A DNA stretch of 11,143 nucleotides, taken from the UHGV virus genome UHGV-0105484. One strand, given 5' to 3'. Positions 1 through 11,143 of the stretch are shown one piece after another; positions within the stretch are counted from its first letter, which is position 1, and each line of letters opens with the position of its first letter. The notes beneath the pieces were generated by a model. That model was not told where the DNA came from, did not search any database, and saw only the letters and a program-made list of their open reading frames with translations. A program made the position numbers and the translations under genes. This DNA comes from a virus.

Positions 1-720
1 GATATTCTTGCCGAACATGCAGCCTTTCGCTGTCAGCGACCAGAATTTTTTGATGTTGTTAATCGCGGTACGGCTGTATCGTTCGCGCTGCTCGACGATC
101 CCCAGCTTCACCATCTGGTGATATGCCTGATTAGCTGTCAGGTGGATACCATACTGCTTCAGCAGTGCACTCAGTGACAGCGTGGGGCGGCTTGAGCCAT
201 CAGGCGCGTCAGCAGGAGCATCAATGGCATAGCGCGGTGCCAGATTCGGTAAGCCAACAGCCTCCTGGAGTTTCTGACAGGCACCAAGCACTGAAGAGTT
301 AGACAGATTTAACTCCCTGCGCATAAAGTCCAGCAGAATCACACCAGCCTGCATCTTGTCAGCAGCCTGCCCGGATAATTTTTCCGGTGCGCTGGTTACC
401 ATATCGAAAGTACGGATCACCTTTAGATGGAATGACGGGCTGATCCACATTGCATAGGCATACACCAGTTCTTTGCAGACATACGTTCCCCGTTCATTTC
501 CCCCATGAATCACACTCACCGGGTCAACACCCAAATTCTGGGTGTTGGTCAATTCATGAACAAGTTCAACAGTTTGTTGGCTGGAAAGAAACTTTCCTGG
601 CTCCTTGGTTCTGGCATTTGCACCAGATGCTACTGCTGCGCGATGCAGATCGTTCAGGCTGTAACGTCCATAAGCATCACGACGAACTTCAATACCATCA
701 ATGACCATCAGATTATTCAT
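1..720 (-). CDS. KilA-N domain protein (antirepressor-like); C-terminus cut by window edge
   Basis: Minus-strand reading frame from ATG 720-718 runs to position 1 without a stop. N-terminus MNNLMVIDGIEVRRDAYGRYSLNDLHRAA... is typical of KilA-N/Bro-type phage proteins. SD GAGGAG about 10 nt upstream. Absent from the ORF track only because it runs off the edge. Confidence 0.75.
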   Translation of the reverse strand, partial: MNNLMVIDGIEVRRDAYGRYSLNDLHRAAVASGANARTKEPGKFLSSQQTVELVHELTNTQNLGVDPVSVIHGGNERGTYVCKELVYAYAMWISPSFHLKVIRTFDMVTSAPEKLSGQAADKMQAGVILLDFMRRELNLSNSSVLGACQKLQEAVGLPNLAPRYAIDAPADAPDGSSRPTLSLSALLKQYGIHLTANQAYHQMVKLGIVEQRERYSRTAINNIKKFWSLTAKGCMFGKNI

Positions 721-739
721 ACTTCGTTTCTCCTCTTGA

Positions 740-1129
740 TCAGGCGGCTGCACCCGCCGTTTTCTCGTACTTACTGATAGTGATCTCGACCTTCCCTTCC
801 GGGATAACCGGTCCCCACTCCACCAGCATTCTTTTCACCTGACTGTCGTCTTCCCACACCCCCGCGTGGGTCAGGGCGTCAAACAGCGCCTTGTTATAGT
901 TGTCCAGATCGCGGATCCTGTTATCCGGAGGAAACAACACGATCTCCACTGAAGCAGGTGCCGACGTTGGTTTCGGCAGACGACGTAACTGTTCAACTAT
1001 TGCTGCGCACGCCGCGCTCTGAAATTTTCGCCCCGCCGCGCTTATCAGGCTCTTACCTGCAAACGCCCCTTTGTTGGGGTGTCGCCAGTACGTGTTCACG
1101 CTGGGCGGGAAAGGCAGGATCAGCTTCAT
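740..1129 (-). CDS. rusA: RusA-family Holliday junction resolvase
   Basis: 129 aa; motifs LPFPPSVNTYWRH and RIRDLDNYNKALFDALTHAGVWEDDSQV align with RusA (LPWPPSNNRYYRH ... [28 protein letters not shown]). Start ATG overlaps the upstream stop (ATGA). Confidence 0.85.
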   Translation of the reverse strand: MKLILPFPPSVNTYWRHPNKGAFAGKSLISAAGRKFQSAACAAIVEQLRRLPKPTSAPASVEIVLFPPDNRIRDLDNYNKALFDALTHAGVWEDDSQVKRMLVEWGPVIPEGKVEITISKYEKTAGAAA

Positions 1130-1452
1130 ACTTTCAGGCCCCTCTTATGTAACCAGTGGGTTGCACGCAGCCTGGCGTTTTCCTCACCGGCAAGCAGTGA
1201 GCGGATAATCCCGACCGCCTCGCTGTCGTCGTCCTTCACCGCGGTATGAAGCGTGATGCCCCGGGCCACGCCACGCTTTATCGTGATGACGCCTTTTTTC
1301 TCCAGTGCGCGAAGATGCTCCACCGCTGCATTCACTGAACGGTATCCCAGCATGGTTGCCACCTCCTGATTGGTTGGCGGGAAGCCACGTTCTTTCTGAT
1401 AAGAAATCAGCATATCCAGCACCTGCTGCTGGCATTGAGTTAACGTCGTCAT
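1126..1452 (-). CDS. LexA N-terminal DNA-binding-domain protein (no S24 peptidase domain)
   Basis: 108 aa from ATG 1452 (the track's 1485 start is GTG). MTTLTQCQQQVLDMLISYQKERGFPPTNQEVATMLGYRSVNAAVEHLRALEKKGVITIKRGVARGITL aligns with the LexA DNA-binding domain ([69 protein letters not shown]). Start overlaps upstream stop (TAATG). Confidence 0.6.
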   Translation of the reverse strand: MTTLTQCQQQVLDMLISYQKERGFPPTNQEVATMLGYRSVNAAVEHLRALEKKGVITIKRGVARGITLHTAVKDDDSEAVGIIRSLLAGEENARLRATHWLHKRGLKV

Positions 1453-1940
1453 TACGCCCCCACGTAATTCCCTGACAGATACCACTCATCACTCGATACA
1501 GCGCGCTTGCTGCTTTTCCGTAAACACAGCTCACGACGCGCCAGAAATTTGTTTCGTTCTGGCTGGGAGTGGCTTTCACGGAATGCCGCCATCCACACGG
1601 TTGCAGCACGACGGTATAAGCCCCTGGACTCCAGTTCTTCAGCCTGGCGGGTCAGGCACAAAATCACCCGTGGATCGTTAGTGCCGACATAGAAATTGCG
1701 CACAGGTCTGGTTTCTCGAACTGGTTGTGGTTCTGGTTCCTGCGCTCTCTCAGTCAGGCGCGGGAAATGTCTGCGTGTATCTCCTTCACAACGGTGAGCC
1801 ACACGCCCACTCTGACGTAACTTGCTTGCAGACTGCAGAACGCGCTGCCGTGAGTAACCTGCAAAAGCATCCGCAATGTCTCCGGAAGTACACCCCGGAT
1901 GGGCTTCAATGAATTTCTGAACGTCATTTAACAGACTCAT
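1452..1940 (-). CDS. Hypothetical phage protein, N-terminal winged-helix-like region and C-terminal ANR/PerC-like motif
   Basis: 162 aa from ATG 1940 (track start 1946 is GTG). C-terminal segment LTRQAEELESRGLYRRAATVWMAAFRES...ERNKFLARRELCL resembles the small ANR/PerC regulator pattern. Tightly packed between the replication gene and the LexA-like gene. Confidence 0.45.
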   Translation of the reverse strand: MSLLNDVQKFIEAHPGCTSGDIADAFAGYSRQRVLQSASKLRQSGRVAHRCEGDTRRHFPRLTERAQEPEPQPVRETRPVRNFYVGTNDPRVILCLTRQAEELESRGLYRRAATVWMAAFRESHSQPERNKFLARRELCLRKSSKRAVSSDEWYLSGNYVGA

Positions 1941-1942
1941 GA

Positions 1943-2884
1943 TCACCCTCTGAATCCTGCCGGGATCTGGCTGTAGTCCACGTTGTCGTAACTGGCTTTG
2001 AAGTACGGGTCCTCGCGTTTTTCGGTGTACGTGCTGACGGACGGCGATAAGCGCAGGGAAAGCTCATCCCATTTTTCCCGCAGCTTCGACGGGCTGAGCA
2101 CGTTACGGCACCAGAACGGATCGCGGCTGACGCGGCTGTACATCTCGCAGATTTGTTTGTGAGTACGCCCATCCTGTACACACATCAGGCGAATTTCGTT
2201 TGCCCAGGCTGTCCAGTTCGGTTCTTTGGGACGAACCACCTCGCCGTCACATTCGGCAGCCTGCTCGTACAGGGCGATGATTTTTTTCCAGAGCCACTGT
2301 GCGCAGGTCAAATCATCCTGCGTCCCCCACTGGCGCTTTTTAGGGCTGAATACAACCGCATTAGGATGGCGAGTTAAAAAATCCTGTTCAGCCGTCTGCG
2401 TGTCCGGTTGCGAAGCGTCCGGACGAGAAGGTTTTTTATCTGACGGATCATGTTTTGATTTTACTGACGGATCCCCGCCAGATTCTGACGGGTGAAAACC
2501 CGCTTTTTTGCCAGATTTCGACGCATCAAATTTTGACGGGTCAGATTTTGATGCGTCAGATTTTGACGGGTCAGAATCTGACAGTTGAGAAAATGCCGCT
2601 GCCTGAAGCTTCGCAACGTTAAGCTGATAAACATTCGACGCATTGCGGTTACCCTGGCGACGCGCCTTACGCGTTAACCAGCCTTCTGCTTCCAGCCGTG
2701 CGATAGCCGTTCTGACGGTACTCATCCCCGCGCCAATCTGACGGGCAATGGTTTCAATTGATGGCCAGCACACACCTTCGTCATTACTGAAATCAGCCAG
2801 GCGGGCCATAATTGCCACGCTGGATAACTTCATGCCTGATGCAGCGCAACCATCCCATACATAGCCGGTTAATTTAGTGCTCAT
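1943..2884 (-). CDS. Phage replication initiator (lambda O-like; N-terminal HTH, acidic Ser/Asp/Lys repeat linker)
   Basis: 313 aa; SD AGAGG 7 nt upstream of ATG 2884. N-terminus VWDGCAASGMKLSSVAIMARLADFSNDEGVCWPSIETIARQIGAGMSTVRTAIARLEAEGWL is a replication-initiator type HTH. The central SDSDPSKSDASKSDPSKFDASKS repeat is encoded by tandem DNA iterons. Sits after the cII-like gene as O does in lambda. Confidence 0.75.
   Translation of the reverse strand: MSTKLTGYVWDGCAASGMKLSSVAIMARLADFSNDEGVCWPSIETIARQIGAGMSTVRTAIARLEAEGWLTRKARRQGNRNASNVYQLNVAKLQAAAFSQLSDSDPSKSDASKSDPSKFDASKSGKKAGFHPSESGGDPSVKSKHDPSDKKPSRPDASQPDTQTAEQDFLTRHPNAVVFSPKKRQWGTQDDLTCAQWLWKKIIALYEQAAECDGEVVRPKEPNWTAWANEIRLMCVQDGRTHKQICEMYSRVSRDPFWCRNVLSPSKLREKWDELSLRLSPSVSTYTEKREDPYFKASYDNVDYSQIPAGFRG
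2438..2590. repeat. Iteron array inside the replication initiator gene (candidate phage origin of replication)
   Basis: About 8 copies of core TGACGGRTC. 2516-2590 holds five tandem 15-bp units (tttcgacgcatcaaa / ttttgacgggtcaga / ttttgatgcgtcaga / ttttgacgggtcaga / atctgacagttgaga); further copies at about 2441, 2465 and 2485. Units have internal dyad symmetry (tctgac..gtcaga). Analogous to lambda ori iterons inside gene O. Confidence 0.6.
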
Positions 2885-2893
2885 GACCGACCT

Positions 2894-3232
2894 CTATTTC
2901 CCTGAATTTACGACGAAACTGTTCGAGCGGACTGAAGCATTCATGCTCATAACCTTCGCGGAGGTAGATAACCCGTTGTGTTTCCGGCTCCCAACGAATG
3001 ACTCTGACGGGCACTCCGTAGTGATCTTTGAACCAGCGGTTAACTTGTCGCAAAGGACTGTCTCCTTCTGCCGGTTGAAATCACCCACAGCCCACTCTGC
3101 AAAGCTGTGGGTTACAATTTCCCTGTCACCTGGTACATTCACTGCATAGCAATATTCCACCTTCGCTTTTCCACCCGGTAAAGGAAGCGCAATCAGTTGC
3201 GAGCGACGGTAGTGTGTTGTTAAACTGTTCAT
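2894..3232 (-). CDS. Hypothetical protein (uncertain ORF between cII-like and replication genes)
   Basis: 112-aa ORF whose ATG (3232-3230) overlaps the upstream stop (ATGA). Composition is not strongly protein-like and no recognisable motif; kept at low confidence. Confidence 0.3.
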
Positions 3233-3798
3233 GCGTTAGTTTCTCCACAACCAGAAGCAATCGACGCCACGACGCCCGGAGCTGCACACTCGCGGGCGTC
3301 ATTACTTTCTGAAATGCAAAAAATTTTGTAGACAAGTGCTGCATGCTCCTGCAGCTTCGAAATTGAGAGATACAGCTCGTCGTTAATTGCTGTCTTCTCA
3401 TGCGGTTCCACTACACCGTCTTCGATTGCTGAACGAATCTGTTTTGAATAACTGCCGATCTGTTCAATGACTTCCAGCAGACGCTGGTTAATATCGGCGT
3501 TGTCCACATCCTCGACGTCAGGAAGAGACACAAAGACGCCATTTGCAGACTGCGCCACAGCATCAGCAATGAAGTGAGTGCCACCAGCACGCTGTAAAAC
3601 CATTGCCCATCCCAGCGGGAAAATCTGATCGCCATCTGCACGAAGGCGGTTGAATAAAGCGTTTTCTGTTACATCGAGCCAGTCAGCCGCTTCAGCGTAA
3701 CCACCCGGCAACGCCGCGATAGTTTTTCTGACAGCTTTCACGTACCACTCAGGCTGTTTTTCTATTTTCCAGTGATGCTTACCCACGATTAGCCTCAT
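3229..3798 (-). CDS. CII-like phage regulatory protein
   Basis: 189-aa ORF immediately downstream of the cro-like gene on the same strand, the lambda cII position. ATG 3798 lacks an SD; an in-frame GTG 12 nt downstream is preceded by GAGG and may be the true start. Family assignment by position and general resemblance only. Confidence 0.5.
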
Positions 3799-3829
3799 CG
3801 TTCTGTGGTTAAAAATTGAAAGTGTTCTG

Positions 3830-4030
3830 CTAATCTTTCGGATAGATATCCGGTCTTAAGTCAGATTTCGTAATTGCACCTGACGTGCATTGCTCAAGTT
3901 TTTTAGCCAGCACAAAACTGGCTTTTTTATAGCCATTGAAAACCAGCCGTAAGTAGCCAGATGTTGAGCCAACTTTTCCGGCCAACTCGCCCTGCTGTTC
4001 TTTGGTTAAAGAGTCCCAATACGCTTTCAT
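3830..4030 (-). CDS. Cro-like HTH regulator (YdaS/Cro type)
   Basis: 66 aa from ATG 4030, with strong SD GGAGG 11 nt upstream. MKAYWDSLTKEQQGELAGKVGSTSGYLRLVFNGYKKASFVLAKKLEQCTSGAITKSDLRPD has an HTH pattern. Divergent from the cI-like gene. The track's longer 167-aa ORF is an upstream extension without support. Confidence 0.6.
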   Translation of the reverse strand: MKAYWDSLTKEQQGELAGKVGSTSGYLRLVFNGYKKASFVLAKKLEQCTSGAITKSDLRPDIYPKD

Positions 4031-4120
4031 ACAATATGTACCTCCGGTGTACATATTACATGATTGAAATGAACCTTCAAGATACTTGTACCTTAACGGT
4101 ACAAGAGTTTTAATTTCGTT
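4031..4120. promoter_or_regulatory. Immunity switch region: divergent promoters and palindromic operators between cro-like and cI-like genes
   Basis: Two dyad sites share a GTACC/GGTAC core: 4034-4056 (atatgtac-ctccggt-gtacatat) and 4085-4105 (cttgtacc-ttaac-ggtacaag). Minus-strand candidate promoter TTGAAG-16-TAATAT precedes cro. Plus-strand candidate TTGTAC-17-TTTAAT ends about 7 nt before the cI ATG, which has no SD, suggesting a leaderless cI transcript as at lambda pRM. Confidence 0.5.
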
Positions 4121-4795
4121 ATGAAAACAATCCATGACATCCGGCGGTCTAACGCCAGAAAACTGAGAGATGGTGTTGGCGGGAATTCTTCCTTTGCCAC
4201 TATGATTGATCGCGAGCCAACCCAGACCAGCAGGTTTATGGGAGATGGTGCTACTAAAAATATCGGTGACAGCATGGCACGACACATCGAAAAATGTTTC
4301 GACCTGCCTGTCGGATGGCTCGATCAAGAACACCAGACAACGAACATCACAAAAAAACCTGATGTTTCAATCACTAATAAACAAATCACATTAGTCCCTG
4401 TCATATCATGGGTACAGGCCGGAGCATGGAAAGAAGTTGGATATTCTGAGGTTGATTTGAGCACAGCAGAAACGTATCCCTGCCCTGTACCCTGTGGGGA
4501 AATGACTTATATCTTGCGGGTGATAGGTGATTCAATGATTGATGAGTACCGCCCGGGAGACATGATTTTTGTCGATCCTGAAGTACCTGCCTGCCACGGT
4601 GACGACGTTATTGCATTGATGCACGATACAGGTGAAACCACCTTCAAAAGGTTGATAGAAGATGGGACACAGCGTTATCTCAAAGCGTTAAACCCAAACT
4701 GGCCTGAGCCTTACATTAAGATCAACGGTAATTGCTCTATAATTGGTACAGTGATTTTCTCAGGAAAACCAAGAAGATACAAAATCAAAGCCTAA
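4121..4795 (+). CDS. CI-like prophage repressor, HTH plus S24 (LexA-like) autopeptidase domain
   Basis: 224 aa; N-terminal HTH region; candidate Ala-Gly cleavage site (VQAGAW); catalytic Ser in GDSM and Lys in FKRL. Divergently arranged with the cro-like gene. Confidence 0.85.
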   Translation: MKTIHDIRRSNARKLRDGVGGNSSFATMIDREPTQTSRFMGDGATKNIGDSMARHIEKCFDLPVGWLDQEHQTTNITKKPDVSITNKQITLVPVISWVQAGAWKEVGYSEVDLSTAETYPCPVPCGEMTYILRVIGDSMIDEYRPGDMIFVDPEVPACHGDDVIALMHDTGETTFKRLIEDGTQRYLKALNPNWPEPYIKINGNCSIIGTVIFSGKPRRYKIKA

Positions 4796-4807
4796 TCAAT
4801 GTTTATG

Positions 4808-4831
4808 AACCTGCTTCGGCAGGTTTTTTTA
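4808..4831 (+). terminator. Rho-independent terminator downstream of cI
   Basis: Stem aacctgc / gcaggtt with loop ttcg, followed by a run of 7 T (4824-4830), 13 nt after the cI stop. Confidence 0.6.
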
Positions 4832-4834
4832 TAC

Positions 4835-4862
4835 TTGACAATGTACCTTTGAGATACATAAT
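4835..4862 (+). promoter_or_regulatory. Candidate pL-like sigma70 promoter flanked by operator-like half-sites
   Basis: TTGACA (4835-4840), 16-bp spacer, cATAAT (4857-4862). TGTACC motifs at 4842-4847 and 4862-4867 match the operator half-site seen in the cI/cro intergenic region. Confidence 0.45.
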
Positions 4863-5029
4863 GTACCCAAGCGAAACAACGAACAGGCAGGACGCCCACG
4901 AAGTAGCCGCCTGGGGCATATGAAGTCCAGGATGATTCGTTAGCAACAAAAAAGCGCTCTAAAGGACGCTTCGCTCTTTGACAATCTGGTCCCCATCAAC
5001 AAGTAACTGATAACTTGAGGAGGTGTGAA

Positions 5030-5236
5030 ATGCACAAAACAGAACCAAAAATCGTCGCACCCGGATACACAAATGAGGAAATTTACGAGTGGATGGCAAA
5101 GAAGCTGGCAGCTATAAACCAGCTTCGTGAAGTGCTGTCTTATCGACAGGAAACAATAGACTCCTTAAAAAAACTGGATCAGGAAATCACGGTTTTATCA
5201 CAGGATGTTACTTTAGATATTGTGCAGACAAATTAG
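5030..5236 (+). CDS. Hypothetical small acidic protein (68 aa), first ORF of the pL-like operon
   Basis: ATG 5030 with strong SD GAGGAGG 7 nt upstream (the track's 5015 start is TTG). No recognisable domain; not arginine-rich, so not an N-like antiterminator. Confidence 0.45.
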   Translation: MHKTEPKIVAPGYTNEEIYEWMAKKLAAINQLREVLSYRQETIDSLKKLDQEITVLSQDVTLDIVQTN

Positions 5237-5642
5237 GATCCCATTCATTTTCGTCAAAATCATCAAAGTGATGAATTTGTGATCTCCAGTCTCGATAATC
5301 TAAAAATTTCTGGGCGGTTACGCTTATTTTATCAAGCGTGAGTTCATCCTGAATTGAAAGAAGAAGTTCATCAAATTTCATCTCATTAATCTGTTTTGGC
5401 ATCCAGTGATGCTTCATCAGAATAAGGTGAACCAGAGCTTTTTTCCCATTCAACTGATTATAGGGAGTGCCGAATTTCTTCCGGTGCTCATGTAAGACAA
5501 GGTCCAGAAGAGTAAGTAATGTTGCCCTTGATTCAACTTTGCTTATTTCGACTGATGACACTACCCCACTGATTTCAATGCCCCGATACTTTCCAACATT
5601 TTCACAGTGGGATTTGTACAGCGTATAGATATTACCGGACAT
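5208..5642 (-). CDS. Hypothetical protein (144 aa), AT-rich accessory gene convergent with the 68-aa ORF
   Basis: ATG 5642 with SD AAGGA about 7 nt upstream. Soluble, no recognised motif. AT-rich relative to flanks. Its 3' end overlaps the 68-aa ORF by 29 bp. Confidence 0.5.
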   Translation of the reverse strand: MSGNIYTLYKSHCENVGKYRGIEISGVVSSVEISKVESRATLLTLLDLVLHEHRKKFGTPYNQLNGKKALVHLILMKHHWMPKQINEMKFDELLLSIQDELTLDKISVTAQKFLDYRDWRSQIHHFDDFDENEWDPNLSAQYLK

Positions 5643-5657
5643 TTCTTTTCCTTTTGC

Positions 5658-5709
5658 GTTGTTGGGGATAACCAGATTAACCGAATCCTTGTTGTTGGGG
5701 AATAACCAG
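5658..5709. repeat. Two direct repeats (18/19 bp) upstream of the 144-aa gene
   Basis: gttgttggggataaccag (5658-5675) and gttgttggggaataaccag (5691-5709), identical except for one inserted A, 33 bp apart, just upstream of the minus-strand SD/ATG at 5642. Confidence 0.55.
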
Positions 5710-6059
5710 GTCCACCTCGCCTGATGTGGCTAAAAGCAGGCACATAACAGCTAAGTATTTTCAACCAGAGAGAATTCTTAGCGTTGTGGTGAATGCGGCT
5801 CAGCGCACGCGGGTTAAGGTTGAGGCTGACAGTCGACCTTCTGTGGATACCCACCCGCCTGGTGTGCAACCTTCGCCAGGCACCGGGAGGCACCCGGCAC
5901 CACAACTTTATGCTGTGTTTTTACAAAACAGAGAAGAGCATCACCGGACGACGGGCTCATAACCCAATCCATCCGGGCGGCTGCCACCGCAGGTGTTCTT
6001 CTCTATTTTGTGGAGAAACTAATCGGCCTTGCAGGGTCGATATGATGAGGAGCAGCAAA

Positions 6060-6422
6060 ATGGCTAGCGAACGCAGTACTGATGTGCAGGCATTTATCGG
6101 GGAGCTGGACGGCGGCGTATTTGAAACCAAAATCGGCGCAGTTCTCAGTGAAGTCGCTTCCGGTGTGATGAACACGAAAACCAAAGGTAAGGTCTCGCTC
6201 AACCTGGAAATCGAACCGTTTGATGAGAACCGTGTGAAAATCAAACACAAACTCTCATATGTTCGCCCGACTAACCGCGGGAAAATTTCCGAAGAAGACA
6301 CCACCGAAACGCCGATGTATGTCAATCGCGGTGGTCGCCTGACTATTCTGCAGGAAGACCAGGGACAATTACTGACTCTTGCCGGTGAACCTGACGGAAA
6401 ACTCCGCGCAGCAGGTCATTAA
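6060..6422 (+). CDS. yfdP: YfdP-like phage protein (120 aa)
   Basis: ATG 6060 with SD GAGGAG 8 nt upstream. Length and position immediately upstream of the yfdQ- and yfdR-like genes match the CPS-53 yfdP-yfdQ-yfdR order. The track's 209-aa ORF is a non-protein-like 5' extension. Confidence 0.55.
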   Translation: MASERSTDVQAFIGELDGGVFETKIGAVLSEVASGVMNTKTKGKVSLNLEIEPFDENRVKIKHKLSYVRPTNRGKISEEDTTETPMYVNRGGRLTILQEDQGQLLTLAGEPDGKLRAAGH

Positions 6423-6487
6423 TATCGTTCTTAATTAACTGATTATTTATCTCATCACTGAATATCTTTATATAGTGAGGACTTATT

Positions 6488-7312
6488 ATGTCTCAGAACT
6501 TAGACGCAACCGCAATTAATCAAATCCATGCCCTTATTTCTGCTCAGGGTGTTAATGAAATTATCAGTAAGATTGGTGCCGATGCTGTGGCATTGCCTGA
6601 GAATTTCCGCATTCATGATCTGGAAAAATTTAATTTAAATCGCTTCCGTTTCCGTGGTGCGCTTTCCACTGCCAGCATCGATGACTTTACCCGTTATTCT
6701 AAAGATCTTGCAGATGAAGGCACCCGCTGCTTTATCGATGCCGATAATATGCGAGCCGTCAGTGTGCTTAACCTGGGTACTATTGATGAACCAGGTCACG
6801 CAGATAACACCGCCACCCTCAAACTGAAAAAGACAGCACCGTTTTCTGCTCTGTTGTCTGTTAATGGCGAGCGTAACTCCCAGAAGTCACTGGCAGAATG
6901 GATTGAAGACTGGGCCGACTACCTTGTGGGCTTTGATGCTAATGGTGACACCATTCAGGCAACCAAAGCGGCTGCGGCAGTCCGTAAAATCACAATTGAA
7001 GCAAACCAGACCGCTGATTTTGAAGACAATGACTTCAGCGGCAAACGCTCCCTGATGGAGTCTGTCGAAGCGAAAACCAAAGACATTATGCCAGTGGCAT
7101 TTGAATTTAAATGCGTTCCGTTTGAAGGCCTGAAAGAACGTCCGTTTAAATTACGCCTCAGCATTATCACTGGCGATCGTCCTGTACTGGTTCTGCGCAT
7201 TATTCAGCTGGAAGCAGTGCAGGAAGAAATGGCTAACGAATTTCGTGATCTGCTTGTTGAGAAATTCAAAGACAGCAAAGTAGAAACCTTTATTGGTACT
7301 TTCACCGCCTGA
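6488..7312 (+). CDS. yfdQ: YfdQ-like protein (DUF2303 family), 274 aa
   Basis: Complete ORF with SD GTGAGGA upstream of ATG 6488. Length (274 aa) and the sequence as recalled fit E. coli prophage YfdQ. Confidence 0.7.
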
Positions 7313-7324
7313 TTTCATTACTGC

Positions 7325-7346
7325 AAATGCCCCTGCGGGGGCATTT
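7325..7346 (+). terminator. GC-rich hairpin between yfdQ-like and yfdR-like genes (possible weak terminator or attenuator)
   Basis: Perfect 9-bp stem aaatgcccc / ggggcattt with loop tgcg; only a short T tract follows, so termination efficiency is doubtful. Confidence 0.3.
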
Positions 7347-7439
7347 ATGGAAACGTAATTAACTCAATAATCGCCGGATGGTGAGGGCTTCCTTTTACCA
7401 GAATTCAGCGCGGTGCAGCGCATATACGTGGAGAACAAA

Positions 7440-7988
7440 ATGTCATTTATTAAAACTTTTTCCGGGAAGCATTTTTATTATGACAGGATAAATAAAGACG
7501 ACATCGTTATTAACGATATCGCGGTTTCTCTTTCAAATATCTGTCGCTTTGCAGGACATCTTTCACATTTCTACAGCGTCGCCCAACATGCAGTTCTTTG
7601 AAGCCAGCTGGTTCCGCAGGAATTTGCTTTTGAAGCATTAATGCATGATGCAACAGAAGCGTATTGCCAGGACATCCCCGCGCCACTGAAACGCCTTCTT
7701 CCTGACTATAAACGGATGGAAGAAAAAATAGACGCCGTAATCCGTGAGAAATACGGGTTACCCCCGGTTATGAGCACGCCCGTGAAATATGCCGATCTCA
7801 TCATGCTGGCAACCGAACGCCGCGATCTCGGGCTTGATGATGGCTCTTTCTGGCCTGTGCTGGAAGGTATCCCGGCAACAGAGATGTTCAACGTGATTCC
7901 ACTGGCACCGGGCCATGCCTACGGGATGTTTATGGAACGCTTTAAAGAGCTGCATAAGATACATAAACAATCCAGACAGCGAAATTAA
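7440..7988 (+). pseudogene. yfdR: YfdR-like HD-domain 5'-deoxynucleotidase interrupted by an in-frame TGA (codon 54, 7599-7601)
   Basis: ORFs 7413..7601 and 7641..7988 are in the same frame and together read MSFIKTFSGKHFYYD...FAGHLSHFYSVAQHAVL-[TGA]-SQLVPQEFAFEALMHDATEAY..., about 182 codons against about 178 aa for YfdR. The first fragment carries His residues and the second the HD dyad. Real ATG is 7440 (7413 is GTG). Confidence 0.65.
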
Positions 7989-8031
7989 CTAGTGAAATAG
8001 TTTTGTAGCAAAAGAAATGAGGTTATCAAAA

Positions 8032-8277
8032 ATGCTTCAAATGCTGACACTTGAGGAATGGGCTGCGGAAAAATTTAGGAGTAATCCTCCAAGTGTGTCC
8101 ACATTGCGTCGTTATGCTAAGCAGAATTTATTTTGTCCACCGGCAATGAAACAAGGTCGACTATGGCGAGTGCGTGAGGACGCAGAGTTAGTTGGGGAAT
8201 TAGTTACTCCTGTCATCAAGAAAAGTGATTCTATTATTCTACAAAGGATTTTAAGTAATGGCAGCCAGACCACGTAA
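8032..8277 (+). CDS. xis: Excisionase (lambda Xis family)
   Basis: MLQMLTLEEWAAEKFRSNPPSVSTLRRYAKQNLFCPPAMKQGRLWRVREDAELV... parallels lambda Xis (MYLTLQEWNARQRRPRSLETVRRWVRECRIFPPPVKDGREYLFHESAVKV). 3' end overlaps int by 20 nt, as in lambda. Alternative in-frame ATGs at 8017 and 8041. Confidence 0.8.
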   Translation: MLQMLTLEEWAAEKFRSNPPSVSTLRRYAKQNLFCPPAMKQGRLWRVREDAELVGELVTPVIKKSDSIILQRILSNGSQTT

Positions 8278-9385
8278 AAATAATGTTTCAGTCCCGAACT
8301 TGTATCCGCTCTATAGCAGAAAAGTAAATAAAGTCTATTGGCGATATAAGCATCCAGTGACCGGGAAGTTTCATTCTTTGGGCACAAACGAAGCTGAAGC
8401 CATTGCTATTGCCACTGAGGCCAATACACGCCTAGCTGAGCAAAGAACCCGGCAGATTCTGGCTATCAGTGACAGGATCGCAACCAGCAAAGGAAAAGCA
8501 ATCACAACGTCAACCTGGTTAGATCGCTATCAAGCAATCCAAGATGACAGACTGAAAAGTGGCGATATAAAGCTCAATACCTATAAACAGAAAGCCAAAC
8601 CAGTATCCTTGCTCAGGGAACGAGCAGGAATGAAGTTTATTTCATCCGTTGATGTAAGGGATATCGCACAATTGCTTGACGAGTATATCACCGCCGGGCA
8701 ACCGAGGATGGCGCAAGTAGTCCGCTCCGTTCTAATTGATGTATTCAAGGAGGCACAACACTATGGGGAAGTCCCTCCGGGCTATAATCCAGCACTGGCA
8801 ACCAAACAACCCAGAAGAAAAATTACCCGACAACGGTTAAGTCTTGAAGAATGGCAAAAAATCTTTGATATTGCAGATGCCAGTCATCGTTATATGGGGA
8901 ATGCCATGCTGTTAGCACTGGTTACCGCCCAGCGGTTAGGTGATATCTCACGTATGAAATTTAGCGATATTTGGGATGATCATCTTCACGTCATCCAAGA
9001 AAAAACAGGGAGCAAAATCGCCATCCCACTTTCCCTTCGCCTCAATGCGATTAACTGGAGTTTACGCGATGTAATAGCCCGCTGCCGTGACTATGCAGTC
9101 AGCCCATACCTGGTGCATTTTTTCCGTTCAACTTCACAAGCAGAACGTGGGGCACAGGTTAAATCCAATACATTGACGACGAATTTCAGTAAAGCGAGGG
9201 ATTTGGCAGAAATCGACTGGGGTGATGGCACACCCGCAACATTCCATGAACAAAGGTCTTTATCTGAGCGACTTTACGAAGCTCAGGGTGTCGACACCCA
9301 AAAACTTCTGGGGCATAAATCGCCTAATCAAACCGCTCGCTACCACGATGATCGCGGAAAGGAATGGATAAAGATTCAAAACTAG
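8258..9385 (+). CDS. int: Lambda-family tyrosine integrase
   Basis: 375 aa. N-terminus has an arm-binding-type region (PNLYPLYSRKVNKVYWRYKHPVTGKFHSLG). C-terminal catalytic motifs: Arg in TAQRLGD, HEQRSLSERLY (His-x-x-Arg box) and LLGHKSPNQTARYHDDRGKEW (Tyr nucleophile). Confidence 0.9.
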   Translation: MAARPRKNNVSVPNLYPLYSRKVNKVYWRYKHPVTGKFHSLGTNEAEAIAIATEANTRLAEQRTRQILAISDRIATSKGKAITTSTWLDRYQAIQDDRLKSGDIKLNTYKQKAKPVSLLRERAGMKFISSVDVRDIAQLLDEYITAGQPRMAQVVRSVLIDVFKEAQHYGEVPPGYNPALATKQPRRKITRQRLSLEEWQKIFDIADASHRYMGNAMLLALVTAQRLGDISRMKFSDIWDDHLHVIQEKTGSKIAIPLSLRLNAINWSLRDVIARCRDYAVSPYLVHFFRSTSQAERGAQVKSNTLTTNFSKARDLAEIDWGDGTPATFHEQRSLSERLYEAQGVDTQKLLGHKSPNQTARYHDDRGKEWIKIQN

Positions 9386-9398
9386 CGTAATTTATTTG

Positions 9399-9827
9399 TT
9401 AATTTCTAATAGACAAAAGGACTATTTGAATAACAATAAATATAATTTGTATTAAAGTTACAACTGCAAGAGTTAATGTAAGCGATGCGATAAAGTAGGT
9501 TTTAATACTTGAAAGACAAAGCAATGATAATAAAAGAGTAATACCAAGTTGAATAAAGCATACAAAATAAAAGATCATTGCGCCCTGTAAATATCCGTGT
9601 GCCCTAAATCTTTGTATGTTAGCATTATCTAAAGAAGTTAATATGACAATAAGAGCAAAAATGAGCGCCATCATTGCTGTCGCATACGATGCTAAAGCTG
9701 AACCAAGACCATCTAGATGTTCTTTGAAATTTACCCCCGGTAGAATATCATAGCGATATTTGTACACGCCAAAGCCAATAGCGTTTGTCATAATCGTTAA
9801 AACCACGGGGGGAAACCATTTAATCAT
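9399..9827 (-). CDS. RexB-like small integral membrane protein (4 predicted TM helices)
   Basis: 142 aa from ATG 9827, which lies 1 nt after the upstream stop (TGAnATG); the track's longer start is 9857. Four hydrophobic segments. Motif LPGVNFKEHLDGLGSALASYATAMMALIFAL matches lambda RexB as recalled (IPGVSFSAHRDGLGATLSSYAGTMIAIL); size matches RexB (144 aa). AT-rich. Confidence 0.6.
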   Translation of the reverse strand: MIKWFPPVVLTIMTNAIGFGVYKYRYDILPGVNFKEHLDGLGSALASYATAMMALIFALIVILTSLDNANIQRFRAHGYLQGAMIFYFVCFIQLGITLLLSLLCLSSIKTYFIASLTLTLAVVTLIQIIFIVIQIVLLSIRN

Positions 9828-9828
9828 T

Positions 9829-10644
9829 TCAGTATCCAGCAGCCCTAAGATCTGCATTATTAATAAAGTTAGTTACCATTTGGCTCTCTATAGATATATT
9901 TGCGTTTTTATTGACTATATCATAGATGCCACCCGTTGTCGCGACATGAAGCTCAATCGCTTGGTCTCCTAGCGCTTGCTTCGCCGCTATTGTCATTTCA
10001 CGGATACCTGCTGGTAAGTTGTTTAATGTTGGACTAATGGTATCCTTAATGTTTTTAAGATGTTTTGGTTTAATAGTAATTTCAAAACTGTCTACATCAT
10101 TAAGATCAACAGCTGTTATACCAAGAAAATTTGTCATCTCCCTTAACGCGAAAGGAGAATTAGGTTCTAATTTTACATTGATTTTCCCCATATGTGCATA
10201 CTGCAATGCCTGGGCTGGCGTAACAGTTTTCTTGATGGGCTCAAATCTTATATTTCTATTGTTATTCGTATTAAAGAAAAAGTTGTCATAATATTTACCA
10301 AAAGAGCCAATTTTGGGACCAAAGAGAGTCGAGCCATACCCTACACAACGATTAGAAATGTAAATATATGAGGCAAAAGCAACGTCCTGATTTTGTTGCA
10401 GCAATGCCGTAATGTCCTGGTAGTTGTTATTAACTCTATCGATGGTTTTTATAATGTCTGTATTATTTGTTTTTAAAAACATAAATACATCACCCAATAT
10501 ATGATGTATCGAGTAATACGAACCATCTAACCTAACTGTTTGTGTGTTGCTCTGAATGAGTTGCAGAAAAGAAGAGCTAAGAGAACTCGCAAGAGGTTGC
10601 CCGTTTTGCGGATAAAGATCATATTTGTAATAATTCGTTTTCAT
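9829..10644 (-). CDS. RexA-like soluble protein (271 aa)
   Basis: Complete ORF from ATG 10644 in a roughly 30% GC island. Size and position (upstream of and coupled to the membrane gene) match lambda RexA (279 aa). Recalled RexA motifs have counterparts: Y-x-Y-I-H, F-x-F-x-KTN (FMFLKTNN), T-x-FGP (STLFGP), I-x-IKPK (EITIKPK). Not confirmed by database search. Confidence 0.6.
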   Translation of the reverse strand: MKTNYYKYDLYPQNGQPLASSLSSSFLQLIQSNTQTVRLDGSYYSIHHILGDVFMFLKTNNTDIIKTIDRVNNNYQDITALLQQNQDVAFASYIYISNRCVGYGSTLFGPKIGSFGKYYDNFFFNTNNNRNIRFEPIKKTVTPAQALQYAHMGKINVKLEPNSPFALREMTNFLGITAVDLNDVDSFEITIKPKHLKNIKDTISPTLNNLPAGIREMTIAAKQALGDQAIELHVATTGGIYDIVNKNANISIESQMVTNFINNADLRAAGY

Positions 10645-10712
10645 CCCTAATCATCTTATGATTTATTGTAGGTAAACCTATTCTCTTCATTATGTGTTCA
10701 AAATCAATCGTT

Positions 10713-10744
10713 TTGATAAATTTTTTTGATAAATCTTTGATAAC
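10713..10744. promoter_or_regulatory. Three tandem TTGATAA repeats upstream of the rexA-like gene, near the icd junction
   Basis: ttgataaa (10713-10720), ttgataaa (10726-10733), ttgataac (10737-10744), spaced 13 and 11 bp, in the 160-bp gap between the rexA-like start and the icd stop. Confidence 0.4.
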
Positions 10745-10765
10745 CGTTCGAATACTAATAATATA

Positions 10766-10796
10766 AACGGGAACCATTTGGCTCCCGTTTTTGTTT
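10766..10796 (-). terminator. Hairpin terminator immediately downstream of icd (potentially bidirectional)
   Basis: 10-bp stem aacgggaacc / ggctcccgtt (one mismatch), loop attt. Followed on the plus strand by TTTTTGTTT and on the minus strand (icd sense) by a U/A-rich tail, 16 nt after the icd stop. Confidence 0.55.
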
Positions 10797-10811
10797 AACC
10801 CAGAATCTGGA

Positions 10812-11143
10812 TTACATATTTTCGATGATCGCATCACCAAACTCTGAACATTTCAGCAGTTTAGCGCCTTCCATCAAACGTTCGAAGTCATAGGTTACGG
10901 TCTTCGCATTGATTGCGCCTTCCATACCTTTAACAATCAGGTCTGCGGCTTCGGTCCAACCCATGTGGCGTAACATCATCTCAGCAGAGAGAATAATAGA
11001 GCCTGGGTTAACTTTGTCCTGACCGGCATATTTCGGCGCAGTACCGTGGGTAGCTTCAAACAGGGCGCATTCGTCACCGATGTTTGCGCCAGGGGCGATA
11101 CCGATACCGCCAACCTGCGCTGCCAGGGCGTCAGAAATGTAGT
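10812..11143 (-). CDS. icd: Isocitrate dehydrogenase (NADP), C-terminal fragment; prophage attachment target
   Basis: Minus-strand translation reads ...[96 protein letters not shown], the enterobacterial Icd C-terminus. Host-like GC content, unlike the adjacent AT-rich island. Confidence 0.95.

Follow-up and report, generated by a model that had tools for sequence, protein, structure and literature searches.

Among the processes under SOS control are mutagenesis, persistence, prophage induction and the release of toxins or colicins. LexA dimerises via its C-terminal S24 peptidase domain, which carries the Ser119/Lys156 dyad and also forms the dimer interface, and in LexA self-cleavage the scissile bond is Ala84-Gly85. 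To our knowledge, the only phage protein limited to a LexA DNA-binding domain to have been characterised is gp6 of GIL01. This truncated LexA homologue, from a Bacillus tectivirus, binds the sequence GaCACAn nTGTGaC and activates the late promoter P3 (PMC6182141), and with it the concept of a phage regulator consisting of a LexA domain alone is already published. The LexA DNA-binding domain is also employed in two-hybrid systems, the principle of which is that repression by it requires the attachment of a dimerising partner (PMC12430536). Of the LexA residues in the crystal structure with DNA, S39, N41, A42 and E45 are listed as making the main contacts with CTGT (review, PMC11442139), and an older contact list adds E44 (PMC3091678).

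Enterobacterial phages and prophages code for a family of LexA-like proteins, of which no functional study was found in the literature searched. The member analyzed here is not a new protein: it already carries an annotation, has an entry in PHROGs and occurs in thousands of genomes, and as a sequence finding so widespread a gene is ordinary. The identical protein (RefSeq name “LexA family protein,” WP_000210164.1) is found on 730 public contigs under the name “LexA family transcriptional regulator.” It shows 99% identity to SfV orf42, and proteins 94–99% identical to it occur in approximately 50 phage records, including mEp460 (gp46), cdtI, SfII, SfIV, Ayreon and many Stx2a and Stx2c phages, where they are called “LexA-like protein,” “LexA DNA binding domain protein” or “transcriptional repressor.” PHROG 362 is matched over the full length of the protein, C-terminal tail included (residues 1–108 against positions 1–106 of the 106-position model, E=1.3e-59), and is likewise matched over their full length by the proteins of two subfamilies, designated P0128 type (approximately 45% identical) and P0138 type (approximately 41% identical).

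The gene is present in 2233 of 5426 complete E. coli genomes (41%), with at most four copies per genome, and is intact in 2223 E. coli genomes. In a cluster look-up, which named the seven genera Escherichia, Salmonella, Cronobacter, Kosakonia, Enterobacter, Cedecea and Klebsiella, the length of the protein was constant at about 106–108 aa and its tail remained conserved at identities as low as 40%. The last six of these contain the more distant members having the same architecture; further matches were to phages of Shigella, Hafnia and Edwardsiella, and closer members are found among the proteins of Citrobacter and Hafnia.

Genomic context and the early operon

The window, that is, the whole stretch of 11,143 nt that was analyzed, represents the early region of a lambdoid prophage that resembles SfV and is integrated at icd. 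Its relevant features are:

740–1129, minus strand: gene for a RusA Holliday-junction resolvase (Pfam PF05866), the start of which overlaps the stop of the LexA-like gene by 4 nt
1126–1452, minus strand: gene for the LexA-like protein of 108 aa, with an ATG start and its stop codon at 1126–1128 (PHROG 362)
1452–1946, minus strand: PerC-family gene, directly upstream of the LexA-like gene
1943–2884, minus strand: replication initiator (HTH_36) with internal iteron-like repeats, which marks the early rightward operon
3229–3798: CII-like gene
3830–4795: immunity region, where transcription of the operon is presumably controlled
3830–4051, minus strand: Cro-like gene
4027–4105: operator palindromes of the immunity region
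4121–4795, plus strand: CI repressor with an S24 peptidase domain (Pfam)
8017–9385: intE/xisE
10812–10979: 3' end of icd

The prophage shows some damage, in that yfdR is split; in the closest relative, the annotation gives a neighbouring ORF as frameshifted.

The LexA-like gene is an ORF of 108 codons plus a stop, with a Shine-Dalgarno-like run of GGGGG a few bases 5' of its ATG. A longer ORF with a GTG start (1126–1485, 119 aa) was rejected, since all homologues begin MTTLT and the ATG shares a nucleotide with the stop of the PerC gene (TAATG). Because the genes from the replication gene through to rusA overlap stop-to-start (replication gene/PerC by 4 nt, PerC/LexA-like by 1 nt and LexA-like/RusA by 4 nt), we place the LexA-like gene in the early operon and regard its protein as a delayed-early lytic product. 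To judge from these overlapping codons it is translationally coupled both to PerC upstream and to RusA downstream. In a stable lysogen it is presumably not expressed. Most relatives have a 654-bp dam gene between the PerC and LexA-like genes; this dam gene is absent here and in SfIV.

RusA is encoded directly downstream of the LexA-like gene in all 81 loci of the window type and all 78 of the P0128 type, as well as in mEp390. In the P0138 type the gene is followed by a 67-aa ORF and then by a RusA-like or DUF968 gene. The position within the nin region, between the replication genes and the resolvase, DUF968 or Q genes, is the same in the window, SfV, mEp460 and mEp390. One might conclude from the constant neighbour (159/159 loci in two subfamilies) that the protein is an accessory factor of RusA, which would be one form of a role in protein-protein interaction; another would be that of a decoy or pseudo-substrate for S24 proteases (LexA, CI, UmuD) or for RecA filaments. 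We consider any such role improbable. The RusA variant is at odds with the P0138 subfamily, where it is the 67-aa ORF and not RusA which comes next, and with the fact that gene order in the nin region of lambdoid mosaics is often positional rather than functional.

The winged helix and the family-specific tail

Within the LexA-like gene three parts are distinguished:

1246–1452, minus strand: codons 1–69, LexA-type winged helix-turn-helix (Pfam PF01726, AF2, Foldseek, dN/dS)
1297–1335, minus strand: codons 40–52, recognition helix VNAAVEHLRALEK (alignment to LexA)
1129–1245, minus strand: codons 70–108, family-specific tail, a proposed dimerisation module (conservation, dN/dS, AF2)

The original prediction had described the product as a 108-aa homologue of the LexA N-terminal domain which lacks the autoprotease domain and hence could not be inactivated by RecA-stimulated autocleavage, and each of these points was confirmed. 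The whole of the Pfam LexA_DNA_bind model (PF01726, positions 1–65 of 65) is matched with E=2.9e-19 and 69 bits against a gathering threshold of 23.7, and the top-scoring PDB sequence is that of the DNA-binding domain of E. coli LexA (1lea, E=6.9e-16). BLASTP against full-length E. coli LexA gave 43% identity over 90 aa (residues 1–90) and no alignment to LexA residues 87–202, the S24 part. The segment RSVNAAVEHL (aa 38–47), on which the prediction had leaned, is identical to its LexA counterpart at 8 of 10 positions. No S24 domain was found in the protein, which ends at residue 108, by Pfam (PF00717) or NCBIfam, and the region of the catalytic Ser and Lys of LexA is absent by Pfam, NCBIfam and BLASTP alike. 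The NCBIfam lexA equivalog model TIGR00498 is matched only over positions 1–91 of 203, with 70.7 bits, which is under its curated cut-off of 110.95. Since the protein is without the S24 autoprotease, RecA-stimulated self-cleavage is impossible. In the same Pfam search the neighbouring CI (4121–4795) does give PF00717.

Two AlphaFold2 models, one made with 12 close homologues (pLDDT 79) and one with 13 sequences down to 38% identity (pLDDT 84), are in agreement. They predict helices at residues 6–22, 28–35 and 40–52 and the strands of the wing at 56–58 and 66–68. By Foldseek, model residues 1–68 superimpose on LexA chain 3jso_B, from a LexA-DNA complex, with an rmsd of 1.0 A over 67 columns and 51% identity, so that structural modelling, which had been proposed as a check along with alignment, also points to a LexA-type fold. 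Because the pTM is low (0.53–0.57), the position of the C-terminal hairpin relative to the winged helix is not fixed by the models.

The 39-aa tail had been overlooked in the original prediction. In the models it is composed of a low-confidence linker (aa 71–74) and two predicted helices (72–88 and 93–103), with a pLDDT of about 90 for aa 81–100. Its pattern EAVxxIRxLLAxExxARxRAxxxLxxxG is conserved to approximately 40% identity, with A97 and L101 invariant, and when its profile was run on PDB and Pfam, with E values up to 10 allowed, only noise and no known domain came back. At synonymous and nonsynonymous sites (Nei-Gojobori, IMG/VR loci) the winged helix (aa 1–69) has a dN/dS of 0.017 in window-type genes and 0.20 in P0128-type genes; the corresponding values for the tail (aa 70 to the end) are 0.147 and 0.19. 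Both parts are under purifying selection, very strong in the window-type winged helix, and the gene is consequently no lexA fragment in decay.

That the gene might be just that, a functionless remnant of a captured lexA, could be argued from the loss of two thirds of LexA and from the damage to the prophage otherwise (the split yfdR and the frameshifted neighbour ORF in the closest relative). It is a scarcely credible reading given dN/dS values of 0.017–0.2 over domain and tail, intact copies in the 2223 E. coli genomes, and a constant length and conserved tail across the seven genera; the data on selection and conservation effectively refute it.

A conserved tail having no known fold match is also what one might expect of a protein that acts by binding other proteins. 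The decoy variant of such a role has in its favour that LexA homology continues through the region of the cleavage site, up to TIGR00498 position 91: the LLA-GEE of the tail aligns with the LexA cleavage site VAA/GEP (in the region of LexA residues 70–86), and Ala88-Gly89 falls opposite Ala84-Gly85 of LexA. There is no protease in cis. The Ala-Gly pair is not conserved in the wider family, where ER, TR, SG, DD and AE stand at the aligned position, and AlphaFold predicts the segment as helix, versus a strand-loop in LexA. Against protein-protein interaction more generally stands the fact that constraint within the protein is highest in the winged helix, its DNA-contact residues included.

Since the LexA dimerisation domain is missing and the LexA DNA-binding domain needs a dimerising partner, the tail is the obvious candidate for a dimerisation module. 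On the models, the helical hairpin is likely a substitute for the LexA dimerisation domain, and dimerisation through it is something that we only infer. The suggestion that the protein might partner with host LexA appears unlikely, the LexA dimer interface residing in the C-terminal domain which the phage protein does not have.

DNA contacts and candidate binding sites

Whether the residues of the recognition helix needed for contact with an SOS box are conserved had been singled out as the point on which the LexA comparison could fail, and here the outcome is divided. All four of the residues making the main crystal-structure contacts, S39, N41, A42 and E45, are kept in the LexA-like protein, S39 lying just before the recognition helix; E44 of the older list is replaced by Val. 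P40 is also replaced by Val, and R28 by Asn. In an exhaustive search of representatives, Glu occupies position 44 in 11 of the 13 full-length LexA matches, and position 45 is variable (E, D, Q or S). In the tail-bearing family members examined position 44 is occupied by V, A, F, T, L or Y and never by Glu, and some members are without E45 as well (NAVALH, NTVFIH, NTIAGH). Family members do not vary in RGI (R64, G65, I66), the motif of the wing. As judged by alignment the indications as to specificity point both ways: the window subfamily preserves the core CTGT contacts, and a hallmark residue of LexA is changed family-wide.

These replacements lead one to consider that the protein might be a phage-specific transcription factor which, like gp6, has a diverged palindrome of its own, and which might act as a repressor or as an activator, for example in the timing of Q, late or moron genes. 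On our analysis this is the main rival to the reading preferred below, somewhat doubtful yet only slightly less probable than that reading. The family-wide loss of E44 together with the variable positions 43–45 would suggest a diversifying specificity; gp6 furnishes the precedent of a truncated LexA homologue with its own site activating a late promoter; and the names given by PHROG and RefSeq (“transcriptional repressor,” “LexA family protein”) are merely generic. On the other side, the 4/4 retained CTGT contact residues speak for LexA-like recognition, and the window-type gene has no intergenic space for autoregulation.

The search for binding sites bears on both possibilities. In agreement with what had been noted originally, no exact CTGT-N8-ACAG occurs in the 11,143-nt window. 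A 20-bp position weight matrix, trained on E. coli SOS operator sequences, revealed no credible SOS box there either: the top score was 11.5 (position 5389, inside an ORF), which is below the 12.6 of the weakest training box. This absence of an SOS box from the window is consistent with a protein having its own operator. For such an operator no candidate emerged, and a scan of 198 loci gave no half-site common to the three subfamilies. That de novo search for palindromic half-sites (4-mer arms, spacers of 4–12) must be regarded as uninformative, dereplication having been imperfect; the only prominent half-site was CTGT-N8, in the P0138 type alone.

Several other candidates were discarded. The CTGT-N11-ACAG palindrome at 5913–5931, to which the original prediction had drawn attention, is indeed present, and as an operator with variant spacing it was rejected: it is an event at chance level (exact CTGT-Nx-ACAG with spacings of 0–20 occurs 5 times in the window versus approximately 2.6 expected from shuffles) and was found in 0 of 198 related loci, including the 98%-identical closest relative. 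The stretch corresponds by position to the frameshifted hypothetical gene of that relative. SOS boxes with one mismatch number 7 in the window against 3.5 expected, which is not significant, as 15 of 200 shuffles reach 7.

Strong SOS boxes do occur near the gene in related loci. For the window type 63 were observed versus about 5 expected from resampling, and for the P0138 type 46 versus about 2, the loci being related and the counts thus not independent. In SfV, mEp460, cdtI and Stx2c phages there is a box, TACTGTAAAAATAAACAGTG, in codons 3–9 of the DNA methylase gene downstream of Q (the SfV orf48 box). The methylase module and the LexA-like gene are found together in at least 27 of 29 phage records (28 if the partial homologue in Klebsiella phage Kp4866-6 is counted). 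We have rejected this co-occurrence as a functional link, since the two are about 4 kb apart and lie in the same near-identical mosaic block, and approximately 22 of 50 carriers of the gene are without the module.

In the P0138 type with the 67-aa ORF a canonical SOS box is present in 29 of 29 loci, 437–1864 nt upstream of the LexA-like gene, where it overlaps the -10 of a promoter. The operon it precedes consists of a DinI homologue (in approximately 20 loci), an ORF belonging to PHROG 1813 and the LexA-like gene, with no terminator between. DinI is a damper of the SOS response. The same box sequence occurs alongside different recognition helices (NAAAEH and NAVALH), and for this reason the boxes are best read as sites for host LexA; they are best taken to show SOS-inducible expression and, with DinI, a theme of SOS modulation, rather than binding by the phage protein. 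The arrangement places the family, through its 41%-identical subfamily, in an SOS-related functional theme. The idea that the ORF upstream of the P0138-type genes is a split-off S24 remnant was rejected, since it has no Pfam match and matches only PHROG 1813, in which function is unassigned.

Proposed role and comparison with known systems

The reading that we prefer, as a plausible and still tentative one, is that the protein is a RecA-insensitive dimeric repressor of LexA-box-like sites. The original suggestion that it could occupy SOS boxes as a non-inducible repressor is likewise plausible. The LexA fold, the missing S24 domain, the four of four retained contact residues, the invariant RGI and the purifying selection all lend it support, and the architecture of domain, linker and hairpin fits the rule that the LexA DNA-binding domain represses only with a dimerising partner (PMC12430536). 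Also in favour of this reading are the place of the gene in the early operon, the SOS box and DinI homologue at the head of the operon in the 41%-identical subfamily, and the many strong, though not independent, SOS boxes near the gene in related loci. It is weakened by the loss of E44 family-wide and of E45 in some members, by the P0138-type boxes being best explained through host LexA, by a window that is without a credible SOS box, and by the precedent of gp6, which has its own site and activates.

The scheme might run as follows. The early rightward promoter would yield a transcript that the LexA-like gene shares with those for replication, PerC and RusA, and would do so only after the CI repressor of the prophage has been removed. 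The product would homodimerise through its C-terminal helical hairpin, in place of the C-terminal dimerisation domain of LexA, and S39, N41, A42 and E45 would read LexA-box-like palindromes with half-sites of the CTGT type. Promoters with SOS boxes, whether on the host chromosome, the phage or co-resident elements, could thereby be kept repressed while host LexA is cleaved, and the net role of the protein would be that of an uncleavable LexA surrogate in lytic growth.

The more specific proposal, that we are dealing with a natural uncleavable LexA which as a hairpin dimer re-imposes repression of the SOS regulon after prophage induction or infection, strikes us as rather unlikely. If it held, the targets might include genes under SOS control, both the phage's own (through the methylase box of SfV-like phages, for example) and those of rival prophages or plasmids, and the protein might be one arm of phage “SOS shut-off” modules, in related phages together with DinI under an SOS-box promoter. 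Given the presence of the gene in 41% of complete E. coli genomes, the result would be a widespread and overlooked layer of SOS control. Should SOS boxes be bound, many E. coli, Shigella and Shiga-toxin phages would carry a LexA substitute that RecA cannot remove, and the timing of the SOS response during induction could be reshaped, including in Stx2-converting phages. Should the protein instead have its own target, this would be the second independent capture by a phage, after that of GIL01 gp6, of LexA's DNA-binding domain as a private regulator.

Compared with E. coli LexA (1lea, 3jso), the phage protein has the same winged helix-turn-helix (rmsd 1.0 A, 51% identity over 67–68 residues), keeps S39, N41, A42 and E45 as well as the RGI of the wing, and is homologous up to the region of the cleavage site. 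Unlike LexA it has neither the S24 peptidase/dimerisation domain nor a LexA-type dimer interface, and it possesses a 39-aa tail of two helices which LexA lacks. Furthermore, its gene is in the early operon of a prophage, whereas LexA is encoded at an autoregulated chromosomal locus.

With gp6 of GIL01 it shares the combination of a phage-encoded LexA DNA-binding domain and no protease, early production, and a phage tied to the SOS response. Gp6 differs in being of 66 aa without a helical tail, in belonging to a tectivirus rather than a lambdoid phage, and in its gene context. BLASTP between the two proteins gave no alignment at E≤100, which argues that gp6 is an analogue acquired independently, from a Gram-positive as opposed to an enterobacterial LexA. 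No candidate for a gp6-like operator was identified in the window or in related loci.

The engineered LexA DNA-binding domain fusions of the two-hybrid systems (PMC12430536) resemble it in that the DNA-binding domain plus any dimerising module makes an operator-binding repressor. They differ in being artificial and in having the wild-type recognition helix, and the dimerising role of the phage tail is inferred only.

The closest relatives are the phage proteins of PHROG 362, those of SfV (orf42), mEp460 (gp46), cdtI, SfII, SfIV and the Stx phages. The window lacks the usual dam gene between the PerC and LexA-like genes, as does SfIV; the protein itself is no different from theirs, being of the same family and encoded at the same place upstream of RusA.

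SOS boxes in related phages

In phages of Cedecea, Enterobacter and Klebsiella which carry the 41%-identical subfamily of the LexA-like gene, this gene lies third in an operon whose promoter has a canonical SOS box, TACTGTTTATTTATACAGTA, overlapping its -10 element. An SOS box was found in every locus with this operon (29/29). The first gene specifies, in approximately 20 of the loci, a DinI homologue [Pfam, E = 8e-22], and a conserved ORF of PHROG 1813 is situated between it and the LexA-like gene. This operon, and the boxes identified in phages SfV and mEp460 (scored with a 20-bp SOS-box position weight matrix), are as follows:

L177 (related locus), 5297–6327: operon with the LexA-like gene; same kind in L165–L191 and L198
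SfV (L002), 34170–34189, and mEp460 (L003), 24597: strong SOS box TACTGTAAAAATAAACAGTG, score 22.5
mEp460, 15546–15565: very strong SOS box, score 25.8
mEp460, 6831 and 6859: tandem SOS boxes at the dinI promoter

The box TACTGTAAAAATAAACAGTG falls within codons 3–9 of a DNA methylase gene (SfV orf48) which is flanked by Q on one side and the holin gene on the other, and 29 phage records possess it in the methylase gene. The very strong mEp460 box is located inside the annotated coding region of the CI-like repressor gp38. In total, mEp460 displays five strong SOS boxes within 28 kb.

The LexA-like protein and its junction with PerC

One segment of the LexA-like protein of the window resembles the LexA self-cleavage site:

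1186–1200: SLLAG (residues 85–89), followed by EE

Its LLA-GEE aligns with VAA|GEP of LexA, such that Ala88-Gly89 pairs with Ala84-Gly85. The segment looks like a relic of the lexA ancestor, although its conservation does not extend to distant members of the LexA-like family.

A 654-bp phage dam methyltransferase gene separates PerC from the LexA-like gene in the closest E. coli relative, as it does in SfV and mEp460. There is no dam gene at the corresponding junction of the window (1452), where the PerC stop codon overlaps the LexA-like ATG; the same dam-less arrangement occurs in SfIV.

Replication, cargo and integration

Further features of the window include:

2455–2640: iteron-like direct and inverted repeats of the GTCAGATTTTGAC type, inside the replication initiator gene (1943–2884)
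7413–7601 and 7641–7988: two ORFs of a yfdR-type 5'-deoxynucleotidase gene (region 7413–7988)
8017–9385: intE and xisE
within 9399–10644, minus strand: RexA homologue (271 aa; PADLOC, E = 1e-103)
within 9399–10644, minus strand: RexB homologue (152 aa; E = 5e-55)
10812–10979: last 55 codons of icd

The iteron-like repeats coincide with a repetitive SDPSKSDASKSDPSKFDASKS stretch of the initiator protein, and the replication origin of the phage is probably located there. Since the yfdR-type gene is a single 549-bp CDS (ca. 182 aa) in related locus L001, its division into two ORFs suggests that it has suffered a disrupting mutation.

The RexA and RexB homologues are encoded in the interval that separates the integrase from the 3' end of icd. 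They form an abortive-infection pair of the Rex type, an AT-rich cargo at one end of the prophage. Their equivalents in the closest relative are labeled in RefSeq only as hypothetical proteins.

The end of icd and the presence of intE and xisE place the prophage at the icd attachment site, which also serves e14 and elements of the phage 21 type. The early region of the prophage, by contrast, is SfV-like.

Follow-up and report, generated by a model that had tools for sequence, protein, structure and literature searches.

The window analysed here is an 11,143-nt stretch of viral DNA (UHGV-0105484) that carries, on its minus strand, a gene for a 313-residue replication initiator (Table 1). The gene is matched by the profile PHROG 391, 'replication initiation O-like' (E 3e-135), and is 98-99% identical at the nucleotide level to the genes recorded as replication protein, O or primosomal protein in the Shigella phages SfII and SfIV. 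Initiators of this type have 2374 database relatives. They are present in the serotype-converting phages SfII and SfIV and in Enterobacterales prophages, and E. coli K-12 e14 retains an N-terminal remnant. The early operon of the window reads cro, cII-like, DUF4222 and rep, all on the minus strand, which is the lambdoid order and orientation. PerC-like, LexA_DNA_bind-like and RusA genes lie downstream of the initiator; neither a P-like or DnaC-like loader gene nor a DnaB-type helicase gene was found immediately downstream of it. In relatives, a Dam-type methylase gene often stands directly after rep.

AlphaFold2 (AF2) modelling yields folded domains on either side of a linker (residues 103-158) that is predicted to be disordered (pLDDT <50). 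The N-domain model consists of helices (3-66) and a beta-hairpin wing (70-74/84-88) at a pLDDT of ~80-89, and Pfam HTH_36 matches residues 23-70 (E 4e-11). Its closest folds in a Foldseek search of the PDB are MarR/ArsR-type winged-helix proteins, with weak E-values of 3e-3 and above, and a sequence search of solved structures returned only weak MarR-type matches for this domain, which is presumed to be the reader of the repeats described below. The C-domain (pLDDT 83-94) is matched by the PHROG profiles 'DnaD-like helicase loader' and 'replisome organizer' and is presumed to be the replisome-recruiting part; no Pfam or NCBIfam match was obtained for a C-domain of the window's type, and Foldseek gave no informative match to it in the PDB. 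The term 'O-like', used for the gene in the earlier note, is appropriate for the architecture but not for the family of the N-domain, which is HTH_36 and not Phage_rep_O. The lambda O family (PF04492, Phage_rep_O) gave no match here, while phi80 gp15 matches it at 6e-25 in a comparable search.

Table 1. Features of the initiator gene and of the candidate origin within it (window coordinates)
Feature	Coordinates	Strand	Description
Replication initiator gene, 313 aa	1943..2884	-	From ORF list and translation; candidate origin embedded within
C-terminal tail SQIPAGFRG	1946..1972	-	Nearly matches the nine C-terminal residues of E. coli DnaT
C-terminal folded domain, ~residues 161-283	2036..2404	-	BLASTP vs phi80 gp15, AF2, PHROG
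Mosaic joint where the specificity module (N-domain and repeats) meets the C-terminal module	2402..2439	-	From partial nucleotide matches
40-bp windows richest in AT within the gene (starts 2426 and 2428)	2426..2467		GC 0.30; candidate unwinding region
Conserved DNA block, 66 bp	2432..2497	-	Consensus TTTTnACCCgnCAGaATCTGGnGGgGATCCGTcAGTAAatTCAAaacaaGAtCCAtcAgnnAaaaaa; encodes F(H/D)PSESGGDPSVKS..DPSD
Conserved GATC	2446-2449		Within the AT-rich region 2426-2467
Second conserved GATC	2470-2473		Just outside the AT-rich region
Sixth, isolated 12-mer copy TCAGAATCTGGC	2477..2488	-	Within near-palindrome CCGTCAGAATCTGGCGG, where the conserved block starts
Putative tandem iteron array, five TCARAATCTGAC 12-mers	2510..2581	-	15-bp period, free 3-nt spacers; encodes SD(P/A)SK repeats
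Tandem 12-mer sites	2570-2581, 2555-2566, 2540-2551, 2525-2536, 2510-2521	-	
N-terminal winged-helix DNA-binding domain, residues 1-98	2591..2884	-	AF2, Pfam HTH_36, weak DnaD_N match

Repeat register and the adjoining conserved block

An earlier note on this DNA had placed a repeat cluster midway along the initiator ORF (2438-2590) and had proposed that it encodes a Ser/Asp/Lys linker. Both statements were confirmed: the translation reads SDSDPSKSDASKSDPSKFDASKSG...HPSESGGDPSVKSKHDPSDKK, and the repeat region (2432-2581) corresponds to residues 102-151, within the disordered interdomain linker. The description of the unit itself had to be revised. Rather than about eight copies of a TGACGGRTC core, four exact copies are present (2441, 2465, 2534 and 2564), where 0.16 would be expected by chance and none of 200 shuffles reached four; a total near eight is obtained only when one or two mismatches are allowed (2486, 2519, 2549 and others). 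Since the core with up to two mismatches shows no enrichment across the window (49 matches; 43 expected), it was abandoned in favour of a 12-mer register. The five perfect 15-bp tandem units of the earlier description likewise give way to about 4.3 imperfect ones, with Tandem Repeats Finder reporting 4.3 copies at period 15 for 2512-2575 with 81% matches (88% at period 30), and with single units being 73-87% identical to one another. The motif had also been given as it reads on the plus strand, whereas the gene itself lies on the minus strand.

The better-fitting register is a pseudo-palindromic 12-mer, TCARAATCTGAC on the coding (minus) strand, combined with a variable 3-nt spacer. Five such sites stand in tandem, and the isolated sixth copy, a stretch that is conserved across the 69 homologous genes compared below, is found 33 bp away from them. 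With a threshold of at least three direct repeats with internal dyad symmetry, six copies of TCARAATCTGAC were counted. Allowing up to two mismatches, the 12-mer has 14 matches in the window, a 7-fold enrichment over the 1.98 expected by chance that none of 200 shuffles equalled. Ten of the 14 fall into the one cluster, a consequence of the near-palindromic nature of the site, and the motif forms no second cluster elsewhere in the 11-kb window. Symmetry is most complete at 2570-2582, where GTCAGAATCTGAC is a perfect 13-bp palindrome. Each 15-bp unit contains two inverted TYTGAC-like hexamers, which recur every 7-8 bp along the array, and the unit as a whole (12-bp site plus 3-bp spacer) spans about 1.4 helical turns.

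The conserved block next to the tandem sites includes, besides the isolated 12-mer copy, two further CCGTCAG half-sites. In 58 of 69 genes, the GC minimum over 40-bp windows falls directly past the array on its downstream side; its median is 0.30, compared with 0.53 for the gene. The AT-rich stretch is modest, however, in that 17% of all 40-bp windows in the 11-kb window have a GC content of 0.35 or less and the stretch itself has 0.30-0.35. DnaA boxes were not detected in or beside the rep gene, and internal promoters were not predicted in the interval 1900-3300. A terminator-like hairpin on the plus strand (2489-2502) sits in a spacer that varies between homologues.

Conservation of the repeats as DNA

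Codon usage was compared across 69 homologous genes from many enterobacterial genera (Enterobacterales), which together contain 359 repeat units. The position weight matrix built from these units gives the consensus TCT GAC nCn TCA AAA with frozen synonymous sites, and positions G4, A5, T10 and C11 of the unit are invariant. The Ser codon of the unit is TCA in 310 of 359 cases (86%), in comparison to 28 of 336 (8%) at N-domain columns in which Ser is invariant (Fisher p 1e-106). For Lys, AAA occurs 243 times and AAG once (N-domain, 127 and 79; p 4e-30), and for Asp, GAC occurs 227 times and GAT 53 times (N-domain, 110 and 97; p 6e-11). The middle codon of the unit is free and specifies Pro, Ala, Thr, Gly, Val or Arg. 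In the conserved block, Val is GTA in 68/68, Asp is GAT in 69/69 and Phe is TTT in 67/67 genes, while three Ser positions use TCA in 59/59, 64/64 and 55/55. Third-position identity is 0.90 in the block compared with 0.45 in the N-domain of the same genes, where synonymous sites are near saturation, even though amino-acid identity is lower in the block (0.76) than in the N-domain (0.80). Where amino acids are replaced, the bases are largely preserved (TCA to TTA or CCA). As synonymous sites are frozen while amino acids vary, selection acts on the DNA, and the repeats are conserved as nucleotides, not as protein, across Enterobacterales.

These data bear on readings in which the segment has no DNA-level function, being either a low-complexity linker that arose by replication slippage and is kept for its composition or part of an overlapping gene. 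The segment is disordered, the number of repeat units differs between relatives (3-10 per homologue), as slippage predicts, and the other frames are open across the array. A protein linker would not, however, explain frozen synonymous positions alongside variable amino acids, the fixation of the rare codons TCA and GTA, or a sister family in which one repeat copy lies in a different reading frame. An overlapping gene is at odds with the observation that conservation lacks codon periodicity in every frame, save for the free nCn triplet; an overlapping ORF was rejected as a candidate, its alternative-frame length being inconsistent (32-168 codons) and an ATG being missing in some genes. Both versions are very improbable.

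Alternatively, the constraint might act on the transcript or on single-stranded DNA, with the self-complementary array forming either a long hairpin that controls how the rep mRNA is translated or how stable it is, or a cruciform. The 181-nt RNA does fold at -55.2 kcal/mol, against a shuffle mean of -36.7 (z = -5.35), and none of 200 shuffled sequences was as stable. Such a fold is nevertheless automatic for any array of palindromic units, and with 3-10 units per gene a fixed structure is not kept. The most conserved part, the block, is mostly non-palindromic, and no Rfam family is matched within the window. The paired positions are moreover invariant, so that covariation cannot support a structure. 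This explanation appears highly improbable.

Exchange of the N-domain with its repeats and comparison with known origins

The repeats (3-10 units) are present in all 69 genome loci and in the 7 phages of this N-domain type whose genes were read codon by codon. Repeat type follows the N-domain and not the C-domain, the upstream gene or the downstream genes. The N-domain of the window and its repeats occur with at least two unrelated C-domains. Conversely, the same C-domain is found with a second type of N-domain in mEp460 and HannyBb, together with four copies of TCCATYGGNTCAAAA, and with a lambda-O-type N-domain in phi80 gp15, for which four gp15 sites are annotated. Partial nucleotide matches locate the joint between the modules: phiNP, Flotzy and LLS match only positions 460-942 of the query (window 2402-2884), and mEp460 matches only positions 1-497 (window 1943-2439), at 97% identity. 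A scan of viral contigs for the sister family (mEp460 type) returned only identity classes of 100% and ~80%; with so little diversity, the out-of-frame repeat copy of this family is usable as evidence but a second synonymous-site comparison is not supported. Matches in plasmid collections turned out to be prophages within large records or circular whole phage genomes of 37-64 kb filed as 'plasmids' and lend no independent evidence for plasmid-type replication.

The linkage of repeats and N-domain also speaks to the question of which protein reads the conserved DNA. A reader other than the initiator, such as a host factor, SeqA/Dam at GATC or another phage protein, is suggested by the two GATC sites, which are kept in 69/69 and 60/69 genes (counted as GAT CCG and GAT CCA codons), and by the Dam-type methylase gene that many relatives carry right after rep; a homology patch that promotes recombination could similarly be suspected from the mosaic joint, which immediately adjoins the block. 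However, another reader would not be expected to see its repeat type switch with the type of N-domain while neighbouring genes and C-domain have no such effect, and there is no need in a recombination patch for palindromic sites in tandem, set apart by a free 3-nt spacer. These possibilities are considered improbable.

As far as can be judged from sequence, the locus would represent the lambda arrangement with a different iteron sequence and period, as the earlier note had suggested. The computational tests of an iteron origin came out in favour of it, the AT-rich stretch being only moderate; a lambda-style embedded origin with its own repeat sequence and spacing appears well supported by the comparison. 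The lambda features used are taken from PMC8022706 and established knowledge. In both cases dyad-symmetric repeats, bound by the initiator in lambda and putatively so here, are located in the linker-coding part of the initiator gene, an AT-rich stretch, in the window only moderately so, follows on their downstream side and the gene occupies an early-operon place after cro and cII. In contrast to lambda, the N-domain is HTH_36 instead of Phage_rep_O, five or six 12-mers at a 15-bp period replace four repeats of ~20 bp, an adjacent P-type loader gene is absent and the C-domain is of the phi80 type.

In phi80, the origin lies in gene 15 (JX871397), whose product has a homologous C-domain (36% identity over 112 aa, E 8e-25, BLASTP) and repeats between the N- and C-domains. 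It differs in its lambda-O-type N-domain (PF04492), its TTCCCGAAAACGGGAA-like iterons with a 21-bp period, the P-like gene 14 downstream of gene 15 and the lack of a GFRG tail on gp15. The initiators of mEp460 and HannyBb ('primosomal protein I' or 'replication initiation O-like') share the architecture, the linker repeats and, in mEp460, a C-terminal module that is nearly identical to that of the window (97% nucleotide identity). Their N-domain is unrelated at the Pfam level, and their four repeat copies lie at intervals of 23, 46 and 24 bp, with one copy out of frame. SfV orf39 is, as for the mEp460/HannyBb type, a distant tblastn match, with 39% across residues 25-90 of the N-domain. Gene 18 of P22 and gene 18 of phage L likewise contain their own repeats inside the coding region of each of these distantly related origin-binding proteins (PMC8022706), but belong to other protein families, have a DnaB-type helicase gene as the initiator's partner and, in phage L, use six copies of the 11-bp TGTCCAACGGA. 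The phage L origin was itself deduced from sequence alone, and reasoning from internal repeats to an origin is accepted for phages lambda, P22 and L (PMC8022706).

Reading of direct repeats by a winged-helix N-domain, as presumed here, would be a feature shared with the DnaD-like 'replisome organizer' initiators of Firmicute phages and with the Rep proteins of iteron plasmids. SPP1 G38P and TP901-1 ORF13 are the specific replisome organisers taken for comparison. The matches to the PHROG profiles 'DnaD-like helicase loader' and 'replisome organizer' and the weak Pfam DnaD_N match point in the same direction, although the Pfam models for the C-domains of these organizers do not match the initiator of the window. 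Classical plasmid iterons are direct repeats of ~17-22 bp in helical phase (~22 bp). With a unit of 15 bp, or about 1.4 turns, the array does not belong to this class, and it also departs from the spacing of about two turns seen in phi80 (21 bp) and in the mEp460 type (23-24 bp).

Candidate origin and proposed helicase recruitment

Taken together with their position and their inheritance with the N-domain, the repeats are probably the initiator-binding iterons of a prophage origin that is situated inside the initiator's own gene. A literature search that included the SfIV genome paper found no description of these repeats, nor any published experiment on binding or origin activity in this family. 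The main alternative is that the repeats do bind the initiator but serve mainly in autoregulation or copy control, acting as a roadblock or by titration, and that strand opening occurs elsewhere in the phage. Plasmid iterons serve both initiation and control, the AT-rich stretch beside the array is only moderate, and conservation as nucleotides and co-inheritance with the N-domain would suit any initiator-binding role and not an origin only. Yet the position of the AT-rich minimum is kept directly beside the array in 58/69 genes, and the motif is without a second cluster in the 11-kb window. In addition, the internal repeats characterised in the lambdoid phages lambda and phi80 are the origin (phi80 annotation; PMC8022706). 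A pure control site is therefore regarded as unlikely.

In the mechanism envisaged for an origin at this site, the initiator would be transcribed from the early rightward-type operon, and its N-domains would attach, probably as dimers, to the nearly palindromic sites. An initiator multimer assembled on the array may then destabilise the adjacent AT-rich stretch (2426-2467), after which the C-domain, perhaps aided by the DnaT-like tail, would recruit the DnaB helicase of the host. Because no P-type loader is encoded beside the initiator gene, none of phage origin is supposed to take part, and the helicase would be loaded without one; this loading step is conjectural. The SD(P/A)SK repeat of the protein would largely be a side effect of constraints on the DNA, and the flexibility of the linker would let the protein tolerate it.

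If this reading is correct, a very common initiator type gains a concrete candidate origin and an iteron consensus (TCARAATCTGAC, 15-bp period), and a separate replication-specificity module is delineated. Such a module could be used to predict compatibility or exclusion between co-resident prophages, to construct phage-derived replicons and to correct records in which the gene is called 'primosomal protein I' or a 'GntR regulator'. The overall view of lambdoid replication is unchanged.

The C-terminal tail of the initiator resembles that of E. coli K-12 DnaT in 8/9 residues, at the extreme C-terminus of both proteins (BLASTP, E 0.009 for the pair). The identification as DnaT (primosomal protein I) found in some records was rejected, as the alignment is limited to these last nine residues. 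It is a speculative idea, to which we give some chance but not a large one, that initiators without a loader recruit the host helicase machinery through this borrowed motif. If the tail did bind the partner of the DnaT tail, the origin would plug into the replication-restart route of DnaB/DnaC loading. Equally speculative is the idea that the unusual 15-bp array with its inverted hexamers could point to a filament-like initiator assembly rather than an O-some of the lambda type. A sequence search of solved structures with the tail gave nothing. The tail has the consensus (I/V)PxGFR(G/S), which is absent from phi80 gp15, a protein that has its own P-like loader. The tail was found in 43/69 relatives, on two different and unrelated types of C-domain, and 57 relatives show no variation at residues G310, F311 and R312.

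Register and number of the repeats

The repeat cluster is located within rep, the initiator gene, as the earlier note had proposed, and translation of 2438-2590 from the coding strand (SDSDPSK SDASK SDPSK FDASK SGKKAGFHPSESGGDPSVKSKHDPSDKK) verified that it encodes a Ser/Asp/Lys repeat linker. The repeats exist, but they are less regular than described in that note. Instead of about eight copies of the TGACGGRTC core, only four exact copies were detected (0.16 expected by chance; four reached in 0/200 shuffles), and at two mismatches this motif was not enriched over the window (49 versus 43). The proposed five perfect 15-bp tandem units are contradicted by Tandem Repeats Finder, which reported 4.3 copies at a period of 15 with 81% matches (88% for an alternative period of 30). 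As the likeness between units is 73-87%, the term perfect does not apply.

A 12-mer register was taken from a codon-by-codon reading of homologous genes. The invariant part straddles the unit junction and consists of the 12-mer TCARAATCTGAC, after which a triplet nCn is free to vary. Each 15-bp unit therefore contains two inverted TYTGAC-like hexamers at a distance of 7-8 bp. The TGACGG of the previously noted core is this hexamer. With up to two mismatches, the 12-mer matched the window 14 times (1.98 expected; 0/200 shuffles reached 14).

Features of the initiator gene and of other parts of the window
Feature	Position	Strand	Remarks
rep (initiator) ORF	1943-2884	-	313 aa
DnaT-like tail	1946-1972	-	SQIPAGFRG
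Overlap of partial relatives	2402-2439		38 bp, coding KPSRPDASQPD
Lowest-GC 40-bp windows of the gene	begin at 2426, 2428		GC 0.30
Conserved block	2432-2497		downstream of array; consensus TTTTnACCCgnCAGaATCTGGnGGgGATCCGTcAGTAAatTCAAaacaaGAtCCAtcAgnnAaaaaa
Exact TGACGGRTC	2441, 2465, 2534, 2564
GATC sites	2446-2449, 2470-2473		in or beside the AT-rich block
Sixth 12-mer site	2477-2488
Terminator-like hairpin	2489-2502	+	CGGGTGAAAACCCG then CTTTTTTG
Five tandem 12-mer sites	2570-2581, 2555-2566, 2540-2551, 2525-2536, 2510-2521
Tandem Repeats Finder array	2512-2575		period 15
Perfect 13-bp palindrome	2570-2582		GTCAGAATCTGAC
S24 cI-type repressor gene		+	neighbour of rep
Four DnaA boxes	5663-6017		within 355 bp
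Other DnaA boxes	441, 3241, 3500, 3804, 5140, 10607
Rex/int/icd-end region	9399-10644 (-), 8017-9385 (+), 10812-10979 (-)
Short tandem repeat	10706-10743		AATCTTTTTGATA; 2.5 copies, 85% matches

Nucleotide-level conservation among homologues

A database scan with one genome per species yielded 76 loci with the HTH_36-type N-domain (69-100% amino-acid identity) from Shigella, Citrobacter, Kosakonia, Buttiauxella, Yersinia, Providencia, Proteus, Rahnella, Erwinia, Pantoea and others, of which 69 complete genes were usable. All 69 contain the repeats, with about 3-10 units each; homologous genes lacking them, which together with an origin mapped elsewhere the earlier note had named as evidence against its reading, were not among them. 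The consensus over 359 units is TCT GAC nCn TCA AAA, and the middle codon is unconstrained, with Pro, Ala, Thr, Gly, Val and Arg all encoded. Codon choice was compared by Fisher test with those N-domain columns in which a residue is common to 90% or more of these genes. Ser in the fourth codon of the unit is TCA in 310/359 cases versus 28/336 in the N-domain (p 1e-106), Lys is AAA 243 times and AAG once versus 127 and 79 times (p 4e-30), and Asp is GAC 227 and GAT 53 times versus 110 and 97 times (p 6e-11).

In the 69 genes, the conserved block is more rigid than the array itself. Its Val is encoded by GTA in 68/68 cases versus 21/137 in the N-domain, Asp by GAT (69/69), Phe by TTT (67/67) and Ser by TCA without exception, and where the amino acid changes, bases are preserved (TCA to TTA or CCA). 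Where two genes share a residue, their third codon positions agree at a rate of 0.90 in the block versus 0.45 in the N-domain (0.87 versus 0.41 for distant pairs), at an amino-acid identity that is lower in the block (0.76 versus 0.80). As read from these codon comparisons, selection on the repeats and the block targets the DNA and not the protein. Drift with homogenisation within the array was considered and rejected; it would fix different codons in each lineage, and no such pattern was seen in the homologues.

An overlapping gene in another frame across the array is an unlikely source of this conservation, as alternative-frame ORFs range from 32 to 168 codons and lack an ATG in some genes, and the conservation has no codon periodicity in another frame. 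A role of the array as an RNA hairpin is also improbable. A strong hairpin was predicted (z = -5.35), but units that are palindromes produce one automatically; the number of units is not constant, the block, which is the most conserved part, is for the most part not a palindrome, and no Rfam match was obtained. Between array and block, a terminator-like hairpin was observed antisense to rep; the spacer containing the upstream arm of this hairpin is variable among homologues.

The lowest-GC windows of the gene overlap the 3' half of the block. The GC minimum is found at the same position in 58/69 homologues (median 0.30 versus a gene GC of 0.53), an AT-richness that is only moderate in absolute terms, as 17% of the 40-bp windows across the 11 kb have a GC of 0.35 or less. 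The two GATC sites are conserved in 69/69 and 60/69 genes, respectively, and methylation is possibly linked to origin use. Many relatives (scan loci L002, L003, L004, L005 and L008) carry a Dam-type methylase gene directly downstream of the initiator, which is absent in the window.

Repeat type and N-domain in a mosaic gene

The relatives phiNP, Flotzy, LLS and YeP match only 2402-2884 (N-domain and repeats) and continue into the unrelated C-domain Phg_2220_C. mEp460 matches only the C-module at 1943-2439 (97% identity) and HannyBb a part of it (74%). Both have an N-domain that differs from the window's, and their linker contains four copies of TCCATYGGNTCAAAA with spacings of 23, 46 and 24 bp, one of which is in a different reading frame and can therefore only be a DNA-level repeat. 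phi80 gp15 combines a lambda-O-type N-domain (PF04492) with a C-domain homologous to that of rep (36% identity over 112 aa, E 8e-25), and in the phi80 record four gp15-binding sites with a 21-bp period are annotated within the gene. Thus, a single C-domain type is combined with three N-domain types, and each of the three has internal repeats of its own in the same place. Upstream and downstream genes differ among relatives and the repeats do not track them; across the sequences compared, the repeat type goes with the N-domain.

The conserved DNA may be read by a factor other than the initiator or represent a recombination patch, but both would leave the change of repeat type with the N-domain unexplained; a purely regulatory binding array is a further, less probable reading. 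The predicted function of the repeats as an initiator-bound origin inside rep is considered probable.

The overlap between relatives matching only the N-domain and repeats and those matching only the C-domain looks like the recombination joint of the two modules. Two E. coli chromosomes contain complementary initiator-gene remnants (scan loci L061/L082 at ~1.20 Mb and L084/L085 at ~2.44-2.47 Mb). One consists of residues 1-79 fused to an unrelated 455-codon ORF, a fusion that would correspond to e14 ymfN, joined to a terminase; the other, at a second prophage site, extends from residue 79 to the end and includes the repeat array. The breakpoint common to both remnants is suggestive of an old rearrangement that involved two prophages. 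The replication module was also found in circular 37-41-kb 'unnamed plasmid' records, NZ_CP081716.1 (scan locus L168) and CP085522.1. Only phage genes were present in the 7.4 kb examined of NZ_CP081716.1, whose plasmid-collection entry lists no plasmid replicon and is non-mobilizable according to MOB-suite.

The initiator, its proposed mode of action and gene setting

Pfam placed HTH_36 at residues 23-70, with weaker matches to GntR, MarR and DnaD_N. The earlier designation of the initiator as O-like agrees with its PHROGs family (391, 'replication initiation O-like') but not with its N-domain, which is HTH_36 and not Phage_rep_O. An AlphaFold2 model built with 57 relatives consists of a winged-helix N-domain (residues 1-98), a stretch with pLDDT below 50 and without secondary structure (residues 103-158) and a confident C-domain (residues 162-280), so that the repeats encode exactly the disordered linker. 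The N-domain fold weakly matched MarR/ArsR-type winged-helix DNA binders (best E 3e-3).

The last nine residues match those of E. coli DnaT (SQIPPGFRG) at 8/9 positions, and G310, F311 and R312 are invariant in the 57 relatives. An (I/V)PxGFR(G/S) tail is present in 43/69 relatives, on two different, unrelated C-domain types; phi80 gp15 is without a GFRG-type tail and has an adjacent P-like loader/partner. This sequence pattern hints at a borrowed docking motif, and the label 'primosomal protein I' in some records is probably due to it. Initiator N-domains would occupy the 12-mers, probably in dimeric form, and after assembly on the array would open the AT-rich stretch; the C-domain would recruit host DnaB, with or without DnaC, in the absence of a phage-encoded loader.

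Among the genes of the window, rep is not followed by one that is P-, DnaC- or DnaB-like, unlike in the known architecture of lambda, phi80, P22 and phage L, which the initiator gene otherwise shares; the phage L origin was likewise inferred from sequence alone (PMC8022706). The lambda arrangement with a different iteron sequence and period, as first suggested, was supported: the site sequence differs from those of all four phages, and the spacing is 15 bp (~1.4 helical turns) instead of about two turns. The probable lambda-style origin in its own initiator gene is a well-supported new example of a familiar architecture and is what a specialist would expect; what merits attention is the clarity of the signal at the nucleotide level, together with the unusual geometry and the DnaT-like tail. 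No description of these repeats was found in the literature searched, in which subscription journals were thinly covered and an earlier account is possible. The SfIV genome paper names orf41-45 the 'replication module', nothing more (PMC3851460).

The prophage is of the e14/SfII lambdoid type, located at icd, and rep is 98-99% identical to 'replication protein/O/primosomal protein' genes of Shigella phages SfII and SfIV. The minus-strand series comprises cro, cII-like (ymfL), DUF4222, rep, PerC-like, LexA_DNA_bind-like and RusA genes, with xis, int, RexB/RexA homologues and an icd fragment further along. Near-consensus DnaA boxes (TTATCCACA, up to one mismatch) are enriched in the window (10 versus 2.96 expected; 0/200 shuffles reached 10), and the same scan placed none in the initiator gene. 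At the prophage end, homologues of the abortive-infection pair RexB and RexA separate the integrase from the icd 3' fragment, and xis and a lambda-type int containing an arm-binding domain are located just inside them. The short tandem repeat just inside the icd fragment/attachment region could, as one possibility, represent integrase arm-type or other att-site repeats.

Follow-up and report, generated by a model that had tools for sequence, protein, structure and literature searches.

The window analysed here, the whole 11,143-nucleotide stretch of viral genome UHGV-0105484, carries two divergently transcribed genes, a cro-like gene on the minus strand (3830 to 4030) and a cI-like gene on the plus strand (4121 to 4795); in the list of open reading frames, positions 4031 to 4120 make up the entire 90-bp gap between them. 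This gap is very probably the right-operator region of the immunity module of lambdoid prophages of the e14/SfV family. The 1.25-kb region around the gap has matches in 2,164 of 5,426 complete E. coli genomes (about 40%), and the ymfK/ymfT regions of the matching genomes, K-12 derivatives included, are 98-99.6% identical at the nucleotide level. In K-12 derivatives the match is to the cryptic prophage e14 (98.5% identity), where the two genes are called ymfK (LexA-family) and ymfT (YdaS-family helix-turn-helix); phages SfIV, SfV, PhiR29, and PhiR49 are 98-99% identical over the 1.25 kb, and cdtI, Ayreon, and a set of Stx2c phages are about 95% identical; in the phages the genes are named cI and cro. 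The same RefSeq repressor protein is found in the K-12 derivative J53 and in strain NT1F10. Toward the end of the window an integrase gene is followed by the 3′ end of icd, with which the window terminates, so that the element, a lambdoid prophage of the e14/SfV type, occupies the icd attachment site.

Locus, operators, promoters, and terminator are all the same in the window and in the e14, SfV, and SfIV immunity regions, the CI protein is identical, and e14 likewise resides at icd. Only one base of the K-12 intergenic region differs from the window (4107, in the spacer of the cI promoter), leaving the operators identical; SfV differs from the window in the right half of OR1 and in the centre of OR3, two of the putative operators described below. 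The flanking modules, in contrast, are unlike those of e14: the window prophage has a complete replication region, and it carries a rexAB-like cargo at the site where e14 carries lit. The latter consists of a distant RexB (9399 to 9857, minus strand; PADLOC E=5e-55) and a distant RexA (9829 to 10644, minus strand; PADLOC E=1e-103; 24.5% identical to lambda RexA) lying between integrase and icd in an AT-rich segment (GC content 0.35 versus 0.46 for the window). This pair is present in only 1 of the 5,426 complete E. coli genomes, that of strain GPEC617, where both genes are annotated as hypothetical.

The cI-like gene (ymfK/cohE) encodes a repressor of 224 amino acid residues with a probable N-terminal DNA-binding domain and an S24 self-cleaving domain, and is 100% identical to SfIV cI at the protein level. 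Pfam places Peptidase_S24 at residues 93-212 (E=1.5e-26), the protein aligns to structures of the lambda cI C-terminal domain, and the Ala100-Gly101 cleavage site and the Ser138/Lys176 dyad are in the expected places. No Pfam family matched the N-terminal domain even at E<=10, and residues 1-75 match the structures of SPC32H Rep (5D50, E=5e-4) and of a phage CI N-terminal domain (7NKV, E=0.05); since the 5D50 alignment begins at residue 1, it supports the annotated cI start codon. Rep of Salmonella phage SPC32H (PDB 5D50) is thus the closest solved relative of the CI N-terminal domain, at low identity. The cro-like gene (ymfT/croE) encodes a small helix-turn-helix protein of 66 residues that RefSeq names "ymfT: YdaS family helix-turn-helix protein" and SfV calls "cro"; the Pfam YdaS_toxin model scores it at 24.9 bits, under the 30-bit cut-off. 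The gene that follows cro encodes a CII (CP76) domain.

The original prediction had recognized two dyad-symmetric sites with a GTACC/GGTAC core in the cro-cI gap, and both are where it had placed them; they share a 17-bp consensus, TGTACC-N5-GGTACA, and the alignment of relatives described below shows a third site that had been missed, OR2 at 4070 to 4086. Specifically, i) putative OR1 (4037 to 4053; TGTACC-TCCGG-TGTACA, TGTACCTCCGGTGTACA) has one mismatch to the consensus and, just as predicted for a dyad on the cro promoter and ribosome-binding site, extends from the final base of the predicted cro -10 over the region where cro transcription is predicted to start and over the cro Shine-Dalgarno sequence GGAGGT (4045 to 4040, minus strand); ii) putative OR2 (4070 to 4086; TGAACC-TTCAA-GATACT, TGAACCTTCAAGATACT) is weak, with three mismatches in the window, overlaps the cro -35, abuts OR3, and has its centre about 43 nt upstream of the start of cI on one side and about 31 nt upstream of that predicted for cro on the other; and iii) putative OR3 (4087 to 4103; TGTACC-TTAAC-GGTACA, TGTACCTTAACGGTACA) is a perfect dyad without any mismatch that overlies the -35 and spacer of the cI promoter. 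Two inverted repeats were called in the gap by a repeat finder: the first has arms at 4027-4041 and 4049-4063, and the second is a perfect pair, CTTGTACC and GGTACAAG, at 4085-4092 and 4098-4105. The 15-nt arms of the first dyad were considered as a functional unit and rejected; the left flank is not conserved, and the unit is the 17-mer. Symmetry, position, and conservation together suggest that these sites are operators. A search of the literature found no EMSA, footprint, or ChIP for YmfK or YmfT.

An analysis of e14 by Mehta, Casjens, and Krishnaswamy in 2004 is said in its abstract to have identified binding sites for the e14 repressor and Cro. In the GenBank record of SfV (U82619.2), positions 26377-26445 are annotated as a regulatory feature, "putative operator region"; they correspond to window positions 4036-4104 and hence to OR1 through OR3 with one additional base at each end. 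The locus is therefore already known, and its immunity is of the known e14/SfV/SfIV type rather than a new one; the distinct immunity specificity that had been proposed is this known one.

Two divergent promoters can be aligned with these sites. The predicted cro promoter (pR-like; 4053 to 4080, minus strand) combines a -35 TTGAAG (4080-4075) and a -10 TAATAT (4058-4053) across a 16-nt spacer; it matches the consensus at 8 of 12 positions, which is below the threshold of our promoter scan, and the bases of it that remain constant across genera are the TTG of the -35 and A2, A5, and T6 of the -10. Cro transcription would be expected to start near 4046-4050, inside OR1 and just upstream of the Shine-Dalgarno sequence. 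The cI maintenance promoter (pRM-like; 4086 to 4121, plus strand) combines a -35 TTGTAC (4086-4091) and a -10 TTTAAT (4109-4114) across a 17-nt spacer. The -10 ends 6 nt before the cI ATG, so that the expected start is A4121 of the ATG itself, and no Shine-Dalgarno sequence is found upstream of that ATG (4121). With OR3 lying on TTGTAC at 4086-4091, the second dyad does fall on the -35 of a promoter that starts at the cI ATG, as had been proposed.

A further promoter with 17-mers of the same type lies immediately beyond cI. An intrinsic terminator (4807 to 4833, plus strand), found by the terminator scan, annotated in SfV as a putative rho-independent terminator, and kept in relatives, is followed by a strong pL-like promoter (4835 to 4862, plus strand; TTGACA-16-CATAAT, 11 of 12 matches) that reads away from cI. 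This is the strongest promoter-like site of the region, is invariant in all relatives, and is an annotated promoter in phage Ayreon. Putative OL1 (4842 to 4858; TGTACCTTTGAGATACA; one mismatch) lies between the pL hexamers; putative OL2 (4862 to 4878; TGTACCCAAGCGAAACA; two mismatches), which belongs to a direct repeat (D1), lies over the predicted pL start; and the centres of the two are 20 bp apart. The original prediction had placed operator-like sites at 4842-4867; operator-like 17-mers are indeed present there, but their true extent is two 17-mers, 4842-4858 and 4862-4878, on a strong promoter. Among the 17 relatives examined, OL1 has zero or one mismatch in all 17, the string terminator - TTGACA - A - TGTACCnnnnnGGTACA - TAAT is likewise kept in all 17, and a site with two or fewer mismatches occupies the position of OL2 in 12.

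We examined the conservation of the right operators in loci from a scan of species-representative genomes, which yielded 19 loci from more than 15 enterobacterial genera with CI proteins 73-100% identical (Pseudocitrobacter, Klebsiella, Atlantibacter, Leclercia, Phytobacter, Enterobacter, Pantoea, Trabulsiella, Kluyvera, Limnobaculum, Rahnella, Edwardsiella, Entomohabitans, and others); the addition of two diverged phages, Hafnia phage yong2 and Edwardsiella phage EPP-1, gave an alignment of 21 sequences. From the first base of OR1 to the last base of OR3 this alignment of 21 loci has no indels, and all three OR sites keep their position and half-site sequence throughout. Over the same 21 loci the half-sites carry 1.83 (OR1), 1.81 (OR2), and 1.94 (OR3) bits of information per column, the central 5 bp of OR3 carry 0.45, and the remaining intergenic columns 1.06. 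Invariant half-sites around a free centre are what would be expected for a dimeric helix-turn-helix protein contacting two 6-bp half-sites one helical turn apart. In most of these relatives OR2 reads TGAACC-nnCAA-GGTACT, where TGAACC is invariant across the 21 loci and GGTACT is the majority right half.

A distant locus with the same arrangement is that of Pseudomonas phage vB_Pae_BR133a (locus L031, 1116-1201), in which three sites of the TGTACC-N5-GGTACA type have the same layout as in the window: TGTACC-TCCTG-GGTACA lies over the ribosome-binding site of the divergent gene, TGTACC-GTCAA-GGTTCT and TGTACA-TTTCT-GGTACA form an abutting pair, and the -10 is separated by 6 nt both from OR3 and from the ATG, as in the window. 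The N-terminal 71 residues of the BR133a repressor (263 residues) are 59% identical to YmfK, its C-terminal part is different, and the Cro homologue is 33% identical. The shared layout implies an old module in which Cro and the operators are passed on together with the CI DNA-binding domain, and the composition of the BR133a repressor indicates what would be domain shuffling around a conserved unit of Cro, operators, and DNA-binding domain. More distant CI relatives (Ralstonia phage Hennie and loci in Comamonas, Variovorax, and Giesbergeria) have other dyads or none that is clear, and were no help for covariation.

These comparisons bear on three other readings of the sites. The first, that there are only two operators and that 4070-4086 is not a binding site, its conservation reflecting instead the overlapping cro -35, the cI -35, and flanking sequence, we consider quite unlikely. 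At three mismatches OR2 is at chance level and not significant alone (7 matches with three or fewer mismatches are found in the window versus 2.8 expected), the TTG of the cro -35, read on the other strand, gives the conserved CAA at 4078-4080, and T4086 belongs to the cI -35; yet TGAAC at 4070-4074, which falls in the cro promoter spacer, a stretch that promoter function should leave unconstrained, is invariant in the 21 loci, the right half of OR2 has a perfect half-site core, GGTAC, in most relatives, and BR133a has TGTACC-GTCAA-GGTTCT in the same place. It is the invariance of TGAAC where no promoter constraint would be expected that leads us to favour three operators in OR.

The second reading, in which the dyads play no part in regulation and either arose by chance as palindromes or merely resemble restriction sites (GTAC/GGTACC), is extremely improbable. 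The tetramer GTAC is indeed common, with 32 occurrences in the window, but the spaced 17-mer with two or fewer mismatches occurs 5 times in the 11,143 bases versus 0.20 expected, an enrichment of about 25-fold that none of 200 shuffles equalled (0/200 reached 5), and 4 of the 5 copies cluster at the two promoter regions; moreover, the centres change from genus to genus, but half-sites and spacing do not. Enrichment and conservation together exclude chance palindromes, and the comparative data effectively refute them. The fifth copy (4486 to 4502) lies inside the cI coding sequence, and since its right half fits at only 4 of 6 positions we treat this copy itself as a chance match. The third reading, that the dyad at 4085-4105 is the hairpin of an intrinsic terminator and not a protein-binding site, has practically nothing to recommend it and was rejected: the terminator scan does list it, with AGTTTTAATT after a stem of 8 bp that includes 4 G-C pairs, but no plus-strand transcription enters the dyad (no plus-strand gene lies upstream, cro being on the minus strand), the stem is reduced in relatives to the 6-bp half-sites and neither its extension nor the T-run is conserved (for example GGTACACAATGTTTAAT and GGTACAGAATGTCTAAT), and the same 17-mer occurs at OR1 and OL1 without a T-run.

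The proposal that the cI transcript is leaderless finds direct support in published data for the same gene. Differential RNA-seq of E. coli MG1655 start sites detected only five leaderless mRNAs, among them ymfK of e14 (PMC4681348; Romero et al. 2014), whose start, RVS_(I)-1202156 in Table S3 of that paper, is the first base of the gene (leader 0) and is also shown in Fig. 2E. Because the K-12 intergenic region differs from the window by a single base (4107), this mapping transfers to the window. The spacing it requires is also conserved: 18 of the 21 loci retain nnTAAT-N6-ATG, with free variation in the six bases between, and in the other three, the Pantoea locus and the two Edwardsiella loci, 7 nt separate the -10 from the ATG. 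Having already been mapped in K-12, the leaderless repressor transcript is not new. Two deposited cI start codons can be reconsidered in the same alignment. In Hafnia phage yong2 (L029, 1716) the deposited start lies 117 nt too far downstream and trims the DNA-binding domain, and in Edwardsiella phage EPP-1 (L030, 1586) it lies 66 nt too far upstream and carries the reading frame through the operators; both deposited starts appear to be wrong, and the conserved ATGAAAAC start behind the -10 fits both phages.

The arrangement was originally described as mirroring the pR/pRM logic of lambda with a different operator sequence. The general plan does so: in lambda, as in the window, cro and cI diverge, OR holds three 17-bp dyads (operators in lambda, putative operators here) with the middle one about 42-43 nt upstream of where cI starts, the repressor is of the S24 self-cleaving kind, operators on pL lie downstream of cI in the same orientation, and a leaderless cI mRNA is made from the maintenance promoter. 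The differences are nonetheless substantial: i) the operator sequence TGTACC-N5-GGTACA is unrelated to that of lambda; ii) the centres of the OR sites are 33 and 17 bp apart here versus 24 and 23 bp in lambda, and OR2 and OR3 abut here; iii) the best dyad here, a perfect one, is that on the cI promoter; iv) two OL sites rather than three are recognizable here, and OL is 0.8 kb from OR; and v) there is no rexAB after cI here, and the CI N-terminal domain has no detectable similarity to that of lambda. The layouts of the two switches part in three things: the spacings, the abutment of OR2 and OR3, and the place of the perfect dyad.

The immunity region of phage 21 had been suggested for comparison. 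Both phage 21 and e14 integrate in icd, and phage 21 (lambda imm21), like the window, has a lambdoid CI with an S24 domain. However, the imm21 repressor matches CI only over residues 93-212, the protease domain (41% identity); its DNA-binding domain is unrelated and its immunity is therefore different, so that the comparison, once run, leaves nothing in common with the imm21 repressor beyond the S24 domain.

The transcript expected from pL begins with sequences that deserve description in their own right. Directly after OL2/pL lies a non-coding element of about 60 nt (about 4886 to 4942, plus strand), the sequence of which hardly varies among more than 10 genera. One hairpin in it has a stem at 4911-4915/4928-4932, a conserved loop GGCRTAYGAAKR, and three pairs with compensatory changes, and a small GGC-AGGAC-GCC hairpin precedes this one. 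The element also occurs in phages of other immunity (SfII, ST64B, ZF40, mEp237, mEp460, phiNP, and YeP1-3) and partially in T5-like Providencia phages, mostly unannotated in both groups, and the phages that share it include members of the SfV group, which are reported to be without N. It has no credible Rfam match, whether at the gathering threshold over the whole window or at E<=5 over 4780-5060; there is one copy per locus, neither the window nor locus L001 having a second copy on the pR side; and an HK022-type put site was considered and rejected, as there is no similarity to the nun-cI region of HK022 and a covariance model found nothing. In the pL transcript, the element may act as an RNA for antitermination or processing.

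Immediately beyond this element the relatives are no longer homologous: the immunity module common to E. coli genomes and phages ends in mosaic junctions at about 4942-4945, where query coverage breaks (1079-1145), and different pL-operon modules follow. In the window, the pL transcript upstream of an open reading frame for 73 amino acids (5015 to 5236) next contains a hairpin AAGCG...CGCTT (4951 to 4972), which scores as a terminator on the minus strand, followed by CGCTCTTTGACAA (region 4951-4985). In two of the loci (L001 and L005) the sequence corresponding to 4951-4985 contains GCTCTTTAACAA, which we take to be the core of the boxA antitermination sequence of rRNA operons.

From these features we can propose how the switch might work. 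i) A dimer of YmfK/CohE would bind the 17-bp operators TGTACC-N5-GGTACA; ii) CI at OR1 would cover the cro start region and ribosome-binding site and so shut off the lytic promoter; iii) OR3, over the -35 and spacer of the cI promoter, would mediate negative autoregulation and could also be the site at which Cro shuts off cI; iv) OR2 may both repress cro, whose -35 it overlaps, and, by analogy with lambda only, stimulate cI from a position about 43 nt upstream of its start, much as lambda OR2 sits relative to pRM; v) occupancy of OL1 and OL2 would repress the strong leftward promoter just after the cI terminator; vi) the repressor mRNA begins at the A of the AUG and is hence leaderless, as the published start mapping for K-12 e14 shows; and vii) upon DNA damage, RecA-stimulated cleavage at Ala100-Gly101 by Ser138/Lys176 would derepress both promoters. 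We propose this last step because CI has an S24 domain and SOS inducibility of e14 functions has been reported; according to the literature, LexA does not govern the SOS-inducible e14 function SfiC/ymfM, for which control by CohE is presumed. Of all this, the sequence features with their conservation, the S24 domain, and, through the published data, the cI start are shown, and protein binding at the sites, their order of filling, any activation from OR2, and the cro start are inferred.

We would stress that the geometry of OR2 and OR3 makes one part of this scheme uncertain. The two sites abut, 17 bp centre to centre, and simultaneous occupancy and lambda-style activation are therefore both in doubt; occupancy of OR2 (activating) and of OR3 (repressing) could be mutually exclusive, or could place the bound proteins on opposite faces of the helix. 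The possibility of a toggle arises because the perfect and best-conserved operator, OR3, lies on the repressor's own promoter and abuts an OR2 whose departure from the consensus, TGAACC, is invariant. We know of no such autoregulatory toggle described for lambda, 434, or P22. That the switch departs from lambda logic through an OR2/OR3 toggle, and that the hairpin RNA of the pL leader is an antitermination or processing element, is as a whole a speculative and rather unlikely proposition.

The prophage family whose immunity region this is ranks among the commonest in E. coli, and beyond good annotation this matters little; our understanding of lysogeny switches is unchanged by the results. What the analysis adds is an explicit operator consensus of 17 bp; a third site in OR and two in OL; the correction of mis-annotated cI start codons in two phage records; and evidence that Cro, the operators, the CI DNA-binding domain, and the leaderless start are kept as a unit from the Enterobacterales to a Pseudomonas phage. 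The operators may be of use in the study of e14 induction (SfiC/YmfM filamentation and e14 excision), and could provide an additional orthogonal repressor-operator pair.

Follow-up and report, generated by a model that had tools for sequence, protein, structure and literature searches.

How does transcription of a long early-left operon pass Rho in a lambdoid prophage that has no N protein? The early transcription of lambdoid phages is the textbook case of antitermination. Many prophages, e14 of Escherichia coli K-12 among them, lack N, and to our knowledge there is no settled account of how they carry transcription past Rho in early-left operons of such length. The question is raised again by the 11,143 nucleotides of DNA from the virus genome UHGV-0105484 that were analysed here (the window). 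Its sequence is that of a lambdoid prophage from the e14/SfIV/SfV group and carries a 3' fragment of icd at its right end; icd is the integration site of this e14/SfIV-like prophage. PGAP gives the orthologues of its genes the names ymfK, ymfT and ymfL, which in E. coli K-12 belong to e14, and SfIV shares 97.5 % identity with positions 4700-5300. In the list of open reading frames, a cro-like gene (3833-4033, minus strand) faces the gene of a cI-type repressor of the LexA/S24 family (4121-4795, plus strand), the orthologue of e14 ymfK/cohE, which is annotated as cI or repressor in SfIV and SfV and as ymfK in E. coli. A CII-like gene is also present there, and the pR operon occupies positions 1-4033 of the minus strand. 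The repressor gene is followed by an intrinsic terminator (4807-4833, plus strand) with an 8-bp stem, a 4-nt loop (hairpin at 4807-4826) and a T-run, annotated as a terminator in SfV and in phage Ayreon, too.

Directly 3' of this terminator a near-consensus promoter had been proposed in an earlier note made from the sequence alone, and the proposal held. The sigma-70 promoter of the pL type extends over 4835-4862 of the plus strand (TTGACA 4835-4840, a 16-nt spacer, CATAAT 4857-4862), its -35 hexamer beginning one base past the T-run of the repressor terminator. The hexamers match the consensus at 11 of 12 positions, presenting the top-scoring promoter-like site within 3700-6600, and from the spacing alone A4869 is predicted as transcription start. 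Hexamers identical to these occur in SfIV, SfV, e14 and numerous IMG/VR contigs. Behind the same repressor gene, SfIV, SfV and the e14 prophage of E. coli K-12 also carry this promoter and its operators, and in phage Ayreon an independent annotation marks a promoter at the same site.

The TGTACC half-sites reported to flank this promoter are indeed a motif shared with the cI/cro operators, but they are parts of full 17-bp palindromes, two of which are located at pL. OL1 (TGTACC-TTTGA-GATACA, 4842-4858) lies between the -35 and -10 hexamers and has no mismatch to TGTACCNNNNNGRTACA; OL2 (TGTACC-CAAGC-GAAACA, 4862-4878), weaker with one mismatch, overlaps the predicted start. The operators on the cI/cro side (4037-4053, 4070-4086 and 4087-4103) have the same TGTACC-N5-GRTACA motif. 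A search of the window with this pattern, allowing up to two mismatches, yielded 11 strand-matches versus 1.13 expected, a number reached in none of 200 shuffled sequences. Operators of the cI/cro type thus overlap a promoter that is co-oriented with the repressor gene and downstream of it, in agreement with the earlier reading as an oL/pL equivalent, and pL with its operators has very probably been identified. The resemblance to lambda pL/oL comprises a strong sigma-70 promoter just downstream of the repressor gene in the same orientation, overlapping operators of the cI/cro type and an operon ending in xis and int. The differences are two recognisable operators instead of three, the operator sequence TGTACC-N5-GGTACA, a first gene that is not N and a leader bearing other RNA modules.

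Among the open reading frames of the window, searches with Pfam and PHROGs revealed no N-like protein, consistent with what had been claimed before. The first reading frame of the pL transcript (5030-5236, plus strand, phrog_1744) has a strong GAGGAGG ribosome-binding site, is annotated by PGAP in E. coli and codes for 68 amino acids, net acidic in a residue count by hand, as described earlier. In 69 related loci, the first reading frames after the leader belonged to at least 53 PHROG families, and N-like proteins were absent among the commonest of these. Downstream, the pL transcript crosses in antisense a convergent moron gene (5208-5642, minus strand, 144 aa, phrog_5286) and continues through an untranslated part (5643-6041) containing a leader that is also conserved in SfV and ST64B. 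A sub-threshold STnc100-like match was observed at 5785-5904. The early-left genes under pL follow at 6042-9385, coding for a phrog_204 protein, a DUF2303 protein, a split yfdR-like gene, an excisionase and an integrase, the latter two at 8017-9385 on the plus strand.

Consequently, RNA polymerase has to traverse about 800 nt without plus-strand translation (5237-6041), made up of the moron antisense and a noncoding leader of about 400 nt. A C-rich, G-poor 80-nt segment with 23 C and 9 G starts at 5529. No strong intrinsic terminator was seen on the plus strand of the pL operon; the terminator annotated by others inside the pL operon of SfV was not confirmed as a plus-strand terminator. With an untranslated stretch of this length and no strong intrinsic terminator, Rho is the expected barrier. 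The prevention of Rho termination on long untranslated RNAs is a known function of boxA (PMC7665894). Boxes A independent of N have been reported from the leaders of suhB and of CRISPR arrays as well as from rRNA operons; in all of these, Rho is blocked by the Nus complex on RNA that is not translated (PMC5725501, PMC7665894).

A boxA-like match had been noticed in the leader at 4972-4984 (CGCTCTTTGACAA, about +104 from the predicted pL start). Relatives and phage T7 support it, while in the window alone the match is within chance and deviates at consensus position 8. To GYTCTTTAANA, the published boxA consensus of gamma-proteobacteria (Baniulyte et al. 2017, PMC5725501), the window sequence conforms at 10 of 11 positions with a G at position 8, the relatives at 11 of 11 in the same place. 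Allowing up to one mismatch, the window contains four matches versus 1.74 expected, and 21 of 200 shuffled sequences equal this number; by itself, the match in the window is within chance. The element is more than chance because relatives and unrelated phages carry it. Its extended form GCTCTTTGACAATCTGG (4973-4989, plus strand) corresponds to GCTCTTTAACAATCTGG in the relatives, the difference being an A-to-G exchange at consensus position 8 (base 4980). In relatives that share the downstream flank of the window, the homologous site is (A/C/T)GCTCTTTAACAATCTGG and matches the rrn boxA at 12 of 12 positions. The closest relative in E. coli, 99.1 % identical over 4830-5040, has an A at boxA position 8. 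The G-variant 17-mer of the window was present in 15 viral contigs, always in other contexts; the canonical 17-mer was present in at least 120 IMG/VR contigs.

Immediately 5' of boxA, the plus strand is predicted to fold into a hairpin, and the earlier note overlooked that this hairpin is the opposite-strand terminator of the convergent gene. On the minus strand, the A/T-run and hairpin at 4945-4972 form an intrinsic terminator (GAAGCGTCC..GAGCGCTTT with TTTGTTGC) for the 144-aa gene, and the hairpin and T-run score placed a terminator-like site at 4972-4951. Considering reading frames of at least 70 aa, 35 of 40 distinct related contexts had the nearest one beyond the module on the opposite strand, in many cases with its end only 7-30 nt from the module; the lengths of these opposite-strand frames vary widely. 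Such an arrangement would be expected if the boxA-like sequence had no role for pL and belonged to a 3' cassette of the moron, composed of stop codon, CCAGATTGTTAAAGAGC, hairpin and T-run and mutated in the window. Owing to the convergent moron in the lambdoid contexts, the orientation of boxA is confounded there, and part of its conservation perhaps reflects the 3' end on the minus strand. A comparison of the module, in which an A-run is followed by the hairpin AAGCGC..GGACGCTT, a single spacer base and boxA, across 27 distinct variants bears on this explanation in two ways. The G at position 8 is unique to the window, as a mutated cassette would predict, and GCTCTTTAA(C/A)AATC is kept in the 26 other variants. 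The variants differ in the hairpin loop and in the spacer base and boxA is constant save in the window, a pattern that argues for a selection on boxA and not on the terminator.

Contexts outside the lambdoid module weigh further against a mere moron cassette. T7 and 44 further distinct contexts contain the canonical 17-mer with neither a hairpin nor a convergent gene beside it, all of the latter also free of the structured element described below. In the early leader of T7, an identical GCTCTTTAACAATCTGG is located at nt 813-829, 63 nt past the A3 start and before gene 0.3. T7 thus shares with the window the sense orientation tens of bases after promoters of the host polymerase; it differs in lacking the A-run hairpin, the convergent gene and the structured element, and in being virulent. 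Among the 44 contexts, 23 had the 17-mer in sense downstream of a sigma-70 promoter (at least 10 of 12 positions, within 200 nt upstream), in antisense none. In unrelated phages, the motif therefore appears to be under selection on the sense strand of leaders close to promoters, which is what a boxA RNA requires. Together with the complete match to the rrn boxA, these observations make the cassette an unlikely explanation, and boxA is probably a genuine feature of the family. For the copy in the window the chances of being active are about even: the exchange at position 8 may weaken it. Binding of NusB:NusE to boxA has been followed by fluorescence anisotropy (PMC2800207); the boxA forms at issue are GCUCUUUGACAA and GCUCUUUAACAA. 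We propose to read the module as a junction piece that would combine a terminator for a moron inserted against pL with a boxA for the pL transcripts that next run into this moron.

Among the closest known counterparts of such an element is the N-independent boxA of rrn type. In rrn leaders the order is boxB-boxA, and the hairpin 5' of the phage element is placed like boxB; GCTCTTTAACAA of the relatives is identical to the rrn boxA, and the phage element precedes a long untranslated stretch. In contrast to rrn, a boxC-like UGUGUGGG is missing, the conserved extension is AATCTGG, in common with T7, and the window copy has its G at position 8. A second boxA was not found in the pR operon (minus strand, 1-4033), in contrast to the nut and put systems with their two copies.

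Between promoter and boxA the leader contains its most conserved feature, which was likewise overlooked in the first inspection: a structured RNA of 64 nt (4878-4941, plus strand), named element X in the following. The closing stem P1 pairs 4878-4883 with 4936-4941. P2 pairs GGC 4886-4888 with GCC 4906-4908 (alternatively 4894-4896) and encloses the near-invariant AGGACGCCCACGAAGUA; P3 pairs 4910-4914 with 4927-4931 below the loop GGCRUAYGAA, and the junction J3/1 is AUGA. An exact core 19-mer as seed retrieved more than 120 viral contigs, from which 96 distinct sequences, the window included, were aligned. In this alignment, 95.8 % of the cells were paired versus 74.8 % after shuffling, 10 of 14 pairs showed double-sided changes, and the covariation reached 0.525 versus 0.135 for shuffled alignments and at most 0.114 with slid partners. 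RNAalifold independently recovered P1 and P3, and offered an alternative small P2. The P2 pairing had hardly any variation to judge by, partly since the seed 19-mer lay inside P2. A covariance model built for X scored 94.3 bits in the window, as a single copy. In folding energy, neither X nor the leader surpassed shuffled sequences (z-scores of -0.96 and +0.46), and the z-scores of the boxA-side hairpin, of X and of the whole leader were unremarkable; it is therefore the covariation that carries the case for X. On this basis X is almost certainly a real structured RNA, with stems that covary and loops and junctions that are near-invariant. A possible loop-loop pairing between L2 and L3 (ACGCC/GGCGU) was considered as an addition to the model; these columns hardly vary. 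Rfam 15 yielded no relevant match, neither for the whole window nor for 4860-5030 at E-values up to 10, and a full-text literature search found neither the X sequence nor small RNAs of ymfJ/ymfK. X is a so far undescribed conserved RNA, a family that Rfam 15 does not hold.

The distribution of X is wide. In BLAST searches with the leader, only about 65 nt (4875-4943) were common to very different phages, at 80-98 % identity. These included SfII, SfV, phiNP, ST64B, SEN34, mEp237, mEp460, SPN3UB, ZF40 and YeP1-3 as well as Pantoea phage AH07 and phages of Klebsiella and Providencia. In E. coli K-12, the e14 prophage carries X between ymfK and ymfJ (about MG1655 1,202,106-1,202,182, minus strand; 75.8 bits), behind the same pL and without boxA. 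Positions 4830-5040, a region of 211 bp that spans promoter, X and boxA, found a match to at least a part of their length in 1824 of 5426 complete E. coli genomes; among the best 15 hits none had an RNA annotation in this region. Species genomes throughout the Enterobacterales contain X, and of the 101 hits of the genome scan with the 19-mer about 74 carried the X context. Hits of the 19-mer in Planctomycetota and other GC-rich MAGs had no X stems and were dismissed as chance or coding matches. X was absent from HK022 and also from Ayreon, which shares the cI and pL of the window. In the T5-like Providencia phage PR1, X is located in the terminal repeat upstream of the pre-early genes (68.4 bits), with compensatory changes in P1.

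The position of X is as constant as its surroundings are variable. AGGCA mostly follows the end of the -10 hexamer by 19-22 nt, so that P1 starts at about +5 to +10; in the window X starts at about +10 of the predicted transcript. The promoters upstream belong to at least ten operator types, that is to different immunities, and the 3' flank changes right after P1 into one of more than 40 flank types. Each phage has one copy. From X to boxA the distance ranges from about 30 nt in the window to about 670 nt, hence X and boxA are separate modules. Invariant loops, covarying stems, a fixed promoter-proximal site and independence of the flanks and of any gene downstream suggest that X binds a conserved component of the host, rather than acting by phage-specific pairing or as a riboswitch. 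The mosaic 3' flank right after P1 led us to discard a riboswitch with an expression platform, and CsrA-type GGA motifs were discarded as ZF40 and mEp237 do not retain the GGA.

With this position X recalls the put sites of HK022, of which putL is the nearest functional precedent. This RNA, about 70 nt in length, begins immediately behind pL and needs no protein cofactor (PMC9378689); we located it via the primer given in that publication. If X were put-like, it and not boxA would be the working antiterminator, a cis-acting nascent RNA that binds its own polymerase and resists Rho-dependent as well as intrinsic terminators, boxA being an accessory in some leaders. Size (about 64 versus about 70 nt), place a few bases after the pL start and independence of the flanks agree with this possibility, and X is carried by phages without an N-like first gene. 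Moreover, e14 and SfV have X and lack boxA, although opposite-strand genes lie in their pL operons; boxA is therefore not generally required. The virulent T5-like phage, in which X precedes pre-early genes that the host polymerase transcribes, also fits, and the combination of near-invariant loops and junctions with covarying stems is as expected for an RNA binding to a conserved host machine. The structures, however, are different. The put RNA consists of two adjacent stem-loops with a triplex in stem I and binds the zinc-binding domain of the beta-prime subunit in the transcribing polymerase, suppressing pauses as well as termination. X is a closed three-way junction, whereas the side-by-side stem-loops of put have no closing stem; X is present once per phage and not after pR, in contrast to the pair putL and putR. 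The covariance model of X had no match to putL or putR of HK022, and homology was rejected: only short strings (ACGAAC, CAGGATGA) are shared by eye. A function of X that is put-like or otherwise directed at elongation is, by analogy, a tentative assignment, and so is replacement of boxA by X as the working antiterminator. As a side observation, two contigs (L192 and L220) join a sequence resembling put stem I to the boxA 17-mer, an indication that such modules are shuffled.

X might instead be released from the transcript as a stable small RNA or decoy with an RNA or a protein of the host as its target in trans. The closed, compact fold right at the 5' end and the independence of the flanks would suit such an RNA, and the group has examples: on their pR side, SfV and ST64B carry isrK and the antisense RNA C4, within the annotated 'immunity region' of SfV. 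The immunity RNAs C4 and P4 CI have a closing stem and two hairpins; in being small, closed and built with two hairpins they resemble X, and they are processed out of early leaders. X however matches neither the C4 nor the isrK model of Rfam, C4 and isrK are pR-side elements, and the C4/isrK system is absent from the window. The loops of X are invariant across at least ten operator types and thus across heteroimmune phages, so that they cannot encode a phage-specific targeting and are the reverse of specificity loops, and a conserved terminator or processing signal is missing at the 3' end of X. We consider a released RNA improbable and rate it below a put-like or elongation-directed role. Roberts, Allison and Verma in 2007 reportedly described a 'transcription-termination-mediated immunity' for SfV; an identity of this RNA immunity with X was considered and rejected, the C4/isrK region on the pR side of SfV being its likely subject.

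A lambda-type nut site served by an N-like protein that is encoded elsewhere in the phage and has escaped recognition would account for a boxA in a pL leader with hairpins nearby. The resemblance to the nut sites of lambda and P22 consists in boxA being located in the leader of pL in a lambdoid prophage; in addition, the loops of X contain GAAG(A/U), reminiscent of the lambda boxB loops. The evidence against it is extensive. The hairpin is 5' and not 3' of boxA, and no boxB with N follows at a fixed spacing on the 3' side. The reading frames tested included no N-like family, the first one is acidic, and those following X belong to the many unrelated families mentioned above. The distance between X and boxA is not constant, and neither a second boxA nor, by the covariance model in the window, a second X is present after pR. 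A nut site of the lambda type is thus very unlikely.

In the mechanism that we slightly favour, judged from sequence comparisons, the leader would confer a Nus-factor-based protection against Rho across the roughly 800 untranslated bases without a phage N. Upon loss of the repressor, RNA polymerase would transcribe the leader from pL. NusB and NusE (S10) would bind to boxA and form with NusA, NusG and SuhB an rrn-like Nus complex, which would shield elongation from Rho across the antisense of the 144-aa moron and the structured leader, so that the polymerase reaches the early-left genes, xis and int. In the other direction, the hairpin beside boxA would terminate the moron transcript and keep moron transcription out of pL and cI. 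X, too, would likely target the elongating polymerase complex or else some conserved factor of the host, regardless of its flanks; this is the weakest part of the mechanism. It is conceivable that X represents a new class of promoter-proximal leader RNA in phages of the Enterobacterales which acts on the polymerase that makes it or on a conserved host elongation or termination factor and renders early transcription processive. If true, X would be a second, structurally unrelated counterpart of the put RNA of HK022.

For the biology of these phages, the arrangement of terminator and boxA suggests how morons inserted against early transcription are tolerated. Should X modify elongation, RNA polymerase would have in it a new regulator made of RNA only; otherwise it is a conserved phage RNA to which a function has yet to be assigned. 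The presence of X in a prophage of E. coli K-12 makes it directly testable with standard strains. To the question how N-less prophages get through their early-left operons, the region suggests a modular answer at the level of the leader RNA: a host-type boxA at the untranslated convergent moron and a structured RNA of 64 nt.

Copies of X, the conserved 64-nt structured leader RNA, were found in E. coli K-12 and in a T5-like phage. In E. coli K-12 MG1655 (L224, 7107-7183 on the minus strand, genome position ~1,202,106-1,202,182), an unannotated copy with 75.8 bits lies in the cryptic prophage e14 between ymfK/cohE and ymfJ. The same pL promoter and operators are retained in e14; the boxA module is missing from this locus. 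The second copy (68.4 bits) was located on the plus strand at 1496-1573 of the T5-like Providencia phage vB_PreS_PR1 (L342), where a change in the closing stem P1 is compensatory (GGAAC/GTTCC). It resides in the terminal repeat, with pre-early genes downstream, among them the one that encodes DNA transfer protein A2. Since a T5-like phage carries a copy, X is not restricted to temperate phages.

Like e14, the prophage of the window is located at icd, a 3' fragment of which is found at the right end (10812-10979, minus strand). Also at this end, a match to STnc150 (10710-10795, plus strand) remained sub-threshold with 49.1 bits, the gathering score being 60. Between the integrase gene and the icd end, two exclusion proteins, one RexB-like (152 aa) and one RexA-like (271 aa), are encoded as a pair at 9399-10644 on the minus strand (Pfam E-values of 1e-18 and 4e-39). 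The gene for a yfdR-like HD-domain 5'-deoxynucleotidase (7413-7988, plus strand) is broken up, with one ORF at 7413-7601 and another at 7641-7988. Because the gene, named yfdR, is intact in the closest E. coli relative, the window probably carries a frameshift or a pseudogene here. Within the O-like replication gene (1943-2884, minus strand) short repeats were observed at ~2455-2643; in other reading frames they show up as recurring QILT/QNLT, and at 2509-2583 they produce a spurious mir-5880 match. These repeats look like origin iterons within the replication initiator gene.

ORF68, the first ORF of the pL transcript, overlaps convergently by 29 nt (5208-5236) with the 144-aa gene on the minus strand. 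The transcript of the latter should be antisense to the whole of ORF68 and end at the terminator 4972-4951. Mutual antisense control of the two genes is possible. On the pR side of relatives, the C4 antisense RNA of Rfam was matched at full score (82 bits in SfV, 80 bits in ST64B), as was isrK in both phages (64 bits). They lie at 1991-2179 in SfV, inside its 'orf37 immunity region', and at 745-933 in ST64B, both on the minus strand. An element of the C4/isrK type is absent from the window.

Further noncoding blocks were present in the early-left leaders. In the window, a ~300-nt noncoding leader conserved with SfV and ST64B precedes the phrog_204 gene (5740-6040, plus strand). Within it are a long hairpin, ACAAAACAGAGAAGAGCA...TGTTCTTCTCTGTTTTGT, and a sub-threshold match to Rfam STnc100 at 5785-5904 (+) with 35.6 bits; the SfV counterpart reached 39.5 bits, also below the gathering score of 47. 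This leader is probably a further structured module of such pL operons. A conserved block of ~190 nt, closed by GTGTCTTCGGGAGGGG...CCCCGCCCGAAGATAC and absent in the window, occurs in ST64B (~3064-3260) and in L179 (~4640-4840); in ST64B-type leaders it has X on one side and the STnc100-like region or boxA on the other. Another shared block, ..GGTTG(C/T)AACACGG(T/C)G..TG(C/T)GTCGT(A/T)AGC.., takes the place of X in Ayreon (3160-3260) and lies upstream of X in contigs L008, L037, L096 and L124. In two IMG/VR contigs (L192 and L220), GTCGAACGGCGCGACTTTAAACCATGCGTCGG, nearly identical to stem I plus triplex strand of HK022 putL, is directly followed by GCTCTTTAACAATCTGG and enclosed by GCGTC...GACGC; the putL-like sequence lies just upstream of the boxA 17-mer. 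This leader is a put/boxA hybrid. Across this group of phages, the pL leaders are mosaic, with several noncoding modules making them up.

Follow-up and report, generated by a model that had tools for sequence, protein, structure and literature searches.

A convergent, 3'-overlapping gene pair as first cargo behind the pL promoter: a possible two-gene module of temperate enterobacterial phages

Two small ORFs lie downstream of the cI-type repressor gene in the virus genome UHGV-0105484, of which a stretch of 11,143 nucleotides (here called the window) was analysed, and their layout raises the question of what this pair is and in which phase of the phage life cycle each gene would be expressed. 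An earlier note on this DNA had described the ORFs, ORF68 and ORF144, as an uncharacterised convergent pair in the slot that rexAB occupies downstream of cI, and had suggested that they regulate each other by antisense. Reading of the sequence bore out the positions, strands and lengths of both ORFs. The features on which our argument draws are the following, in positions of the window.

4037-4053 and 4087-4103, no strand assigned: oR operators, exact TGTAC-N7-GTACA matches between cro and cI
4121..4795, plus strand: cI-type repressor gene (Peptidase_S24; Pfam PF00717, E 1.5e-26), annotated as cI in SfIV
4807..4833, plus strand: intrinsic terminator of the cI transcript, an 8-pair stem and T-run, annotated as a terminator in SfV
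4835..4862, plus strand: pL, a sigma-70 promoter close to consensus, its spacer containing a cI operator (4842-4858)
4869..4945 (core 4879-4941), plus strand: conserved, structured RNA leader of the pL transcript (5' end)
4951..4972, minus strand: weak hairpin and U6 tract found by scanning, probable terminator of ORF144 (the cargo gene)
5030..5236, plus strand: ORF68, 68 aa, ATG at 5030 and stop at 5234-5236; PHROG 1744; motif M-x-K-x-E-P-K-I-x-A-P, then a predicted helix (residues 15-67)
5208..5236, both strands: overlap of the 3' ends of ORF68 and ORF144, 29 bp (29-92 nt in relatives)
5208..5642, minus strand: ORF144, 144 aa, ECs1072-family protein; NF033230, PHROG 5286; predicted soluble and all-helical
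5658..5709, minus strand: two direct repeats, CTGGTTAT(T)CCCCAACAAC, upstream of the ORF144 start and presumably in its 5' leader
5711..5745, minus strand: conserved motif GCCTG..TTTT..CCACATCAGGC..GTGG upstream of ORF144
5712..6036, plus strand: backbone flank to the right of the slot; its RNA from the pL strand is strongly structured

A Shine-Dalgarno sequence (GGAGG) stands 7 bases upstream of the ORF68 start codon and is as strong as had been claimed, and the encoded protein is indeed acidic (calculated pI 4.97). ORF144 is AT-rich relative to its neighbours, with 38.2% GC against 44.7% in cI and about 51% in the yfdP-like flank; composition counts gave 40.1% for ORF68 and 46.2% for the whole window. 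Between ORF144 and its near relatives there were 12 synonymous and 0 non-synonymous differences (a sum over four pairwise comparisons that are not independent of each other), and pN/pS was 0.33 against a homologue with 72% identity. For ORF68, 5 synonymous differences were counted against 2-3 non-synonymous ones, where a ratio of about 1:3.6 would be expected under neutrality. As judged from these sequence comparisons, it is strongly supported that both ORFs are real, conserved genes under purifying selection.

The location of the pair, however, had been misjudged. A terminator of the cI transcript followed by a strong promoter does precede ORF68, with a hairpin and T-run at 4807-4826 and, at 4835-4862, a promoter (TTGACA, 16 nt, CATAAT) that in our scan matched the consensus at 11/12 positions. 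The operator sequence TGTAC-N7-GTACA has three exact matches, found only in the cro/cI intergenic region and in this promoter (expected number 0.21; 1 of 200 shuffles reaches three), and in relatives the promoter and its spacer vary with the immunity type while the leader downstream stays constant. Because it shares the cI/cro operator and is immunity-specific in relatives, we identify this promoter as pL, and therefore the pair lies in the pL operon as its first cargo and not in the rexAB slot: cI stops at its own terminator, and the operator-bearing pL comes before ORF68. This is the position of N and sieB in the pL operon of lambda. The PADLOC models for RexA and RexB, which miss both ORF68 and ORF144 and thus speak against membership of the pair in RexAB, match other ORFs at the opposite end of the window (RexA at 9829-10644, E 1e-103; RexB at 9399-9857, E 5e-55). 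What stands of the original description is an uncharacterised, AT-rich, moron-type cargo pair adjoining the immunity region. As ORF68 belongs to the first cargo of the pL operon, it should be repressed in a lysogen.

For ORF144, signals were found on either side of the pair. Beyond ORF68, the hairpin region (4972..4951) is 85-95% conserved in the related loci L010, L015/16 and L019-22 and also in PhiR29_1, which carries different cargo; its folding energy is only -8 kcal/mol, with z about 0. A conserved minus-strand terminator at this place would imply that the ORF144 mRNA is antisense across the whole of ORF68 and not over the 29 bp alone. On the other side, the direct repeats are 93-98% conserved in L010, L015 and L019-22, where the proteins are only 36-52% identical, and they too precede different cargo in PhiR29_1. 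The neighbouring motif at 5711-5745 reads in relatives (L014, L017 and L018) as a -35 element, a 16-nt spacer and a TGnTATnnT promoter; its -10 is not recognisable in the window, and a consensus scan of the window gave no sigma-70 promoter on the minus strand for ORF144.

The same arrangement recurs in other phages. A convergent, 3'-overlapping pair is present in about 11 diverged lineages from Escherichia, Klebsiella, Serratia, Citrobacter and Salmonella, and the overlap of a small plus-strand with a big minus-strand gene was verified with HMMs in the window, SfIV, Kati, L010, L014, L015-17, L019-22, L023-25, L033 and L034-37. Carriers include the Shigella serotype-converting phage SfIV and prophages of Klebsiella, Salmonella, Citrobacter and Serratia, and the module is found in 432 of 5426 complete E. 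coli genomes (about 8%), with E. coli ML35 showing 100% identity to a 671-bp cassette taken from positions 4990-5660; retrieval of genomic context by narrow alignment covered three genome loci only. From the gene maps, the pair occupies two clear phage slots, one after pL and one between the late regulator and the holin, and probably a third in the pR operon of Sakai. The large gene lies antisense to pL in the window, L019-22, L007 and L018, to the late operon in L014, L023, L026 and L033-36, and to pR in Sakai (L032) and in an extra copy in L021; that the large gene always runs against lytic transcription and the small gene always along it is strongly supported by these layouts. Late-operon versions have a strong hairpin and U-run just upstream of the small ORF, and in other phages the ORF68 homologue follows a late-gene antiterminator and a terminator. 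Since ORF68 stands directly behind the cI-operator-controlled pL and its leader here, and behind a late antiterminator and terminator elsewhere, it would be made only during lytic transcription. The divergence of the two partner proteins is positively correlated (r = 0.59), and joint inheritance of the genes in this overlapping layout is strongly supported. Their partnership is not obligatory, as ORF144 homologues occur without ORF68 in L007 and L018 and ORF68 homologues with a decayed or absent partner in L026-28 and L029. Antisense coupling, as the earlier note had it, gains strength from the retention of the convergent overlap across the lineages and in at least two phage operons, and from the minus-strand terminator beyond ORF68.

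Contrary to the earlier impression that ORF144 carries no recognisable motif, its residues 4-144 match the NCBIfam signature NF033230 ("ECs1072 family phage-associated protein") with 157.8 bits against a cutoff of 70, and PHROG 5286 matches at 144/144 positions (E 1.5e-90). The family forms 76 clusters at 50% identity, every one of about 145-155 aa, in which R54, G66, A69, H72 and W134 are conserved. The protein is hydrophilic (GRAVY -0.47), and AlphaFold2 models it as short helices packed into a compact bundle (pLDDT 78); a fold search with this model gave no match, a profile search against the sequences of solved structures (PDB) found nothing, and no Pfam family matched at E up to 1. ORF68 is matched over its full length by PHROG 1744 (68/68 positions, E 4.8e-34) and is modelled by AlphaFold2 (pLDDT 87) as an extended N-terminal motif followed by one long helix. 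Members of its family remain full length and keep the N-terminal motif down to about 20-36% identity, with P6 and W21 invariant, E16 nearly so, and the motif conserved within each slot type. It had no Pfam match at E up to 1, and among PDB sequences its profile gave only compositional matches to designed coiled coils. Neither protein matched any family of PADLOC-DB v2, which covers known anti-phage defence systems, at E up to 1, and scans of ORF144 and ORF68 with 47 and 22 family members against Pfam, PADLOC and NCBIfam returned name-only families alone; NF033230, PHROG 5286 and PHROG 1744 are such families, without assigned function. Remote homology searches and structure prediction, which the earlier note had suggested, thus yielded family membership and models for both proteins, and neither a functional homologue nor a fold match for ORF144. 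In the literature, the name ECs1072 was found in one microarray table only, where this distant family member gave a signal in uninduced Sakai cultures that is weak and probably not strand-specific (PMC2241611). The NC-SV/svsR paper, which deals with a related icd-integrated prophage, mentions neither gene, and a limited literature search gave no account of an ORF144-family gene pairing with a small gene or of the orientation rule.

We propose, with a confidence that falls slightly short of even, that the two ORFs make up a single mobile cargo module, carried by temperate enterobacterial phages, with its two genes on in opposite phage states. With a presumed promoter region of its own upstream and a probable terminator beyond ORF68, ORF144 would be expressed while the prophage is repressed, from an mRNA that includes the full antisense of ORF68. 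In the lysogen, the ORF144 protein would be the effector of the module, most plausibly excluding or aborting superinfecting phages or otherwise altering the host, and the antisense tail of its mRNA would remove leaky ORF68 message. Upon induction or infection, strong read-through from pL would run head-on into ORF144, and transcriptional interference together with double-stranded RNA would silence the gene; ORF68, the first protein from pL, may then bind and neutralise leftover ORF144 protein and so spare the phage's own lytic growth. A more specific version would make of the pair a previously unrecognised two-component prophage immunity, in which ORF144 is a lysogen-only anti-phage (exclusion or abortive-infection) effector, ORF68 is its dedicated antidote and the first antiterminated lytic product, self and non-self are told apart by gene orientation relative to the lytic promoters, and the whole is reused in pL, late and probably pR operons; this version we consider unlikely. 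Because neither protein shows similarity to a defence, exclusion or regulatory protein among PADLOC, Pfam or PDB sequences and ORF144 has no fold match, "effector" and "antagonist" are terms that we infer from the gene layout alone, and an exclusion or defence role of the pair is pure inference. No defence annotation was found among the other cargo of the same slot (PhiR29_1, SfV orf33, SfII_36 and mEp460) or the neighbours of the late-operon versions, so that a "defence hotspot" cannot be argued from them.

The two genes might instead be coupled at the level of RNA and transcription only. In this case ORF144 would be an ordinary moron that modulates the host or brings about lysogenic conversion, ORF68 would be an independent accessory protein of early or late lytic growth with a target in the host, and their co-travel would reflect a compact on/off switch and not contact between the proteins. 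The conserved convergent layout and terminator placement would be consistent with this idea, as would the persistence of either gene without an intact partner (L007, L018, L029 and L026-28) and the range of the overlap, 29-92 nt, a variability which means that no specific overlapping sequence is conserved. However, a shared process on which both products act would explain more readily why they co-occur in two or three unrelated operon slots across genera and why their divergence is correlated, and we regard coupling at the RNA and transcription level alone as rather improbable. Another reading is a toxin-antitoxin or addiction module, in which one product would be toxic and the other, or its antisense RNA, would neutralise it. 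Such a module would account for a small two-gene cassette on a mobile element, and the overlap of the transcripts is reminiscent of antisense control in type I or type III systems, but this idea, raised in the earlier note, fits poorly: the genes are convergent and not a co-transcribed operon, both proteins are acidic and soluble and have no toxin or antitoxin domains, a membrane peptide typical of type I toxins is missing, and the large gene is found alone (L007 and L018) and the small one alone or with a decayed partner (L029 and L026-28). Moreover, ORF68, placed behind a repressed pL, could not supply antitoxin in the lysogen, and an addiction module therefore seems very unlikely. Membership of type II toxin-antitoxin systems was rejected on the convergence of the genes, the lack of Pfam and PADLOC domains, the missing fold match for ORF144 and the separability of the partners.

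Two further readings concern ORF68 itself. Being a small helical protein encoded early in the pL operon, as is CIII of lambda, it could act as a CIII-like or Kil-like lysis-lysogeny regulator, for example as a protease inhibitor protecting a CP76-type CII, with ORF144 as an unrelated hitch-hiker. The one short stretch aligned by hhalign (residues 14-24, which begin just ahead of the helix) does face the active helix of CIII; the hhalign probability, however, is 0.4%, and in half of the lineages the pair sits between Q and the holin of the late operon, where a lysogeny-decision factor would be useless. Homology to lambda CIII was further rejected with PF02061, which gave no match to ORF68 at E up to 1 or to two ORF68-family proteins at E up to 10, compared with E 1.5e-30 for lambda CIII itself, and we hold a regulator of this kind to be highly improbable. 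It is harder still to believe that ORF68 is untranslated and that its reading frame is a side effect of conservation in a 3' untranslated or antisense part of the ORF144 transcript. The frameshift after codon 47 in E. albertii (L008) and several database variants that diverge past about residue 47 would agree with such a side effect, but ORF68 has a strong Shine-Dalgarno sequence, its length is held at 64-85 codons across all lineages, synonymous changes exceed non-synonymous ones, and the conservation of amino acids (P6, W21, E16 and the N-terminal motif) persists beyond the divergence at which the DNA can still be aligned.

The module proposed here can be set beside several known systems. 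P22 and lambda reportedly have a superinfection-exclusion locus, sieB-esc, with the antisense RNA sas, which is said to have been described by Ranade and Poteete in 1993. The locus is a lysogen-expressed gene inside the pL operon near pL, in lambda on the strand opposite to pL transcription, with a second product that protects the phage itself and a switch with antisense transcription, all of which would hold for our pair as proposed. SieB is a membrane protein of about 190 aa, whereas ORF144 is soluble, has 144 aa and no Pfam match, and Esc is made in frame from within the sieB gene itself, whereas ORF68 is a separate convergent gene. Membership in SieB/Esc was rejected on these grounds (no Pfam match at E up to 1, a GRAVY of -0.47, the compact short-helix bundle and the separate partner gene). 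The lambda rexA-rexB genes are likewise a two-gene prophage module near the immunity region, with a similar expectation of expression in the lysogen and an effect on other phages; their place is between cI and pL and they share the transcript of cI, whereas our pair is cut off from cI by a terminator and pL/oL. In the pR/pL switch of coliphage 186, transcriptional interference between convergent promoters operates among core switch genes. Face-to-face units and the suppression of a weaker lysogenic promoter by a strong lytic one would be common to that switch and, as proposed, to our pair; the pair differs in being accessory cargo and in an overlap that would span two whole coding regions. BstA is a single defence protein, and its immunity element, aba, is a DNA site. 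BstA-aba is presented as a prophage defence with cognate self-immunity (PMC8585504), and the likeness to our pair is one of concept, namely a prophage-made defence protein with an element that keeps it from harming the lytic cycle of the phage itself, a self-immunity role that ORF68 would fill by our proposal; the two have no sequence or fold relation.

The module is common, yet both of its proteins are annotated only as hypothetical. A large gene antisense to a lytic operon, with a small sense gene directly behind the antitermination point, suggests a state switch, and this layout looks like a general means by which temperate phages could keep a function for the lysogen alone, one that is off, and possibly neutralised, at the onset of lytic growth. 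If a defence role were true, the pair would offer a new effector fold and a simple logic of self-immunity; if not, it would still be a clean natural model of how a prophage cargo gene and the phage that carries it are linked through transcriptional interference and antisense control.

The slot itself swaps cargo between fixed flanks, with the leader RNA and a terminator mapped on one side and the promoter, repeats and structured RNA on the other, and this map helps in mining lambdoid prophages for accessory genes. The leader was found in 51 phage records; its consensus has 15 base pairs, 3 of them with compensatory changes, and its covariance model scores 100.5 bits at 4869-4945. By sequence and predicted structure it is a candidate processive-antitermination or regulatory element. 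Like HK022 putL (PMC9378689), it is a structured RNA of about 70 nt immediately 3' of pL, beginning no more than about 10 nt from the start site, in a phage without an N-like gene, and the two have in common the short strings ACGAAC and CAGGAUGA; their predicted topology differs. Identity with the HK022 put RNA was rejected at the level of sequence and structure, as the covariance model R1 misses putL and putR in the HK022 loci L030 and L011 (E up to 10, filters off), and under the same settings R1 found no second, putR-like copy in the window. A match to Rfam STnc100 (RF02076)/PasD-like RNA at 5785-5904 within the right-hand flank stayed sub-threshold, with 35.6 bits against a gathering score of 47. 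This flank is common to SfV, SfII, mEp460 and PhiR29_1, and its folding is more pronounced on the plus strand (z -5.4) than on the minus strand (z -1.65).

The ORF68/ORF144 pair is a real, widespread and uncharacterised module whose regulatory layout is unusually consistent. We regard it as prophage cargo with a proposed lysogen/lytic toggle and as a good experimental target. The prophage that carries it is lambdoid, of the SfIV/SfV type, and is integrated so that it adjoins the 3′ end of icd, with 98% identity to Shigella phage SfIV over 4800-5800 and a 671-bp cassette (4990-5660) that matches E. coli ML35 at 100%. The features needed for the argument are as follows.

3830-4030, minus strand: cro, in the immunity region
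4037-4053 and 4087-4103: copies of TGTAC-N7-GTACA, in the cI/cro intergenic region
4121-4795, plus strand: cI, with a Peptidase_S24 domain
4807-4826: terminator-like hairpin and T-run at the end of cI
4835-4862: near-consensus promoter (pL), after the cI terminator
4842-4858: third copy of TGTAC-N7-GTACA, with a single mismatch, within the spacer of the 4835 promoter
4869-4945, plus strand: structured leader RNA, 15-pair consensus, three pairs with compensatory changes
4972..4951, minus strand: terminator-like hairpin and U6 tract, in the left flank
5030-5236, plus strand: ORF68, GGAGG seven bases 5′ of the ATG, pI 4.97
5208-5642, minus strand: ORF144, overlapping ORF68 by 29 bp
5658-5709, minus-strand sense: two direct repeats CTGGTTAT(T)CCCCAACAAC, upstream of ORF144
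5711-5745: conserved motif of the right flank, upstream of ORF144
9399-9857, minus strand: RexB homologue (PADLOC, E 5e-55)
9829-10644, minus strand: RexA homologue (PADLOC, E 1e-103)

The position and strands of the two ORFs, their 29-bp overlap, the Shine–Dalgarno sequence and acidity of ORF68 and the AT-richness of ORF144 described in the earlier note, together with the cI terminator and the strong promoter, were all borne out in the sequence (GC content is 40% for ORF68, 38% for ORF144 and 45-52% for the neighbours). However, the rexAB-equivalent slot in which that note had placed the pair was not, as the cI operator inside the 4835 promoter puts the two genes in the pL operon. Across the 11 kb of the window there are three TGTAC-N7-GTACA matches, a number reached by only 1 of 200 shuffles. 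Related phages of other immunity types have a different promoter and spacer here, but an unchanged sequence immediately downstream of them. Based on these operator copies and on the immunity-type-specific promoters ahead of a constant sequence, the 4835 promoter is identified as pL/oL, and the promoter feeding ORF68 is thereby firmly predicted to be under cI control. In lambda, rexAB lies between cI and pL and is read with cI, whereas in the window nothing lies between cI and pL, and by position the pair is not a rexAB analogue. Genuine RexA and RexB homologues (34-36% GC) are found at the end of the prophage that bears the attachment site, away from cI, flanked by the integrase gene (8258-9385) and the 3′ end of icd (10812-10979).

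Conservation shows that both ORFs are genes. ORF144 differs from near-identical copies by 12 synonymous and no non-synonymous changes, summed over four non-independent pairwise comparisons, and ORF68 by five synonymous and two to three non-synonymous changes per comparison, for a neutral expectation of approximately 1:3.6. Furthermore, in deep lineages ORF68 still has 64-85 aa, a ribosome-binding site and the N-terminal motif M-x-K-x-E-P-K-I-x-A-P...E-E...W; this amino-acid conservation contradicts a non-coding ORF68.

ORF144 matches PHROG 5286 (E 1.5e-90) and the NCBIfam family NF033230, 'ECs1072 family phage-associated protein' (157.8 bits, cutoff 70). An exhaustive profile search gave 76 clusters at 50% identity, the full-length members being single-domain proteins of about 145-155 aa and the remainder shorter fragments; L50, R54, L64, G66, A69 and H72 are nearly invariant and W134 is invariant. 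Named members come from Salmonella, Citrobacter, Enterobacter, Providencia, Proteus, Pantoea, Erwinia and one Pseudomonas. ORF68 matches PHROG 1744 (E 4.8e-34), and profile searches widened its family to Klebsiella, Atlantibacter, Serratia, Arsenophonus, Citrobacter and Salmonella. For both proteins, Pfam gave no match above noise and PADLOC none at all, and profile searches of PDB sequences returned nothing for ORF144 and only coiled-coil composition matches for ORF68. Both proteins are soluble and mildly acidic, and the predicted structure of ORF68 (pLDDT 87) is extended over the first 14 residues and then forms a single helix of 53 residues. A CIII-like ORF68 was rejected: the profile test failed (hhalign 0.4%, no PF02061 match), and this identity is incompatible with the late-operon copies of the gene.

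Comparison of the window with SfV, SfII, mEp460 and PhiR29_1 defined a cargo slot, in which pL and a conserved leader are common to the relatives up to 4941 or 4989 and common sequence begins again at 5658 or 5712. The slot holds ORF68/ORF144 in the window, SfIV and Kati, a different minus-strand ORF in PhiR29_1, a plus-strand ORF of 98 aa in SfV, a minus-strand ORF of 63 aa in SfII and an HTH protein in mEp460; the cargo of the last four carries no defence annotation. The leader RNA, which has no Rfam match, was found in 51 phage records from Escherichia, Shigella, Salmonella, Klebsiella, Yersinia, Pectobacterium and others, and starts about 8-10 nt past the -10 element of the immunity-specific pL promoters. 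This is also the position of HK022 putL; however, the covariance model matched neither HK022 putL nor putR, and no second copy in the window, so that the likeness to a put RNA is one of position only. Past ORF68, the terminator-like signal for the ORF144 strand shows 85-95% conservation in PhiR29_1 and in diverged modules, the hairpin itself being weak.

On the right, the direct repeats, which presumably lie within the ORF144 leader, also precede the unrelated PhiR29_1 cargo gene and may serve in translation control, as a regulator site or as a recombination boundary. The flanks including these repeats keep 93-98% identity even where the proteins of the modules share only 36-52%. A consensus scan of the window found no ORF144 promoter; in three related loci (L014, L017 and L018) the 5711-5745 motif reads as a promoter, with a -35 element, a 16-nt spacer and TGnTATnnT. 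The region 5712-6036, a backbone segment common to SfV, SfII, mEp460 and PhiR29_1, folds with z -5.4 on the plus (pL) strand versus -1.65 on the minus strand. The part at 5785-5904 resembles the prophage sRNAs STnc100 and PasD below threshold (35.6 bits for STnc100, RF02076, whose gathering score is 47).

The module is present in 432 of 5426 complete E. coli genomes and in several enterobacterial genera. Using HMMs of both families and gene-context look-ups, we found it in two clear positions. After pL, the overlap is 29 nt in the window, SfIV, Kati, L012/13 and the Klebsiella loci L015/16 and L019-22 (these Klebsiella loci lie behind four different immunity regions), 44 nt in L010 and 62 nt in L017; in E. 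albertii (L008) ORF68 is frameshifted past residue 47. The pair also occupies a slot between the late-gene regulator and holin, with overlaps of 74 nt in Serratia (L014, L034/35), 83 nt in Citrobacter (L023-25), 92 nt in Klebsiella variicola (L033) and 71 nt in metagenomic loci (L036/37), and with a truncated large gene in Salmonella (L026-28). In prophage Sp4 of E. coli O157:H7 Sakai (L032, 19116-19851), ECs1072 itself, now ECs_5703, is a remote member of the family (HMM E 2e-12). It sits in the pR operon, between a cII-like gene and O and antisense to pR, and faces a convergent, unannotated plus-strand ORF with weak similarity to the small proteins (E 0.004). An extra paralogue in a Klebsiella-type prophage (L021, 489-1079, plus strand), between a cII-like (CP76) gene and cro, is again antisense to the surrounding early operon. 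In all contexts the small gene is read along with the lytic operon around it, and the large gene opposes that operon; the linkage of the two genes and this orientation rule are both shown. Modules that have diverged more in one protein tend to have done so in the other too (r = 0.59, 15 non-independent pairs). Late-operon versions have a strong hairpin and U-run 10-15 nt before the ribosome-binding site of the small gene, with folding energies of -16 to -18 kcal/mol in Citrobacter and Salmonella and about -13 in Serratia (L014), and therefore in both slot types the small gene follows a promoter/antiterminator and then a terminator.

According to the model proposed here, pL would be off in a lysogen and ORF68 would therefore be silent, and ORF144 would be transcribed from its own upstream region into an mRNA running antisense over the entire ORF68, to about 4945. 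Upon induction, ORF68 would be translated first from pL transcripts, which would bear the leader, placed where an antiterminator RNA would be, and continue for about 400 nt antisense through ORF144 into the delayed-early genes, and ORF144 would be silenced by head-on collision and double-stranded RNA. As ORF144 protein from before induction would still be present, a dedicated, lytic-only small protein inherited along with it would be explained most simply if ORF68 neutralises or redirects ORF144. sieB/esc is a lysogen-expressed exclusion gene with self-immunity, and its layout resembles that of the pair. A similar layout, again of lysogen-expressed exclusion with self-immunity, is that of BstA/aba (PMC8585504). 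By this analogy we favour ORF144 as a putative exclusion, abortive-infection or host-modulating effector. The sole expression datum is a two-fold change of the ECs1072 probe on a Sakai microarray (PMC2241611).

Either gene can exist without its partner, the large one in L007 and L018 and the small one in L029, which counts against this mechanism, as do the negative promoter scan for ORF144 and the weakness of the terminator hairpin; the main alternative is that two functionally separate accessory genes are coupled through RNA only. Solitary copies also speak against the toxin–antitoxin pair that the earlier note had proposed to check, as do the convergent arrangement, the repression of ORF68 expected in the lysogen and the lack of toxin or antitoxin domains in either protein, and we consider such a system unlikely.

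In E. coli O145:H28 RM13516 (L031), an IS3-family element (1799-2961) lies between ORF68 and ORF144, so that the pair is separated and the last few ORF144 codons are lost. A palindrome, TGGGATCC(C)A (5238-5247), codes for the EWDP residues that are invariant in the large protein, and the small proteins of late-operon versions (L014, L023, L026, L029) extend across this DNA on the opposite strand, reading ...FPWDPSP; one palindromic site thus gives the WDP motif to both proteins. Elsewhere in the window, a spurious mir-5880 match falls on dense inverted and direct repeats at 2509-2583, within the replication-initiator (O-like) gene, and these TCAAAATCTGAC-type repeats are probably origin iterons. 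At 10710-10795 on the plus strand, between rexA and the 3′ end of icd, the sequence partly matches STnc150 in its 3′ part (RF01402; 49 bits, gathering score 60, E 6e-8) and contains a terminator-like hairpin.

Follow-up and report, generated by a model that had tools for sequence, protein, structure and literature searches.

The put RNAs of phage HK022 are two-stem elements of ~70 nt that mediate factor-independent antitermination, dependent on the β′ zinc-binding domain. New put RNAs have reportedly been described by King et al. (2011), and work by Menouni et al. (2013) is said to concern termination and KplE1 maintenance. The sRNA DicF lies within an early operon of a defective lambdoid prophage, under repressor control and upstream of a kil/dicB-type gene; it derives from the transcript of that operon and not from its own promoter. 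In lambda, the PL transcript carries a long near-perfect hairpin, near a ribosome-binding site, that is formed in full only upon read-through of a terminator. STnc100 proper, a gammaproteobacterial prophage sRNA, occurs in late regions close to Q, stx, nanS-p or holin genes, and a promoter frequently abuts its closing helix P1. PasD, which lambdoid prophages encode and lysogens express, is found in late regions beside Q and lpxR. PasD and STnc100 were reported to be structural homologues (bioRxiv 10.64898/2026.05.13.724894). PasD1 and PasD2 of EPEC E2348/69 are the only members of this superfamily with direct sRNA evidence, namely Northern confirmation, Hfq-dependent stability, and RIL-seq targets (PMC8550237).

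The window (the whole stretch of 11,143 nucleotides analyzed here, from virus genome UHGV-0105484) carries an element related to STnc100/PasD in the gap upstream of yfdP. This gap is 417 bp long (5643–6059) and extends from the start of a minus-strand 144-aa gene (5208–5642, start codon CAT at 5640–5642) to the plus-strand yfdP start codon ATG, which was read in the sequence at 6060–6062. A sequence-only reading had described the remainder of the prophage as tightly packed, which is only roughly true, with further gaps at 4796–5014 and 7313–7439. The features it named in the gap are all present, at most one base from where it had placed them.

In this lambdoid prophage, which is of the SfV/SfIV/e14 type, the gap serves as leader of the early-left (PL) operon. 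The cI gene (Peptidase_S24) lies at 4121–4795. The PL promoter TTGACA-16-CATAAT (4835–4862, plus strand) scored 11 of 12 in the promoter scan, and is overlapped by OL operator repeats (ATGTACC..), the two together lying within 4835–4878; operator-like repeats also occur in the cro-cI intergenic region (4027–4105). The cI operators are the TGTACC..GGTACA sites at 4027–4105 and 4840–4878. SfV and e14 show the same promoter/operator layout, and the order cI, OL/PL, small genes, element, early-left genes is common to the window, SfIV, SfV, e14, ST64B, and phiES15; in mEp460, the PL position was read from the sequence by eye. Further 3′ of the element lie yfdP, yfdQ, yfdR, xis, and int. No ORF resembling N was found. 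The 73-aa ORF of the window, SfV orf33, and e14 YmfJ were considered as N-like proteins and rejected, being mutually unrelated and not arginine-rich.

Transcription across the gap probably starts at PL. A promoter scan of both strands of 5643–5790 returned none, with no convincing sigma-70 promoter in 5710–5783, and inspection of both strands by eye revealed no convincing −35/−10 pair, also for the 144-aa gene. Reg-Seq data for e14 show no constitutive start site ahead of ymfH (PMC12133099). Alignment showed that the block 5710–5783 (plus strand) is common to SfV, e14, and partly phiES15; it contains a hairpin (GCTAAG 5750–5755/CTTAGC 5777–5782) that adjoins P1. Among the early-left members as a whole, the 5′ flanks of the element are not conserved.

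As described from the sequence, the gap contains a GC-rich stretch, where GC content peaks at 0.65 (5800–5899) versus 0.34–0.45 in the flanking genes. Here we found a GC-rich structured RNA core of 123 nt (5784–5906, plus strand), which is composed of a closing helix, three hairpins, and a pseudoknot. The closing helix P1 pairs 5784–5791 with 5898–5905. P2 (5795–5799/5805–5810) has the loop TCAGC and a bulged A5807, and the P3 base GGG/CCC is formed by 5811–5813 and 5854–5856. P4 (5857–5864/5874–5881) is the dyad gcctgg..ccaggc (5857–5881) of the sequence-only reading, and the dyad ccggg..cccgg, shifted by one base, is P5 (5883–5887/5893–5897) with the loop AGGCA. The pseudoknot is formed between AAGGTTG (5816–5822) and CAACCTT (5867–5873) in the P4 loop. 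The minimum free energy of the core is −54.4 kcal/mol (z −2.4), and ARAGORN found no tRNA or tmRNA gene in the window.

Covariation across homologues, which had been suggested as a check, was found for both the helices and the pseudoknot over 37 sequence clusters. In the nested pairs (P1, P2, P3 base, and P5), 96.7% of cells were paired compared to 88.2% in shuffles. The covariation score was 0.242 versus 0.084 in shuffles, none of 500 shuffles scored as high, and covariation exceeded both controls. For the pseudoknot, the observed complementarity was not reached in any of 5000 permutations, with 19 distinct helices of at least 5 bp. P2, rebuilt by compensatory changes, reads GCGGC..GC-A-CGC here and CCCCC..GG-N-GGG in the main family. 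In the window, the 5′ strand of the pseudoknot has an alternative local partner (5816–5823 with 5833–5840); equivalents occur in locus L017 and phiES15, which provides for two mutually exclusive folds. Model R1, built here, gave the window 77 bits, the window being one of its training sequences. Conservation is highest in the folded core and its pseudoknot, and not in a single-stranded seed. This is atypical for a base-pairing sRNA and suggests that the core binds something, such as a protein, RNA polymerase, or a ligand.

A gathering-threshold Rfam scan, another suggested check, gave no match in the window. Below this threshold, the window matched STnc100 (RF02076) with 35.6 bits and E 6.2e-6 at model positions 31–147, the curated gathering cut-off of this family being 47 bits. 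Intact relatives also score below the cut-off (SfIV 38.4, SfV 39.5, phiES15 40.6, and ST64B 35.1 bits), with E values of 6e-6 to 4e-4 for window and relatives together. In SfIV, SfV, and phiES15, the match is full length (1–206) and includes the terminator. Besides the significant model match, P1, P2, P4, and P5 are conserved, and the architecture derived here for STnc100/PasD, with the pseudoknot between the post-P2 segment and the P4 loop, is also present. STnc100 and the element agree in their closing helix (UGGUG/CACCA) and J1/2 segment (AAU), and P5, CCGGG-AGGCA-CCCGG, is identical; both have a UNNGC loop on the P2 hairpin, and in both the loop of the P4 hairpin makes the pseudoknot. In contrast, the stem sequence of P2 is fully swapped in the element, and its middle section is different and longer. 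The P5/P1 3′ 20-mer CCGGGAGGCACCCGGCACCA is identical, and this 20-mer and the motif UGGUGAAU are common to more than 120 IMG/VR loci.

The element also differs from STnc100 proper in its position. In the main family, copies are preceded by Q or stx2B and followed by nanS-p or holin genes, whereas the window copy is located between cI/PL and yfdP..int, in the early-left operon, without its own promoter. SfV has no late-region copy. PasD likewise lies in late regions, and its likeness to the element runs through the reported structural homology of PasD and STnc100. Judged by sequence and predicted fold, the 5784–5906 RNA represents a divergent subfamily within the STnc100/PasD superfamily of prophage RNAs, for which the early-left operon is an unusual site.

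STnc100 and the intact relatives of the element end in a 3′ intrinsic terminator, whereas the window copy has none at the corresponding place (model positions ~170–206). In all relatives examined, the RNA is followed by the conserved single-stranded motif UGCUGUGUGUAGUC and then by an intrinsic terminator. The relatives read (T)TGCTGTGTGTAGTC(T)T directly before this terminator, and the window keeps the truncated form CTTTATGCTGTG (5906–5917, plus strand). Alignments with SfIV, SfV, e14, ST64B, and phiES15 placed the junction of a 51-bp deletion at 5917|5918 (plus strand). The sequence removed, TGTAGTCCTGGAGGTACCAGTTTGTACCCTTGCTTCCGGCTGGTACCGTCC, is the terminator hairpin, of which only the T-tract 5918–5922 remains. 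The window copy has thus lost its terminator through this deletion. The palindrome TGTTTT-TAC-AAAACA (5915–5929), which the sequence-only reading had listed as a feature, does exist but is a by-product of the deletion junction and the foot of the long hairpin described below.

The 51-bp deletion is unique to the window in everything searched. The exact junction is absent from IMG/VR, from GTDB representative genomes, and from 76 loci with the 144-aa gene, and all 12 of the complete E. coli genome matches listed align in two pieces, with 136 bp per 85 query bases. The yfdR homologue is also split by a TGA (7599–7601), where a relative reads Cys. This nonsense codon and the lost terminator fit a prophage that is starting to decay.

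At least five unrelated terminator sequences occur at the same position in early-left members, and a terminator-like hairpin is found within 200 nt in 109 of 111 family contexts, mostly starting 21–37 nt past the conserved P5/P1 3′ motif. The pre-terminator motif is kept in e14, ST64B, phiES15, Kp4866-6, and loci L017 and L072 despite their different terminators (L017 and L072 carry an extra insert of ~80 nt); mEp460 and locus L093 lack the UGCUGUGUG motif. The motif is a candidate seed or recognition segment. A search of the window and SfV for targets complementary to UGCUGUGUGUAGUC matched only the opposite strand of the element itself.

The deletion junction is followed by a long leader hairpin (5918–6016, plus strand), with a stem of ~25 bp (5918–5942/5992–6016) that encloses two small hairpins and whose 5′ arm opens with the terminator T-tract. 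The fold of 5907–6075 has −62 kcal/mol (z −4.18), and none of 200 shuffles was as good. RNAalifold assigned 38 pairs to the long hairpin, five of them with compensatory double changes. A 25-bp long hairpin follows the terminator in the group of SfV, e14, ST64B, mEp460, and Kp4866-6, and it also accompanies the RNA element when another gene lies downstream (e14 xisE, loci L120 and L123). In the window, a short hairpin (6022–6029/6034–6041, plus strand) and the yfdP ribosome-binding site GAGGAG (6047–6052, plus strand) come next. As modeled, the long hairpin is a candidate RNase III or processing site. By analogy with lambda, it would be completed on read-through past the terminator, close to a ribosome-binding site; the RNase III hairpin of the lambda N leader and sib/tI retroregulation have no sequence relation to 5918–6016.

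Of the explanations proposed from the sequence, a structured 5′ UTR or small RNA is thus supported, in the form of a covarying pseudoknotted RNA of the STnc100/PasD kind followed by a conserved long leader hairpin. On balance, and with moderate confidence, we explain the element as a PL-transcribed Hfq-type sRNA released by its terminator, which also gates yfdP..int, with the window copy forming the yfdP 5′ UTR. In intact phages, the element would lack a promoter of its own and be made from PL upon cI inactivation. Most polymerases would halt at the terminator and produce a structured RNA of ~150–215 nt that ends in a stem and U-tail. The released RNA would act in trans as an Hfq-type sRNA, with PasD (shown) and STnc100 (suggested) as precedents, and the pre-terminator motif would serve as its pairing segment. 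The terminator would also gate the early-left genes from yfdP to int, restricting how much transcription reaches them. On read-through transcripts, the long hairpin would form before the yfdP ribosome-binding site and probably serve in RNase III-type processing. In the window, where the gate is lost and the pairing motif is truncated, no discrete sRNA is expected, and the RNA fold would be carried as yfdP 5′ UTR.

The logic of this sRNA model resembles that of DicF from the dicB operon of prophage Qin; the comparison is limited to logic, as DicF has 53 nt, a simple structure, and no sequence relation to the element. In phiES15, the copy is found next to a DicA-type repressor, immediately 5′ of a kil gene. 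In e14 data, a single iModulon groups ymfH, xisE, and intE with ymfJ as co-regulated genes. Passage of the terminator must hence occur at a useful rate, for which the sRNA model offers no mechanism.

Such passage is at the center of another explanation, which we consider unlikely. Here the core would be a cis-acting RNA antiterminator like HK022 put that binds its own polymerase and lets it pass the adjacent and later terminators, and early-left genes (xis, int, kil, and others) would be expressed in N-less phages without an N protein. The element indeed lies between PL (4835–4862) and the terminator that follows 5784–5906 in the relatives and stands ahead of every early-left gene. SfV has no annotated N-like gene, none is seen between PL and the element, and mEp460 has no annotated plus-strand gene between cI and the yfdP homologue. 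Conservation resides in the core and not in the flanking spacer, the spacing from core to terminator is narrow (mostly 21–37 nt), and in e14, induction of xisE and intE goes together with that of genes 5′ of the terminator. Main-family copies, moreover, are found at the other antitermination control point, from Q/PR′/tR′ to the lysis genes. Like HK022 putL and putR, the element is a structured RNA in the early operon of an N-less lambdoid phage, between promoter and terminators. Unlike in put, its role in antitermination is putative, and homology was not detected: the put form of two stem-loops in ~70 nt is not seen, and neither sequence nor model similarity to putL/putR was found. In addition, late-region relatives from lysogen-active loci accumulate as discrete, terminated RNAs, as seen for PasD on Northern blots (PMC8550237), and self-antiterminating relatives there would drive lysis genes in lysogens. 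The SfV PR operon also carries no second copy.

Homology to HK022 put was considered separately and rejected, as neither HK022 with Rfam STnc100 nor the HK022 immunity region with model R1 gave a match at E ≤ 1; a resemblance seen by eye covers 14 nt only (CGGGUUnAGGnUGA). It is similarly doubtful that the STnc100/PasD fold as a whole is a polymerase- or factor-binding module at lambdoid antitermination checkpoints, and not primarily a base-pairing sRNA, with the early-left subfamily as a second put-like class.

We also regard it as quite unlikely that regulator sites for the 144-aa gene and/or yfdP, two in number, constitute the essential feature of the gap, to which the GC-rich part would be incidental. 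These sites would be two direct repeats, R1 (GTTGTTGGGGATAACCAG, 5658–5675, 18 nt) and R2 (GTTGTTGGGGAATAACCAG, 5691–5709, 19 nt), which had first been called perfect; they are present, but they differ by one inserted A and are thus near-identical. They lie in the 5′ region of the 144-aa gene, 33 bp apart from start to start, that is, three helical turns. An inverted third copy, AATCTGGTCCCCATCAACAAG, is located 675 bp off at 4983–5003, just upstream of the 73-aa ORF; 20 nt of it are 75% complementary to 5659–5678, and 14 nt are 93% complementary to 5688–5701. An ungapped scan recovered only the first repeat copy (chance expectation 0.01 matches), and the chance expectation of an exact 11-mer recurring inside 417 bp is estimated at ~0.02. 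The repeats nearly always accompany the 144-aa gene: both occur in 73 of 76 checkable IMG/VR loci with this gene, and the inverted partner is present in 69 of 76. The gene itself was 100% identical in 80 of 80 loci fetched and is therefore uninformative on co-variation with the repeats. However, SfV, e14, ST64B, phiES15, and mEp460 have no repeats yet keep the RNA, terminator, and hairpin, with other modules at the repeat position in the first four. R2 varies (CCAG>CTAG) in 27 of 76 loci, the repeats differ from the cI operators, and the GC-rich part covaries above controls and is far from incidental.

We infer that the direct repeats are a feature separate from the RNA and part of the minus-strand 144-aa gene module, where they may be a pair of protein-binding sites or else an element of the 5′ UTR of the gene. 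The earlier suggestion of a regulator binding site pair may hold for these two repeats only, and not as cI operators. For the repeats alone, regulator sites can stand beside the sRNA explanation of the core.

It is very unlikely that the core is a signal-responsive attenuator, in which an aptamer or a nut-like dock for a ligand or a phage or host protein would decide PL termination. The build is riboswitch-like, with a P1-closed pseudoknotted fold of near-invariant nucleotides followed by a terminator and genes, and the alternative local pairing in early-left members (5816–5823 with 5833–5840 in the window) gives two mutually exclusive folds. On the other hand, the spacer between P1 and the terminator is variable, no pairing that competes between core and terminator is conserved (only the STnc100-type terminator resembles P2), and no Rfam riboswitch was matched. 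The downstream genes (yfdP, kil, xisE, nanS-p, and holins) are heterogeneous, which argues against a metabolite logic. Riboswitch-style competition between core and terminator was also examined as a mechanism in itself and rejected as not general across clusters.

A decayed gene or a longer YfdP, with the frame 5793–6422 (SfIV_34; e14 "ymfH" is the same DNA) coding for protein, is scarcely credible: although the yfdP-phase frame is open across the leader in the window, SfIV, SfV, and ST64B, the 51-bp deletion is a multiple of three, and CDSs are annotated here in database records, the 89-aa extension (5793–6059) has no Pfam or PHROG match and, as the sequence-only reading had judged for the ORFs of the gap, is not protein-like, protein similarity to ST64B (Sb37) starts at the yfdP ATG 6060 while the upstream DNA is ~85% identical, yfdP matches PHROG 204 from its first residue, relatives differ by indels of 1 and 20 nt that are not codon-sized, the frame that is in phase with the downstream gene is closed within the RNA element in mEp460 and after two codons in e14, and substitutions are compensatory in RNA helices, so that both a coding remnant, of which neither framed nor frameshifted homology was found, and an N-terminal yfdP extension conserved at the protein level were rejected.

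RNAs of the STnc100/PasD type are very common, with the exact 20-mer in more than 120 IMG/VR loci, and of 5,426 complete E. coli genomes, 2,781 (about half) match part of the gap and 1,322 match most of it. The early-left subfamily is missed by the Rfam cut-off and has been mis-annotated as protein (e14 ymfH, SfIV_34/35, and mEp460_036/037); its recognition corrects the annotation of a K-12 gene. The conserved part is a pseudoknotted fold of riboswitch grade. The window provides a natural "terminator-deleted" allele for comparison with intact copies. If the put-like explanation were true, the early-left subfamily would be structurally unrelated to put and would pass the terminator guarding xis and int in SfV/e14-type phages; an RNA acting in cis would be a new class of RNA antiterminator. 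The element is an experimental handle on how N-less lambdoid phages pass the terminator before xis and int, and this passage bears on prophage stability.

The window carries a lambdoid immunity and early-left region, as established from the ORF listing and family scans. A CII-like gene (3229-3798) and a cro-type gene (~3830-4030) lie on the minus strand, and cI, with a Peptidase_S24 domain, lies on the plus strand (4121-4795), followed by a terminator (4807-4826). The promoter scan returned a near-consensus promoter, TTGACA-16-CATAAT, at 4835-4862. This promoter is overlapped by TGTACC..-type repeats, which recur between cro and cI, and together they are OL/PL. Next come a 73-aa ORF (5015-5236, plus strand), a 144-aa ORF on the opposite strand (5208-5642; PHROG 5286, a family of unknown function), the gap (5643-6059), yfdP (6060-6422), yfdQ (DUF2303), a yfdR homologue, xis, and int. 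The order repressor, small genes, structured RNA element (5784-5906, plus strand), early-left genes is common to the window, SfIV, SfV, e14, ST64B, and phiES15; mEp460 has the same order, except for the plus-strand small genes. The yfdR homologue (7440-7988; deoxyribonucleoside 5'-monophosphate phosphatase family) is split by an in-frame TGA at 7599-7601, where a relative has Cys (..HAVLCSQLV..), leaving ORFs at 7413/7440-7601 and 7641-7988.

The GC-rich segment of the gap encodes a structured RNA that belongs to the STnc100/PasD superfamily. A permissive Rfam scan gave one credible match in the window, to STnc100 (5785-5904, plus strand, 35.6 bits, E 6.2e-6), spanning model positions 31-147 of 206 and falling short of the curated 47-bit cut-off. 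The whole model, including its 3' terminator, aligned in SfIV, SfV, and phiES15 (38-41 bits). Scanning IMG/VR with the shared 20-mer CCGGGAGGCACCCGGCACCA yielded at least 120 loci, representing 112 distinct contexts in 42 clusters. The fold is closed by helix P1 (NNNUGGUG...CACCANNN), in which the outer pairs show covariation. Next in order are AAU, the P2 hairpin (UNNGC loop, single-base bulge), a variable middle section closed by a three-pair helix, the P4 hairpin, and the invariant P5 hairpin CCGGG-AGGCA-CCCGG, stacked against P1. The two hairpins named by the sequence-only reading are real helices within this larger fold. In 38 representative sequences, 96.7% of the nested-helix cells were paired, compared to 88.2% in shuffles, and the covariation score was 0.242, compared to 0.084; neither observed value was attained in any of 500 shuffles, and slid-partner controls scored 0.014-0.145. 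Together with the STnc100 match, this covarying fold bears out the earlier suggestion of a structured 5' UTR or small RNA. The P2 bases are swapped in the window's subfamily (GCGGC/GC-A-CGC vs. CCCCC/GG-N-GGG), with seven or eight double changes spread over three pairs.

In addition to the nested helices, the P4 loop is complementary to the segment directly after P2 (in the window, AAGGTTG 5816-5822 with CAACCTT 5867-5873). This pseudoknot pairing is preserved while its sequence varies by cluster, with 19 distinct helices containing five or more Watson-Crick pairs, and when loops were permuted among sequences, none of 5000 permutations attained the observed total. Alternatively, the pseudoknot 5' strand can pair locally, giving an 8-bp hairpin (5816-5823/5833-5840) that is the minimum-free-energy fold in the window. 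Equivalent local alternatives occur in L017, a further locus with the element (AGACUG/CAGUCU), and in phiES15 (GAAGG/CCUUU). These predicted structures hint that the early-left subfamily alone has two folds that exclude each other.

A model (R1) was built from the alignment of the 38 sequences, the window among them, and found one strong copy in the window. Copies outside the training set that have diverged further were recovered at the corresponding site: mEp460 and Stx2c phages scored 24.7 bits, and a Klebsiella phage scored 29.4 bits. In mEp460 (L128, 4813-4946) and the Stx2c phage (L129, 4813-4946), this divergent form (P2, GCGCA..UGCGC; P5, CCGG-AGAUCAGCA-CCGG) precedes the same terminator and long hairpin. 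Neither phage has an annotated plus-strand gene between cI and the yfdP homologue; therefore, a leader of ~630 nt opens the operon, if PL, read here by eye, directly follows cI. Weak R1 matches (14-15 bits, E ~0.06-0.1) in the window (7318-7422), SfV (L130, 23254-23358), and the Stx2c phage (L129, 6401-6505) share the same yfdQ-yfdR intergenic position directly after a terminator (GCCCCTGCGGGGGC), and are probably due to chance. A different RNA gene, isrK, occurs in the PR operons of SfV (L130, 27603-27791), mEp460 (L128, 2280-2468), a Stx2c phage, and ST64B (L004, 21-97); a gene for C4 antisense RNA adjoins it in all but the examined ST64B stretch. The Rfam scan at gathering threshold did not find isrK in the window.

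Alignment with SfIV revealed that exactly 51 bp are absent from the window between 5917 and 5918. The deleted segment is a GC-rich hairpin (GGTACCAG...CTGGTACC) that, with the leftover TTTTT, constitutes an intrinsic terminator. The TGTTTT-tac-AAAACA palindrome reported earlier is present, as a secondary product of this deletion. At the same site, a hairpin with a T-tract behind it is also present in ST64B, phiES15, L017/L061, L093, and Kp4866-6, though the hairpin sequences are unrelated; conservation thus concerns function rather than sequence. A terminator-like hairpin lies within 200 nt in 109 of 111 superfamily contexts, in most cases beginning 21-37 nt past the conserved P5/P1 3' motif. 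The early-left members share a single-stranded motif, UGCUGUGUGUAGUC(U)U, directly before the terminator; the deletion truncates it in the window. No copy with the deletion was present among the listed matches to 1,326 E. coli genomes covering most of the stretch, in IMG/VR or the GTDB representative genomes, or at 76 loci whose 144-aa gene is identical. The window copy is a damaged allele, and the deletion together with the yfdR nonsense codon suggests a prophage at the onset of decay.

Downstream, the 5907-6075 region folds at -62 kcal/mol (z -4.18), mainly as a stem of ~25 bp (5918-5942 with 5992-6016) whose 5' arm opens with the terminator T-tract. This long hairpin is kept in fourteen relatives, with compensatory double changes at five pairs. 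It accompanies the RNA and terminator also ahead of other genes (xisE in e14, others in L120 and L123) and is therefore part of the RNA module, not of yfdP. Because the stem is near-perfect and this long, it would plausibly be an RNase III substrate.

All features described by the sequence-only reading were found, including the direct repeats (5658-5675, 18 nt; 5691-5709, 19 nt), which are not perfect, as one copy has an inserted A. They lie between the 144-aa gene start codon and the conserved RNA module and, among the compared relatives, including the 76 loci, occur solely in phages with the 144-aa gene. Because an inverted copy is located at 4983-5003, three copies flank the 73-aa/144-aa gene pair on both sides. 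The repeats are distinct from the cI operators and could serve as protein-binding sites, or could pair as RNA, either in the 5' and 3' UTRs of a minus-strand mRNA or as a long-range helix of the PL transcript; relatives are nearly identical here, so the repeats give no covariation signal to test. The inverted copy directly follows a boxA-like CGCTCTTTGACAA in the PL leader (4973-4985), which closely resembles boxA of rrn (UGCUCUUUAACAA) and lambda (CGCUCUUA) and is missing from SfV and e14, both of which have the same PL. A PL-leader hairpin is common to the window (4911-4932), SfV, and e14 (L007, ~1812-1833), with compensatory changes preserving the pairing (CCUGG-GGCAUAUGAAGU-CCAGG in the window vs. 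CCCGGU-ACGUACGAAG-ACCGGG in e14); it could be a nut/boxB-like site. A strong intrinsic terminator on the minus strand (4951-4972; stem and TTTTGTTGCTA) lies 236 nt past the 144-aa gene end, so a minus-strand transcript would cross the whole 73-aa ORF as antisense.

The promoter scan detected no promoter belonging to the element on either strand of 5643-5790, and the element's 5' flanks are not conserved. In e14, Reg-Seq detected no constitutive start ahead of ymfH, which shares one iModulon with xisE, intE, and ymfJ (PMC12133099). We infer that the element lacks its own promoter and would be made from PL upon induction. By analogy with PasD, a Northern blot-confirmed, Hfq-dependent RNA with RIL-seq targets (PMC8550237), reported as a structural homologue of STnc100 (preprint, bioRxiv 10.64898/2026.05.13.724894), the terminated product may act as an Hfq-type small RNA. 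The terminator would also gate yfdP through int. In the window, which has lost this gate and some of the presumed pairing motif, the fold would simply be carried in the yfdP 5' UTR.

A small RNA leaves unexplained that the best-conserved part of the element is its pseudoknotted core and not a seed. Such conservation would be explained by a cis-acting antiterminator like the put RNAs, as would the location of both subfamilies at antitermination checkpoints. The early-left subfamily occupies the position of nutL/putL, in phages without a recognisable N. Main-family copies lie between Q/PR'/tR' and nanS-p or holin genes, in tandem in some phages, each with its own terminator. Two such copies per late region occur downstream of tR' in L032 (~1728-2160) and L069 (~4382-4810), where PR' is of lambda type (AACGATGGG pause motif). 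The e14 early-left genes are, moreover, induced despite the terminator, which put-like action would likewise account for. However, neither the STnc100 model nor R1 matched HK022, the phage with putL and putR, and late-region relatives accumulate in lysogens as terminated RNAs (PMC8550237), so we regard put-like action as unlikely. An attenuator controlled by a ligand or protein, to which the alternative local partner of the pseudoknot 5' strand would point, appears more doubtful still. Protein coding, including the decayed gene proposed earlier, was rejected: the frame in phase with yfdP is open across the leader in several phages, but the extension has no Pfam or PHROG match, similarity to ST64B begins exactly at the yfdP ATG, and leader indels between relatives are not codon-sized.

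The family itself is already known (Rfam RF02076; 2026 Pas preprint). As far as the sources consulted show, the early-left subfamily, which falls below the Rfam cut-off, is undescribed, as are the pseudoknot, the compensatory P2, and the coupling of the element to the terminator and long hairpin. Annotated CDSs overlie these three parts in e14 (ymfH; L007, 2576-2887), SfIV (SfIV_34/35; L001), and mEp460 (mEp460_036/037; L128); given the non-coding evidence for the leader, they are probably spurious annotation artefacts. If so, the 'ymfH' of K-12 would be an RNA element.

Follow-up and report, generated by a model that had tools for sequence, protein, structure and literature searches.

A private in-frame TGA, one of three clustered base changes, in the yfdR gene of an icd-integrated lambdoid prophage from a low-coverage metagenome contig

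The stretch of DNA that we analysed (the window, 11,143 nt) is an entire metagenome contig, NODE_4807_length_11143_cov_3.807089 of ENA assembly ERZ1304861, with a k-mer coverage of about 3.8x. Its minus strand carries, in order, a partial KilA-N gene, RusA, a LexA-like gene, PerC, HTH_36, YmfL and a Cro-like gene. These are followed on the plus strand by cI (S24), two small ORFs, yfdP, yfdQ, yfdR, xis and int, and after int by RexB and RexA on the minus strand and the 3' end of icd. The upstream genes yfdP (6060-6422, +) and yfdQ (DUF2303; 6488-7312, +), identified by gene calls, Pfam and RefSeq names, are intact and free of internal stops. Directly 3' of yfdR is xis (8032-8277, +), and then int (8258-9385, +). 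The yfdR gene, at 7440-7988 on the plus strand, thus belongs to the early-left operon (cI, yfdP, yfdQ, yfdR, xis, int) of a prophage of lambdoid type that has icd as its integration site. Internal stops are absent from all 17 other genes of the window.

Exact look-up of the PerC, HTH_36 and Cro-like proteins showed that at least 13 other, independent assemblies contain this prophage lineage. These sister contigs include those of the NCBI isolates GCA_037638555.1, GCA_051410135.1, GCA_016445125.1, GCA_036881295.1, GCA_024700255.1 and GCA_053259255.1, together with several from ENA and Logan metagenome assemblies. GCA_037638555.1 and at least 12 other assemblies have the gene order of the window, namely icd, RexAB, int, xis, yfdR, yfdQ, yfdP and KilA-N. 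Sister contigs run on into Q, holin, lysis, Bor, HNH, terminase and portal genes, and because they hold this full lambdoid late region the prophage looks complete.

The original prediction drew on YfdR of CPS-53 (KpLE1); judged by its surrounding genes, the element is not CPS-53 but an apparently complete lambdoid prophage integrated at icd. The CPS-53 order yfdP-yfdQ-yfdR-yfdS-yfdT is not found here. The window has yfdR followed by xis, int, RexB, RexA and the 3' end of icd, and gene calls place neither yfdS nor yfdT in its prophage. CPS-53 is presumably integrated at argW, away from icd, whereas e14 is integrated at icd like the prophage studied here. The upstream partners yfdP and yfdQ are common to CPS-53 and the window.

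Several other features of the contig deserve description. The 3' end of icd (10812-11143, minus strand) closes the contig at the integration site, and many sites within this segment (10842-11127) are polymorphic among the otherwise near-identical sisters, which is consistent with a boundary here between host sequence and an icd 3' replacement carried by the phage. RexB (9399-9827) and RexA (9829-10644), both on the minus strand, are cargo between int and icd and were matched by PADLOC with E values of 4e-55 and 1e-103. At least 80% of 9386-11143 is covered in only one of 5,426 complete E. coli genomes, GPEC617, where RefSeq calls both Rex genes hypothetical. In EC190486 the same slot holds a DNA adenine methylase and an AAA ATPase; further loci used in comparing the slot were L001 (10079-12718) and L135 (11322-12567). 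The int-adjacent RexAB slot looks like a variable position for defence cargo. Inside the early-left operon, a 144-aa ORF (5208-5642, minus strand) overlaps the end of a 68-aa ORF (5030-5236, plus strand). The two (together 5030-5642) have no PADLOC match and belong to no listed Pfam family, and they are conserved across all sister contigs. A promoter and terminator scan of 7250-8100 returned nothing relevant. A perfect inverted repeat at 7335-7358, AAATGCCCC-TGC-GGGGGCATTT, lies about 20 nt beyond the stop codon of yfdQ, with yfdR starting about 80 nt further on, and went uncalled by the simple terminator scan because no run of T follows it.

Approximately 3,000 complete E. coli genomes contain a match of 90-98% identity to an 801-nt region of the window. 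RefSeq names the gene there "yfdR: 5'-deoxynucleotidase" or "HD family hydrolase", between a "YfdQ family protein" and "xisE excisionase". The proposed yfdR-like identity is well supported, since RefSeq yfdR lies on 98%-identical DNA and, over the length they share, the protein has 94% identity to the 178-aa NCBI 5'-deoxynucleotidase clusters, which we take to be of the K-12 CPS-53 type. A search of 5.8 billion proteins found 4,717 homologues. In an alignment of 27 full-length members the metal-binding residues His50, His69-Asp70 and Asp133 (H...HD...D) are invariant, and the K-12 CPS-53 protein has them as well. The nearest solved structure is that of the HD-domain protein Atu1052 (PDB 2gz4, E 2.4e-13).

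YfbR, the chromosomal HD-domain 5'-deoxynucleotidase of E. coli, shares the fold family and the metal-binding motif but is only a distant relative. The match to the Pfam YfbR-like family (PF12917) is weak and falls just below the gathering cut-off (25.3 bits, cut-off 25.9), and NCBIfam NF003009, the YfbR equivalog, gives 20.8 against a cut-off of 122; both weak matches cover residues 40-104. We therefore rejected YfbR equivalog identity on the NCBIfam score, and the yfdR assignment is made because the protein is near-identical to RefSeq proteins of that name. As judged from sequence, the gene is a true member of the yfdR family and a distant relative of yfbR. Activity as a dNMP phosphatase and binding to DnaA are known for the K-12 YfdR alone, and the affinity of YfdR for nucleotides is reported to be much lower than that of YfbR (PMC4776307).

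The yfdR gene is variable at its ends. There are at least three C-termini: ...KELHKIHKQSRQRN in the 182-aa form (window 7935-7988, followed by xis), ...NDLSELRKCA in the 178-aa form and ...KELTES in a 174-aa form (proteins P0002, P0005 and P0008; loci L136 and L137). The last 12 or so residues of the window protein accordingly differ from those of the 178-aa form. A divergent N-terminal module (P0011, P0022) is joined near codon 58, so that yfdR is mosaic at both ends.

Translation of 7440-7988 gives 182 codons ending in TAA, with a single internal stop, the TGA at 7599-7601 (codon 54). This bears out the prediction of a yfdR-like frame broken by one in-frame TGA. The ORF list shows the frame as two pieces, 7413/7440-7601 and 7641-7988. 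The first would yield a 53-aa N-terminal fragment (7440-7598, +) if the stop is real, with His50 inside it and the HD dyad outside. The second is a 115-aa ORF (7641-7988, +) that starts at Met68 and contains His69-Asp70 and Asp133 but lacks His50; upstream of a restart at 7641 there is a weak GAAG alone. The His50 codon (7587-7589, +), the first His of the H...HD...D motif, is four residues before codon 54, and the codons for the His69-Asp70 dyad (7644-7649, +) lie 3' of the stop.

Codon 54 is TGC (Cys) in the 182-aa yfdR product of EC190486 (WP_033553800.1), to which all remaining residues of the window protein are identical. Cys, the amino acid suspected at the outset, is also found in the sisters, the altered base being 7601 C>A. 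The two fragments were expected to add up to about the normal length, and they do, the frame of 182 codons corresponding to the 182 aa of WP_033553800.1. It had also been asked whether the family might normally consist of two separate genes. It consists of one: a continuous frame of approximately 174-188 codons, absent from the window contig, is present in 111 of 113 scored alleles and in 13 of 13 sisters.

The TGA has one of the usual marks of a pseudogene, a premature stop (TGC>TGA) where orthologues are intact, and lacks another, since the lesion does not recur in its lineage, being missing from the 13 sister contigs and from every collection searched. Nor did we find any sign of relaxed constraint in the window yfdR, such as additional missense changes or indels. 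Apart from the stop, the protein equals that of the intact sisters, and the only other private changes in the gene are two synonymous bases.

Decoding of UGA, as selenocysteine or by efficient readthrough with Trp, could in principle allow the full-length protein still to be made. The TGA is in frame and falls exactly at the Cys position of the homologues, a classic Sec/Cys signature, and the selenocysteine machinery is present in E. coli. One of the companion changes described below, 7613 A>T, slightly improves a small hairpin, GGUUCC-GCA-GGAAUU, 3' of the UGA. This hairpin, however, begins 8 nt past the UGA, has a 3-nt GCA loop and is missing from the centroid structure. The E. coli SECIS element requires a bulged U17 and G23-U24 in the loop; here position +17 is a paired C and positions +23 and +24 are AA. 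Folding of the 62 nt that begin at the UGA is no more stable than that of shuffled sequences (z = -0.77) or of the ancestral sequence, and Rfam gave no match in the window.

The identity of residue 54 also argues against recoding. It is mostly Cys among the 27 homologues but Thr or Val in six, and in Atu1052, whose conserved His aligns with His50, a hydrophobic residue is found four positions on. Because of this exchange among Cys, Thr and Val and the hydrophobic residue in Atu1052, residue 54 is not a redox or catalytic Cys; it is better regarded, from these alignments, as a packing position. Moreover, TGA terminates 7 of the 17 other genes of the window, which speaks against decoding of UGA here and led us to reject an alternative genetic code. 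We consider a decoded UGA to be scarcely credible. The same holds for the more elaborate idea that the three private changes described below constitute a real, coordinated recoding, in which a full-length phage HD-domain protein would contain a non-standard amino acid a helical turn away from the metal-binding His50, to which we attach next to no weight.

We looked for the TGA allele elsewhere. A TGA-specific pattern in which neighbouring synonymous sites were left free had no match in GTDB (one genome per species), JGI metagenome contigs or IMG/VR. A control pattern with the third base free recovered 122 loci, giving 123 alleles with L001; codon 54 is TGC in all 123 and TGA in none. The TGA is absent from all 138 alleles that were read base by base, and the C at 7601 is also found in the 13 sisters, in GPEC617 and in two IMG/VR alleles. 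Among the roughly 3,000 complete E. coli genomes, the best 81-nt match still differs from the window at four positions. Short megablast queries over 7601, with either the TGA or the repaired TGC, were both without a match in complete E. coli genomes, as the local haplotype is absent from that collection.

Look-ups at the protein level gave the same picture. The window contig is the only one with a record of the exact 115-aa product of the downstream ORF. The exact 53-aa product matches NCBI entries from at least 24 contigs, which we considered as candidate TGA alleles and rejected, as all ten that were inspected are genes cut at a contig end; sibling partial yfdR entries range from 28 to 52 aa. 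Dozens of draft E. coli assemblies (L125-L134) end a contig within the first 160 nt of yfdR, leaving partial products of 28-53 aa. These breaks are probably due to the presence of several prophages per genome that share the gene, with up to five matching places per genome. Because contigs break inside yfdR in this way, exact look-ups of short fragments can mimic truncated alleles.

Disrupted yfdR alleles do exist. Two of the 113 scored alleles, both from metagenome loci, are broken, L027 by a stop after 76 aa and L022 by indels, and frameshifted proteins form the clusters P0016 (120 members), P0023 and P0088. Some of these lesions are clearly real because they are common to many genomes, as in P0016. 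Like the window TGA they inactivate a yfdR gene, but they are frameshifts, indels or a stop elsewhere, and the window TGA is a singleton. Overall, yfdR is disrupted at the low rate to be expected of prophage decay.

The sister contigs allow a comparison within the lineage itself. All of them encode an intact YfdR, and in 13 of 13 the protein is identical over its 182 aa to the repaired window protein. The closest, that of E. coli GCA_037638555.1 (JBBGNV010000032.1), has 3 mismatches in 11,143 nt over the whole window (11,140 bases identical). Compared base by base, the window differs from all 13 sisters only at 7595, 7601 and 7613, within a 19-nt interval (7595-7613, +). Here the sisters read GCAGTACTTTGCAGCCAGCTGGTACCG and the window GCAGTTCTTTGAAGCCAGCTGGTTCCG. 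The changes are 7595 A>T (GTA>GTT, Val52), 7601 C>A (Cys54>stop) and 7613 A>T (GTA>GTT, Val58), so that codons 52, 54 and 58 are GTA, TGC and GTA in GCA_037638555.1 and the other sisters. Each of the three is a transversion in the third position of its codon, and two leave the amino acid unchanged. The remaining 11,124 nt of the window contain no unique base. What this study newly shows is that just three bases, all within 19 nt, are unique to the window and that the TGA owes its origin to one of them.

Three random positions in 11,143 nt would fall within 19 nt with a probability of approximately 8.5e-6, and we therefore treat the burst as one event. An earlier map of 19 private bases, with a G:C>A:T skew, had been made against less related loci selected by pattern and is rejected here, as 16 of those bases are the haplotype of the lineage. 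For example, 7568T and 7592A are common to all sisters and are present also in L132 and two IMG/VR alleles. That map missed 7595 because T is common there in other alleles (35 of the 123 yfdR alleles). The variants 7601A and 7613T occur in no other sequence searched (the 123 alleles, complete E. coli genomes and IMG/VR and, for 7601A, also GTDB and JGI).

The lineage does contain a lesion of a different kind. A 1-nt deletion at 1299 in the LexA_DNA_bind gene (1126-1452, minus strand) is common to L145 and L150, which come from different assemblies; the LexA-like gene is called as 57 aa in L145 and is uncalled in L150. This deletion is a real, shared inactivation, in contrast to the TGA, which is private to the window.

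No source for the burst was found by copying. On either strand, the best ungapped match over all three changes was 21 of 33, which is at chance level. A template switch, quasi-palindrome or direct repeat was also rejected, as a quasi-palindrome centred on CCAGCTGG predicts other changes. The 8-nt TTTGAAGC repeat at 7629-7636 was set aside as it would account for 7601 alone, and a diversity-generating retroelement was discarded for want of a template repeat and of a reverse transcriptase among the called genes. The stop is thus not inherited in the phage lineage but belongs to a single, private, untemplated burst.

The tree of possibilities still includes a patch of gene conversion from an unsampled, diverged yfdR paralogue, with the TGA either carried by the donor (a pseudogene) or arisen on the patch. 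Three third-position changes, two of them synonymous, are what one would see between functional alleles, and 7595T is common in other yfdR alleles. The gene is multi-copy and mosaic in E. coli, with its N- and C-terminal variants and its several matching places in a genome. Yet no donor allele with 7613T or 7601A was present among the sequences searched, and the 7595T alleles do not resemble the window, as 7592 is G in them and 7613 either G or A. Such a patch would also leave the stop in need of a separate origin, and we judge it improbable.

The original alternatives, recent pseudogenisation or a sequencing error, are still the right pair. We see an even chance that the stop stems from a consensus error in a thinly covered stretch and that the gene is really intact, which would place the origin of the burst, as we infer, in sequencing or assembly rather than in the cell. 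With a k-mer coverage of about 3.8x, some stretches should be represented by one or two reads, and there a single flawed read could enter the contig. One poor or damaged read would have been carried into the assembly at such a spot, and the real gene would be intact and encode the 182-aa protein of the sisters. The absence of private bases from the other 11,124 nt and of internal stops from the other 17 genes fits one local flaw in an otherwise accurate consensus.

Some observations sit less easily with a consensus error. Threading through a de Bruijn graph should need error-free flanks on both sides of the burst, which would be unusual for the tail of a poor read. The third-position bias is also a mild hint of a real allele filtered by selection: given a stop, the probability that the other two changes are both synonymous is approximately 5%, and that both are at third positions approximately 11%. 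Genuine inactivations occur, both in the lineage (the 1299 deletion of L145 and L150) and in the family (the two of 113 alleles, P0016, P0023 and P0088). Finally, the contig is indexed under two samples, and an error would be unlikely if these represented independent read sets; the listing of an identical contig under two samples more probably means that the same reads were recorded twice.

The other member of the pair is a real and very recent multi-nucleotide mutation, for example in one stretch of error-prone synthesis, in a single cell lineage, giving a private null allele. We rate this as a serious possibility, somewhat short of an even chance. The TGA and its two companion bases are present in the assembled sequence, and a one-event cluster is equally expected from such a mutation. 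The disrupted alleles already mentioned show that yfdR is broken at low frequency, and the shared 1299 deletion shows that decay is under way in the lineage. A null allele would be tolerable because deletion of yfdQRST in K-12 is without a growth or replication phenotype, and the requirement of a poor read for clean flanks would make the route through error the harder one. Against a real mutation, the allele is in no other assembly despite at least 13 samplings of the lineage, the coverage is only about 3.8x, and the complete lack of other differences from the nearest relative over 11 kb leaves little evolutionary time for a rare triple event.

With a real stop, translation would end after residue 53, so that His50 is kept and the HD dyad and Asp133 are lost, and a product restarted at Met68 would be without His50. 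Judging from the motif, the phosphohydrolase site could not form in either case. DnaA binding may also be lost. The stop would leave approximately 390 nt of mRNA untranslated ahead of xis, which could expose xis and int to Rho-dependent polarity.

It had been suggested that loss of yfdR reflects selection against a toxic gene, on the strength of a report that YfdR binds DnaA and inhibits initiation of replication. The binding is real, involving domain I of DnaA and depending on Phe46 (PMC4776307). Inhibition of initiation is seen with multicopy yfdQRS or yfdQRT, the minimal set being yfdQ and yfdR with either yfdS or yfdT, and yfdQR alone is inactive (PMC4776307). The window prophage, being without yfdS and yfdT, lacks that set. 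Wild-type MG1655 was transformed normally by the multicopy plasmids (Table 5 of PMC4776307), and deletion of yfdQRST left growth and DNA content unchanged (PMC4776307), so that cells tolerate the genes and their loss is neutral. A loss favoured by selection should recur or be shared; the window stop is a singleton, and the yfdR frame is uninterrupted in every one of the 13 sisters and in 111 of the 113 scored alleles. That the stop is an adaptive loss is therefore very unlikely, and nothing points to selection for the loss of yfdR.

A real stop would represent neutral, early decay of a dispensable accessory gene rather than adaptation. The finding is biologically ordinary and of little weight, as yfdR is a prophage gene that has been described before, nonsense alleles turn up routinely among the accessory genes of prophages, and the present singleton may not exist outside the assembly. 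Its lesson is one of method: apparent pseudogenes in low-coverage metagenome contigs should first be compared with sequences of the same lineage. In the present case, comparison with the sisters reduced 19 apparently private bases to three within 19 nt and made an adaptive story unnecessary. A burst confirmed in reads would provide a modest example from nature of untemplated multi-nucleotide mutation inactivating a gene.

Follow-up and report, generated by a model that had tools for sequence, protein, structure and literature searches.

Two adjacent genes at one end of a prophage, coding for divergent relatives of the RexA and RexB proteins of bacteriophage lambda, probably make up a two-gene abortive-infection module of the Rex type, a cargo located at the int/attL end of the element and expected to be expressed in the lysogen. 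Rex-type exclusion is the best supported reading because the homology of both proteins, their pairing, the purifying selection acting on their genes and the neighbourhood in which they are found all bear it out. The DNA analysed, henceforth the window, is a stretch of 11,143 nucleotides from the virus genome UHGV-0105484. The pair is laid out in it as follows:

9829..10644, minus strand: rexA homologue, 271 aa, soluble, devoid of hydrophobic segments
9399..9827, minus strand: rexB homologue coding for a polytopic membrane protein of 142 aa, with three strong and one weaker hydrophobic helix
9825..9831, minus strand: TGAaATG stop/start junction, a candidate for translational coupling

The gene pair

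The earlier note on this DNA, made from its letters alone, had described genes of 271 and 142 aa joined by a TGAnATG junction on the strand opposite to int, and the list of open reading frames agrees with the sequence on each count: int runs at 8258-9385 on the plus strand and the pair lies on the minus strand, co-directional with the host gene icd. The junction reads TAC TGA A ATG ATT, with the stop codon at 9831-9829, a single base, and the start codon at 9827-9825. The longest form of the rexB frame codes for 152 aa from a start at 9857, overlapping rexA, while the 142-aa form begins at the ATG at 9827. The longer form was discarded: RefSeq calls the 142-aa form in one near-identical genome, the PADLOC RexB model begins to align only at residue 11 of the 152-aa frame, and in seven homologous loci the protein always has 142 aa. 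The gap between stop and start is 1-4 nt in all seven clade loci compared (the window and six others).

The same note had seen an AT-rich block unlike its flanks. This holds, with GC contents of 46.0% in int, 48.2% in the remaining phage DNA, on the left, and 50.3% in icd, but its figure of roughly 30% GC was too low: rexA has 35.9%, rexB 33.1% and the whole interval from the int stop to the icd stop 34.3%. Across the clade GC content is low (31-38%) irrespective of the host. Compared with a 90%-identical homologue, rexA has a pN of 0.056 for a pS of 0.757 and rexB a pN of 0.092 for a pS of 0.689, values in which synonymous sites are saturated for both genes. By this comparison both are under strong purifying selection, and they are therefore real genes rather than chance open reading frames.

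Two divergent but ordinary members of the Rex families

As judged from sequence, both proteins are divergent relatives of lambda RexA and RexB, which is what the earlier note had proposed: profile searches, a match to the solved lambda structure, pairwise alignment and predicted fold all came out positive. The 271-aa protein matches the Pfam RexA family PF15969 with E=3.5e-39 and 135.2 bits (cut-off 25), its residues 1-228 covering profile positions 1-234 of 235, and the PADLOC RexA model PDLC02339 with 1e-103 and 344 bits over positions 1-267 of 267, both scores lying above threshold. It also falls in the PHROG family 'RexA-like exclusion protein'. Its sequence matches PDB entry 8TWQ, the solved lambda RexA, over residues 4-257 (E=5e-25), and BLASTP aligns it with lambda RexA at 24% identity over 256 aa with one gap (E=3e-30). 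An AlphaFold model built from an alignment of 136 diverse family members reached a pLDDT of 88.3; a previous model, from 13 close homologues, had a pLDDT of 49.7 and was unusable. When the better model is compared with the PDB by Foldseek, the top matches are chains B and A of 8TWQ (E=3e-13, probability 1.00). The next are the kinetochore proteins CENP-L/CENP-N, which we take to be the counterparts of yeast IML3 and CHL4, followed by Escherichia coli RdgC (2OWL). For lambda RexA, too, RdgC is reported as a structural relative, along with two yeast kinetochore proteins, IML3 and CHL4 (PMC11077077). The global TM-score of the model against 8TWQ is only 0.42, with an rmsd of about 17 A, values that would be consistent with the two domains being set at another angle in the model than in the crystal. 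For lambda RexA, AlphaFold-Multimer predicts an open dimer, the crystal form being closed (PMC11077077).

The 142-aa protein matches the Pfam RexB family PF15968 (E=1.4e-18, 68.1 bits for a cut-off of 27) and the PADLOC RexB model PDLC02340 (5.3e-55, 183.6 bits, positions 1-140 of 141), again above threshold in both cases. With lambda RexB, BLASTP finds 36% identity over 107 aa (E=7e-23), and overall identity is 32-36%. Its hydrophobic segments, taken as Kyte-Doolittle 19-residue means with the usual cut-off of 1.6, span residues ~1-23 (1.24), 41-65 (2.41), 80-105 (2.35) and 111-140 (2.70), and in the alignment each coincides with one of the four helices described for lambda RexB (bioRxiv 10.1101/2021.04.19.439022). 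The assignment of the first helix rests on this alignment, because its mean of 1.24 is under the cut-off. The four-helix membrane protein of the earlier note thus stands, as three strong segments and one weaker.

To be sure, the same note went too far in suggesting a distinct Rex-like variant. Despite identities of 24% and 32-36%, the PADLOC scores come near those of lambda itself: lambda RexA obtains 364 bits and lambda RexB 202 bits on the same models. With a lead of lambda's proteins as small as this (364 against 344 and 202 against 184 bits), the two proteins are ordinary rather than borderline members of both families, and standard tools would call them RexAB. A search of NCBIfam gave no match for either homologue, hence the 'hypothetical' labels in RefSeq. 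As both Pfam and PADLOC recognise the two proteins that RefSeq leaves 'hypothetical', this amounts to a gap in annotation and not to a discovery. What is new is a divergent RexAB member in a position other than that of lambda, unannotated in RefSeq; the family, and its detection by current models, were known.

The likeness to lambda goes beyond scores. Homology covers essentially the full length of proteins of very similar size (271 versus 279 aa, 142 versus 144 aa), rexA precedes rexB on one strand, both pairs are AT-rich relative to the phage that carries them, the RexA fold shares the same distant structural relatives (RdgC and CENP-L/N), and the IKPK motif and HxDGLG loop of RexB are conserved. 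There are also differences. In lambda the pair belongs to the immunity operon downstream of cI, whereas here its place is between int and attL, it is read from the strand that does not encode the repressor, and it apparently has its own promoter. The two lambda genes are separated by a 15-nt spacer with a Shine-Dalgarno sequence, while here they abut in TGAaATG. Two substitutions, Arg219 to Ala in RexA and a helix-3 Glu to Gln in RexB, further set the pair apart. Lambda R219 aligns with A220, in an AAK triplet where the family consensus is RAK, and lambda K221 with K222, both A220 and K222 being invariant in the clade. In lambda the R219A/K221A double mutant, the only combination tested, lost both DNA binding and exclusion. 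In helix 3 of RexB, lambda FVELG aligns with FIQLG, so that Glu becomes Gln92; this Gln is common to the Klebsiella copies, and Glu is retained in other members of the clade. The acidic residue of lambda helix 3 is a proposed proton sink and is not an established criterion of the family.

The int-icd slot and its signals

The element that carries the pair is an e14-like prophage inserted in icd. The features surrounding the pair are these:

8258..9385, plus strand: IntE-type tyrosine integrase gene (Pfam Arm-DNA-bind_1 and Phage_integrase), convergent with rexB
10680..10707, minus strand: candidate module promoter, TTGATT (10707-10702), 16 nt, GAGAAT (10685-10680)
10712..10743, minus strand: three direct TTATCAAA repeats, 11-13 nt apart, at the outer edge of the cargo slot
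10765..10790, minus strand: terminator-like hairpin after the icd stop, from a terminator scan
10812..11143, minus strand: 3' part of the host gene icd, from translation and RefSeq annotation, with its stop at 10812

The arm-binding domain of the integrase is of the lambda type (E=2e-37). The last ~165-200 bp of icd are supplied by the prophage and attL lies inside the gene; mismatches to the K-12 icd cluster from about 11010 downward. In K-12 the e14 order is xisE-intE-lit-ymfE-ymfD-icd, and in the chicken isolate GPEC617, which carries a near-identical pair, it is xisE-intE-rexB-rexA-icd. The repressor of the GPEC617 element has the same RefSeq protein accession as YmfK of K-12 e14; in the window, a cI-type repressor frame at 4121-4795 matches YmfK in length and order by way of its GPEC617 counterpart rather than by direct comparison, and its C-terminal domain is of the S24 peptidase type. 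A neighbouring yfdR-like gene of the window has an in-frame stop. The two positional claims of the earlier note proved right: an unrelated gene pair occupies the slot downstream of the repressor, where lambda has its rex genes, and the Rex module is found where e14 carries lit, the K-12 interval consisting of lit, ymfE and ymfD.

In other E. coli this interval is filled differently. The e14 gene codes for Lit (PADLOC Lit, 8.5e-124), PCP07014 has a 278-aa protein matching Pfam putAbiC and PADLOC AbiP, and TUM9812 has an uncharacterised 348-aa protein; in each of these cases, as in GPEC617, the slot gene beside int is convergent with it. The int-icd interval behaves as a swap-in cargo site, largely for abortive-infection genes. 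Lit shares with the Rex pair the prophage family, the type of integrase, the slot and the orientation beside int, and like the AbiP/AbiC-like gene it is known or candidate abortive-infection cargo. Protein and mechanism are nonetheless unrelated, Lit being a peptidase that cleaves EF-Tu (PMC6379469), and the analogy is one of position alone.

The sequence TTGATT/GAGAAT is plausible, but weak, as the module's own promoter just inside the attachment-site arm. It has 8 of 12 consensus matches and falls below the threshold of the promoter scan, which overall returned 11 promoter-like sites against 7.1 +/- 2.5 expected, a difference that is not significant. A TTG.TTT block is nevertheless (near-)invariant at the same place in seven loci, including a Klebsiella copy that has no att-related sequences, and the spacing from TTGATT to a GAGAAT-like hexamer is 16-17 nt across the seven. 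The TTATCAAA repeats are kept in all icd-linked loci, and in two loci (L007 and L013) the 8-mer recurs at the far end of the prophage, ~127 bp ahead of the icd' remnant. They are probably arm-type (P') sites of the integrase, which would make the module start just inside the attachment site. [quoted passage not shown] At the opposite end, the stop codons of rexB and int are 13 bp apart and the terminator scan of 9200-11143 found none after rexB, nor was an equivalent of the lambda T_IMM terminator found here; the rex transcripts are likely to continue into the 3' end of int, antisense to it.

In lambda, rexB also has an internal promoter, P_LIT, and a scan proposed a similar site within rexA, at 9942-9914 (GCGACA-17-TATAGT with an upstream TG). 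We discount it because its -10 element coincides with the codons of a conserved Tyr-Asp-Ile-Val (YDIV) stretch; the element degrades in more distant homologues and conservation at third positions is not raised. P_LIT is a lambda feature and no criterion of the family, and it is unsupported here.

Carriers of the clade and its likely function

The RexA family is small, with 219 representatives at E<=0.001 in a search of 50%-identity clusters (1.84 billion). The homologue described here forms its own cluster, its next relative being 39% identical and relatives at the level of lambda about 25%. The phage collection searched contained no sequenced phage carrying the clade, the best match having 28% identity. 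Among 5,426 complete E. coli genomes the pair is present in a single one, GPEC617, at 99.7-99.9% identity, and a low-stringency search of the same genomes revealed no further alleles; in GPEC617 both genes, between intE and icd, are labelled 'hypothetical protein' in RefSeq. The order icd-rexA-rexB-int(-xis) is found again in Enterobacter ludwigii, in Atlantibacter and in a read assembly, with homologues 62-90% identical. In Pantoea ananatis and in a compost contig the pair lies in decayed remnants, the far end of which is bounded by a leftover icd' fragment; there int is fragmentary and rexA-rexB is retained. A Klebsiella quasipneumoniae copy, 78% identical, resides in an integrative element with type IV secretion genes and adjoins DISARM proteins (DrmA match, E=9e-87; DrmB match, E=7.5e-19).

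Pairing of the genes is the rule. A same-strand RexB gene, mostly coding for 142 aa, follows RexA in seven of the eight loci examined in the 62-90% clade, and rexB comes directly after rexA, without change of strand, in the homologous loci L003-L010, L012-L019 and L023. In one Atlantibacter locus (L011) no rexB was called. RexB is shortened to 99 aa in some Pantoea contigs, hence the pair is not always kept intact. The nearest sister clade, at 38-40% identity, is carried by ColE1-type plasmids of 3.3-5.2 kb from E. coli, Shigella, Yersinia, Serratia and Citrobacter, those of Yersinia and Serratia being 5.2 kb long. It has the same gene order and proteins of 269-277 aa and 145 aa, all annotated 'hypothetical', but differs by its carriage on multicopy plasmids rather than on a prophage and by an intergenic gap of 10 nt (in the copy L015). 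On pCD63-2-2 (3,646 bp), which has three annotated genes only and no repressor, the RexA sister is paired with a 145-aa RexB homologue.

Is such a rare pair still functional? That it might be a decaying passenger, inert and functionless at present in this host, could be argued from its presence in 1 of 5,426 genomes, from the interrupted yfdR-like gene next to it in the window and from the shortened RexB of some Pantoea. Yet both frames are intact and full length, pN/pS is ~0.07-0.13 against the closest homologue, and the 271/142 aa lengths together with the junction are kept in every one of the seven clade loci compared, which makes this account very improbable. A stabilisation or addiction module, in which RexA would control a toxin-like membrane RexB that kills or arrests cells having lost the element, comes only slightly closer and is improbable too. 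The sister clade is almost the sole cargo of tiny multicopy plasmids, the pair is retained in decayed prophages, and depolarisation of the membrane, the activity proposed, would be toxic; against this, neither Pfam nor PADLOC finds homology to a toxin-antitoxin family, we found no report of such an activity in the literature on lambda Rex, and the defence neighbourhoods fit exclusion better.

A further account would have the pair serve mainly the life cycle of its own element, RexA tuning the repressor switch toward induction and RexB stabilising labile proteins of the element or antagonising RexA, as reported for lambda. There, RexA is a CI-binding protein that promotes the lytic state without need of RexB, whose own partners are CI and O (bioRxiv 10.1101/2021.04.19.439022). 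Switch control may be the primary role of Rex (PMC11077077). The repressor of the window has the same class of C-terminal domain, of the S24 peptidase type. However, the genes lie ~4.6 kb from that repressor, on the opposite strand and at the prophage end; relatives also occur in an integrative conjugative element, and those of the 39% sister clade on plasmids of 3.3-5.2 kb; pCD63-2-2 lacks a repressor, and no repressor switch came to light around the copy in the integrative element; and the pair survives in remnants deprived of most of the prophage. Distance from the repressor and the plasmid, integrative-element and remnant copies weaken this account, which we regard as unlikely, if somewhat less so than addiction.

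Exclusion of other phages is thus the role that we favour, and here the literature on lambda and its analogues provides the frame. Lambda RexA and RexB exclude phages and interact physically (bioRxiv 10.1101/2021.04.19.439022; PMC11077077). In the lambda model RexA senses a signal of infection and acts on RexB, whereupon the membrane potential collapses (PMC6379469; bioRxiv 10.1101/2024.07.02.601686). Even in lambda, the trigger and the working of RexB as a channel remain at the level of models, and exclusion of T4rII is possibly a by-product of Rex expression (PMC11077077). By analogy, the cytoplasmic RexA homologue would respond to an early signal of infection by another phage, its presumed target, and once activated would act on RexB in the membrane; RexB, in turn, would bring down the membrane potential and the supply of ATP, and the infected cell would stop supporting phage growth. 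The module would work outside the repressor operon, from a weak promoter of its own located next to the attachment-site arm on the inner side, with rexA and rexB probably coupled in translation and with transcription that, for want of a terminator, would enter int from its 3' end. Ala220 in the place of lambda Arg219, Gln92 of RexB, the weakness of the promoter and the 99-aa RexB of Pantoea were counted against exclusion.

Rex-like pairs known from elsewhere are useful here. In PMC11077077 (citing PMC6426596 and PMC6426606), actinophage pairs located outside immunity regions are described as excluding other phages, the cases named being Sbash gp30/31, CarolAnn gp44/43 and Butters. Sucellos, a Rex-like system of Vibrio integrons, requires both genes for defence (bioRxiv 10.1101/2024.07.02.601686). 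Like the pair described here, these combine a cytoplasmic and a membrane protein and exclude other phages, and because some of them lie away from a repressor, Rex function needs no immunity-region context. They are far more distant, with RexA-like proteins of ~340-370 aa, and Sucellos has no match to the Pfam model, in contrast to the plain Pfam/PADLOC RexAB member of the window. Our literature search found no link of Rex genes to e14 or to icd prophages.

A bolder view, which we put forward tentatively as possible rather than probable, is that the clade represents a free-standing, self-promoted Rex, a defence cassette passing between att-proximal slots, integrative conjugative elements and, for the sister clade, plasmids. 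Such a Rex may act somewhat differently from that of lambda: the change from Arg to Ala may mean weaker or no DNA binding by RexA, and that from Glu to Gln in helix 3 an altered gating of RexB. Translational coupling may be obligatory, and antisense read-through could damp integrase and excisionase in the lysogen. If true, this would offer a clean system in which to separate the role of Rex in defence from its role in the lambda switch. The matter is of some weight: Rex is the oldest known phage-exclusion system, and its trigger, the action of RexB and its real job, exclusion or switch, are all debated. A pair far from the repressor, found in several genera of Enterobacterales and in a Lit/Abi slot, argues that defence is selected in its own right, and it offers a simpler construct for testing defence as the selected function. 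The int-icd interval of e14-type prophages itself has the appearance of a small hotspot for defence. About 4,000 E. coli genomes match the phage-type 3' end of icd. Compared with the Enterobacter and Atlantibacter loci, the integrase of the window is better conserved (84-87% identity) than its RexA (64-67%).

Variable cargo between int and icd

In e14-type prophages, what is carried between int and icd varies among E. coli strains, as seen in the intervals of K-12 e14 (L020) and of strains PCP07014 (L021) and TUM9812 (L022):

L020 2889-5610: Lit, YmfE and YmfD
L021 5146-5982: an AbiP/AbiC-like protein
L022 4869-5915: an uncharacterised 348-aa protein

The int-icd interval of these prophages looks like a small defence hotspot, with the 348-aa protein as a candidate. 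In the window, the stop codons of the convergent rexB and int are separated by only 13 bp (9386-9398), a stretch with no terminator-like hairpin, while homologous loci have either a 2-bp spacing here or a 4-bp overlap of the two genes. Transcripts of rexAB would be predicted to continue antisense into int. A short motif recurs in the window:

10712-10743, minus strand: three TTATCAAA direct repeats, with a spacing of 11-13 nt, between the icd terminator and rexA
8023-8030, plus strand: a single TTATCAAA copy, directly ahead of the xis start

The repeats are kept in every icd-linked locus, and a further 8-mer of the same sequence lies at the opposite prophage end, about 127 bp ahead of the residual icd' fragment (at 14381 and 12091 in the icd-linked loci L007 and L013, respectively). 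They are probable arm-type binding sites for the IntE integrase.

Relatives of the module in other settings

A sister RexA/RexB clade (38-40% identity), annotated as 'hypothetical' throughout, forms nearly the sole cargo of tiny ColE1-type plasmids of E. coli, Shigella, Yersinia ruckeri, Serratia and Citrobacter (matches H41-H58). One such plasmid is pCD63-2-2 (L023; 3,646 bp):

L023 684-1965: sister RexA/RexB pair

In Klebsiella quasipneumoniae the module is located inside an integrative conjugative element, where it directly adjoins DISARM-type DrmA and DrmB homologues (L003 9692-16129), and this setting is a defence island. In some Pantoea ananatis contigs, RexA is intact and RexB is a truncated form of 99 aa (L006 8818-9117; L008 1005-1304), which suggests occasional decay toward orphan RexA, a form remarked on in other bacteria (PMC11077077).

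A second AT-rich island and a pseudogene

Another AT-rich island (about 38% GC) lies immediately downstream of the cI-type repressor, with two convergent, overlapping genes:

5015-5236, plus strand: 73-aa gene
5208-5642, minus strand: 144-aa gene

Neither protein has a match in Pfam or PADLOC. The pair fills the position held by rexAB in lambda and could be further lysogen-expressed cargo; at the equivalent position TUM9812 codes for a 144-aa 'ECs1072 family phage-associated protein' (RefSeq name), matched by position and size. Elsewhere in the window lies an interrupted gene:

7440-7988, plus strand: yfdR-like 5'-deoxynucleotidase gene, with an in-frame stop at codon 54

Because of this stop, where E. 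coli strain GPEC617 has Cys, the gene is a pseudogene in the window.

Follow-up and report, generated by a model that had tools for sequence, protein, structure and literature searches.

Where a prophage sits in the 3′ end of a host gene, the reading frame can run across the junction, and the point at which phage DNA gives way to host DNA has to be found inside the gene. This is the question raised by the end of UHGV-0105484, an 11,143-nt stretch of virus DNA that is called the window here. A phage integrase gene, two further genes and three short direct repeats precede a partial icd gene, and both the position of the junction and the role of the repeats have to be explained. That e14 and phage 21 integrate into icd and bring a replacement for its 3′ end has been known since the late 1980s, and the junction described here is of this known kind, the window being another e14-family case. 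The literature treats icd as a well-known prophage site whose 3′ end is replaced (PMC10111431, PMC6379469, PMC13626634). Positions 10645-11143 very probably constitute the attL junction (B-O-P′) of an e14-family prophage in icd, arm-site repeats and cargo included.

Layout of the junction

The icd 3′ end occupies the minus strand from 11143 down to the stop codon at 10812-10814, in a frame that is open up to the stop. The C-terminal 109 residues of isocitrate dehydrogenase are encoded by 10812-11143 and end in AIIENM. The integrase gene int is convergent with icd and is preceded by an excisionase gene (Table 1), whose product resembles XisE in a by-eye alignment; window position 8032 is the equivalent of the K-12 XisE start. 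Int is 93% identical to IntE of K-12, with a single substitution in the first 73 residues, which form the N-terminal arm-DNA-binding domain known from lambda Int (PF09003). Both the e14/phage 21 layout and the accessory island between int and the junction, which the original prediction had read from this DNA, are borne out: icd and int converge, Int is of the IntE type and genes for RexA- and RexB-like proteins fill the island.

The intergenic spacer (10645-10811, 167 bp) contains the three repeats and a hairpin terminator. The hairpin is the same in strain GPEC617, whereas MSI001 and EC1515, which have an empty site, carry a different, native terminator. An 81-nt segment (10740-10820) that takes in the terminator and a second small hairpin folds with −25.7 kcal/mol (z = −4.5).

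Table 1. Features of the junction and of the neighboring prophage genes (window coordinates).
Feature	Position	Strand	Basis or remark
Excisionase gene (xisE-like)	8017..8277	+	Pfam Exc, E = 1.8e-12
Tyrosine integrase gene, IntE type	8258..9385	+	Pfam Arm-DNA-bind_1 2.1e-37, Phage_integrase 7.4e-19
RexB-like membrane protein, cargo	9399..9857	-	Pfam RexB 1.4e-18 (68 bits); PADLOC RexB 5.3e-55
RexA-like protein, cargo	9829..10644	-	Pfam RexA 3.5e-39 (135 bits); PADLOC RexA 1e-103
Homology to STnc150 (3′ 74 positions)	10710..10795	+	Rfam RF01402, 49.1 bits
Three direct repeats (T/C)TTTGATAA	10711-10719, 10724-10732, 10735-10743	+	Putative P′ arm-type Int sites, outer limit of the attachment site
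Substitute icd terminator hairpin, prophage-supplied	10765..10790	-	11 pairs; also folds on the + strand, with one mismatch
Substitute icd 3′ end, last 51 codons and stop, P′ side of the core	10812..10965	-	MSI001 comparison, copy numbers, free phages
Common core TGGCGTAACAT, putative region of Int strand exchange	10966..10976	.	attL/attR alignments
Host-derived icd coding sequence, B side	10977..11143	-	Host matches, almost never duplicated

Position of the crossover core

The window ends before the other prophage end, and its own attR and displaced icd fragment lie outside it. It was aligned with attL and attR of GPEC617, attL and attR of e14 in K-12, the empty-site strains MSI001 and EC1515 (in which iraM directly follows icd), a phage 21-like prophage and three free phage genomes. 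GPEC617, a chicken isolate, is the sole complete E. coli genome that matches across the cargo, and the window corresponds to the left end of its prophage. This prophage is e14-like, 39 kb long, and its far end consists of mcrA, pinE and a displaced icd fragment of 168 bp (L007:20828-20995) that adjoins iraM. A displaced icd fragment is also present at attR in K-12.

At attR of both GPEC617 and K-12 e14, homology to icd extends to the equivalent of window position 10976 and is followed by unrelated P-arm DNA (TAGTTAGATG...). Between attL and attR of K-12 e14, identity is confined to the 11 bp at 10966-10976, from site 10965 to the loss of homology. This common core reads TGGCGCAGCAT in K-12 e14 and TGGCGTAACAT in the window. 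The icd piece of ~165 bp is also present in the free genomes of phage 21, 1H12 and ev017, where it ends one base earlier, at 10975.

The same boundary is found at the population level. The terminal 165 bp of icd occur at 7320 places in 5425 E. coli records (about 1900 extra copies) and the next 167 bp at 5432 places in 5428 records (almost no extra copies); the terminal piece is the sole part that is ever duplicated. On the host side, the 12 best matches listed for 10977-11143 among E. coli genomes are all 100% identical, and 110 records reach at least 99%. With MSI001, the one host allele compared across both icd segments, the window shows 0 differences in 10966-11143 and eight in 10812-10965. 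If differences were evenly spread, the probability of all eight falling into the first 154 of 332 bp would be about 0.002 (our own arithmetic).

Because the attL/attR, free-phage, copy-number and MSI001 comparisons place the boundary at the core, the original estimate of a crossover core within 10950-11000 was right. Its companion claim, that the terminator and about 160 bp of icd are phage-borne, agrees with the last 165 bp and the terminator lying on the prophage side. The start of the e14 prophage has likewise been placed 165 bp before the icd end (PMC13626634, PMC6379469).

An e14-family temperate prophage would thus have entered icd by Int-mediated site-specific recombination, with strand exchange inside the 11-bp core and cleavage at positions that we infer to lie within it. 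Everything left of the core would be the prophage side, made up of the replacement for the last 165 bp of icd, the terminator and three TTTTGATAA arm-type sites.

The three direct repeats

The repeated octamer TTTGATAA starts at 10712, 10725 and 10736 (+), and 0.8 copies are expected by chance in the whole 11-kb window. In the repeat at 10735, a C replaces the first T. The sole other exact copy of TTTGATAA lies at 8023-8030 (-), at the start of the xis frame, and may mean nothing.

The position of the repeats is conserved across elements with different cargo. Four e14-type cargo variants carry three TTTTGATAA copies at 100, 87 and 76 bp or at 101, 88 and 77 bp from the icd stop. Their cargo consists of RexAB (the window and GPEC617), lit/ymfE/ymfD (K-12), DUF262 and another gene (689R6) or a remnant (S1-SRL). 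Similarity among the e14-type elements stops within a few bases of the outermost repeat, which is how the outer border of a functional attachment site should look.

Further copies are found on the P arm. In GPEC617 and K-12, a direct TTTTGATAA copy is located at +119 bp, counted from the core. Salmonella-type elements have an inverted copy at +98 bp, of which GPEC617 has a version with a single mismatch. Phage 21, which shares the core, carries TTTTGGGGAA at the three equivalent P′ positions and once more at +119. The GenBank record of phage 21 labels the three sites “attP ... 3 subsites P1P2P3; consensus YYTTCCCCAAAA”. The repeat motif therefore differs with the integrase type (TTTTGATAA versus TTTTGGGGAA, the two Int proteins being 60% identical) and not with the cargo. 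The arm sites of phage 21 are described as “dodecamer” sites. The implied attachment site spans about 393 bp in the window and 395 bp in phage 21, which fits the minimal phage 21 attP, reportedly delimited to 366-418 bp by Wang et al. in 1997.

The TTGATAA repeats are most likely Int arm binding sites rather than promoter elements, because Int carries an arm-binding domain, the position of the repeats is independent of the cargo, copies recur on the P arm, the motif changes with Int and the size of the resulting attachment site is appropriate. The N-terminal domain of Int would bind the three TTTTGATAA repeats, and the recombination complex would be assembled on these P′ sites and on one or two P-arm copies at the far end of the prophage. 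A literature search that stopped short of Wang et al. 1997 (J Bacteriol 179:5705) found no report of Int binding to TTTTGATAA. A third Int lineage at icd was sought to test the link between motif and Int, and the phage records found were all of the phage 21 type.

In E. coli S1-SRL-01-C (L005:14840-15400; also H44-H48), an e14-like prophage lies in tandem behind the remnant of another icd-integrated element. The inner junction of this arrangement holds a decayed icd piece and one remaining copy of the three repeats.

Similarity to STnc150

The repeats and the hairpin are also part of a match to a known RNA family. STnc150 is a Salmonella sRNA that is encoded between icdA and STM1239, convergent with icdA, is detected as a ~90-nt band in Northern blotting and binds to ProQ (PMC2515195, PMC10964419). 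The window segment aligns with model positions 190-263 of 267 at an E-value of about 1e-8 (6e-8 to 2e-9), and its score is below the gathering threshold of 60 bits. The alignment contains two repeats, the spacer CCGTTCGAATACTAATAA and the hairpin, and the position relative to icd is the same, whereas the 5′ two-thirds of the family are absent in the window.

A likely origin of the family is suggested by Salmonella-type loci, which were obtained by a scan of viral contigs that share the arm spacer of the window; exact-pattern scans for the Salmonella locus in species-representative genomes gave nothing in one scan and chance matches in the other. Two of these loci (L031:6905-7170 and L030:3627-3905) match STnc150 over its full length with 337 and 331 bits. 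They adjoin isrC, and one of them also STnc510. In the first of the two, the last ~45 nt of an int gene immediately precede the repeats. An e14-like element without cargo (L035:13220-13360), whose Int is 87% identical to that of the window, scores 87.6 bits, above the threshold, and the scoring stretch is composed of the int 3′ end, the repeats and the terminator. No match was found at E ≤ 0.01 in K-12 e14, 689R6, S1-SRL, the empty site or phage 21; the similarity is therefore specific to the window-type arm. Since the loci in viral contigs show an int end, repeats and terminator, STnc150 looks like the fossil remains of the int 3′ end of an e14-like element, together with one to three TTTTGATAA arm repeats and a shared terminator, in which the hairpin would be the terminator common to int and icd. 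A fossil phage attachment arm is thus a likely origin for this Salmonella sRNA.

Whether the window itself encodes such an RNA is a different matter. The segment 10710-10795 (+) could be an STnc150-like small RNA gene in which the repeats act at the RNA level, a reading that is compatible with Int binding and that we consider unlikely. The Rfam match, the ~90-nt band and ProQ binding of STnc150 in Salmonella (PMC2515195, PMC10964419) and a plus-strand hairpin followed by UUUUUGUUU speak for it. The score below the gathering threshold, the restriction of the match to the 3′ 74 of 267 model positions with absence of the 5′ part of the family and the result of a promoter scan, which found no acceptable plus-strand promoter upstream of 10710, speak against it. 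The plus-strand stem also contains an A-C mismatch where the icd-sense stem has a G-U pair. In addition, the repeat number varies from one to three in Salmonella-type loci, which suggests that the repeats are unnecessary for the RNA.

There is, in the same way, only a small chance that the lysogen also makes an STnc150-like plus-strand RNA from its attachment arm, with the Int sites doubling as part of a regulatory RNA. Support comes from the composition of the full-length loci (int end, repeats and terminator), the above-threshold score of L035 and the 3′ homology of the window. If this were true, Int binding sites would be part of a regulatory RNA that is moved from host to host by a prophage. 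An expressed RNA of this type in the window is possible but unlikely, because cargo separates int from the repeats, the stem has the A-C mismatch, the 5′ part is missing and K-12 e14 and phage 21 give no match.

A second sRNA family is touched elsewhere in the window, where 5785-5904 (+) gives a sub-threshold match to STnc100 (35.6 bits, gathering threshold 47). In two other e14-like prophages (L010, L005), the corresponding position gives longer matches, of 42 bits.

Promoter or IHF sites as unlikely readings of the repeats

The original prediction had mentioned Int arm sites and preferred to see the TTGATAA repeats as promoter elements of the rexA-like gene; this ranking should be reversed. 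In favor of the promoter reading, the rexA-like start codon follows the repeats at a distance of 67-100 bp both in the window and in GPEC617, and TTGATA resembles a −35 hexamer. However, TTGATA is on the plus strand and the rexA-like gene on the minus strand, the only promoter-like match that uses a repeat faces icd, and a promoter scan of 10500-11000 found no minus-strand promoter. In K-12 e14, the gene whose 3′ side adjoins the same repeats is ymfD; in 689R6, it is a convergent gene, and in phage 21 and L035, it is int. No gene starts beside the repeats in any of these four. With a motif that tracks the integrase type and not the cargo, a function as promoter or operator elements of the RexA-like gene is very unlikely.

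That the repeats are IHF binding sites instead of Int arm sites is less probable still and was rejected, since a single one of the three (10730-10742 on the minus strand) agrees with the IHF consensus WATCAANNNNTTR, the total of two matches in the window is also attained by 35 of 200 shuffles and is thus not unusual, and the phage 21 equivalents TTTTGGGGAA have no IHF core.

History of the replacement icd end

Two observations count against a junction at the core. Taken alone, they would put it at the icd stop codon; all of the icd reading frame in the window would then be of host origin, and no icd piece would belong to the element. The first is the empty-site allele of EC1515, which agrees with the window at 163 of the 165 bp that end with the stop codon, divergence setting in only beyond it. 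The second is the comparison with the sister prophage of GPEC617, in which the recently shared block stops at the stop codon (between 10736 and 10818) and not at the core.

Several findings make a boundary at the stop codon highly improbable all the same. Sister lysogens carry the displaced 165-bp fragment at the other prophage end, with the boundary at 10976, and free phage genomes contain the icd fragment. Furthermore, the upstream, host part of icd in the window and its 165-bp part match different allele classes: the former is identical to the class represented by MSI001, and the classes switch at the core. The codon for E414 is common to the e14-type attL copies and absent from two empty-site alleles and the displaced copy of GPEC617, a point that is qualified by the displaced copy of K-12, which has E too. 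In detail, window positions 10821-10823 encode this Glu, fourth from the C-terminus (AIIENM), as do the attL copy and the displaced copy of K-12; AIIKNM, with Lys, is found in two empty-site alleles, the displaced copy of GPEC617 and phage 21.

The preferred junction at the core leaves the two observations to be explained, and they point to a separate history of the 165-bp piece. Between the window and GPEC617 there are three differences in 7953-10817 (2865 bp, 99.9% identity), a block that takes in xis, int, both cargo genes, the repeats and the terminator. Beyond it, there are 10 differences in 10818-10965 and seven in 10986-11127. The DNA flanking 7953-10817 on both sides is 3-5% diverged from GPEC617 (L001). 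Because this 2.9-kb block is nearly identical and both flanks are diverged, the comparison suggests that the integration-plus-cargo module was exchanged recently as one unit.

The 165-bp piece has its best E. coli matches at 98.8% identity (two differences), and all 28 of the matches listed are single-copy; EC1515, the one inspected among these 28, has an empty site. The piece thus shows two differences from the empty-site allele of EC1515 versus 10 from the GPEC617 sister prophage. Since a replacement piece is homologous to host DNA, it would be open to ordinary homologous recombination with host alleles, and the piece appears to have been swapped in this manner. The displaced copy could have taken part in gene conversion, a RecA-dependent excision could have been imprecise, or the int-cargo module could have been replaced, with int and icd serving as flanking homology. 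Following such an exchange, the sequence of the piece would no longer follow prophage ancestry. The loss of e14 in evolution experiments was reanalyzed in 2026 in a study that describes such chimeric icd alleles as common in natural isolates and names recurrent recombination, horizontal transfer and deletions as their causes (PMC13626634).

This history bears on how such junctions are mapped. The original prediction had proposed an alignment of icd with non-lysogens and had held that identity up to the stop codon would speak against a junction inside icd. The alignment yields both outcomes: divergence from MSI001 begins at the core, as predicted, and divergence from EC1515 only past the stop. 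Near-identity to the stop codon was thus found with EC1515, and the junction is at the core nonetheless. The start of divergence was rejected as a decisive test, as MSI001 and EC1515 give opposite answers; it is unreliable because the 165-bp piece has its own history. Where the replacement gene end has been scrambled with host alleles, mapping by the start of divergence can point to the wrong place and should be used with caution.

Cargo between the attachment site and int

The cargo is a divergent RexA/RexB pair, as judged from family matches whose Pfam scores exceed the curated cut-offs for both proteins. At the megablast level, the cargo DNA was found in one of 5426 complete E. coli genomes (GPEC617), and the icd part of the window was matched by all 5426. 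The pair would have entered the DNA between int and the attachment site, immediately beyond the outermost arm site. In other e14-like prophages, the same slot is occupied by lit/ymfE/ymfD, DUF262, an AAA ATPase or hypothetical genes. The slot from int to the outermost arm site is therefore variable and holds mostly defense-like cargo that differs among e14-like prophages. Variable and often defense-related cargo adjoining phage attachment sites is the general picture, and the slot in the window fits it.

Comparison with known systems

The window and e14 of K-12 have in common the icd target, the 165-bp replacement of the icd 3′ end, the position of the 11-bp core, three TTTTGATAA repeats equally far from the stop and a slot for cargo that separates int from the arm sites. 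They differ in the cargo, which is lit/ymfE/ymfD in e14 and RexA/RexB-like in the window, and in the core (TGGCGCAGCAT and TGGCGTAACAT, respectively). The spacer between repeats and stop and the terminator of e14 are of another type, and those of the window are nearer to the Salmonella STnc150 locus. In addition, e14 is a 15-kb remnant, whereas the closest complete relative of the window, in GPEC617, is a full-length prophage.

The attP of phage 21 (Jouyvirus; OL657228) has the same icd core and likewise contains an icd 3′ piece and a terminator, with three direct repeats ~230 bp from the core on the P′ arm and one ~119 bp from it on the P arm. In contrast to the window, its repeat is TTTTGGGGAA, in keeping with the more distant Int, no cargo lies between int and the repeats, and the icd homology is one base shorter.

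The attP of lambda contains the arm-type sites P1, P2 and P′1-P′3, with three in tandem on the int-proximal side and one or two on the other arm, and lambda Int belongs to the same family of arm-binding domains as the Int of the window. The motif and the target are unlike those of the window. The arm sites of the window lie ~230-265 bp from the core, compared to ~50-80 bp in lambda, because the replacement icd end is placed in between.

Lambda also provides the reference for the cargo. Both proteins of the window match the RexA and RexB families, and their genes are adjacent on one strand in the order rexA-rexB, which makes them a candidate abortive-infection pair that may exclude superinfecting phage. 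The RexA-like protein is, however, only about 24.5% identical to lambda RexA, and the pair occupies the cargo slot between int and the attachment site, whereas rexA and rexB of lambda lie next to the repressor gene.
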